Origin: a virus
Taxonomy: Duplodnaviria > Heunggongvirae > Uroviricota > Caudoviricetes
IMG/VR virus record: IMGVR_UViG_2695420701_000012
DNA length: 12,776 nucleotides
Strand: one strand, 5' to 3'
Shown: piece after piece, positions 1 through 12,776 of the stretch
How positions within the stretch are numbered: position 1 is the first letter of the stretch
How the letters are laid out: the number at the start of each line of letters is the position of its first letter
Made by a program: the position numbers and the translations under genes
Notes under the pieces: generated by a model
What the model was told of the DNA's origin: nothing
The model's database searches: none
What the model saw: the letters and a program-made list of their open reading frames with translations, nothing else

Positions 1-182
1 ACACTAAATCAGTAAGTTGGCAGCATCACCCCGCCACAGAACAATTATTGCTTTTGCCGTTGATGACAATAAAGTTTTTATCGCAGGCGTATACCACGGT
101 GGGCAAATCTATGAAACCGATTTTTTATCCAGTGCACCGTAAAACCCCCATCCTTCAGGGCGTGGCGGATATCAAACTTTGG

Positions 183-1265
183 TCATTTTCTCTGGCTGAT
201 CTTTACCGGATAACCATCCCGAAGATCAATTAAGTGCTCCGGTTCAGAAGCAAACCATGCATAAGATCCCCACGCCAATTCTGGTATTGCCTTTTTAAAA
301 GGCAGAGCACTTCTGTCCATAAATGCCGTAAGGAATGCAAGATTTTTCTCGCTGAACCCAGCGTCAATAGCCAAATGAGTGAGAGTAACTTTTCGTTCCC
401 TGTTTATAGGCCCATCTGTCGCAACTACTTCAGTGAAAACTACAAGCATGTCCGAACCCGTTCGGTCCTCTCCCAAATCAATCAAAATAATATCTGGAAG
501 TGCTTTTGAGGCATCAATATTCAGCCCCAATGCTTTTGCCAATACATCATCCTGAGCAACAACTTTATTCCCGGATTCAGACAACCAGAGCACAGTTGGA
601 TTCTTAAGAAAATTAGGAGCAAAAACTTCGATGACGGCCTTAGCTATTGTACTTGACGGGCCCGGAGCTAAAGTTCTCTTCTCTCCATTTGGGAAAGTGA
701 CGACTACGGCATCAGCAGCAATCACTGCCCCTGATTTCAATAAACGCAACCTAGCAAGAGCGGCTTTGTTCAAATGATTTTCTTGCCAGGAACTTATTGC
801 ACTCAGCAGCGAATCTCCTTCAAGCCCGGCATCAAAGAGTGCTGCAAAAGAGCGATTCAAACTGTAACGAGGACGAGAGGATGTGGTGGGTATACCTTTA
901 CGCTCAACAATTGCATTGCAAGGTATTAGGCCATTTTTTATAGTTTCATCACGTATTGGCTCACGCGTATTTTCCGCATACCATGCATCAGCAGGCCTTA
1001 TCTTTTGTTTAGAGAAAGTCATCTTTACCCAGCTTTCTCTGGACGCATCATCAGTAAGAGCAGCCTGCGAATCTCCCATACTTACAACCTGGCTGGGCCT
1101 TATCCATCGCCCCAGCCCCTCAACCGCACCAGCATAAAACATGACAAAAATTGTTTTTGCAGCTATTTCCCGAATTAAATATCCACGATTCTCAGTCCCT
1201 TCAGGGAAAATTAATTGTAATCTTTCCCGGATAACATTCAATGGGGGAACAACAGGCAGATTCAT
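183..1265 (-). CDS. Putative restriction endonuclease partner of the adjacent methyltransferase (type II R-M; family unresolved, possibly BsuBI/PstI-like)
   Basis: 360-aa ORF on the same strand, immediately downstream of the methyltransferase. Its ATG (1263-1265) overlaps the methyltransferase TGA stop in an ATGA arrangement, indicating translational coupling. It shares the low GC (~42%) of the methyltransferase gene. I cannot see a clear catalytic motif by eye, so function is inferred from context. Confidence 0.45.
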   Translation of the reverse strand: MNLPVVPPLNVIRERLQLIFPEGTENRGYLIREIAAKTIFVMFYAGAVEGLGRWIRPSQVVSMGDSQAALTDDASRESWVKMTFSKQKIRPADAWYAENTREPIRDETIKNGLIPCNAIVERKGIPTTSSRPRYSLNRSFAALFDAGLEGDSLLSAISSWQENHLNKAALARLRLLKSGAVIAADAVVVTFPNGEKRTLAPGPSSTIAKAVIEVFAPNFLKNPTVLWLSESGNKVVAQDDVLAKALGLNIDASKALPDIILIDLGEDRTGSDMLVVFTEVVATDGPINRERKVTLTHLAIDAGFSEKNLAFLTAFMDRSALPFKKAIPELAWGSYAWFASEPEHLIDLRDGYPVKISQRK

Positions 1266-3094
1266 GCAATCATCACTCCATAGAAACCAGCGATAGTTCT
1301 CTCAATAATCCGTCTGTGGACGCCAGCATCAATTAACGATTGAATCTCCATCACCTGCTCCAGAGAAGGCAACGGGATTGAATTCAATTCATAGGCCGAA
1401 ACAGCAACACTTCCGCTTATACACCTGAACGCCCGATCGACAACATGCGAATTAAGTAGCATATCAATAACATCAGGGCGAACCGCAGAGAACAATCCGT
1501 TTGAATATACAATATTAATATGGTTTTCAACTACTACGCCACCAGTTTCATCTATAAATCCCTGAGGTAAAATTGCCGCTAAAATCCTTCTGTCCTGTTC
1601 CTTCGATGTTGTCCGCTGAACAAGCACACATTCAGATTTTGTCACAAGGAAACCCTGTTGTGGGGTTATATCGATATAGGGAACATGATTTTTTCTGTCT
1701 GCACTAAAACGAAAACCAGCTGAAGTTATTGATTCCGCCCAGACTAATGGGTAGCTATTTTTTCCTTTCGTCGTACGCAACTGCGACTTAAATCGATTCC
1801 AGACTAACTGACCTGTAGAGACTGAGTATCCCAGATCAGCTAAACGCGTAGACATCTGTTTTAATACATTAAGAAAACAGGCATCATCTTTAACGCGTGG
1901 CAAAAGCCACGTTGCTCCACCTTTTTCTATATCAACATTACCTATTTTCTCAATTTTTGCTTTGTTCAACCCCTTAGGGACAAGTGAGGATACCTGGGCC
2001 CGAACTTTATGTTCTCCCGCCTTGAATGCTGTCAACATTGTTTCCTGGAGAACATCGTCAAAGACCCCATCCCTGTCAGTGACGAAATCAAGGGCATACG
2101 GAGTAGTTTTTTCGGTCAAAAGGGTTCGCAGCGCGGTGAAATACTGCCCACCAAGAAAAGAAGTTGGCGTAAGAAATGCAATAACTCCTGTTTTCTCTTT
2201 AACCATGCGAACAGCTAAGTCGGTGAACAATCCATATAGATTTGCATGACCAAATAACGAACGAGAATATTTTTCTCTCGTTTTAATATCGAGAGTGACA
2301 CGTCCGTAAGGCGGATTCCCTACCACAAGATCATAACCAGAAAATTTATCTTGCTGAAGCGCATCAGCAACAATAATTGTATCTTCAGGCAATCTACGTT
2401 TTACCTTTACACATAGTGGCATTAGTACAGATTCGAGCAATACCAAACTCATCCAAGCCGCAAATGGATCGATTTCTATCCCCTTTAAACGACGACTGAT
2501 TCTCCTCAACATCCATTCAGGGGAAGACCCCTTGTCTTTTTTTAACATTCGAATGGCTACTGGTGCCAAAAATGCACCGCCACCACACGCAGGATCAATA
2601 ACCGATGCATGAGAAAAATCAACACCAGACTTTTCAGCCAGGTCCAAGAGACGCGCTACCAAAGGTGGGGGGGTATAGTAAGCCCCCAATTCCGAACGGT
2701 AAGCGGATGGCAGCATTACCGTATAAATTGACCCAATCAGATATCCAGCGTCCTCCGCCGGAAATTGAGCAATAAGCTCACCTGTTCGTTCAGCGAGCTC
2801 GCGTGCATCACATGGAATGTCTTCTATGTAAACAGTGTGCGGTACTGCCCTCATTTTAATGCTGCTTTTTTGCTTTTTTGCAAGGGTATCCCAATATGCA
2901 GCTACGATGCTGAAGCAGTATGAGCGGGCATGCATCAACCTTGACTGCCCGGTTTTGTAATTGCCCGCATAACCTTTGGCCATGGCTTTACAAGTTTGAT
3001 ATCTTTCCAGATTAGAAAACTCATTATCTGTAAAAAAATCAAAATGTTGCACATTCATAATGTAAAATCCTAATGTATCAAACATGCGGGCCAT
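1262..3094 (-). CDS. N6-adenine DNA methyltransferase, gamma-class amino-MTase (SAM-binding motif I before catalytic NPPY motif)
   Basis: 610-aa ORF. The translation contains DPACGGGAFL (motif I-like, FxGxG) around residue 165 and VVGNPPYGRV (motif IV, NPPY) around residue 263, with about 340 aa C-terminal that could be a target-recognition domain. An alternative start at Met13 (3058) has an AGGA Shine-Dalgarno; the exact start is uncertain. Confidence 0.85.
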   Translation of the reverse strand: MARMFDTLGFYIMNVQHFDFFTDNEFSNLERYQTCKAMAKGYAGNYKTGQSRLMHARSYCFSIVAAYWDTLAKKQKSSIKMRAVPHTVYIEDIPCDARELAERTGELIAQFPAEDAGYLIGSIYTVMLPSAYRSELGAYYTPPPLVARLLDLAEKSGVDFSHASVIDPACGGGAFLAPVAIRMLKKDKGSSPEWMLRRISRRLKGIEIDPFAAWMSLVLLESVLMPLCVKVKRRLPEDTIIVADALQQDKFSGYDLVVGNPPYGRVTLDIKTREKYSRSLFGHANLYGLFTDLAVRMVKEKTGVIAFLTPTSFLGGQYFTALRTLLTEKTTPYALDFVTDRDGVFDDVLQETMLTAFKAGEHKVRAQVSSLVPKGLNKAKIEKIGNVDIEKGGATWLLPRVKDDACFLNVLKQMSTRLADLGYSVSTGQLVWNRFKSQLRTTKGKNSYPLVWAESITSAGFRFSADRKNHVPYIDITPQQGFLVTKSECVLVQRTTSKEQDRRILAAILPQGFIDETGGVVVENHINIVYSNGLFSAVRPDVIDMLLNSHVVDRAFRCISGSVAVSAYELNSIPLPSLEQVMEIQSLIDAGVHRRIIERTIAGFYGVMIA

Positions 3095-3308
3095 AACATC
3101 TCATGGTGGCGCATAGCAAACTGGCCCGAAGAATATCACGCACCAAGTCGATCTCATAACCCGTTATGACAATAAATCTTTGTAGCTGAACTCACTTGGT
3201 GATTTGTCAATCATTCCTGGCCTCCAGTTCGTCCTGAATCTCTTTATCGAGTTCACCGTATTTGTTAGTCCTCATCACTCACGACTTGACTTCCAGAAAT
3301 AACCTTGA

Positions 3309-3665
3309 TTATTCGGGGCTATATTTTGTCACCCTGCGTATCCGCGCTTTCGCATTACGCTCAATCTGGATTAGCTTTTCTATATTTTTTCGCCTTTCCC
3401 GCTCCTCCTGGCGCAAGAGCCTTACATCATCTGCCAGTCTGGTTTCTCTTTTCGCCACAGAGAGCATCCAGTCAAATGGCTCCACAACTGCACCGCAAAT
3501 TTTACAGCGGACCTGACGCTCTTTTTCGTCAACCCGGACAGAAGCGTGATGGCAATATGGTCTTTCCGATGGCTCATAAAGAAAATTAACCTGATTACGA
3601 GGGTTATCCTCTTTTACCGGAAATAAAACAATATTGCTTAACTCATCTTCTGGTTTTATTTCCAT
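3309..3665 (-). CDS. Hypothetical phage protein (about 118 aa, Cys/His-containing, basic C-terminus)
   Basis: Long ORF 3309-3722 in the track. The internal ATG at 3665 is preceded by a strong AGGAGAGGAG Shine-Dalgarno, so I prefer it as the start. Contains CHH and CKICG spacing suggestive of a small zinc-binding element. Confidence 0.5.
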   Translation of the reverse strand: MEIKPEDELSNIVLFPVKEDNPRNQVNFLYEPSERPYCHHASVRVDEKERQVRCKICGAVVEPFDWMLSVAKRETRLADDVRLLRQEERERRKNIEKLIQIERNAKARIRRVTKYSPE

Positions 3666-3722
3666 GCTCCTCTCCTTTGATGCGAATGCCAGCGGTAATT
3701 GAAGCCTGATAGCTAATTTCAC

Positions 3723-4145
3723 TCACAGTACCGCCTCCTGAAAATCACCCTGATAGAAAGCCGGTACACGCTGCATAACTTCACTCTTCCGGCACTCGCG
3801 ACAGATTATGTTCTGATGTCTGTCGTAGCGGCGTATTTCTCCGTCTGGTAATGACCAGATAAGGTCAGGATCAACCACAGATGGTTTCTTCAGATTTGCC
3901 CTTGAGAGTTTTTTGCGGGCGTTTTGCCAGTCCTTACGAGCCTGTTCAGACGGGAATAACCCGTAGCCAGAGTTGTATACATCCCCACTGGCAACCAGCT
4001 CTCTGGCGAGAACGCTTATTAAATATCTTGTCGCCCCGGTTTTAGCTTCCAGTTGTCGTAACGTCTCGCGCCCACTCTGGCGTACGAGTTCAACAACCTG
4101 CCCCTTAATTTTTTCCCGCTCTTCCTGTGTAAATACTTTTGCCAT
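3723..4145 (-). CDS. Hypothetical phage protein (about 140 aa, CRECRK Cys pair near C-terminus)
   Basis: ORF 3723-4160 in the track uses a TTG at 4160; the first ATG is at 4145 (MAKVFTQEE...). Tightly packed with the flanking genes on the same strand. Confidence 0.45.
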   Translation of the reverse strand: MAKVFTQEEREKIKGQVVELVRQSGRETLRQLEAKTGATRYLISVLARELVASGDVYNSGYGLFPSEQARKDWQNARKKLSRANLKKPSVVDPDLIWSLPDGEIRRYDRHQNIICRECRKSEVMQRVPAFYQGDFQEAVL

Positions 4146-4160
4146 AAGCGCCCCCGGCAA

Positions 4161-4886
4161 TCACTTTTCCGACACAATACGACCGGAGGAATCGACAATC
4201 TGTCGAACAATATCCCGGTGCTTGTTCAGCTCCCGCAACGCGGCGCAGACACGCTCCCACTTCTGGACATGACTTTTCGCCCGACGCAGTTCGCGGTTTG
4301 CCATATGCAGCGATGGTAAAACCAGGTCATCCGCTTGCGTTTCGGTGAACGATGGCAACGACTGCACAATGTCCGCCACAGTTTCTGTTTTAATTTCTTC
4401 CTGTGTTGCAGCTTCCTGTACCGGTAACGCAACACCTGCTGGCTGAGGAAAGACTTTACCATCCGTTTCCGCTATGGATGCGGCTTTCGGCTCTGCCGGT
4501 AAATCAGCGCCCGGTATGCAGTACCGAAATTTACCGCCCTGATTCACGCGAATCAGACGCCCTTTGCTGATTGCCATGGCCAGCGATGAATTCGCCCGGC
4601 GGGAGGTAATCCCGAACATCAGTGCCAGCTCATCCGCCGTTTGTGGGCCATGTTGTTCAATCGCCTCAGTCAGCATTTGCGCTGTCACTTTCGGTACCGG
4701 TGACACTGGTTCACTTTCACCAGCCTGAATCAGCCACCACATCGAACCCTTGTTATCCGCTTCACCACGGCGCTTCAGTTTCCACAGTTCGTTGACCGCA
4801 TCTTCACGGCTGATTCCAAGGCGGGACGCCACCACATGTGAAGAGGCTCTTTTCAGTGCTTTCAGTGCGTCAAATACAGTTTCCAT
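4161..4886 (-). CDS. Hypothetical prophage protein (about 241 aa, two winged-helix-like segments)
   Basis: Track ORF begins at a TTG (4904); the ATG at 4886 is preceded by GGAGG at good spacing. Lies immediately downstream of the DnaC-like gene, in the position of lambdoid nin-region genes. Confidence 0.55.
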
Positions 4887-4907
4887 TAAAACATCCTCCA
4901 ACAAAAA

Positions 4908-5654
4908 TTACTTCACAACTCCCGGAAAGCTGACATTTGAACGCCAGCTATCCCAGTTAAACGTCACCCACCGACAACCGTTCATGGTCATGCGGTCCAT
5001 AATCCTCTCACCAAGAAGCGTGCTCATTGCGGCATGATTCAGGTTTGTTAACATCCCGACACTGCACAGTGATGCTGTCCGGCGATCAATTATCTGGTGC
5101 AATACCACCTGCTCGTTTTTCGTCTCCCGCTGAATGCCTATTTCATCCAGGACCAGCAAATCAACCCCGCAAAGCTCCTGTAAAAATTTTTCACCGGATT
5201 TGCCGTTGTCGTAGCTGTCATGCAACACGCTCATGACATCAGACACGGTGACGATAATCACGCTGCGCCCCTTCGCCATCAGCCAGTTACCCATCGCCGC
5301 TGCAAGGTGATTTTTCCCGGTGCCGGTTTTACCGCTGAACACAAAATTCGTGCACCCGGTCATCAGTTCGTCAGCTATGGATTTGGCCTGGCTCAGCGCG
5401 TATTTTTGCCCGTCGTTCTGCACCTGATAATTCGCAAACGAGCATTTGCTGTGCAGAGGCTGGATGCCCGAACGATTCAGGATTTTTTCCACCCGCAACT
5501 GGCGATTCTGGCGGTTAATCTCCTCGCTGCGTTTTCGTCCTTCAGCAAGTTGCCATTCCCGCCACTCCTCCACCGTCCGGTACGGTGGAACCGCCCCCTG
5601 TGGTGCAAGTCTGTGAATACGTTCAAGAACCCCGGCTGCCGCAATGTTTTTCAT
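4908..5654 (-). CDS. DnaC-like / IstB-like AAA+ ATPase replication protein (helicase loader, lambda P analogue)
   Basis: 248-aa ORF with Walker A GKTGTGKNHLAAA and Walker B LLVLDEIG, typical of the DnaC/IstB family. Sits 6 nt downstream of the initiator gene. Confidence 0.85.
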   Translation of the reverse strand: MKNIAAAGVLERIHRLAPQGAVPPYRTVEEWREWQLAEGRKRSEEINRQNRQLRVEKILNRSGIQPLHSKCSFANYQVQNDGQKYALSQAKSIADELMTGCTNFVFSGKTGTGKNHLAAAMGNWLMAKGRSVIIVTVSDVMSVLHDSYDNGKSGEKFLQELCGVDLLVLDEIGIQRETKNEQVVLHQIIDRRTASLCSVGMLTNLNHAAMSTLLGERIMDRMTMNGCRWVTFNWDSWRSNVSFPGVVK

Positions 5655-5660
5655 GCCACA

Positions 5661-6725
5661 TCACCCCCTGAATCCCGGCGGAATTTCGGTATCCGGTTCA
5701 GAAATATGATTCACACAACGCTGGTTGTTCGTGCCGCTTACCGGGAGCAACCAGGGGTTTTCAAAATTCCGGTCCGGCCCAAAAAACGTCGTCGCTCGCT
5801 GAACAAATTCCGTTCCCGCTTTCCCGGTCGCCGCCAGGTATCTCGCGTAACGCCTCACACCATCCAGCATGGTCTCTGGTGGCACCCCCTCGCGCAATCT
5901 GGCCTTCCAGGCACTGAATGCGGATTTCTTCGGGTTTGCCCCGGCACGCAACGGGTATTCCCGCCAGACCTGTTCGAACACATCCGGATAATCCACTCGT
6001 CCCACAGGCTGCCCGGTGTTTTCCGGGGCTACCCGATCGGCTTCCCGCTGAATGGCGGAATCGGCTTCAGGCTGCTGCAGTTGGAGTGATTGCTCCGGCC
6101 TTGCGGTCATCACCTGCTGCACAGCGCCCGAATCGGCTTTCAGCGCATACGCTGAATCGGCTTCCGGTGTCGAGCCTGCTGGCTGACCAGGATTGACGGT
6201 CTGAACATCCCCTGCCTGGTTCGTGGCGTTTTTTACGCCATGGACCATAGTGTTTTGATCTTCTTTATCTGTATCTTTATCTGTATCTGTCGTGACTCGT
6301 CGTGACATGTGCGTGACATTTCGTGACGCGCCGTGACAATCGCCATTTTGTTCCCGCTTTCTTTCCCTCTCTCGCTGCGCCCTCTTGCGCTCTGCAGGAG
6401 ATTTTGCGGTTTGCGAAATATTGCCGTTGTCCTCTTTAAGCACCTGGCGTTTTTCCCATCCAGTGATTAAATCACCATCAAGTACCCGCCCCTGCATCGT
6501 CTGCAAAATTGAATCAATTACCTCTTCTGTCACGTCGAGCGCACTTGCCAAATCTTCTGTCGTGACATCAATGTGACCTCGCGTGACATTTCGTGACGCG
6601 CTCACCAGGAGGTGGATATACACTGCCATCACTGTTGCAATTGGCTGCCCTGACACCCTGGCAATTGTTCGCCACTTAGGGTCATTTGGCATGTCATGCC
6701 ATAATCTGAGCCAGGCGTTAGCCAT
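5661..6725 (-). CDS. Replication initiation protein, YdaU-like (lambda O analogue), with intragenic iterons
   Basis: Track ORF starts at a GTG (6731); the ATG at 6725 has an AGAGGTGA Shine-Dalgarno. The N-terminal region looks HTH-like, the middle is an acidic/basic low-complexity linker, and the C-terminal segment (VDYPDVFEQVWREYP...FSAWKARL) resembles the YdaU C-terminal domain as I recall it. It precedes the DnaC-like gene, as O precedes P in lambdoid replication modules. Confidence 0.65.
   Translation of the reverse strand: MANAWLRLWHDMPNDPKWRTIARVSGQPIATVMAVYIHLLVSASRNVTRGHIDVTTEDLASALDVTEEVIDSILQTMQGRVLDGDLITGWEKRQVLKEDNGNISQTAKSPAERKRAQRERERKREQNGDCHGASRNVTHMSRRVTTDTDKDTDKEDQNTMVHGVKNATNQAGDVQTVNPGQPAGSTPEADSAYALKADSGAVQQVMTARPEQSLQLQQPEADSAIQREADRVAPENTGQPVGRVDYPDVFEQVWREYPLRAGANPKKSAFSAWKARLREGVPPETMLDGVRRYARYLAATGKAGTEFVQRATTFFGPDRNFENPWLLPVSGTNNQRCVNHISEPDTEIPPGFRG
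6287..6336. repeat. Iteron cluster 1: five CGTGAC(A/G) repeats at about 10-11 bp period, preceded by a tandem 12-mer (tctttatctgta x2, about 6262-6285)
   Basis: CGTGAC copies start near 6289, 6299, 6310, 6320 and 6330, read directly from the sequence. The helical-phase spacing is typical of initiator binding sites. Confidence 0.6.
6529..6598. repeat. Iteron cluster 2: (C/T)GTGAC repeats at about 10 bp period plus one inverted copy
   Basis: TGTCACG (inverted) at 6529-6535; CGTGACA at 6561, TGTGACC at 6572, CGTGACA at 6582, CGTGACG at 6592. The 20-mer gcgtgacatttcgtgacgcg is shared with cluster 1. Confidence 0.55.
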
Positions 6726-6796
6726 ACTCACCTCTTCTGATACCGAATCTTTTTACTCACGAGTTGCCGGGAGCGATTCGATATGGCTATTGTCAG

Positions 6797-7222
6797 TCAA
6801 TGTACTGCCACAGCATTTCCTGCCGGGCCACCACGGTTCATCTGATTGAAACCGGCGATTGCCACTGCGACAAAATCATCAGCGTCTCTCACCAGTCGTT
6901 CATGCGTCTCCACCAGTTCCCGAAAATAAGCTGAACTGTGGCTGCGCATTCGAGCCACCAGCGGAGGTGGCATTGCCCTTTCGATCGCAGGTAACAACGC
7001 CTGAATTTTTTCAACAGCGTCAGGGGTGTCTTTATCCAGCCAACGGAAAATCTTTTGGGTGTTGAGATAAAGCGTGTTGTGCTTGCTGTCGTTATGCAGA
7101 ACCGGAAACGTCATTCCCAGTTCGAAATAAACCCTGGTTATTTCAGCTGCCGGAACTTTTTCACCGTCCGGATGCGCCCAGGCTTTCATCGCCATGCGGA
7201 TGTGTTCATGCTTGATTTTCAT
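6797..7222 (-). CDS. ydaT: YdaT-like protein (proposed CII-analogue regulator of Rac / CP-933P-type prophages)
   Basis: 141-aa ORF starting MKIKHEHI..., a size and N-terminus I recall for the YdaT family. Its ATG overlaps the stop of the upstream Cro-like gene (ATGA at 7219-7222). Confidence 0.6.
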   Translation of the reverse strand: MKIKHEHIRMAMKAWAHPDGEKVPAAEITRVYFELGMTFPVLHNDSKHNTLYLNTQKIFRWLDKDTPDAVEKIQALLPAIERAMPPPLVARMRSHSSAYFRELVETHERLVRDADDFVAVAIAGFNQMNRGGPAGNAVAVH

Positions 7223-7482
7223 GAATCAACCCCCGCCGATGGTTGTGTGTTAGCCTGAAACTCAGCAGGCAAGCCGTCAGTTGGGTTGGGGTAGGTTTTA
7301 CTGTCAATCTCATGTGGGGTCACCACCCATCCCGTTGCTTCACACCAACGTAATATTTTTTCTCCTGTAAGTTTTGCACGCCCCGTTATAACGTGGCTGA
7401 CCATCCCTTGGGATGCGCCAACAATCTCAGCAAATGAACTCTGGGTTATATGAAAATGATGCAAATATTCTCCAAGATTCAT
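7219..7482 (-). CDS. ydaS: Cro / YdaS-like helix-turn-helix regulator
   Basis: The translation from the ATG at 7482 (MNLGEYLHHFHITQSSFAEIVGASQGMVSHVITG...) has an HTH-like Q..FAE..G.SQ..VS pattern. It is divergent from the repressor gene across an operator-containing intergenic region. The track ORF extends to 7509 with an earlier in-frame ATG; the true start is uncertain. Confidence 0.7.
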   Translation of the reverse strand: MNLGEYLHHFHITQSSFAEIVGASQGMVSHVITGRAKLTGEKILRWCEATGWVVTPHEIDSKTYPNPTDGLPAEFQANTQPSAGVDS

Positions 7483-7518
7483 AATCCGCCCTATGTGATG
7501 TGTTACCAATGCATAATT

Positions 7519-7581
7519 AATAGCACTGTTATTTTTAAAAGTAAATAGTGATGCTATTTCAAAGTGATTAGCAATCTTATT
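7519..7581. promoter_or_regulatory. Right operator region (OR-like): palindromes AATAGC-N3-GTTATT (7519-7533), AATAGT-N3-GCTATT (7544-7558) and a weaker ATTAGC-N3-CTTATT (7567-7581), between divergent cro-like and repressor genes
   Basis: Inverted-repeat half-sites read directly from the sequence. The first two centres are 25 bp apart, matching the spacing at 8654-8693. The divergent promoters must lie in this 110-bp interval. Confidence 0.55.
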
Positions 7582-7593
7582 AGAATTGGATGT

Positions 7594-8094
7594 ATGAAAA
7601 GAAAATCATTGTCAGACACCGACCTCAACGCCGCCAGAAGACTGAAAGAAATCTGGATGGCAAAGAAATCTCAGTTGGGATTGACTCAGGAACGTGCGGC
7701 GGAAATTATGGGGTTTTCAACACAAGGGGCGGTAAGTCACTACCTAAATGGTCAAACCCCACTAAACCTTGAGGCTGTTCTAAAGTTTGCTGGCTTACTG
7801 AAAGTTCCCCCTGAGTCAATCAGGCCAGACATGGTAGATTTGCTGCAAATTGCAAGGATGTATTGTCGAGAACCACAGCAAGATAACATAGTCGCATTAC
7901 CAGCAGACACAGAACAAACAGAGGATGAACTACCGTTTGCCGTAGAGCCGATGGAACGAGATTTAATCCATACGTTCAGAGCTTTTCCGAAAGAAGATCA
8001 AGAACACATGCTTCAGGAGATGAAAGATAAAAAAGAATCAATGGATCGTACGGTTGCGCGGTGGTTAGCTGCACAAAAAGGCCGTCGCGCCTAA
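7594..8094 (+). CDS. HTH (XRE-type) prophage repressor / TA-operon regulator, PaaR-like
   Basis: 166 aa from the first ATG; the track ORF starts at a GTG (7564) that would overlap the third operator. HTH segment LTQERAAEIMGFSTQGAVSHYLNG. It is the first gene of a three-gene operon with the antitoxin and ParE toxin, the arrangement I recall for paaR2-paaA2-parE2 in E. coli O157 prophage. Confidence 0.7.
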   Translation: MKRKSLSDTDLNAARRLKEIWMAKKSQLGLTQERAAEIMGFSTQGAVSHYLNGQTPLNLEAVLKFAGLLKVPPESIRPDMVDLLQIARMYCREPQQDNIVALPADTEQTEDELPFAVEPMERDLIHTFRAFPKEDQEHMLQEMKDKKESMDRTVARWLAAQKGRRA

Positions 8095-8113
8095 ATCAGA
8101 GGAGATATGTAAA

Positions 8114-8308
8114 ATGAGTACAGTCCTTTCCCCAATGGTTTCAGAATTTGAGACAGTTGAGCAAGAAAATAGTTACAACGAATGGCTGCGGGCCAAAGTA
8201 GCAGCAAGCCTCGCGGATCCCCGCCCGGCGATTCCGCATGATGAGGTAATGGCGGAAATGGAACAAATTATTGCCCAAATTGCTGCTGCAACTCACAGAG
8301 GTGAATAA
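8114..8308 (+). CDS. Small antitoxin (PaaA-like) of the ParE-family toxin
   Basis: 64-aa acidic ORF with a GAGGAG Shine-Dalgarno upstream. Its TAA stop overlaps the toxin ATG (TAATG at 8306-8310). Confidence 0.65.
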   Translation: MSTVLSPMVSEFETVEQENSYNEWLRAKVAASLADPRPAIPHDEVMAEMEQIIAQIAAATHRGE

Positions 8309-8598
8309 TGTTACCCGTTTTATGGCTACCATCTGCTCGTGATGATTTGCGCCAGATCGTAGCCTACATAGCTAAAGAAAATCCCGCGGCAGCACGCAGA
8401 ATGAAAATTCGAATTGAAACATCCGTTTTGCCGCTCACAGAGCATCCTTACCTGTATCCTCCAAGCGAGCGAGTTCTTGGTCTTCGTGAAATTGTAACTC
8501 ATCCTAACTACATCATCCTTTACCGAGTAACAGCATCAAGCATAGAAGTAGTAAATATTGTGCATTCTCGAAGACAGTATCCAGGCAAAAACAGTTAA
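8308..8598 (+). CDS. parE: ParE/RelE-superfamily toxin
   Basis: 96 aa. The N-terminus (LPVLWLPSARDDLRQIVAYIAKENPAAARR) and C-terminal region (YIILYRVTASSIEVVNIVHSRR) match the ParE pattern as I know it. Translationally coupled to the upstream antitoxin. Confidence 0.8.
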   Translation: MLPVLWLPSARDDLRQIVAYIAKENPAAARRMKIRIETSVLPLTEHPYLYPPSERVLGLREIVTHPNYIILYRVTASSIEVVNIVHSRRQYPGKNS

Positions 8599-8614
8599 TT
8601 ATTCCCGCCGACAG

Positions 8615-8638
8615 AACCACCTTAGGGTGGTTTTTTCT
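8615..8638 (+). terminator. Rho-independent terminator after the TA operon
   Basis: Stem aaccacc (8615-8621) / ggtggtt (8626-8632) with loop ttag, followed by a T run (ttttttctt). Confidence 0.6.
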
Positions 8639-8653
8639 TGCCCCAACAAAAAC

Positions 8654-8695
8654 AATAGCGATGCTATTTACATCAAAAAATAATGATGCTATTGT
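8654..8695 (+). promoter_or_regulatory. Left operator/promoter (OL/PL-like): AATAGC-GAT-GCTATT (8654-8668, perfect palindrome) and AATAAT-GAT-GCTATT (8679-8693) overlapping a candidate -35 TTTACA (8667-8672) and -10 TATTGT (8690-8695), 17-bp spacer
   Basis: Same palindrome family and same 25-bp centre spacing as the sites at 7519-7558. The promoter hexamers are read by eye and are plausible for sigma70. Confidence 0.5.
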
Positions 8696-8874
8696 TTCAG
8701 GCGTCAACCCACCCCGCCCCACAGAATGCAGGGCAATACTTCGAGTTACCAGACAGTGGTCAGGGGTTAAGTAGCCAGCCCGAGGCGTAAGAACATGACG
8801 GCAGGGTTCAATCTTTAACTATGCAGCAGGTTTTTTGTTCCGCCACCCCGGCGTTAAGGGGAAATGAGGTCAGC

Positions 8875-9027
8875 ATGGATACTATCGATCTTGGCAACAA
8901 CGAATCTCTGGTGTGCGGCGTGTTCCCTAACCAGGATGGAACGTTTACCGCCATGACGTATACCAAAAGCAAAACGTTTAAAACCGAATCTGGCGCGCGT
9001 TGCTGGTTAGCCAGAAACACTGACTGA
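8875..9027 (+). CDS. Hypothetical small protein (50 aa), first gene downstream of the PL-like promoter
   Basis: ATG at 8875 preceded by GAGG with 5-nt spacing. The track ORF extends upstream to 8821 but has no Shine-Dalgarno there. The stop overlaps the next ATG (ATGA). Confidence 0.4.
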   Translation: MDTIDLGNNESLVCGVFPNQDGTFTAMTYTKSKTFKTESGARCWLARNTD

Positions 9028-9404
9028 TGAGGCTGACGATGGAATTTAAAGATTTACCGTCTGATGTACAGAAAACAGCAGCTCATACATTGCATTCTGT
9101 GCTGCGAGAAATCGGGAAAGATATTGCAAGCGAGCCAGCAAAAGATCTGGCCCGGAAAATCAAGACCGCTTTCGTTGAGCTTTATAATGTTGGCACTGAC
9201 TCTGAAACTGTCGAGACCAAGACCGTAAGTTCACCAATATTCTCACTTGAGCCAAGCGTATTATCAGGTGAAATATGCACCGAGATTTCCAGCGAACTGC
9301 TTCCGGTAATACGAGAAGCAATTCGCCGTCGCGGTTTGGATGGAAGTTATGATCATGACGTTCTGCAAGTTCTCAGGACAATGGTGACTTCACTGGGGAT
9401 TTGA
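9027..9404 (+). CDS. Hypothetical phage protein (about 121-125 aa)
   Basis: ORF coupled to the upstream small gene. An alternative ATG at 9039 has a better Shine-Dalgarno (GAGG). No motif recognised. Confidence 0.5.
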   Translation: MRLTMEFKDLPSDVQKTAAHTLHSVLREIGKDIASEPAKDLARKIKTAFVELYNVGTDSETVETKTVSSPIFSLEPSVLSGEICTEISSELLPVIREAIRRRGLDGSYDHDVLQVLRTMVTSLGI

Positions 9405-9573
9405 TCCCTGCGTCCTCTAAGCTTTTGATATAGCGGTCCTCCAAGAAGCGGTAAATTTTGTCGAAATCATCTTTTCCCTCTGGTTTATTCAGAGGATTAC
9501 AGGACCCGTAAGTAGCGGCATACATTTCAACCGTTTTATCAAAAATATAAGAGACAAATTCTTCTTTAGTCAT
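9373..9573 (-). CDS. Hypothetical small protein (66 aa), AT-rich cargo gene with a structured leader
   Basis: ATG at 9573 preceded by an AAGAAGGA Shine-Dalgarno. The track ORF extends to 9747, but that extra stretch is better explained as a leader. Overlaps the 3' end of the convergent plus-strand gene by 32 bp. Confidence 0.45.
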   Translation of the reverse strand: MTKEEFVSYIFDKTVEMYAATYGSCNPLNKPEGKDDFDKIYRFLEDRYIKSLEDAGIKSPVKSPLS

Positions 9574-9773
9574 ATAGATTTCCTTCTTGGTTATTCGGGA
9601 TAAGAAGGATACCACCTCGCCTGACGTGGTTAAAAGCAGGCACACAACGCGAAATGACGCGGCGGTAAGTATGGCGGAGTTATTCCTTCCCCGTTGAGGA
9701 CACCGGGTTGTCAGGTTGACCATACGCTTAAGTGACAACCACGCCACAACACTCCATGTTGATTGGTACCTTT

Positions 9774-9814
9774 GGCGGCATCAGTTTCATTGCTGGCTGA
9801 TGTCCGCCCTTTTT
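9774..9814 (+). terminator. Intrinsic terminator candidate at the start of repeat element X
   Basis: Imperfect inverted repeat ggcggcatcag (9774-9784) / ctgatgtccgcc (9797-9808) followed by ctttttaaa. Repeated in the other copies of the module (for example about 10889-10929). Confidence 0.5.
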
Positions 9815-10298
9815 AAAGTGAATTTTGTGATGCGGTGAATGCGGCTCAGCGCACGCGGCACAGTTAAAAAGCGATTAGTTCCCCCGTATCGGGTGGTTAT
9901 GGGTTTCCCTGTATCCGGCGTTAATTGTTAACTGGTTAACGTCACCTGGAGGCACCAGGCACCGCATCAACAAAGTTCACTTCGGTGATGAAAGGAAAGA
10001 GAAAATGTTGAATGTAGCTATTGAAAACCAGAACGGGTGGAATTATAGTGCACCTGCACCTCATAAAACGGGTGCCGGGATTGCTACCCCGAAGTCATTC
10101 ACGGCGCATAACCGCGCTCAGGCGGTTTTTTTATGCGTAATGCACAGCCACATTCAAATTATGGTGGGGCGTGCGGGGCAGTCGCAAGACTGGCCGGGTT
10201 CTCGAGTGACCGGTATTTCCACCCCTGTACGTCTCACCACCCATGAGATTGCTACCTCCGGTGGTGAGTTAATCAAATTCATCGCGGAGGCTGCCATC

Positions 10299-10427
10299 AT
10301 GGCTACTACCCTTTCTCACCCTTGTGTAACCGTAGAAAACGGTCGCGCTGTCACTACGTCTGTTGCGGTTGCAGAGTTCTTCCACAAACGACACNCAGGA
10401 TATTCACCGGGTCTTGGCGGGGTATAA
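10299..10427 (+). pseudogene. Truncated Rha-family antirepressor N-terminal fragment (copy A)
   Basis: MATTLSHPCVTVENGRAVTTSVAVAEFFHKRH matches the N-terminus of the intact Rha ORF at 12455, but diverges after about 32 codons (an N at 10395) and stops at 10427. Confidence 0.4.
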
Positions 10428-10694
10428 ATACCATGCGCATTGACTGAATTCGCAAACAAAAACAGACGCGCGATACCTGGATAGTCGGTCTGCATAGTCA
10501 GATATCTGGCTGCGAATTTGATAAATATCACCGCCCTTTTCGGAAACATAAGTTCCGTCCGGGAGTTGATTATACGAACCATCTCCATGGGGGATCGTTC
10601 TCCTGAATCCTAGTGAGAGCATATATTTATGAAGCCCTTCGTAATCCTCTGGCTCAGCATTATATAGTTCTACTCTGGCGAGATACGTTGGCAT
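10404..10694 (-). CDS. Hypothetical small protein (96 aa), AT-rich cargo gene with a structured leader
   Basis: ORF 10404-10700; the ATG at 10694 has better spacing to the TAAGGAA Shine-Dalgarno than the ATG at 10700. The leader is homologous to that of the 9373-9573 gene. No family assignable from memory. Confidence 0.5.
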   Translation of the reverse strand: MPTYLARVELYNAEPEDYEGLHKYMLSLGFRRTIPHGDGSYNQLPDGTYVSEKGGDIYQIRSQISDYADRLSRYRASVFVCEFSQCAWYLYPAKTR

Positions 10695-11253
10695 ATTCAT
10701 TTCCTTACTGGTTGTGTGAGAACTTCAGTAAAGATACCACCAAAGCCCGGAGGTGGTGAAATAAAACCGGGCACAACACGAAGGCGCATTTCCGGTATCC
10801 ATAAAGAGTCGGTCTTGTCTGTGAAATTTAAATGGTGGGAGTGCGCTTCCGGTTGTAAATAACGACATTGCTGTGTGAAGTACCAGTTGGCGGCATCGGT
10901 TTAATTGCTGGCTGATGTCCGCCCTTTTTAAAGTGAATTTTGTGATGCGGTGAATGCGGCTCAGCGCACGCGGCACAGTTAAAAAGCGATTAGTTCCCCC
11001 GTATCGGGTGGTTATGGGTTTCCCTGTATCCGGCGTTAATTGTTAACTGGTTAACGTCACCTGGAGGCACCAGGCACCGCATCAACAAAATTCACTTCGG
11101 TGATGAAAGGTGAGAGAAAATGTTGAATGTAGCTATTGAAAACCAGAACGGGTGGAATTATAGTGCACCTGCACCTCATAAAACGGGTGCCGGGATTGCT
11201 ACCCCGAAGTCATTCACGGCGCATAACCGCGCTCAGGCGGTTTTTTTATGCGT

Positions 11254-11274
11254 NNNNNNNNNNNNNNNNNNNNN
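11254..11274. other. Assembly gap (21 N); a second gap of 10 N lies at 11787-11796 and a single N at 10395
   Basis: N characters in the sequence. Both runs fall exactly at boundaries of the repeated module, typical of scaffolded repeat collapse. Confidence 0.95.
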
Positions 11275-12049
11275 TTGATTGGTACCTTTGGCGGCATCAG
11301 TTTCATTGCTGGCTGATGTCCGCCCTTTTTAAAGTGAATTTTGTGATGCGGTGAATGCGGCTATGCGCACGCGGCACAGTTAAAAGTCATGTTAGTCCTT
11401 ATTGGTTTGGGTGGGAAAGCCAACTGTAATTGTTAACTGGTTAACGTCACCTGGAGGCACCAGGCACCGCATCAACAAAGTTCACTTCGGTGATGAAAGG
11501 AAAGAGAAAATGTTGAATGTAGCTATTGAAAACCAGAACGGGTGGAATTATAGTGCACCTGCACCTTATAAAACGGGTGCCGGGCGTGGAAACCCGAACG
11601 TTACTCGAGCGCATAGCCGCGCTGAAGCGGTTTTTTTATGCGTAATGCACAGCTCCATTCAAATTATGGTGGGATGTGCAGGGCAGTCGCAAGACTGGCC
11701 GGGTTCTCGAGTGACCGGTATTTCCACCCCTGTACGTCTCACCACCCTTATGGTCGTGGAAAACCTCGGTGGTGAGTTAATTAACTNNNNNNNNNNCGGA
11801 GGTGGTGAAATAAAACCGGGCACAACACGAAGGCGCATTTCCGGTATCCATAAAGAGTCGGTCTTGTCTGTGAAATTTAAATGGTGGGAGTGCGCTTCCG
11901 GTTGTAAATAACGACATTGCTGTGTGAAGTACCAGTTGGCGGCATCGGTTTAATTGCTGGCTGATGTCCGCCCTTTTTAAAGTGAATTTTGTGATGCGGT
12001 GAATGCGGCTATGCGCACGCGGCACAGTTAAAAGTCATGTTAGTCCTTA

Positions 12050-12093
12050 TTGGTTTGGGTGGGAAAGCCAACTGTAATTGTTAACTGGTTAAC
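12050..12093 (+). promoter_or_regulatory. Candidate sigma70 promoter in block Y2 (-35 TTGGTT, 17-bp spacer, -10 TGTAAT) followed by GTTAAC-TG-GTTAAC (12080-12093)
   Basis: Hexamers read by eye; the same arrangement occurs in copy C (11402-11445). Block Y1 copies carry a poorer -35/-10 at the equivalent position. Confidence 0.45.
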
Positions 12094-12262
12094 GTCACCT
12101 GGAGGCACCAGGCACCGCATCAACAAAATTCACTTCGGTGATGAAAGGTGAGAGAAAATGTTGAATGTAGCTATTGAAAACCAGAACGGGTGGAATTATA
12201 GTGCACCTGCACCTCATAAAACGGGTGCCGGGCGTGGAAACCCGAAATCATTCACGGCGCAT

Positions 12263-12285
12263 AACCGCGCTCAGGCGGTTTTTTT
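12263..12285 (+). terminator. Conserved hairpin plus U7 (attenuator-like terminator) inside the leader ORF
   Basis: Stem aaccgc / gcggtt with 6-nt loop followed by ttttttt. Also present at 10110-10132, 11225-11247 and 11615-11637. In copy C the stem carries a->g, giving a G-U wobble that preserves pairing. Confidence 0.4.
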
Positions 12286-12454
12286 ATGCGTTAAGCACAG
12301 CCACATTCGCATTATGGTGGGGCGTGCAGGGCAACCGCAAGGCTGGCCGGGTTCCGTGATGACCGGTATTTCCACCCCTGTACGTCTCACCACCCTTATG
12401 GTCGTGGAAAACCTCGGTGGTGAGTTAATCAAATTCATCGCGGAGGCTGCCATC

Positions 12455-12776
12455 ATGGCTACTATCCTTACCCTTTCTCACCCTGACGTAACCATCGAAA
12501 ATGGTCGCGCTGTCACTACCTCTGTTGCGATCGCCGAGTTCTTTGGCAAACGCCACGAACGAGTGTTGGATAAAATTCGCAATCTGGACTGTTCAGCAAA
12601 ATTCACTGAGCACAATTTTGTGTCGAGCGAATACACCGACTCAACCGGGCGCAAACTCCCAATGTACCAAATCACCAAAAACGGCTTCGTTTTCCTGGTG
12701 ATGGGCTTCACGGGCAAAAAAGCCGCCGCATTCAAAGAGGCATACATTGCTGAGTTCGACCGCATGGAGGCCGAAC
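12455..12776 (+). CDS. rha: Rha-family phage regulatory protein / antirepressor (Bro-N/Rha-type N-terminal domain), 5' part only; runs off the window
   Basis: Translation MATILTLSHPDVTIENGRAVTTSVAIAEFFGKRHERVLDKIRNL... fits the Rha/AntA N-terminal domain pattern. GGAGG lies 8 nt upstream of the ATG. The frame is open to the window end and is also open upstream to the ATG at 12158 (see findings). Confidence 0.75.
   Translation, partial: MATILTLSHPDVTIENGRAVTTSVAIAEFFGKRHERVLDKIRNLDCSAKFTEHNFVSSEYTDSTGRKLPMYQITKNGFVFLVMGFTGKKAAAFKEAYIAEFDRMEAE

Follow-up and report, generated by a model that had tools for sequence, protein, structure and literature searches.

Layout of the repeated module

The window analysed here, a stretch of 12,776 nt from a Caudoviricetes record in IMG/VR, ends in a region (9759-12776) that raises the question of whether one prophage carries a real array of antirepressor control modules or whether the arrangement was produced by assembly. 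A module of ~0.5 kb is present four times within 3 kb, always in the same orientation (copies A, B, C and D). A preliminary description had proposed these four copies, and both direct-repeat families and alignment confirmed them. The direct-repeat families, of 300 nt with 92-100% identity, are far above chance, and the copies start 1115, 390 and 648 nt apart. The region contains the following features.

9376..9573, minus strand: small hypothetical ORF of flank 1, taken from the ORF list; last unique prophage sequence before the repeated module
9761..9814, plus strand: copy A, block X1, a DicF-like sRNA that carries an intrinsic terminator (38.8 bits to the Rfam DicF model, E 3.5e-6; hairpin 9777-9804 and T run)
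9821..9974, plus strand: copy A, STnc100-like element (Rfam STnc100, 31.6 bits; Y1 at 9847-9922 and the conserved "anchor" at 9923-9971)
10021..10049, plus strand: copy A, promoter-like site TTGAAA-17-TATAGT, 7 nt upstream of isrK
10056..10132, plus strand: copy A, IsrK sRNA of type 1 with terminator (RF01394, 64.8 bits against a gathering threshold of 50); elements a1 = ATTGCTAC and b1 = TCATTCACGG
10157..10244, plus strand: copy A, C4 antisense RNA (RF01695, 78.1 bits; core b' 10199-10209, a' 10212-10225)
10245..10290, plus strand: copy A, target sites a2 GATTGCTACC and b2 TTCATCGCGGAGG, b2 overlapping the Shine-Dalgarno sequence of Rha
10300..10394, plus strand: N-terminal fragment of a type 1 Rha, 32 codons, stopping at the n
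10395, no strand: single n within the N-terminal part of the copy A Rha, joining two unrelated pieces (contig join)
10396..10873, minus strand: flank 2, sequence from another prophage, with a small minus-strand ORF at 10404-10700
10874..11253, plus strand: copy B, with X2, Y1, anchor, Z2 and IsrK type 1 (11171-11247), from Rfam and alignment
11254-11274, no strand: run of 21 N, scaffold gap
11275..11786, plus strand: copy C, with X1, Y2, anchor, Z1, IsrK type C (11561-11637), C4 type C (11662-11749) and a2
11787-11796, no strand: run of 10 N, scaffold gap
11797..12776, plus strand: copy D, with partial flank 2, X2, Y2, anchor, Z2, IsrK type D (12209-12285), and then, also on the plus strand, its cognate C4 (12310-12397), a2/b2 (12401-12446) and a Rha gene that starts at 12456 and runs off the window end

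The ORF of flank 1 has no Pfam match, and a hypothetical minus-strand CDS occupies the equivalent position in two related loci (L001 and L125). Copy B lacks a C4 and ends just past its IsrK terminator, at the N run, and copy C breaks off ahead of b2 and Rha. The frame that follows copy D matches Phage_pRha (PF09669) with 107.3 bits against a cut-off of 29.9 (6.1e-31). The preliminary description has only the last copy followed by an intact Rha gene; that gene, however, leaves the window before its end, and copy A is itself followed by the 32-codon Rha fragment.

Alignment and motif coordinates of the four copies define three variable blocks, of which X is the 5' part of the DicF-like hairpin.

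Block X: X1, copy A 9759-9795 and copy C 11275-11311; X2, copy B 10874-10910 and copy D 11923-11959
Block Y: Y1, copy A 9847-9922 and copy B 10962-11037; Y2, copy C 11363-11427 and copy D 12011-12075
Block Z: Z1, copy A 9972-10007 and copy C 11477-11512; Z2, copy B 11087-11122 and copy D 12125-12160

As first described, X and Z move together while Y assorts independently, with four of four combinations seen among the window copies. The three-block scheme is incomplete, however: variation also affects the loop and the linker of IsrK, the loops of C4 and the target that follows C4. Conserved spacers of 20-64 nt lie between the variable blocks. Natural loci are mosaic for X, Y and Z as well, and therefore mosaicism alone is no proof of an artefact. 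Because a sister assembly (L029) links X1 with Z2, the co-variation of X and Z in the window is without demonstrated biological meaning.

The label of an antirepressor leader is correct but imprecise, as the module is a chain of described RNA elements, in the order DicF-like, STnc100-like, IsrK (with the isrK promoter) and C4, which leads over the a2/b2 target at the ribosome-binding site to Rha. C4 antisense RNA scores 78.1, 76.7 and 76.3 bits at 10157-10244, 11662-11749 and 12310-12397, respectively, which exceeds the gathering threshold of 45, and IsrK scores 61.2-67.7 bits in all four copies. Each IsrK has its own promoter-like site 7 nt upstream (the site of copy A recurs at 11136, 11526 and 12174) and a terminator hairpin with a T run. 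The c4-a1b1 motif (RF03163), which overlaps isrK, reaches 20.6-25.7 bits and stays below its threshold of 46.7; a1/b1 elements are nonetheless present by complementarity. Scores for STnc100 (RF02076; 29.9-31.6 bits, a partial match to model positions 22-154 of 206) and DicF (RF00039; 38.8 bits for X1 and 28.6 bits, E 2e-3, for X2) also lie below their gathering thresholds of 47 and 48, respectively. In relatives, ydfB/ydfC-like genes stand upstream of the DicF-like element and dicB downstream, and this synteny supports the candidate DicF-like assignment.

Joins between the copies and arrangement in relatives

All three copy-to-copy transitions contain N (10395, 11254-11274 and 11787-11796), and no N-free sequence spans even one copy junction. 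That two copies end at the runs of 21 and 10 N was evident from the start; the A/B junction, by contrast, had been placed at 10880, whereas the true discontinuity, overlooked in the first reading, is the single n at 10395. When 10300-10900 is compared with 5,426 complete E. coli genomes, the matches begin exactly at 10396 and have another left neighbour, a ydfB-like gene rather than Rha; in these genomes flank 2 comes after DUF1391 and ydfB-like genes. The 10395 junction, which is the only inter-copy junction open to testing by sequence search, returned 0 matches in the 5,426 genomes, IMG/VR, GTDB genomes and JGI metagenomes. We considered whether the n is a mere low-quality base and rejected this, as the sequences to its left and right occur in different contexts in nature and the homology changes at precisely this base. 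Single N's in three related drafts (L029, L005 and L129) likewise fall at exact homology switch points.

Some of these joins could instead be genuine, if an IS-rich, Shigella-like source carried scrambled prophage remnants in which certain joins (e.g., that of the Rha fragment to flank 2 at 10395) arose by real deletion or recombination and others are artefacts. IS elements do lie in and around the module on contigs of the sister genome, and flank 2 in L129 is interrupted by an IS ~8 nt from the start of the window piece at 11797. Furthermore, L092 carries IS1, the N of L005 coincides with an IS end, and the module of FDAARGOS_943 is adjoined by IS1 and IS600. However, none of the joins in the window shows an IS end, the one at 10395 bears an n and has no counterpart in any collection searched, and the single N's of the related drafts always sit at an exact homology switch. 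A partly real rearrangement is on this evidence unlikely.

A true reiteration of the leader within one prophage, with gaps where near-identical repeats were hard to close, would fit the four same-orientation copies within 3 kb and the two copies that stand side by side in the sister assembly. The spacing, however, is irregular, the units are unequal in content and truncated at different points, and they include flank sequence of a different prophage. Relatives also argue against such an array. Complete genomes carry one leader per prophage (L001, L123, L124 and L126), a rule that rests on fetched loci and IMG/VR scans, with similarity search reporting one place per record. Genomes hold the module in a median of 2 places and up to 11; in the complete genome VL7S7, three matching loci lie far apart, at 0.62, 1.21 and 4.80 Mb. 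Of roughly 120 anchor-bearing IMG/VR loci fetched by anchor pattern, only L029 has two modules, which are joined there by N, and no other IMG/VR contig has anchors at a distance of 385-415 nt. No N-free array appeared among these loci or in the IMG/VR-wide scan. One candidate natural tandem, L092, was rejected, as its two anchors are 1.8 kb apart with IS1 and N between them and the leader is present at only one. A phage database gave only partial matches of ~78%, in Stx2a-converting phages, which are uninformative on the array.

The sister assembly is 99.93% identical to the window over 3688-9573, a stretch of 5.9 kb upstream of the array. It nevertheless contains two copies rather than four, in another phase: X1-Y1-Z2, then N, then Y1-Z1 followed by type C and Rha. 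The window arrangement is reproduced neither there nor in the fetched complete-genome loci, which have one module each, although the assemblies used for comparison (L029, L129 and L005) are themselves N-joined drafts. Individual pieces do recur. Positions 11427-11786 of copy C are 100% identical to L040 and 99.7% identical to L029, and 10396-10740 is 100% identical to L129. This contig, a separate one in the sister genome, also holds the natural continuation of the type 1 Rha fragment, a cognate type-1 module, and copy D as contiguous, N-free sequence (99.8% identity); we regard copy D as a genuine haplotype. With relatives lacking an N-free example, a sister assembly that differs in copy number and phase, and a copy A C4 predicted from its pairing to be non-functional on its own target (see below), a real array in one prophage seems hardly credible. 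The reading of the window as a regulatory leader reiterated in an unusual way has no support.

The blocks might also derive from different strains of a mixed sample that were collapsed and chained, and not from several prophages within a single genome. The block variants are indeed common population alleles, but single complete genomes already hold three or more modules of different types, and the sister isolate genome has types 1, C and D among its own contigs. A mixture is not needed because single genomes already carry several module types, and we consider it very unlikely.

C4 specificity and the composition of copy A

Loops a' and b' of C4 are predicted to pair with a2/b2 and would thereby block Rha translation, and the IsrK region would carry a1/b1 as decoy copies. 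In copy D, a'/b' pair with a2/b2 at -8.3 and -16.5 kcal/mol, a complementarity of the P1 immI type. Recognition elements of C4 and their target sites co-vary without exception in natural E. coli-type prophages: all 42 natural modules that could be parsed are cognate, their C4 loops matching their own targets. Of 65 modules from related loci, not counting the window copies, 23 fell outside the strict regex as other variants, truncated or N-containing and were left out. The a- and b-elements assort independently, with three a-types and at least four b-types. Repression of antirepressor translation by C4 in vivo would be expected from work on P1 and Gifsy-1 (PMC8198154, PMC4825925).

Copy A departs from this pattern. 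Its C4 recognition core is of the copy C type and mismatched to its own targets, with duplex energies of -1.7 and -7.1 kcal/mol compared with -8.3 to -8.5 and -14.1 to -18.4 kcal/mol for cognate pairs. Because the window lineage is absent from complete E. coli genomes (best full-length identity 87.7% for copy A and 90.7% for copy D, with none of A-D present at full length and high identity), that set is unable to give the true structure, and block-wise k-mer painting was used instead of a whole-copy haplotype search. At k=25, copy A is identical to type-1 references over 9976-10201 and 10223-10394 and to C-type references over 10176-10242; the type switches fall where both types agree, over only 26 and 20 nt. 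The swapped C4 region has a best complete-genome match of 95.8% and 0 exact matches in three collections. Because its C4 breaks a complementarity kept in 42 of 42 natural modules, we read copy A as an internal chimera in which variants of different prophages are mixed.

The same mismatch could be functional if the C4 loops of copy A, non-cognate for their own Rha mRNA, were cognate for the antirepressor of a neighbouring or co-resident prophage, in an array that is partly real with more than one leader. A prophage of this kind would silence a rival's antirepressor in trans through the copy A C4 and leave its own unrepressed. We give this possibility very little credence.

Probable origin of the arrangement and known systems

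Taken together, the N-marked joins, a junction that is absent elsewhere, the occurrence of one module per prophage, the disagreement with the sister assembly and the chimeric C4 of copy A suggest that the four-copy array is very probably an artefact, produced when a prophage module present in several copies was collapsed or wrongly scaffolded, and not a real feature. The source genome would carry several lambdoid (Qin/Rac-like) prophages, presumably at least three, each with one early-left control module. A short-read assembler may have been unable to phase the variable blocks across the conserved 20-64 nt stretches between them, leaving pieces that end at block boundaries and, in the copy A piece, mixing variants of different prophages. 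A scaffolder would then have chained four pieces with N (1-10394, 10396-11253, 11275-11786 and 11797-12776). The true module of the window prophage is probably flank 1-X1-Y1-Z1 followed by a type-C IsrK, C4 and Rha. Pieces that end at repeat or variable-block boundaries, N at joins, and same-lineage assemblies that disagree on copy number and phase are shared with mis-scaffolded multi-copy prophage repeats in short-read drafts. Compared with known cases of this kind, the mechanism in the window (small k, consensus collapse or scaffolder behaviour) is deduced, as is the collapse itself, from the sequence. The copy A switches at 26 and 20 nt need a small k or a consensus-type assembler, which we count against the artefact reading.

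The initial caution that copy number, order and cargo linkage are unreliable is supported by the N joins, the absent junction, the single module per prophage in relatives, the discordant sister assembly and the copy A chimera. Region 9759-12776 is best treated as a quality flag, its copy number, order and linkage being unfit for annotation or for claims of regulatory reiteration, and the Rha gene at 12456 should not be linked to the window prophage.

The DicF sRNA belongs to the ydfABC-dicF-dicB operon of the Qin prophage. The window elements resemble it in position, which in relatives is between ydfB/ydfC-like genes and dicB, and in having a 5' single-stranded part and a terminator hairpin, but they differ in scoring below the Rfam threshold (38.8/28.6 versus 48 bits) and in the divergence of X1 and X2 in the 5' part. 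The immI operon of P1/P7 is described as c4 antisense RNA-icd-ant1/2 (Citron & Schuster 1990, as reported in PMC8198154). Like it, the window module encodes a C4-family RNA in the leader of an antirepressor transcript, with a'/b' complementary to upstream a1/b1 and downstream a2/b2, b2 lying over the ribosome-binding site, and its specificity types co-vary as in P1/P7 heteroimmunity. In contrast to immI, the window element belongs to a chromosomal lambdoid prophage and has no icd between C4 and the antirepressor, which is of the Rha family, and b2 overlaps the Shine-Dalgarno sequence of Rha itself. In the isrK-orf45-anrP locus of Salmonella Gifsy-1, the IsrK sRNA has its own promoter and a leaky terminator (Hershko-Shalev et al. 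2016, PMC4825925) and is followed by a structured region and then an antirepressor-like gene; the middle of IsrK pairs downstream (PMC4825925). The window IsrK likewise has a promoter-like site, in a position that agrees with PisrK (PMC4825925), as well as a terminator and the same a1/b1 to a'/b' logic, but the sequence similarity is at the family level only and function of the E. coli-type window element is predicted.

The module itself is genuine, although it is already known from P1 immI, Gifsy-1 isrK-anrP and the Rfam C4, isrK and DicF families. Co-variation of C4 with its target offers a simple test for chimeric assemblies of the module locus and is consistent with co-resident prophages keeping separate antirepressor control.

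Four leader-module copies and the breaks between them

The preliminary description reported four mosaic copies of the leader module and leaned toward a duplicated locus whose copy number, order and linkage had become unreliable after scaffolding. Repeat families of 300 nt, at 92-100% identity and with spacings of 1115, 390 and 648 nt, give four copies (A to D, starting near 9759, 10874, 11275 and 11923). A four-way alignment with motif coordinates confirmed the mosaic of variable sub-blocks: A equals C and B equals D in blocks X and Z, and A equals B and C equals D in block Y. The variation extends beyond these blocks to the IsrK loop, the IsrK linker, the C4 loops and the post-C4 region. The N runs described at 11254-11274 and 11787-11796 are present, but a third break, the single n at 10395, had been overlooked, and therefore all copy-to-copy transitions contain N. 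The N-bounded pieces stop where conserved and variable blocks meet, and the second (10396-11253) ends directly after the IsrK terminator, where A and C diverge from D. We conclude that the four-copy array is very probably no real feature, which supports the leaning toward a scaffolded, duplicated locus.

At 10395, the Rha fragment belonging to copy A runs up against flank 2 (10396-10873, before copy B). Complete-genome matches begin exactly at 10396; in those genomes, flank 2 has as its natural left neighbour a ydfB-like gene from a different, Rac-like prophage, and the Rha fragment follows flank 2 instead of preceding it. A search for the 10395 junction pattern returned no match in IMG/VR, GTDB genomes or JGI metagenomes, and covered this junction only, the joins at 11254-11274 and 11787-11796 being N runs.

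The complete-genome loci fetched carry at most one module each; per genome, matching places number 2 at the median and 11 at most. In genome VL7S7, for example, flank 2 lies at 0.62 Mb, a C-type module at 1.21 Mb and a type-1 module at 4.80 Mb (types 1, C and D are IsrK/C4/Rha variants). Only one fetched IMG/VR locus, L029 (IMGVR_UViG_2671180603_000009), holds two modules, which are joined by N, and when all of IMG/VR was scanned for anchors spaced by 385-415 nt, it was again the sole return. We consider it highly unlikely that the array is real as assembled.

L029 is 99.93% identical to 3688-9573 of the window and therefore represents this prophage as carried by a close relative. It runs flank 1 (the sequence before copy A), X1, Y1, Z2, type-1 IsrK, C4 (b' of type D, a' of the GUGGAAA type), a2 (GUGGAAAAC) and N, followed by Y1, Z1 and a type-C module with type-C Rha. 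L029 thus has two copies versus four in the window, links X1 to Z2 rather than Z1, and contains a C4/target chimera unlike that of the window; a mismatch of this kind, in the number of copies, their phase and the type of chimera, is what results when a multi-copy repeat is resolved arbitrarily. L129, another contig from that genome, holds an unbroken copy D (99.8%) as well as a type-1 module that is fully cognate, together with IS insertions and further single-N joins.

IS elements, with ends resembling IS1, IS2/IS3 and IS600, are inserted in or beside the module in related draft genomes.

IS-affected sites in comparison loci
L129, reverse strand, ~4770-6937 and 8140-8790
L005, 1939
L092, 8418-9370

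In L129, flank 2 is broken by an IS some 8 nt away from the point at which the window piece 11797-12776 begins, and an inverted copy of block Y1 is joined after a single N. The insertions and the inversion suggest an IS-rich (Shigella-like) lineage in which assembly of this locus is generally unreliable. That IS-driven rearrangement made the array partly real is improbable.

Our best guess is that the true prophage would read flank 1-X1-Y1-Z1 and then IsrK/C4/Rha of type C, an arrangement that L092 and the final part of L029 also show. On this type-C reconstruction, the type-1 and type-D modules would come from prophages carrying flank 2. The drafts used for comparison have flaws of their own, and mosaicism for X, Y and Z also occurs in natural loci.

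C4 pairing and the chimeric copy A

About 120 related IMG/VR loci were fetched by an exact 37-nt anchor, together with several from complete genomes. Pairing elements co-vary in all 42 modules that were parsed in full: a', in the C4 joint, matches a1 in the IsrK loop and the downstream a2, and b', in the C4 hairpin-2 loop, matches b1 in the IsrK linker and b2, a site overlapping the Shine-Dalgarno sequence of Rha.

Pairing elements in the window and pairing energies
10077-10104, 10199-10225, 10245-10290: pairing elements
12230-12257, 12352-12378, 12401-12446: pairing elements
a':a2, cognate -8.3 to -8.5 kcal/mol; non-cognate 0 to -4.1 kcal/mol
b':b2, cognate -14.1 to -18.4 kcal/mol; non-cognate -3.1 to -11.2 kcal/mol

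Three a-types (GUGGAAA, UUGCUAC, UUUGCAC) and at least four b-types assort independently. This co-variation follows the heteroimmunity logic to be expected in such a family and is no new mechanism; with such a two-part specificity code, co-resident prophages could each keep control of their own antirepressor. Agreement of a' and b' with their targets doubles as a check for chimeric assemblies.

By this check, copy A is a chimera. It is identical to natural type-1 modules (L008, L048, L051, L090, L093 and L126, the last from VL7S7) over 9976-10201 and 10223-10394. Where natural type-1 modules have a' UGUAGCAA and b' CCGUGAUGA, copy A carries a C-type core (a' AUUUCCAC, b' CUCGAGUGA), which matches C-type references exactly over 10176-10242. 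Its C4 pairs with its own a2 and b2 at the non-cognate energies of -1.7 and -7.1 kcal/mol, and the type switches lie inside shared sequence 26 and 20 nt long. The exact chimeric 59-mer had no match in IMG/VR, GTDB genomes or JGI metagenomes, whereas its cognate version had 8 in IMG/VR; among complete E. coli genomes, the best match to 10120-10310 reached 95.8%. A mixture of strains is a quite unlikely source of the array.

Prophage setting and elements of the module

The window covers the early part of a prophage, lambdoid and Qin/Rac-like, from an E. coli-type genome, and 31-3998 is 99% identical to prophages of the complete genomes VL7S7 and FDAARGOS_943.

Gene content, in window order
183-3094, minus strand, BsuBI/PstI-type restriction enzyme and HsdM-like methylase (leftmost)
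right of this pair, replication genes
right of the replication genes, YdaT, cro-like and cI-like genes
8821-9404, DUF1391 gene and an unnamed ORF (relatives here have DUF1391, ydfB, ydfC)

These relatives continue with a small minus-strand ORF, a leader of ~0.58 kb, Rha, dicB, exonuclease, xis and int. The restriction-modification pair within the prophage (endonuclease of 360 aa, methyltransferase of 610 aa) is 99% identical to those of VL7S7 and FDAARGOS_943, and a ParDE-like toxin-antitoxin adjoins it in relatives. Mutually unrelated small minus-strand ORFs occupy the same site just ahead of the module, one in flank 1 (9376-9573) and one in flank 2 (10404-10700), each with a GC-rich hairpin adjoining its start codon (CCACCTCGCCTGACGTGG and CCACCAAAGCCCGGAGGTGG, respectively). 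Neither ORF had a Pfam match, and that of flank 2 is without annotation in the complete genomes fetched.

Rfam identified IsrK (RF01394) in all four copies at 61-68 bits and C4 antisense RNA (RF01695) in A, C and D at 76-78 bits, copy B being cut before C4. A promoter-like TTGAAA-17-TATAGT lies 7 nt upstream of every IsrK, and the reading frame after copy D contains a Phage_pRha domain. The module has the same architecture as the P1/P7 immI operon, in which, according to PMC8198154 (citing Citron & Schuster 1990), full antirepressor repression needs C4 antisense RNA, and as Gifsy-1 isrK-orf45-anrP, in which IsrK pairs through its middle part with sequence downstream and short IsrK is trans-acting (PMC4825925).

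At relaxed Rfam thresholds, block X is recognised as a terminator-bearing, DicF-like sRNA (38.8 or 28.6 bits, below the gathering score of 48), Y together with the anchor shows similarity to STnc100, and the c4-a1b1 motif overlaps the IsrK region, the latter two also below gathering. Terminator hairpins close both the DicF-like element and IsrK. X1 (9761-9809, 38.8 bits) and X2 (10874-10924, 28.6 bits) differ in their 5' single-stranded part and hairpin; in DicF proper, single-stranded regions carry the target-pairing sequence, and by analogy the two variants might have different targets. The anchor TTAACTGGTTAACGTCACCTGGAGGCACCAGGCACCGCATCAAC, at 9923-9971 and again at 11038, 11428 and 12076, is the 3' part of the STnc100-like match. 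Naturally it precedes either the IsrK/C4/Rha module or an unrelated small gene starting MIAHHFGTDE, the latter in about half of loci (~63/126).

A long ORF from ATG 10005/12158 crosses the isrK promoter, IsrK and C4 and enters Rha without a change of frame.

Long-ORF regions
window, 10005-10394 and 12158-12776
L001, 14451-15305
L123, 3213-4061
L126, 2386-3228

PGAP annotation starts the Rha CDS at the equivalent of this ATG, and the Pfam 'Ash' match (PF10554) is exactly the part that overlaps both RNA genes. The N-terminal ~98 codons may be translated non-coding RNA genes, as possibly is the Ash family itself. The Rha start at 10300/12456 has a GGAGG, which is covered by b2.

Follow-up and report, generated by a model that had tools for sequence, protein, structure and literature searches.

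Two small genes and their shared upstream module

The window, that is, the whole analysed stretch of 12,776 nucleotides, originates from a virus of the Caudoviricetes (IMG/VR record IMGVR_UViG_2695420701_000012) and carries two small genes on the minus strand, which we refer to as cargo genes:

9373..9573, minus strand: cargo gene 1, 66 amino acids, PHROG 34441; its close relatives carry the RefSeq annotation hypothetical protein WP_000159335.1
10404..10694, minus strand: cargo gene 2, 96 amino acids, YmfI-family phage protein, PHROG 8894

The repressor and the ydfA-like genes of the window are located on the plus strand, and the cargo genes lie antisense within the early-left operon. The same layout of a cargo gene against the early-left genes is found in e14, Rac, lambda, and P22. 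The two encoded proteins are unrelated, as a sequence-only reading of this DNA had stated: they share 16% identity (alignment A4) and fall into the different PHROGs given above, only the second being of the YmfI family. Neither of the two genes is a sieB with an in-frame internal esc start. The same reading had described a common architecture over the entire leaders 9574-9758 and 10695-10880. This holds for about 75 nt of each (9571-9644 and 10692-10775), whereas the outer parts, 9645-9758 and 10776-10880, are mutually unrelated. The homologous 75 nt stop at each ATG, and the outer part of the second leader contains, within 10776-10880, the promoter and the beginning of an sRNA gene of the KilS/DicF type that runs on the other strand. 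The homologous block, in the following called the module, and its helices H0, H1, and H2 are present as two complete copies and one partial copy:

9571..9644, minus strand: module copy 1, H0-H1-H2-SD-ATG when read in the direction of cargo gene 1; 83.5 bits with the covariance model R1, E 1e-18
9619..9641: H0 of copy 1, GCCTG (9637-9641) with CAGGC (9619-9623); from sequence and family alignment
9611..9630: H1 of copy 1, hairpin 1 of the earlier reading, ACCAC (9626-9630) with GTGGT (9611-9615); from sequence and RNAfold
9581..9609: H2 of copy 1, the SD hairpin of the earlier reading, TCCTTCTT (9602-9609) with AAGAAGGA (9581-9588); from sequence, RNAfold, and the arm-folding test
9581-9585: Shine-Dalgarno sequence (SD) of copy 1, AAGGA; the start codon ATG of cargo gene 1 is at 9573
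10692..10775, minus strand: module copy 2, H0-H1-H2-SD-ATG in the sense of cargo gene 2; R1, 56.8 bits, E 3e-12
10745..10772: H0 of copy 2, GCCCGG (10767-10772) with CCGGGC (10745-10750); the differences from copy 1 compensate each other
10736..10757: H1 of copy 2, ACCACC (10752-10757) with GGTGGT (10736-10741); from sequence and RNAfold
10702..10734: H2 of copy 2, TCTTTACTG (10726-10734) with CAGTAAGGA (10702-10710); from sequence and RNAfold
10702-10706: SD of copy 2, AAGGA; the start codon ATG of cargo gene 2 is at 10694
11797..11824, minus strand: third, partial module copy with the 5' arms of H0 and H1 only; from repeat D3 and sequence

Both hairpin pairs that had been described for the two leaders, H1 and H2, can be read directly in the sequence at these positions, and folding of the leaders with RNAfold gave a minimum free energy structure that consists of exactly H1 and H2 in each (leader 1: -17.9 kcal/mol, z -2.0; leader 2: -17.6 kcal/mol, z -1.6). 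The third helix, H0, was absent from the sequence-only reading; it encloses the 5' arm of H1 and interleaves with H1. For cargo gene 2 the SD spacing is better for the ATG at 10694 than for the one at 10700. Many E. coli prophages carry a copy with exactly the sequence of copy 1, and the H0/H1 part of copy 2 is nearly identical to the block upstream of Rac sieB. The break of the partial third copy at the N run 11787-11796 is an assembly gap and not a biological junction. The motif GGTGGTATC-N15-40-AAGGAAAT occurs twice in the window versus 0.00 times expected from shuffles, and a scan of the window with the covariance model matched the two leaders only, the next best score being 9 bits.

The module belongs to a large family

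The block is a large family, of which about 75 non-redundant variants were found, distributed over about 57 species of Enterobacterales. Among 5426 complete E. coli genomes, one core variant turns up in 852 and a second in 2059, always without annotation. R1, although built from window-type leaders, also matches just upstream of sieB, with 50.7 bits in lambda (34394-34460) and 49.8 bits in P22, as well as at Rac sieB (30.9 bits) and e14 ymfI (79.7 bits), and alignment A6 shows near-identity over H0-H1. By this homology, the block is assigned to the family of sieB control regions known from lambdoid phages. Rfam covariance models gave no match to 9571-9644 or 10692-10775 at E values up to 1. 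The Rfam matches near the module, on the plus strand, comprise C4, isrK, DicF-like, and STnc100-like elements.

The same module precedes at least 25 unrelated protein families, so that the idea of exchangeable cargo genes, raised from the two window copies, applies to the family as a whole; the small phage genes headed by it include e14 ymfI, Rac sieB, and sieB of lambda and P22. No known defence genes were found among the cargo with PADLOC. The flanks upstream of H0 are unrelated among the variants, the module is a mosaic junction, and on the other side conservation ends exactly at the cargo start codon. A conserved 3' boundary downstream of the cargo stop codons was searched for and not found, and a cassette with such a boundary was rejected. 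The next early-left gene, ydfC, begins about 25 nt past the module in some genomes.

Covariation in three helices

The covariation of the SD-hairpin arms, originally noticed between the two window copies, is far better supported across the family than by these two copies alone. Cognate arms fold with -7.6 kcal/mol versus -5.3 kcal/mol for chimeras (Mann-Whitney p = 1e-8), and the H2 arms are completely different between variants, yet complementary. Compensatory changes are present in all three helices, which supports a selected structured element. The middle pair of H0 shows three pair types at one position, namely U-A in 32, G-C in five, and C-G in two sequences (plus two misaligned), with 98% of the cells paired. 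H1 has the compensatory variants ACCCUC/GAGGGU and GGCG/CGCC in homologues that were retrieved without a pattern constraint. Thus, the interleaved helices H0 and H1 are both backed by compensatory change, and the observed scores were reached by none of 500 shuffles.

The loop lengths differ between the two orientations. Read in the antisense orientation, L1 has 2-4 nt and the A-rich L3 6-11 nt, as in a canonical H-type pseudoknot, whereas in the cargo sense the loops are tight, with an L3 of 2-4 nt across 5-6 bp. As canonical loops are obtained in the antisense orientation only, this was counted for an antisense RNA. The minimum free energy fold of the plus strand contains H2' plus H0' alone and no H1'. 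On the opposite strand H1' and H0' would make up an H-type pseudoknot or else fold as alternative hairpins. Two further pairings were rejected. The 5' flank of H0 (RTTGTGT) pairs with the CA-rich H2 loop of its own variant (-3.6 kcal/mol) no better than with the loops of other variants (-3.4 kcal/mol; p = 0.24), and an anti-sequestering pairing of GGUGGU with CACCAC of the H2 loop is no general mechanism, the loop motif being present in few variants only.

A putative promoter on the cargo strand

Upstream of each cargo gene a promoter-like site is found within the module:

9606..9614, minus strand: putative extended -10, TG-G-TATCCT, of cargo gene 1 (TG 9613-9614, hexamer 9606-9611); from the consensus
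10731..10739, minus strand: putative extended -10, TG-G-TATCTT, of cargo gene 2 (TG 10738-10739, hexamer 10731-10736)

In both window copies the extended -10 (TGGTATCCT and TGGTATCTT, respectively) spans the H1/H2 junction, and it is the sole promoter-like site upstream of either gene (140 nt upstream for gene 1). The predicted start for cargo gene 1 is at about 9598-9600, in the H2 loop. A -10 that overlaps a 5' arm, with the start in the hairpin loop, is also what is annotated for the sieB promoter of P22. Given the position of the extended -10 on the H1/H2 junction, the cargo mRNA probably starts inside hairpin 2, and because no other promoter-like site is present, the 5' arm of the "SD hairpin" would go untranscribed. 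The consensus and the analogy to P22 suggest that TGnTATCYT acts as promoter at the window loci. In 33 distinct flanks there was no positional signal for a conserved -35/-10 upstream of H0; a consensus scan for a conserved promoter at this place was empty as well. Of the homologues found without a pattern constraint, L230b keeps the 3' arm of H1 and TGGTATCAT as separate elements, and L150b retains TG-A-TATCCT despite an H1 that is weakened in the cargo sense. The sieB-type copies of lambda, P22, and Rac are devoid of the TAT of the extended -10 and have their promoter further downstream, so that the family has no single conserved place for the promoter.

Pairing of the SD and choice of the strand

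According to the sequence-only reading, the hairpin acts by hiding the SD. In a full-length sense RNA the SD core would be fully paired in only 26 of 67 members, among them both window copies, in which the 3' arm of H2 contains the SD; it would be partly paired in 12 and unpaired in 29, including K-12 ymfI. Hiding of the SD is not supported as the action of the module. The positions with G-U and with A-C combinations number 23 versus 32 overall and 7 versus 16 internally, which does not favour the cargo strand, a count that is biased by the CA-rich loops. In some helices, e.g., of leader 2, L182, and L174, G-U pairs are workable in the cargo sense only. Assigning the strand by thermodynamics was uninformative, with a mean z of -0.71 for the cargo sense versus -0.88 for the reverse complement.

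A predicted RNA from the opposite strand

The sieB promoter and the sas antisense RNA of P22 were reportedly described by Ranade and Poteete in 1993. In the RefSeq entry of P22 (NC_002371) the sieB promoter is at 29690-29720 and the mapped RNA start at 29727, downstream of H0, H1, and H2. The -35 of this promoter is in the H2 loop. A second H2-like hairpin overlaps the -10 with its 5' arm and has the RNA start in its loop. On the other strand, the P22A-sas small-RNA read cluster of 127 nt is the exact reverse complement of the sieB block from the ATG over H2 and H1 to H0. It runs 17 nt past H0, and reviews describe sas as a 105-nt cis-antisense regulator of sieB. In E. coli K-12, Term-seq 3' ends are located on the strand opposite to the cargo at 1201423 (e14, three conditions) and 1418562 (Rac), only 2-3 nt past H0. 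With the mapped P22 start downstream of all helices and the sas and K-12 3' ends on the opposite strand, the proposed location of the hairpins in the 5' leader of the cargo mRNA is not supported.

The e14 3' end has a Rho score of 1.95, which is not significant, and an intrinsic-terminator score of 1.18 (threshold 3). A terminator-like site was found on neither strand of the module, and there is no U-tract. As the e14 site is listed in Term-seq supplementary file 3, a mapped same-strand transcription start 21-353 nt upstream, between 1201444 and 1201776 on the minus strand, is implied, and a start this close suggests a short RNA of its own. For the K-12 module locus, nothing is contained in the supplements of the Cappable-seq, SMRT-Cappable-seq, ROSE, and Conway studies. 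Anti-sRNAs of the AgvB/AsxR type were also considered and discarded, since those lie in the late region. For the window, the following is predicted:

9574..9644, plus strand: predicted body of a sas-like antisense RNA, or structured 3' end of an early-left RNA, at copy 1; from homology to P22 sas and the K-12 3' ends
10695..10775, plus strand: predicted body of a sas-like RNA, or structured 3' end, at copy 2; from Rac homology (3' end 1418562) and the fold
9575-9580, 10663-10668, and 10692-10697: weak antisense promoter candidates TAGATT, TATAGT, and TG-G-CATATT, respectively

The 3' ends on the plus strand are expected at about 9643-9644 for copy 1 and at about 10774-10775 for copy 2. The antisense promoter scan of the first cargo codons yielded weak candidates only. 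The same scan misses P_sas in P22 and is thus uninformative either way.

Interpretation

Taken together, it is most likely that the covarying hairpins belong to an antisense RNA of the other strand and overlap the promoter of the gene. With a probability of about 0.55 we regard the module as a portable cassette of a promoter plus a sas-like antisense RNA, located before accessory genes in antisense orientation within the early-left operon. For the cargo gene the module would supply the promoter, in the window-type copies the extended -10 over the H1/H2 junction. With the start of transcription in the H2 loop, the 5' UTR would be short and unstructured and have the strong SD AAGGA 7-8 nt before the ATG. 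The opposite strand would encode a cis-antisense RNA like sas, namely its structured body and its 3' end, or belong to an early-left read-through RNA; this RNA would form the hairpin H2', followed by the interleaved H1'/H0', and would end 2-3 nt after H0' without a U-tract. Since its 5' part is complementary to the SD and start codon of the cargo gene, the antisense RNA could regulate translation of the cargo in cis, in the way that sas regulates sieB/esc of P22. The covariation would then reflect selection on the hairpins of the antisense RNA, and homology across the module may allow recombination to swap the downstream ORF. At the two window loci, both the antisense RNA and its regulatory effect are predicted. 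Of the shared post-transcriptional control originally assumed for the two genes, the control as such is still likely, via the cis-antisense RNA, but not via an intramolecular leader hairpin.

The helices might instead act in the cargo-sense RNA, which we consider unlikely. Transcripts from upstream of H0 would then fold H1 and H2 and hide the SD, or, in a fold-back variant, only the transcripts from the internal extended -10, which are devoid of the 5' arm, would be translated, and the cassette would be insulated from outside transcription. Davis, Simons, and Kleckner are said to have described such insulation in 1985 for the transposase mRNAs of IS10 and IS50. The window leaders are in line with this, as both fold as H1 plus H2 with a fully paired SD, and so are the 26 members of this type, the several G-U pairs specific for the cargo sense, the class I 5' arm UCCUU, which mimics an anti-SD, the covariation of the arms with the SD surroundings, and conservation that stops exactly at the start codon. 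However, the P22 start maps downstream of all helices, a conserved promoter upstream of H0 is missing and the flanks there are unrelated among variants, the SD is entirely unpaired in 29 of the 67 members with K-12 ymfI among them, and A-C positions, which are G-U on the other strand, exceed G-U positions. Moreover, rightward transcription into the module region is not known in lambda or P22, and H0 and H1 would have no role.

It is also doubtful that the structure serves the early-left transcript only, as a terminator-like or processing site or as a barrier to 3' exonucleases (a tL1-type boundary behind the gene in antisense orientation), with no antisense regulation of the cargo. The lambda module lies between N and ral, where classical maps presumably put tL1, a site whose coordinate is annotated neither in NC_001416 nor in J02459. 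The ydfC start shortly after the module also fits, as do the opposite-strand 3' ends that two prophages of K-12 have at the H0 base, and the Term-seq authors class 3' ends that are neither Rho-dependent nor intrinsic as processing products. Against this stand the missing U-tract and the low intrinsic-terminator score, the mapped start site near the e14 3' end, and P22 sas, a demonstrated regulator from exactly this DNA; furthermore, conservation up to the cargo ATG would be left unexplained. It is very improbable that the inverted repeats act as DNA, i.e., as operator of a phage regulator or as site of cassette exchange. In favour of this, H0 lies on either side of the putative -35 region, its symmetric changes would suit a palindrome bound by a protein as well, and the module is a mosaic junction, but the H2 arms are wholly different between variants while complementarity is kept, interleaved helices like H0/H1 are typical of RNA and not of protein sites, and the 3' side of the cargo has no conserved boundary. 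The operators of the prophage repressor are another palindrome, ATAGC-N-GCTAT (repeat D7), at 7512-7558 and 8647-8693, and H2 was rejected as such an operator.

Implications for accessory genes of lambdoid prophages

The element is very common and unannotated, being present in lambda, P22, two K-12 prophages, and thousands of E. coli genomes. It marks a hotspot of small accessory genes in lambdoid prophages, at the same position as the superinfection-exclusion gene sieB, and once it is recognised, such cargo genes are easy to find. The module is a candidate Rfam family, its three helices showing real covariation, and through it two orphan 3' ends from Term-seq of E. coli K-12 can be explained in a testable way. 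More tentatively, the module may be a general "gene-capture" platform of temperate Enterobacterales phages, which would combine in about 75 nt a promoter active in the lysogen, a strong SD, and a built-in cis-antisense regulator with a pseudoknotted 3' end free of a U-tract, the near-invariant H0/H1 core serving as homology for cargo swapping. If this is true, a large unannotated family of antisense RNAs would have sas as its first known member, and dozens of accessory genes, including ymfI and sieB of K-12, would be under the control of such RNAs. In the cassette reading preferred above, the same inverted repeats overlap promoter and cargo SD on one strand and would specify an antisense RNA on the other, a case in which reading the sequence alone can assign a real covarying structure to the wrong strand.

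Comparison with known systems

The closest known system is the P22 sieB control region, which is homologous over H0-H1-H2 (49.8 bits, A6) and likewise located upstream of a gene that is antisense in the early-left operon. The opposite strand of the P22 block yields a small RNA covering the block, which for the window is predicted from the homologues. In contrast to P22, the window cargo is not sieB/esc, and in the window type SD and ATG directly follow H2, with the candidate extended -10 at the H1/H2 junction, whereas the P22 promoter, TGTACC/TAAACT, lies some 35 nt farther downstream, behind a duplicated unit that resembles H2. In lambda the module is also located upstream of sieB, which is oriented opposite to pL transcription between N and ral; unlike the window copies, it is devoid of the TAT of the extended -10 (GGTGGTTCTCG). 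The lambda sieB promoter was reportedly identified by Ranade and Poteete in 1993 by homology to P22, and no RNA feature is annotated at the lambda module in NC_001416 or J02459.

Similar to the fold-back arrangement of IS10 and IS50, the putative -10 and the predicted start are inside the 5' arm or loop of a hairpin that has the ribosome-binding site as its 3' arm, and similar to RNA-OUT of IS10, a cis-antisense RNA is predicted across the translation start. Unlike in these elements, with which there is no sequence relation, the antisense RNA would have two extra interleaved helices and no U-tract terminator. As in SD-sequestering leaders (fourU and ROSE thermometers, translational riboswitches), a pyrimidine-rich arm pairs with AAGGA; H2 is a weak hairpin of 6-9 bp and -6 to -11 kcal/mol. 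In contrast to those leaders, the SD is unpaired in the 29 members mentioned above, the hairpin is probably not within the mRNA, Rfam gives no match, and the cargo functions are unrelated. The KilS/DicF-type sRNAs are separate genes, with their own start site, an intrinsic terminator, and no sequence in common with the module, which they adjoin on the early-left strand in Rac, e14, and the window.

Two copies of one module ahead of two small genes

Judged from its annotation and from comparison with related annotated prophages, the window covers the immunity and early region of a lambdoid prophage like Qin, Rac and e14. The two genes headed by the module, here called cargo genes, both lie on the minus strand, antisense to the early-left operon. 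The relevant features are the following:

7564-8094, plus strand: HTH repressor gene
8114-8598, plus strand: paaA2-parE2 toxin-antitoxin pair
8821-9027, plus strand: ydfA-like DUF1391 gene
9373-9573, minus strand: cargo gene 1 (PHROG 34441; close relatives are only "hypothetical protein" in RefSeq)
9571-9644, minus strand: module copy 1
9761-12776, plus strand: array of four repeat units from about 9760 (DicF-like hairpin-terminator, STnc100-like stretch, isrK, C4 antisense RNA, start of an icd/Rha (ant-like) gene)
10404-10694, minus strand: cargo gene 2 (YmfI-family phage protein)
10692-10775, minus strand: module copy 2

The four hairpin arms placed by the sequence-only reading are all present, and the RNAfold minimum free energy structure of each leader consists of two adjacent hairpins, H1 and the Shine-Dalgarno (SD) hairpin H2 (-17.9 and -17.6 kcal/mol; z -2.0 and -1.6). 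The architecture that had been ascribed to the entire leaders holds for the last ~75 nt before each ATG, but the outer halves of the two intervals are mutually unrelated. A third helix, H0 (GCCTG/CAGGC in copy 1, GCCCGG/CCGGGC in copy 2), encloses the 5' arm of H1, and therefore H0 and H1 are either alternatives or form a pseudoknot. Two occurrences of the shared motif lie in the window, where none is expected, and a covariance model matched only these two full copies there (83.5 and 56.8 bits); a third copy is cut by a run of ten N at 11787-11796. The proteins encoded downstream are unrelated on comparison, as had been proposed. The 3' end of cargo gene 1 shares 32 nt (9373-9404) with that of a convergent 125-aa ORF (9027-9404), for which no Pfam match was found, and at other loci, too, the cargo abuts or overlaps a convergent early-left gene without spacer or terminator.

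A family with exchangeable cargo and three covarying helices

Two pattern scans of IMG/VR gave ~46 distinct leaders, which precede the genes of at least 25 unrelated small proteins, and this bears out the idea of exchangeable cargo; the patterns fixed parts of H0 and H1, and only few matches, found by the model alone, are free of that constraint. Among the cargo proteins are an ECs_2282-type zinc-binding protein, a Lar-like zinc ribbon, members of the BssS, DUF1883 and ECs1072 families and several PHROGs of unknown function; no known defence proteins were found among them. With one genome scanned per species, the module is present in ~57 species of Enterobacterales, from genera such as Escherichia, Klebsiella, Citrobacter, Enterobacter, Serratia, Proteus, Providencia, Morganella, Xenorhabdus, Rahnella, Hafnia, Edwardsiella and Pantoea. 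Of 5426 complete E. coli genomes, 852 contain one core variant and 2059 another, always without an annotated feature, and Rfam holds nothing that matches the module. Since the flanks before H0 and those after the stop codon of the cargo are unrelated among variants, the conserved unit reaches from H0 to the start codon.

All three helices covary. For H2 this had been claimed from the two window copies, and it holds across the family, as the arms differ completely in sequence among variants and stay complementary (CCTTCTT/AAGAAGG, CTTTACTG/CAGTAAGG, CCTCT/AGAGG, CCTTAAAA/TTTTAAGG, TCTTGG/CCAAGA, GCTGG/CCAGC, GCTAG/CTAGC, TTTTGTGT/ACACAAAA); chimeric arm pairs fold less well than cognate ones (p = 1e-8). 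The middle pair of H0 is U-A in 32 sequences, G-C in five and C-G in two, with two more misaligned, and 98% of the H0 cells are paired. For H1 the search patterns had set the core; additional copies that only the model detected carry ACCCUC/GAGGGU and GGCG/CGCC in the same place. The observed covariation was reached by 0 of 500 shuffles. H2 loops of the TCTTGG class show strong conservation between genera, in the form (A)GTTCTCACACA(A/G)CC (e.g. window 10711-10725; loci L234, L236, L247). This sequence, CA-rich on the cargo strand, becomes GGUUGUGUGAGAAC on the opposite one, where it resembles the R1 seed of GcvB, and it suggests sequence-specific recognition of the loop by RNA or protein.

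A putative promoter within the module and mapped RNAs of its homologs

In both window copies a textbook extended -10 spans the H1/H2 junction (TG-G-TATCCT, 9606-9614; TG-G-TATCTT, 10731-10739). It is the only promoter-like site within 140-150 nt upstream of either cargo gene; a promoter scan of these regions under stricter rules found none. T1, A2, T3 and T6 of the hexamer are constant across H2 classes TCCT, TCTT, TGCT, TTCT and TCAT, though both scans had T1-A2-T3 set in their search patterns, and the second scan T6 as well. Two homologs found without pattern constraint also keep the extended -10: L230b has TGGTATCAT, separate from the 3' arm of H1, and L150b has TG-A-TATCCT though its H1 is weakened in the cargo sense. 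From this site the cargo mRNA would start ~7 nt past the hexamer and would lack the 5' arm of H2, the same geometry as mapped in P22.

The covariance model also matches lambda 34394-34460 and P22 just upstream of sieB, a gene that in both phages is oriented against the pL operon. The P22 RefSeq record places the sieB promoter at 29690-29720 and the RNA start at 29727. In coordinates of the retrieved P22 locus the elements are:

914-918 and 933-937: H0
926-930 and 941-945: H1
947-951 and 964-968: H2
951-956: sieB -35, within the H2 loop
976-981: sieB -10, TAAACT
A988: sieB RNA start

H0, H1 and H2 are therefore all upstream of the sieB mRNA. A second, duplicated H2-like hairpin (CTCT...AGAG, 980-999) holds the RNA start in its loop, and its 5' arm overlaps the -10. 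In the sieB-type copies (P22, L300 947-999; Rac, L222 8596-8670; lambda, L299 3430-3480) the unit of H2 loop and 3' arm, ACCCCTACAGCGAGA, is duplicated ~35-40 nt downstream as ACCCCTACAGAGAG or ACCCTTACAGTTGAGAG, and this second unit holds the mapped promoter -10, the start site and the sieB SD. Copies of this type (lambda, P22, Rac and others) no longer have the TAT; they use the downstream promoter with H0, H1 and H2 kept, and therefore the helices are selected independently of the extended -10 promoter.

Both the sieB promoter and the sas RNA of P22 are already known. Ranade and Poteete reportedly mapped the P22 promoter and RNA start in 1993 (J Bacteriol 175:4712) and identified the lambda sieB promoter by its homology to P22, a homology said to have been noted that year; a second 1993 paper (Genes Dev 7:1498) reportedly described the sas switch. 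The 105-nt antisense RNA sas switches translation between sieB and esc; in 2026 it was found again as a small-RNA cluster of 127 nt. This cluster is the exact reverse complement of sieB-ATG, 5' UTR, promoter, H2, H1 and H0. In E. coli K-12, Term-seq gave "orphan" 3' ends at 1201423 in prophage e14 and 1418562 in Rac (Adams et al., 2021). Both lie on the strand opposite the cargo, 2-3 nt past H0, the former upstream of ymfI and seen in three growth conditions, the latter upstream of sieB. The e14 end was not Rho-dependent by the test used and has an intrinsic-terminator score of 1.18; its listing in supplementary file 3 implies a mapped same-strand start 21-353 nt upstream (Adams et al., 2021).

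Which strand carries the function

Sequence statistics do not decide on the functional strand. Thermodynamic z-scores are weak on either strand, and G-U pairs on the cargo strand stand at 23 H2 positions versus 32 with A-C (G-U on the other strand), or 7 versus 16 at internal positions. The SD-sequestering hairpin of the sequence-only reading folds in both window leaders, but across the family only 26 of 67 members would have the SD core fully paired; 12 would pair it in part, and 29 would leave it unpaired, among them K-12 ymfI, whose H2 stops 5 nt before the SD. The family is therefore not defined by SD sequestration. In antisense orientation H0' and H1' show the loop pattern of a classical H-type pseudoknot (S1 = H1', L1 = 2-4 nt, S2 = H0', L3 = 6-11 nt and A-rich, e.g. 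GAAAAGA, UUAAAAG, AGAAGUAAC), whereas in cargo sense a 2-4-nt loop would need to span the minor groove along a stem of 5-6 bp; on this geometric argument the predicted pseudoknot would fit the antisense orientation. The minimum free energy fold of the plus-strand RNA contains H2' and H0', and the whole P22 sas folds with z = -2.6.

We favor, with a probability of about 0.55, a cassette of the sieB control region type. On the cargo strand the module would supply a promoter and a strong SD to a swappable accessory gene; on the opposite strand it would provide both the structured body and the 3' end of either a sas-like antisense RNA or an early-left read-through RNA, which would overlap the cargo translation start. 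A sense-strand leader, or fold-back insulation as reportedly known from IS10, would suit the leader folds, the SD hairpin then being kept only for read-through RNA; with the H2 5' arm predicted to lie outside the cargo mRNA, we regard it as unlikely. Equally doubtful is an element serving purely the 3' end or processing of the early-left operon, to which the two K-12 ends would be suited. A DNA-level site seems very improbable.

The spread of the block as a family across Enterobacterales, its three covarying helices, its position ahead of dozens of unrelated genes including K-12 ymfI, and the proposed explanation of two orphan K-12 3' ends go beyond the sieB work; none of the four was found in Rfam or in the papers searched.

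Other features of the window

The window is a scaffolded draft assembly with, besides the ten N at 11787-11796, a single N at ~10395, and the repeated units right of 9760 may not truly lie in this order. The array of immI-type modules at 9761-12776 is unusual, and may partly be an assembly artefact. Its units are tandem and diverged, with isrK at 64-68 bits and three copies of the C4 antisense RNA at 76-78 bits; two of the four reach the icd/Ash-Rha (ant-like) gene start, and two carry a strong plus-strand promoter TTGAAA-17-TATAGT (10021-10049, 11136-11164). A Rha/ant-like ORF (10005-10427) breaks off at ~10394, directly beside cargo gene 2. The plus-strand DicF-like elements (9761-9814, ~10835-10929, 11277-11325, 11923-11973) score 28-39 bits, under the Rfam threshold, and two of the four have intrinsic terminators. 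Because of its homology with Rac, the copy at 10835-10929 can be read as a putative sRNA gene of the KilS type, which would have a start site of its own and diverges from cargo gene 2. Within the annotated "ymfH" of e14 lies a similar element, whose 3' end is at 1201195.

The PaaA2 antitoxin and ParE toxin pair lies immediately 3' of the repressor gene, a placement like that of the paaR2-paaA2-parE2 locus of E. coli O157 prophages. Palindromes AATAGCA...TGCTATT are repeated at 7512-7558 and 8647-8693, one set between the divergent repressor and cro-like genes and the other upstream of the ydfA-like gene; the two sets probably serve the two early promoters as operators for the repressor. Related E. 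coli prophages have an annotated gene for the epoxyqueuosine reductase QueH adjoining the replication genes (L001, 1-494; L003, 54-719).

Follow-up and report, generated by a model that had tools for sequence, protein, structure and literature searches.

The stretch of DNA analysed here (the window; 12,776 nucleotides, IMG/VR record IMGVR_UViG_2695420701_000012) represents an E. coli-type lambdoid prophage similar to Rac/Qin and contains the following features:

183–3094, minus strand: BsuBI/PstI-family restriction endonuclease (360 aa) and Eco57I/N6_Mtase-type methyltransferase (610 aa)
Minus strand, other products: DUF977, DUF1627, YdaV-like and YdaT-like proteins and a Cro-like HTH protein
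7564–8598, plus strand: 176-aa HTH repressor, then PaaA2 antitoxin (PF21217) and ParE toxin (PF05016)
9027–9404, plus strand: 125-aa ydfB-like gene, which converges on and overlaps the 66-aa gene and lies within the exchangeable block
9373–9573, minus strand: coding sequence of the 66-aa protein, alternative occupant of the slot, with AAGGA 8 nt upstream
9761–9809, plus strand: DicF-like element, right-hand boundary of the 66-aa cassette (RF00039, 38.8 bits, E 1.9e-6)
10056–10132, plus strand: isrK (RF01394)
10157–10244, plus strand: C4 antisense RNA (RF01695)
10395: single N, a scaffold join of two unrelated contigs, the left one with the rha 5' end and the right one with the 3' flank of the 96-aa gene
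10404–10694, minus strand: coding sequence of the 96-aa GhoS/DUF2622/YmfI-like protein, stop codon TGA at 10406–10404
10695–10873, minus strand: 5' region of the 96-aa gene, with the ribosome binding site AAGGA at 10706–10702 and a candidate promoter read from the sequence
10874–10924, plus strand: DicF-like sRNA/terminator element (RF00039, 28.6 bits, E 1e-3; below the Rfam threshold)

The restriction-modification cargo forms the left end of the window and has a GC content of 43–44%. The repressor, PaaA2 and ParE genes are placed at the immunity region, and this trio looks like the PaaR2-PaaA2-ParE2 three-gene module of an O157:H7 cryptic prophage. A DUF1391 (YdfA-like) gene and the 125-aa gene are further genes on the plus strand.

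The 3' third of the window is a scaffold, with the single N at 10395 and N runs at 11254–11274 and 11787–11796. Among 5426 complete E. coli genomes, alignments at the single N either stopped at query base 99 or began at base 101, and not one of them crossed it. Up to 10394, the sequence aligns with the rha 5' end, and from 10396 it aligns with another place in complete genomes (6000 onward in locus L002); the stretch 9300–11100 was found in one piece in no record. The sequence-only reading had placed the 96-aa gene where the rha body belongs, but this arrangement is the scaffold join itself. The N and the N runs divide the 3' third into four contigs, each of which carries a partial DicF-like/isrK/C4/rha module, with mutual identities of 87–98%. 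The apparent tandem array consists of scaffolded repeats of different prophages and is no true tandem duplication, and the "copies" of the regulatory module are separate contigs that probably stem from several related prophages of one draft genome. The rearranged look of the antirepressor locus is a scaffolding artefact, and a biological interpretation of it is unwarranted.

On the plus strand, the order is DicF-like element, isrK, C4 and the start of the Rha-family antirepressor, which are the regulatory blocks that had been lettered X, Y and Z; the observation that both small genes lie on the strand opposite to the Rha module with these RNA elements in between was correct. Both DicF-like scores have to be read against the Rfam gathering score of 48 for DicF (RF00039), and canonical DicF occupies the same slot in loci L004, L006, L010, L014, and L018. 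Further DicF-like copies were located by homology at approximately 11282 and approximately 11929. Three sRNA elements thus precede the antirepressor, with the DicF-like element directly upstream of isrK and C4 in the early-left operon. The isrK and C4 elements belong to the rha-side module and not to the small genes. As a side aspect, the "Rha family" coding sequence called by PGAP (MLNVAIENQNGW...) has its start codon, an ATG, ahead of isrK and C4 and reads in frame through both (6712–7560 in L002; 10005 onward and 12158 onward in the window), and the Pfam Rha domain begins only past ATG 12455. This start is either a mis-called N-terminal extension or the beginning of a conserved long frame across the sRNAs.

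Two ATG codons are candidate starts of the gene on the minus strand, at 10700 (98 aa) and at 10694 (96 aa). The spacing from the AAGGA motif is 7 nt for ATG 10694 and only 1 nt for ATG 10700. The second methionine is also where the PHROG and family profiles start. Based on this spacing and on the profile start, the 96-aa form is the likely product and use of the upstream ATG is unlikely, in agreement with the coordinates 10404–10694 that had been proposed. The dN/dS values of 0.13–0.25, determined against the Salmonella and MAG orthologues, show that the gene is under purifying selection, and together with the open reading frame, its ribosome binding site and the homologue clusters described below, they demonstrate that it is real. 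At 99% identity or more, it is found in 19 complete E. coli genomes (e.g., L001 6011–6298 and L002 6011–6298), and in none of the 19, all of which have the intact frame, is it covered by a RefSeq/PGAP annotation; instead, PGAP annotated the overlapping plus-strand gene as a pseudogene with "missing C-terminus".

In the 5' region, a candidate extended −10 element (TG at 10739–10738, TATCTT at 10736–10731) follows TTCACC (10760–10755) with an 18-nt spacer and may represent the promoter of the 96-aa gene. With 8 of 12 consensus matches this candidate is weak, and a sigma-70 promoter scan called nothing in the region. The stretch is kept in the Salmonella locus, where the −10 element TGgTATACT is a better match. 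A LexA box was not seen by eye in the 5' region. Regarding base composition, both small genes had been described as AT-richer than their surroundings, which is clearer for the 66-aa gene (40.3% GC) and marginal for the 96-aa gene (46.0%) when compared to the window (47.8%); the other window genes range from 43 to 55%.

An exhaustive profile search for relatives of the 96-aa protein recovered at least 938 cluster representatives at E ≤ 1e-3 (clusters defined at 50% identity), nearly all of them stand-alone proteins of 92–100 aa. The protein itself had no hit in Pfam, and PF11080 (GhoS, formerly DUF2622) did not appear at E ≤ 1. Homologues with 67–88% identity scored 12.3–17.7 bits on PF11080, below its gathering cut-off of 21 bits, and 40 of 83 wider family members matched PF11080 at E ≤ 0.1, the best at 2.4e-8. 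The link to PF11080 therefore exists at the level of the family and not for the 96-aa protein alone. Salmonella proteins that are 85–88% identical are named "DUF2622 domain-containing" by NCBI. The best NCBIfam model was NF051477 YmfI_phage (52.9 bits, E 4.1e-14, profile positions 3–88 of 89), and YmfI of the K-12 cryptic prophage e14 aligned over the full length (26% identity, E 1e-9). As the equivalog cut-off of NF051477 is 140 bits, the 96-aa protein is, judged by its profile score, a YmfI homologue and not a YmfI equivalog. An alignment to canonical GhoS with hhalign was in register at a probability of only 24–25%, alike with a single sequence and with the GhoS alignment.

The AlphaFold2 model that was generated with an 83-sequence alignment had a pLDDT of 91.7 and the order beta-alpha-beta-beta-beta-alpha-beta, which is the ferredoxin-like fold of GhoS. 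A PDB sequence search with the protein and with the family profile gave nothing relevant, and Foldseek found no significant match to the 96-aa protein among the BFVD viral models. The profile and fold results place the 96-aa protein in the GhoS/DUF2622/YmfI group as a distant member, although it had initially been regarded as not assignable to any family. The sequence-only reading had also named clear homology to a characterised family as an argument against its own proposal, and for the 96-aa protein such homology has been found in part, namely to this group. Canonical GhoS occurs only in E. coli and Shigella; the group of the 96-aa protein is found in phages of Enterobacteria, Pseudomonas, Burkholderia, and Ralstonia. 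A literature search for ymfI, DUF2622, GhoS-like, and PF11080 yielded no functional study; the mentions found were lists of SOS genes, in which ymfI is "unknown", and one phage annotation as "GhoS-like antitoxin".

Within the family, R7 and Y18 are invariant, and E9, L21, H22, M25, P45, Y49, W88, and L90 are conserved to at least 90%. In the hhalign register, which has a probability of approximately 25%, E9 falls on D15 and H22 on R28 of GhoS. [quoted passage not shown] As, in this register, the position of the catalytic arginine of GhoS is a histidine in the 96-aa protein, and as YmfI is devoid of the conserved residues, RNase activity is not assured.

In the E. coli type V system GhoT/GhoS, the antitoxin is the endoribonuclease GhoS (YjdK; PF11080, PDB 2LLZ). 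With an identity of only 14%, a score below the Pfam cut-off and an hhalign probability of about 25%, the 96-aa protein is far from it in sequence, and the genetic organisation differs as well: GhoS is encoded in a chromosomal two-gene operon, whereas the 96-aa gene is phage-borne and counter-oriented, without a ghoT-like gene in the cassette. A small hydrophobic, GhoT-like open reading frame was not present in 10396–10930, and the co-operonic membrane toxin gene that defines a type V system (ghoT, PF10753) was absent from this segment and from all sampled loci. With YmfI, a clear homologue (NF051477), the resemblance extends to gene position, as ymfI likewise lies antisense in the early-left operon, between repressor and xis/int, where it converges on and overlaps ymfJ. 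YmfI differs in that it does not have R7, E9, Y18, and H22 and in that it belongs to a different type of prophage. Similarity to Cas2, a CRISPR adaptation protein and RNase, concerns the fold only; there was no Cas2 match in Pfam, no cas1 or other cas gene among the open reading frames of the window and no CRISPR array nearby, and the 96-aa gene is found in the context of a prophage moron instead.

We compared gene neighborhoods in 27 IMG/VR loci, 22 of which are of the E. coli Rac/Qin type, and in two complete genomes. In the E. coli type, the 96-aa gene converges on and overlaps a 67-aa ydfB-like gene that is followed by the DUF1391 gene toward the immunity side, scored wherever the contig extends that far. 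On the divergent side, there is either canonical DicF followed by KilR-YdaE-RecE, or the DicF-like/isrK/C4 elements followed by Rha with or without DicB. The DicF-KilR-YdaE-RecE arrangement, without Rha, is found in roughly half of the near-identical E. coli loci, and a gene of at least 99% identity faces DicF-KilR-RecE without Rha in L001, L004, L006, L008, L010, L014, L016, and L018. As the divergent neighbor can thus be of the KilR or of the Rha type, the 96-aa gene has no fixed association with the antirepressor. In nine further contexts, of phages or prophages, homologues likewise oppose a flanking phage operon, their site being either the early-left operon or the interval from antiterminator Q to the lysis genes. 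The individual surroundings of homologues were:

Salmonella: adjoining cI
MAG: between cI and KilR
Citrobacter-type prophages and another lineage: between antiterminator Q and holin
Pseudomonas phage Cruim01: early-left operon
Burkholderia phage Magia: near RusA
Ralstonia phage Dina: near the integrase
Further homologue: DUF551 early operon
P2-like element: adjoining the portal gene, in a cassette with a SocA/Panacea-domain gene
Further homologue: island with Xre-MbcA/ParS and ImmA-like genes
K-12 e14 ymfI: same antisense, convergent-overlap topology

Throughout the phage and prophage contexts sampled, the gene opposes at least one flanking operon. Across these contexts, no recurrent partner gene was found beside the 96-aa gene or its homologues, and the neighbors are unrelated phage genes. 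In the P2-like element (L043, 353–1651), the same-strand cassette consists of the SocA/Panacea antitoxin-domain gene, a gene for an unassigned 155-aa protein and then the distant GhoS-like homologue, which could possibly reflect a toxin-antitoxin or defence association for part of the GhoS-like family.

The cassette-like exchange that had been suspected was confirmed in complete genomes, where two genes swap at one slot. A comparison of BLR(DE3), which is of the 66-aa type, with DEC5A, which is of the 96-aa type, showed that homology breaks off where the DUF1391 gene ends and starts again at DicF; in the window, the DicF-like element at 10874–10924 is the corresponding right-hand boundary at which homology between the types resumes. 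From these boundaries, it follows that three parts are swapped together, namely the ydfB-like gene on the plus strand, the small antisense gene and the 5' region of the latter. As the presence, absence or swapping of a gene with sharp boundaries is a hallmark of morons, it is relevant that the 96-aa gene was counted in 19 complete E. coli genomes and the 66-aa gene, in the same slot, in 398, B strains among them; phage mEp460 also has the 66-aa gene. The second hallmark, an orientation separate from the host operon, was also found, with a putative promoter. Of a third, a GC content that departs from that of the flanks, the values given above show little for the 96-aa gene and more for the 66-aa gene. 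The 66-aa gene is unrelated to the 96-aa gene and is the alternative cargo of its slot. Its product belongs to a narrow group of E. coli, Shigella, and Cedecea proteins, for which we found no family, and was modelled as a two-helix hairpin (pLDDT 81.9) with generic structural matches only.

The convergent neighbors of the GhoS-like genes come from unrelated families and nevertheless share the C-terminal tail GR(A/S)G..LG.V, which is encoded by DNA that overlaps and lies just 3' of the stop codon of the GhoS-like gene. This common tail indicates that the gene is moved together with a short piece of its 3' flank and thereby gives the recipient gene a new C-terminus; it is this recipient gene that PGAP marks as having a "missing C-terminus". 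We also considered the convergent neighbor as a conserved partner of the small gene and rejected it, as the neighbors belong to different families and the tail is explained by the overlap with the 3' end of the cassette.

Lambdoid morons that run against the direction of their operon are known from lambda, with sieB and rexAB as examples. Like such morons, the 96-aa gene is small and independently oriented, it is found in the early-left operon or downstream of Q, and it is present, absent or swapped among otherwise homologous prophages. The likeness concerns gene position only, as neither sequence nor fold relates SieB or RexAB to the 96-aa protein. The data thus support the view that both small genes are exchangeable accessory cassettes of the moron type, in a slot that reaches from the DUF1391 and ydfB-like genes to DicF. 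Of the two roles that had been put forward from the sequence, small accessory cargo or antirepressor regulator, the former is borne out by the exchange and by homologues at other classic moron sites against the operon direction.

With regard to function, we lean on balance toward the view that the 96-aa gene is an exchangeable moron whose GhoS/Cas2-fold product is a probable stand-alone RNA-targeting effector. The gene would be a self-contained small cassette with its own start signals that is borne by temperate phages, and its orientation against the surrounding phage operon would permit expression in a lysogen in which the early and late operons are shut off. The product is a single-domain protein with the GhoS/Cas2 fold, belongs to a large phage-borne group that is sister to GhoS, and would most likely bind or cleave RNA alone; a stand-alone mode of action is suggested by the fact that no GhoT-type toxin gene accompanies the gene. 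Candidate targets would be leaky kilR, dicB or holin transcripts of the own prophage, RNAs of superinfecting phages, or host mRNAs.

A more specific role, which we regard as unlikely, would be that of a type V-like guardian that cleaves leaky mRNA of lethal prophage neighbors and so keeps the lysogen viable, the neighbors being kilR, dicB or rha in the early-left slot and holin in the Q-lysis slot. Homology to GhoS and the common fold speak for such a role, as does the toxicity of the divergent neighbors in the E. coli, MAG, and Q-lysis contexts (KilR, DicB/Rha, and holins), and GhoS itself cleaves a toxin mRNA (PMC4010927). However, these slots are generic hot spots of morons, so that proximity to kil or holin genes would arise by chance, and other homologues adjoin portal, integrase or RusA genes with no obvious toxin. 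Similarly doubtful is a role in anti-phage defence or superinfection exclusion, in which an RNase expressed by the prophage would act against transcripts of the incoming phage or shut down the cell abortively. It can draw on the counter-oriented moron position, which from general knowledge is like that of sieB and rex, on the homologue that shares a cassette with the SocA/Panacea antitoxin-domain gene beside the portal gene of the P2-like element, on the homologue in the island with Xre-MbcA/ParS and ImmA-like genes, and on the restriction-modification and PaaA2/ParE modules in the window. Moreover, two mutations suffice to turn GhoS into a toxic RNase (PMC4010927). On the other hand, PADLOC had no model that matched the 96-aa protein, the 66-aa protein or four homologues, the literature search revealed no tie between the family and defence, and a single 96-aa protein has no evident sensor domain.

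Much less probable than either is regulation of the divergent Rha antirepressor module by a protein similar to P22 Mnt, the immI repressor that is divergent from arc-ant. The likeness is limited to the divergent position, which the window and roughly half of the E. coli loci show relative to DicF-like/isrK/C4/rha. In the remaining loci, including the eight listed above, the gene faces KilR and not Rha, in other genera it is nowhere near an antirepressor, and the pairing is therefore not conserved. Unlike Mnt and Arc, neither small protein has a ribbon-helix-helix or an HTH in its predicted fold, the predicted fold of the 96-aa protein is not of a DNA-binding type, and the isrK/C4 modules are under RNA control according to their Rfam families. 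The antirepressor-regulator proposal was hence abandoned. Least credible of all is that the 96-aa frame is a remnant or a spurious antisense frame across a decayed ydfB/ydfC-type gene. The missing RefSeq annotation in the 19 complete genomes and the overlap with the pseudogene call would fit this idea, but the dN/dS values, the large and diverse family of proteins of 92–100 aa, the confidently predicted fold and the good ribosome binding site contradict it.

The 96-aa gene is therefore best described as an uncharacterised phage moron of the GhoS/DUF2622 superfamily, and the family to which it belongs is large, phage-borne, orphan and unstudied. To our knowledge, GhoS is the only characterised type V antitoxin, and it is usually treated as an oddity of E. 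coli. The present analysis sets it beside a much larger phage-borne group that includes ymfI of K-12 e14 and always comes without GhoT, and it suggests RNA cleavage as a concrete candidate function of a frequent type of "hypothetical" gene in prophages. A far-reaching generalisation, which we put forward as speculative, would be that temperate phages of many proteobacteria carry a large orphan clade of GhoS/Cas2-fold proteins as counter-oriented morons, and that these would be stand-alone sequence-specific RNases made in the lysogen. If true, such RNases would either silence leaky kil, dicB or holin transcripts of their own prophage, like a type V antitoxin that has no toxin of its own, or be directed at the RNA of incoming phages; the chromosomal GhoS, with its narrow range in E. 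coli, would then descend from the phage family by domestication.

Two observations at the loci of homologues may be added. In a metagenomic viral contig (L027), an isrJ match (RF01393, 75 bits, 5963–6034) lies just downstream of and opposite to a GhoS-like homologue of 57% identity. In the early-left operon of a MAG prophage (L037), a second counter-oriented gene (5239–5532) is located about 470 bp upstream of the GhoS-like gene; it encodes a 97-aa protein with a Cys-rich N-terminus that is unrelated to GhoS, which suggests that the early-left slot gathers antisense morons.

Follow-up and report, generated by a model that had tools for sequence, protein, structure and literature searches.

According to PMC10111431 (citing Forti et al. 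1999), the eta gene of phage P4 encloses seqA, CI and an internal promoter that is constitutive. The same paper describes Kil as a truncated in-frame product and full-length Eta as translated only from the upstream late promoter (PMC10111431). It further states that translation of Eta prevents termination and that nonsense mutations cause termination (PMC10111431, citing Forti 1999). The termination in P4 is reported as Rho-dependent, and upstream-promoter transcripts on which the long ORF is translated as insensitive to immunity (PMC10111431). We scanned the P4 sequence with Rfam. The isrK model fell on seqA (1393-1316, minus strand) and the C4 model on CI (1208-1121), both with scores above the gathering score. 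The eta ORF is open from 1465 to 869, and both the AUG of C4 (1204) and the kil ATG (1066) lie in the eta frame. The eta ATG at 1465 is located upstream of PLE (~1430-1402). Eta itself matches the Pfam family Phage_ASH with 82.4 bits.

In Gifsy-1, orf45 is translated and is required for the translation of anrP (Hershko-Shalev et al. 2016, PMC4825925). The start of orf45 is A107 in that paper, and a second AUG is found at 119. Pairing of IsrK G28/G31 with C162/C159 was shown experimentally, and the processed RNA STnc1160, an STnc100-neighbour species, is located where C4 maps (PMC4825925). In the Gifsy-1 record, isrK occupies 925-1001 and C4 occupies 1027-1110, and both score above the Rfam gathering score. 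The orf45 ATG at 1031 is the conserved AUG at position 5-7 of C4. This ORF has 45 codons, and its TGA overlaps the anrP ATG (AUGA). A TGA is present two codons before the C4 AUG, and thus no long ORF passes through isrK there.

In the immI region of phages P1 and P7, the order is reportedly a1b1, then c4 with a' and b', then a2b2, with b2 at the ribosome-binding site. Allelic differences in a and b give heteroimmunity. The P1 antirepressor (ant1/ant2) has a long and a short in-frame form, and the ribosome-binding site that is blocked is the one of icd, a small gene of its own that is coupled to ant. We know of no ORF that runs through c4 of P1.

Here we describe a locus near one end of a viral DNA stretch of 12,776 nt (IMG/VR record IMGVR_UViG_2695420701_000012), referred to below as the window. 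The feature is a known system: its RNA families are in Rfam, its protein family is in Pfam, and experiments exist for P4 and Gifsy-1. We consider it likely that it is a P4-type immunity cassette placed before a Rha-family antirepressor gene in the early operon of a lambdoid prophage.

Leader frame, rha and the cassette copies

The ATG at 12158-12160 opens 99 stop-free codons that run into the ATG of Rha (12455), for which a separate Shine-Dalgarno sequence (SD), GGAGG, is present at 12442-12446. The initial annotation had described this frame, its junction with rha and the GGAGG, and all three are found where it put them. The leader ATG is upstream of the predicted internal promoter. The features of the region are the following.

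11941-11978: DicF-like terminator, between any upstream promoter and the leader ATG
12146-12152, + strand: leader SD AGGTGAG, which includes an in-frame TGA (12149-12151); similar pairs of SD and ATG are found at this position in other loci whose upstream sequences are unrelated
12158-12454, + strand: leader or Eta-like ORF of 99 codons in the rha frame; Phage_ASH region, equivalent in position to the N-terminal part of eta in P4
12174-12202, + strand: predicted sigma-70 promoter TTGAAA-N17-TATAGT within the leader ORF and 7 nt before the 5' end of isrK, with a predicted start at ~12209
12209-12285, + strand: IsrK/seqA-like RNA (Rfam isrK, RF01394), which carries a1 and b1
12234-12240, + strand: a1 site GTGGAAA, complementary to a' of C4 and located in the loop of isrK hairpin 2
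12248-12257, + strand: b1 site TCATTCACGG, which matches the C4 loop b' as its complement apart from a bulge of one base (-11.5 kcal/mol)
12263-12285, + strand: predicted intrinsic terminator of the isrK-like RNA
12310-12397, + strand: C4/CI-type antisense RNA (Rfam RF01695)
12314-12316, + strand: conserved frame-0 AUG, at positions 5-7 of C4, which corresponds to the start codon of Gifsy-1 orf45 and is in frame within P4 eta
12351-12362, + strand: specificity segment b' of C4, GTTCCGTGATGA, formed by the 12-nt loop of its second hairpin
12368-12375, + strand: a' unpaired segment of C4, ATTTCCAC, the stretch after the second hairpin
12404-12410, + strand: a2 site GTGGAAA, the second target of a', 4-6 nt past the end of C4
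12435-12446, + strand: b2 site TCATCGCGGAG, which overlaps the rha SD
12455-12776, + strand: rha antirepressor-family gene, short Kil-like form, which extends past the end of the window

The leader translation (99 aa) matches Phage_ASH (PF10554) with 55.3 bits, for a cut-off of 26. The full-length Escherichia coli homologue, found in a homologous prophage of a complete genome (L001), consists of Phage_ASH followed by Phage_pRha (107.5 bits for Phage_pRha). In that genome the cassette adjoins dicB and is downstream of a DicF-like element, and the window has such an element as well. Since this DicF-like terminator precedes the leader ATG, transcripts from upstream would need antitermination to reach it. 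The long form, starting at the leader ATG, is already the annotated Rha or antirepressor CDS in PGAP and GenBank records.

Related phage loci such as L003 have a 203-codon open frame upstream of rha, which we considered as one real protein and rejected. The stretch upstream of isrK is better explained there by a gene in another frame (about 108 aa, containing YPHECFSPLWKFRRDFVECE), and the changes in that gene between L003 and L007 are mostly synonymous.

From about 9.4 kb on, the window is a scaffold joined by N (runs at 11255-11275 and 11788-11797, and a lone n at 10396). Four copies of the cassette are present, the last of which is the one detailed above.

~9922-10396: copy A
~11037-11254: copy B
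~11427-11787: copy C
~12075-12776: copy D

The four copies are probably cassettes from separate prophages joined end to end, and copy A is probably an assembly chimera. In each of copies A, C and D, isrK and C4 both score above the Rfam gathering score; in copy B only isrK is matched, and an N gap follows it. Copies A (from 10005) and C are open in the frame that matches the leader of copy D.

Within the scaffold, segment a is common to copies C and D, and segment b is common to copies A and D.

Two RNAs in the leader and their pairing sites

The initial annotation had noted a stem-loop followed by seven U and had named C4 as a family to look for with Rfam. The stem-loop is real as described (hairpin 12263-12280, T7/U7 run 12279-12285), and the scan gave confident hits to isrK (67.7 bits; gathering score 50) and to C4 (76.3 bits; gathering score 45). 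A confident hit of this kind had been put forward beforehand as grounds for calling the feature a known RNA, and it is reclassified as such. The C4 score is 78.1 bits in copy A and 76.7 bits in copy C. The match to c4-a1b1 (RF03163), which overlaps the 5' half of isrK, is below threshold (25.7 bits vs. 46.7).

We also scanned six related loci, one from an E. coli chromosome (L001) and the others from five phages, Stx or Salmonella (L003-L007). The pair of isrK and C4, above the gathering score, precedes the Rha gene in all six of those fetched. Because of this constant arrangement, the hairpin and its U7 are assigned to the isrK-like RNA as its terminator. Nearly all of the upstream contexts that we read have a promoter of the form TTGnnn-N17-TAnnnT at this distance from isrK, in flanks that are otherwise unrelated. 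P4 PLE and Gifsy-1 also have such a promoter at the matching spot. Both assignments, promoter and terminator, are predictions from motifs in silico.

Pairing was followed in an alignment of 36 sequences. The terminator helix (helix 5) is 99% paired. The closing stem of C4 is 100% paired with one-sided changes only, and hairpin 1 of C4 has compensatory changes at four of its five pairs. Between the two RNAs, a1:a' comprises six pairs, five of them with changes on both sides, and 100% of the cells are paired. For b1:b' there are nine pairs, eight with changes on both sides, and 94% pairing. When the partners were slid by 1-3 columns, pairing fell to approximately 40%, and the observed covariation was reached in none of 500 shuffles. 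The G28/G31:C162/C159 pairing of PMC4825925 is this a1:a' pairing.

A larger comparison set was taken from IMG/VR by an exact pattern. It comprises at least 120 loci that share the two conserved ends of C4, with 87 unique cassettes, 65 of which are unique Rha-type. Among the matches listed, at least 7 alleles of a' and at least 16 of b' occur in the 65 Rha-type loci; the exact pattern samples close relatives, and these allele counts are thus not fully independent phylogenetically. The C4 flanks GGCCGGGTTC and ACCGGTAT enclose seven variable loop bases. Each b' pairs contiguously with its own b2 over a mean of 10.7 bp, vs. 5.4 bp with a different allele (16 b' alleles among the matches listed). 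The a' segment always pairs with its own a2 over 7 bp, vs. a mean of 4.0 bp in crosses, again among the matches listed. The six a and b segments change jointly from one prophage to the next, and the specificity read from these alignments is particular to each cassette.

The b2 site overlaps the GAGG/GGAGG SD, and in copy D the predicted b':b2 duplex (-19.3 kcal/mol) covers the GGAG of this SD. The SD is that of rha itself, and no icd-like gene intervenes between C4 and rha.

These sites account for the sequence variation noticed earlier. A hypervariable segment of about 50 nt with mostly amino-acid-changing substitutions had been reported. The variable stretch exists (~12234-12257), but a diversifying protein is not what varies: since a1 and b1 co-vary with a' and b' of C4, the segment reads as the a1/b1 specificity determinant of the RNA. 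A frame-preserving indel of 18 vs. 21 nt had also been seen near the 3' end. It recurs here as the distance from the end of C4 to the Rha ATG, which is 54 nt in copy A and 57 nt in copy D, and by comparison of the two sequences it corresponds to different a2 alleles.

Openness of the leader frame

Among the matches listed, frame 0 is free of stops from the isrK start to the Rha ATG in 65 of 65 unique Rha-type loci. The other two frames contain 3-9 stops each between ~170 nt upstream of C4 and the ATG in the same matches. A null model based on column composition, with columns taken as independent, expects merely 0.4-0.7 frame-0 stops per sequence. So small a number fits a reading in which function is confined to the two RNAs. 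The frame of 99 codons would then be an untranslated by-product, and gene callers and Pfam would have mistaken conservation of RNA for that of protein. As this null cannot separate selection from descent, it was replaced by two other counts.

The first count used distinct alleles of the variable segments (n=134, among the matches listed). A frame-0 stop occurs in none of them, whereas frames 1 and 2 have stops in 57 and 57; shuffled alleles gave 38 +/- 5. The second count was restricted to stop sites absent from copy D, which removes the bias that comes from having picked an open frame. Among the matches listed (65 loci), frame 0 has none of these sites, frame 1 has 14 and frame 2 has 15. With equal odds for the three frames, the chance that none of the 29 falls in frame 0 would be (2/3)^29, or ~8e-6. 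Fourteen of the 29 sites are in the part formed by isrK and the spacer. That all 29 polymorphic sites avoid frame 0 argues against an untranslated by-product.

The upstream end of the frame points the same way. Of 65 distinct upstream contexts, 44 have an in-frame ATG at 20-90 nt before isrK begins, vs. 4 and 10 for the other frames (among the matches listed). It is mostly 51-60 nt (17-20 codons) before isrK, with a few up to ~85 nt. The flanks of these ATGs are unrelated and often contain a strong SD, e.g., GGGAGGTG-N5-ATG, and the L003 type has a GTG at the homologous start position. Start codons with an SD recur at -51 to -60 in at least six unrelated upstream sequences. Insertions and deletions are multiples of three, both in the a2 alleles and in a 3-nt spacer deletion in L011 and L071. 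Moreover, the homologous P4 eta is reported as translated, with nonsense mutations leading to termination (PMC10111431). The counts indicate that the leader frame is held open by selection, beyond descent alone.

Some observations are on the side of the two RNAs alone. The variation in the leader lacks codon periodicity, and the isrK promoter would set the main transcription start downstream of the ATG at 12158. Stops in the leader phase are present in Gifsy-1 and in several more C4 cassettes, among them some before other downstream genes (L079, L107, L125 and L056). Together with the Gifsy-1 TGA, these stops mean that the long ORF is not universal to the C4 RNA family. Set against the stop counts, the recurring starts and the indels, we regard a purely RNA-level function as improbable.

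The mean column entropy of the leader is 0.56, 0.57 and 0.57 at the three codon positions. In the first 100 codons of rha it is 0.90, 0.75 and 1.24. With equal entropy at all codon positions, the peptide itself is not what is conserved, though the frame stays open. It is thus very unlikely that the leader is a genuine folded N-terminal "Ash" domain of the antirepressor, in which amino acids matter and the RNA matches are secondary. The Phage_ASH matches of 55-82 bits, and long Rha or antirepressor proteins that begin at the leader ATG in PGAP and GenBank, would fit such a domain. However, its conserved columns are the RNA stems, its variable columns are the co-varying a and b sites, and the same nucleotides are above threshold for two covariance models.

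A classical leader-peptide attenuator, in which ribosome stalling decides whether the hairpin and U7 form, could be suggested by an ORF with a good SD that crosses an intrinsic terminator, but it is rejected as the least credible reading, since the 99-codon ORF reads through the terminator rather than ending before it, the terminator is the 3' end of a small RNA with its own promoter inside the ORF, and neither an antiterminator alternative nor a run of regulatory codons was seen in the leader. Of the alternatives first offered for the region (coding, attenuator or structured RNA), coding and RNA thus both hold, and the U7 is the predicted end of an internally promoted small RNA.

Proposed mechanism and relation to known systems

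For the P4-type cassette that we favor, the following sequence of events can be proposed. Transcription from the internal promoter would give an isrK/seqA-like RNA that carries a1 and b1 and ends at the hairpin and U7. Read-through past the U7 would give the C4/CI-type RNA. By analogy with P4, P1 and Gifsy-1, the internal promoter alone would be active in the lysogen. The C4 RNA would pair with a2 and b2 and block translation of the short Rha, and the untranslated transcript would then be terminated. The short isrK-like RNA may compete for the same C4 segments or remodel them. When the upstream early promoter is derepressed, ribosomes could start at 12158 and translate across the terminator and C4. 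Such translation of the leader would suppress termination, bypass the antisense block and yield a long Ash-Rha protein. For this locus, the transcription start, the ends of the RNAs and their processing, the dependence on Rho and the two isoforms of the protein are predictions.

We tentatively suggest, as a possibility to be held lightly, that the Ash "family" is a mere ribosome track, kept open solely to let early-promoter transcripts get past the terminator and the antisense lock, and that the a and b alleles, which recombine freely, make up a heteroimmunity code of two parts. If so, many co-resident prophages would keep separate antirepressor locks, and partial sharing of alleles would couple the induction of co-resident prophages. 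An 852-nt query matches single E. coli genomes at up to 10 places, a number that owes much to the widespread upstream element in that query. The 281-nt cassette of copy A is matched in ~1,270 of 5,426 complete E. coli genomes.

There is also a value for annotation. The first ~100 codons of many CDSs called "Rha family" or "antirepressor" in E. coli and Salmonella prophages would also be a promoter, a terminator and two regulatory RNAs. Hypervariable patches in such CDSs would be specificity determinants of RNA and not fast-evolving protein. The locus may serve as a clean case of an ORF that is conserved for being translated and not for its product. No new kind of mechanism is opened by it; the eta/kil design of P4 would reach past satellites into lambdoid early operons.

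The initial annotation could place the arrangement with no described system. This does not hold: P4 eta/kil over seqA-CI-seqC matches it in position and phase, and Gifsy-1 isrK-orf45-anrP matches it in part. With P1 and P7, the locus shares the order of target, antisense and target, b2 at the ribosome-binding site and the allelic specificity of a and b; a long and a short in-frame form of the antirepressor, as in P1, would be made here too. P1 differs in having icd between c4 and ant, whereas no gene intervenes between C4 and rha here.

Gifsy-1 has the same two Rfam RNAs ahead of a Rha-family antirepressor gene, and its orf45 begins at the same C4 AUG in the same phase. From this alignment of phases, the 3' two-thirds of the window leader corresponds to the orf45 frame, but fused to rha. 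In Gifsy-1, orf45 is coupled to anrP by an overlap of stop and start, whereas the window frame continues into rha with no stop. The Gifsy-1 cassette also differs in its location, as it follows the Q gene. In the published model the emphasis is on IsrK as an activator in trans and not on repression by a C4-like RNA (PMC4825925).

The likeness to P4 covers more of the locus. In both, the ORF starts just before an internal constitutive promoter. A seqA/isrK-like element with a hairpin and U7 is followed by the C4/CI RNA and then by a second target pair, which covers the SD of a downstream start in the same frame. Relative to the AUG of C4 the two ORFs have the same phase, and the 54 nt between C4 and the ATG in P4 equal the spacing of one allele class in the window. 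The beginning of kil, MATTLTPSHPE, and that of Rha are homologous, and the window leader and Eta both match Phage_ASH. The databases keep this protein family in Pfam apart from isrK, C4 and c4-a1b1 in Rfam, yet the same nucleotides are concerned here and in P4.

The differences from P4 are in scale and setting. The gap between seqA and CI is 107 nt in P4 and 24 nt in the window. The short product is the 65-aa Kil in P4, whereas here it is a full protein with a Phage_pRha domain. The host element is a satellite in P4 and a lambdoid prophage early operon (ydfB-ydfC-...-rha-dicB) here. In P4, eta is coupled to an alpA homologue, whereas the window leader has its own SD after the DicF-like terminator. 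On the sequences compared, P4 is a better match than Gifsy-1 for the whole arrangement.

Assembly of the four cassette copies and possible exchange between cassettes

Window 9400-12776: region with four partial cassette copies (A to D); N runs at 11255-11275 and 11788-11797, single n at 10396
Window 10195-10225: C4 interior of copy A, compared with L128 and copy C

The partial copies of the cassette, which comprises an isrK-like RNA, a C4 antisense RNA and a leader frame running into rha, differ in their a/b alleles and have N runs between them. The single n is the point at which the rha of copy A stops short. Judged from the sequence, the four copies look like repeat variants of several prophages that the scaffolder has put end to end, and not like a genuine tandem array. 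An N-joined junction of like kind is also observed in another IMG/VR locus, L121.

Copy A was set against the E. coli CFSAN029787 cassette (L128). There are no differences outside a stretch of about 25 nt containing b' and a', the unpaired specificity segments of C4, and this stretch is the sequence of copy C. The C4 of copy A is thus mismatched to its own downstream targets, with a poor fit to both (-8.2 kcal/mol for b2 and -2.1 kcal/mol for a2). The targets of copy C, by contrast, suit it. The copy A version was absent from the complete E. coli genomes searched, where the closest match was 97.2%. Copy A is probably a short-read assembly chimera, formed via common flanks of 20-26 nt; alternatively, gene conversion in nature may have produced it.

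A disagreement between upstream and downstream targets is present in the IMG/VR locus L099. Its isrK b1 site carries a TCAATATAG-type sequence; b' and b2 belong to the CTTTGGTGA/TCACCAAAG type. By its target sequences L099 is a natural recombinant, and the mismatch suggests that cassettes swap a/b modules among themselves.

Sequences 5' of the cassette and of the leader ATG

Window 11929-11973: DicF-like element, sub-threshold (29.4 bits; gathering score 48)
Window 11985-12127: STnc100-like stretch (sRNA family), sub-threshold (29.9 bits; gathering score 47)
L003 1144-2295; L004 1146-1469 and 1441-2304; L006; L007: region annotated inconsistently in GenBank records

The DicF-like element is a terminator hairpin with a T run, immediately 5' of the cassette. 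Copies A, B and C each have it on their 5' side as well, for example at 9772-9815 and 10887-10930. Of 5,426 complete genomes of E. coli, ~4,660 contain the roughly 175 nt around it. Its position in K-12 Rac is between sieB and kilR; in the E. coli chromosome L001, it is flanked by ydfB-ydfC upstream and rha-dicB downstream.

The STnc100-like stretch contains the palindrome GTTAACTGGTTAAC and, directly 5' of the leader ATG, the hairpin CCTGGAGGCACCAGG. It could be an operator or a processing site.

In the Stx or Salmonella phages L003, L004, L006 and L007, one GenBank record treats the region as a single 383-aa 'antirepressor', whereas others split it into a 108-aa protein and a 288-aa antirepressor. 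The sequence 5' of isrK is better explained as a gene in a different frame, ending ~35 nt before isrK. The TGA of this gene falls inside the isrK promoter, within the -35 hexamer.

The C4-AUG frame in other cassettes

L111 (IMG/VR) 3415-4213: C4 cassette (C4 of 87 nt) preceding an ORF6N-domain protein gene

In the P4-like loci (L012, L024, L032 and others), the downstream gene starts MANRKQ... and encodes 76-77 aa; in L012 it is followed by a primase-like ORF of ~834 aa. The 76-77-aa gene is not in the frame of the conserved C4 AUG. This C4-AUG frame is nonetheless open for 147-168+ codons, over the gene and past it, and its predicted product has a high content of S, P, R and T. The ORF6N-domain protein of L111 is an antirepressor of a different family, and its gene is joined in frame to the C4-AUG frame. 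In L111 the in-frame design thus occurs independently.
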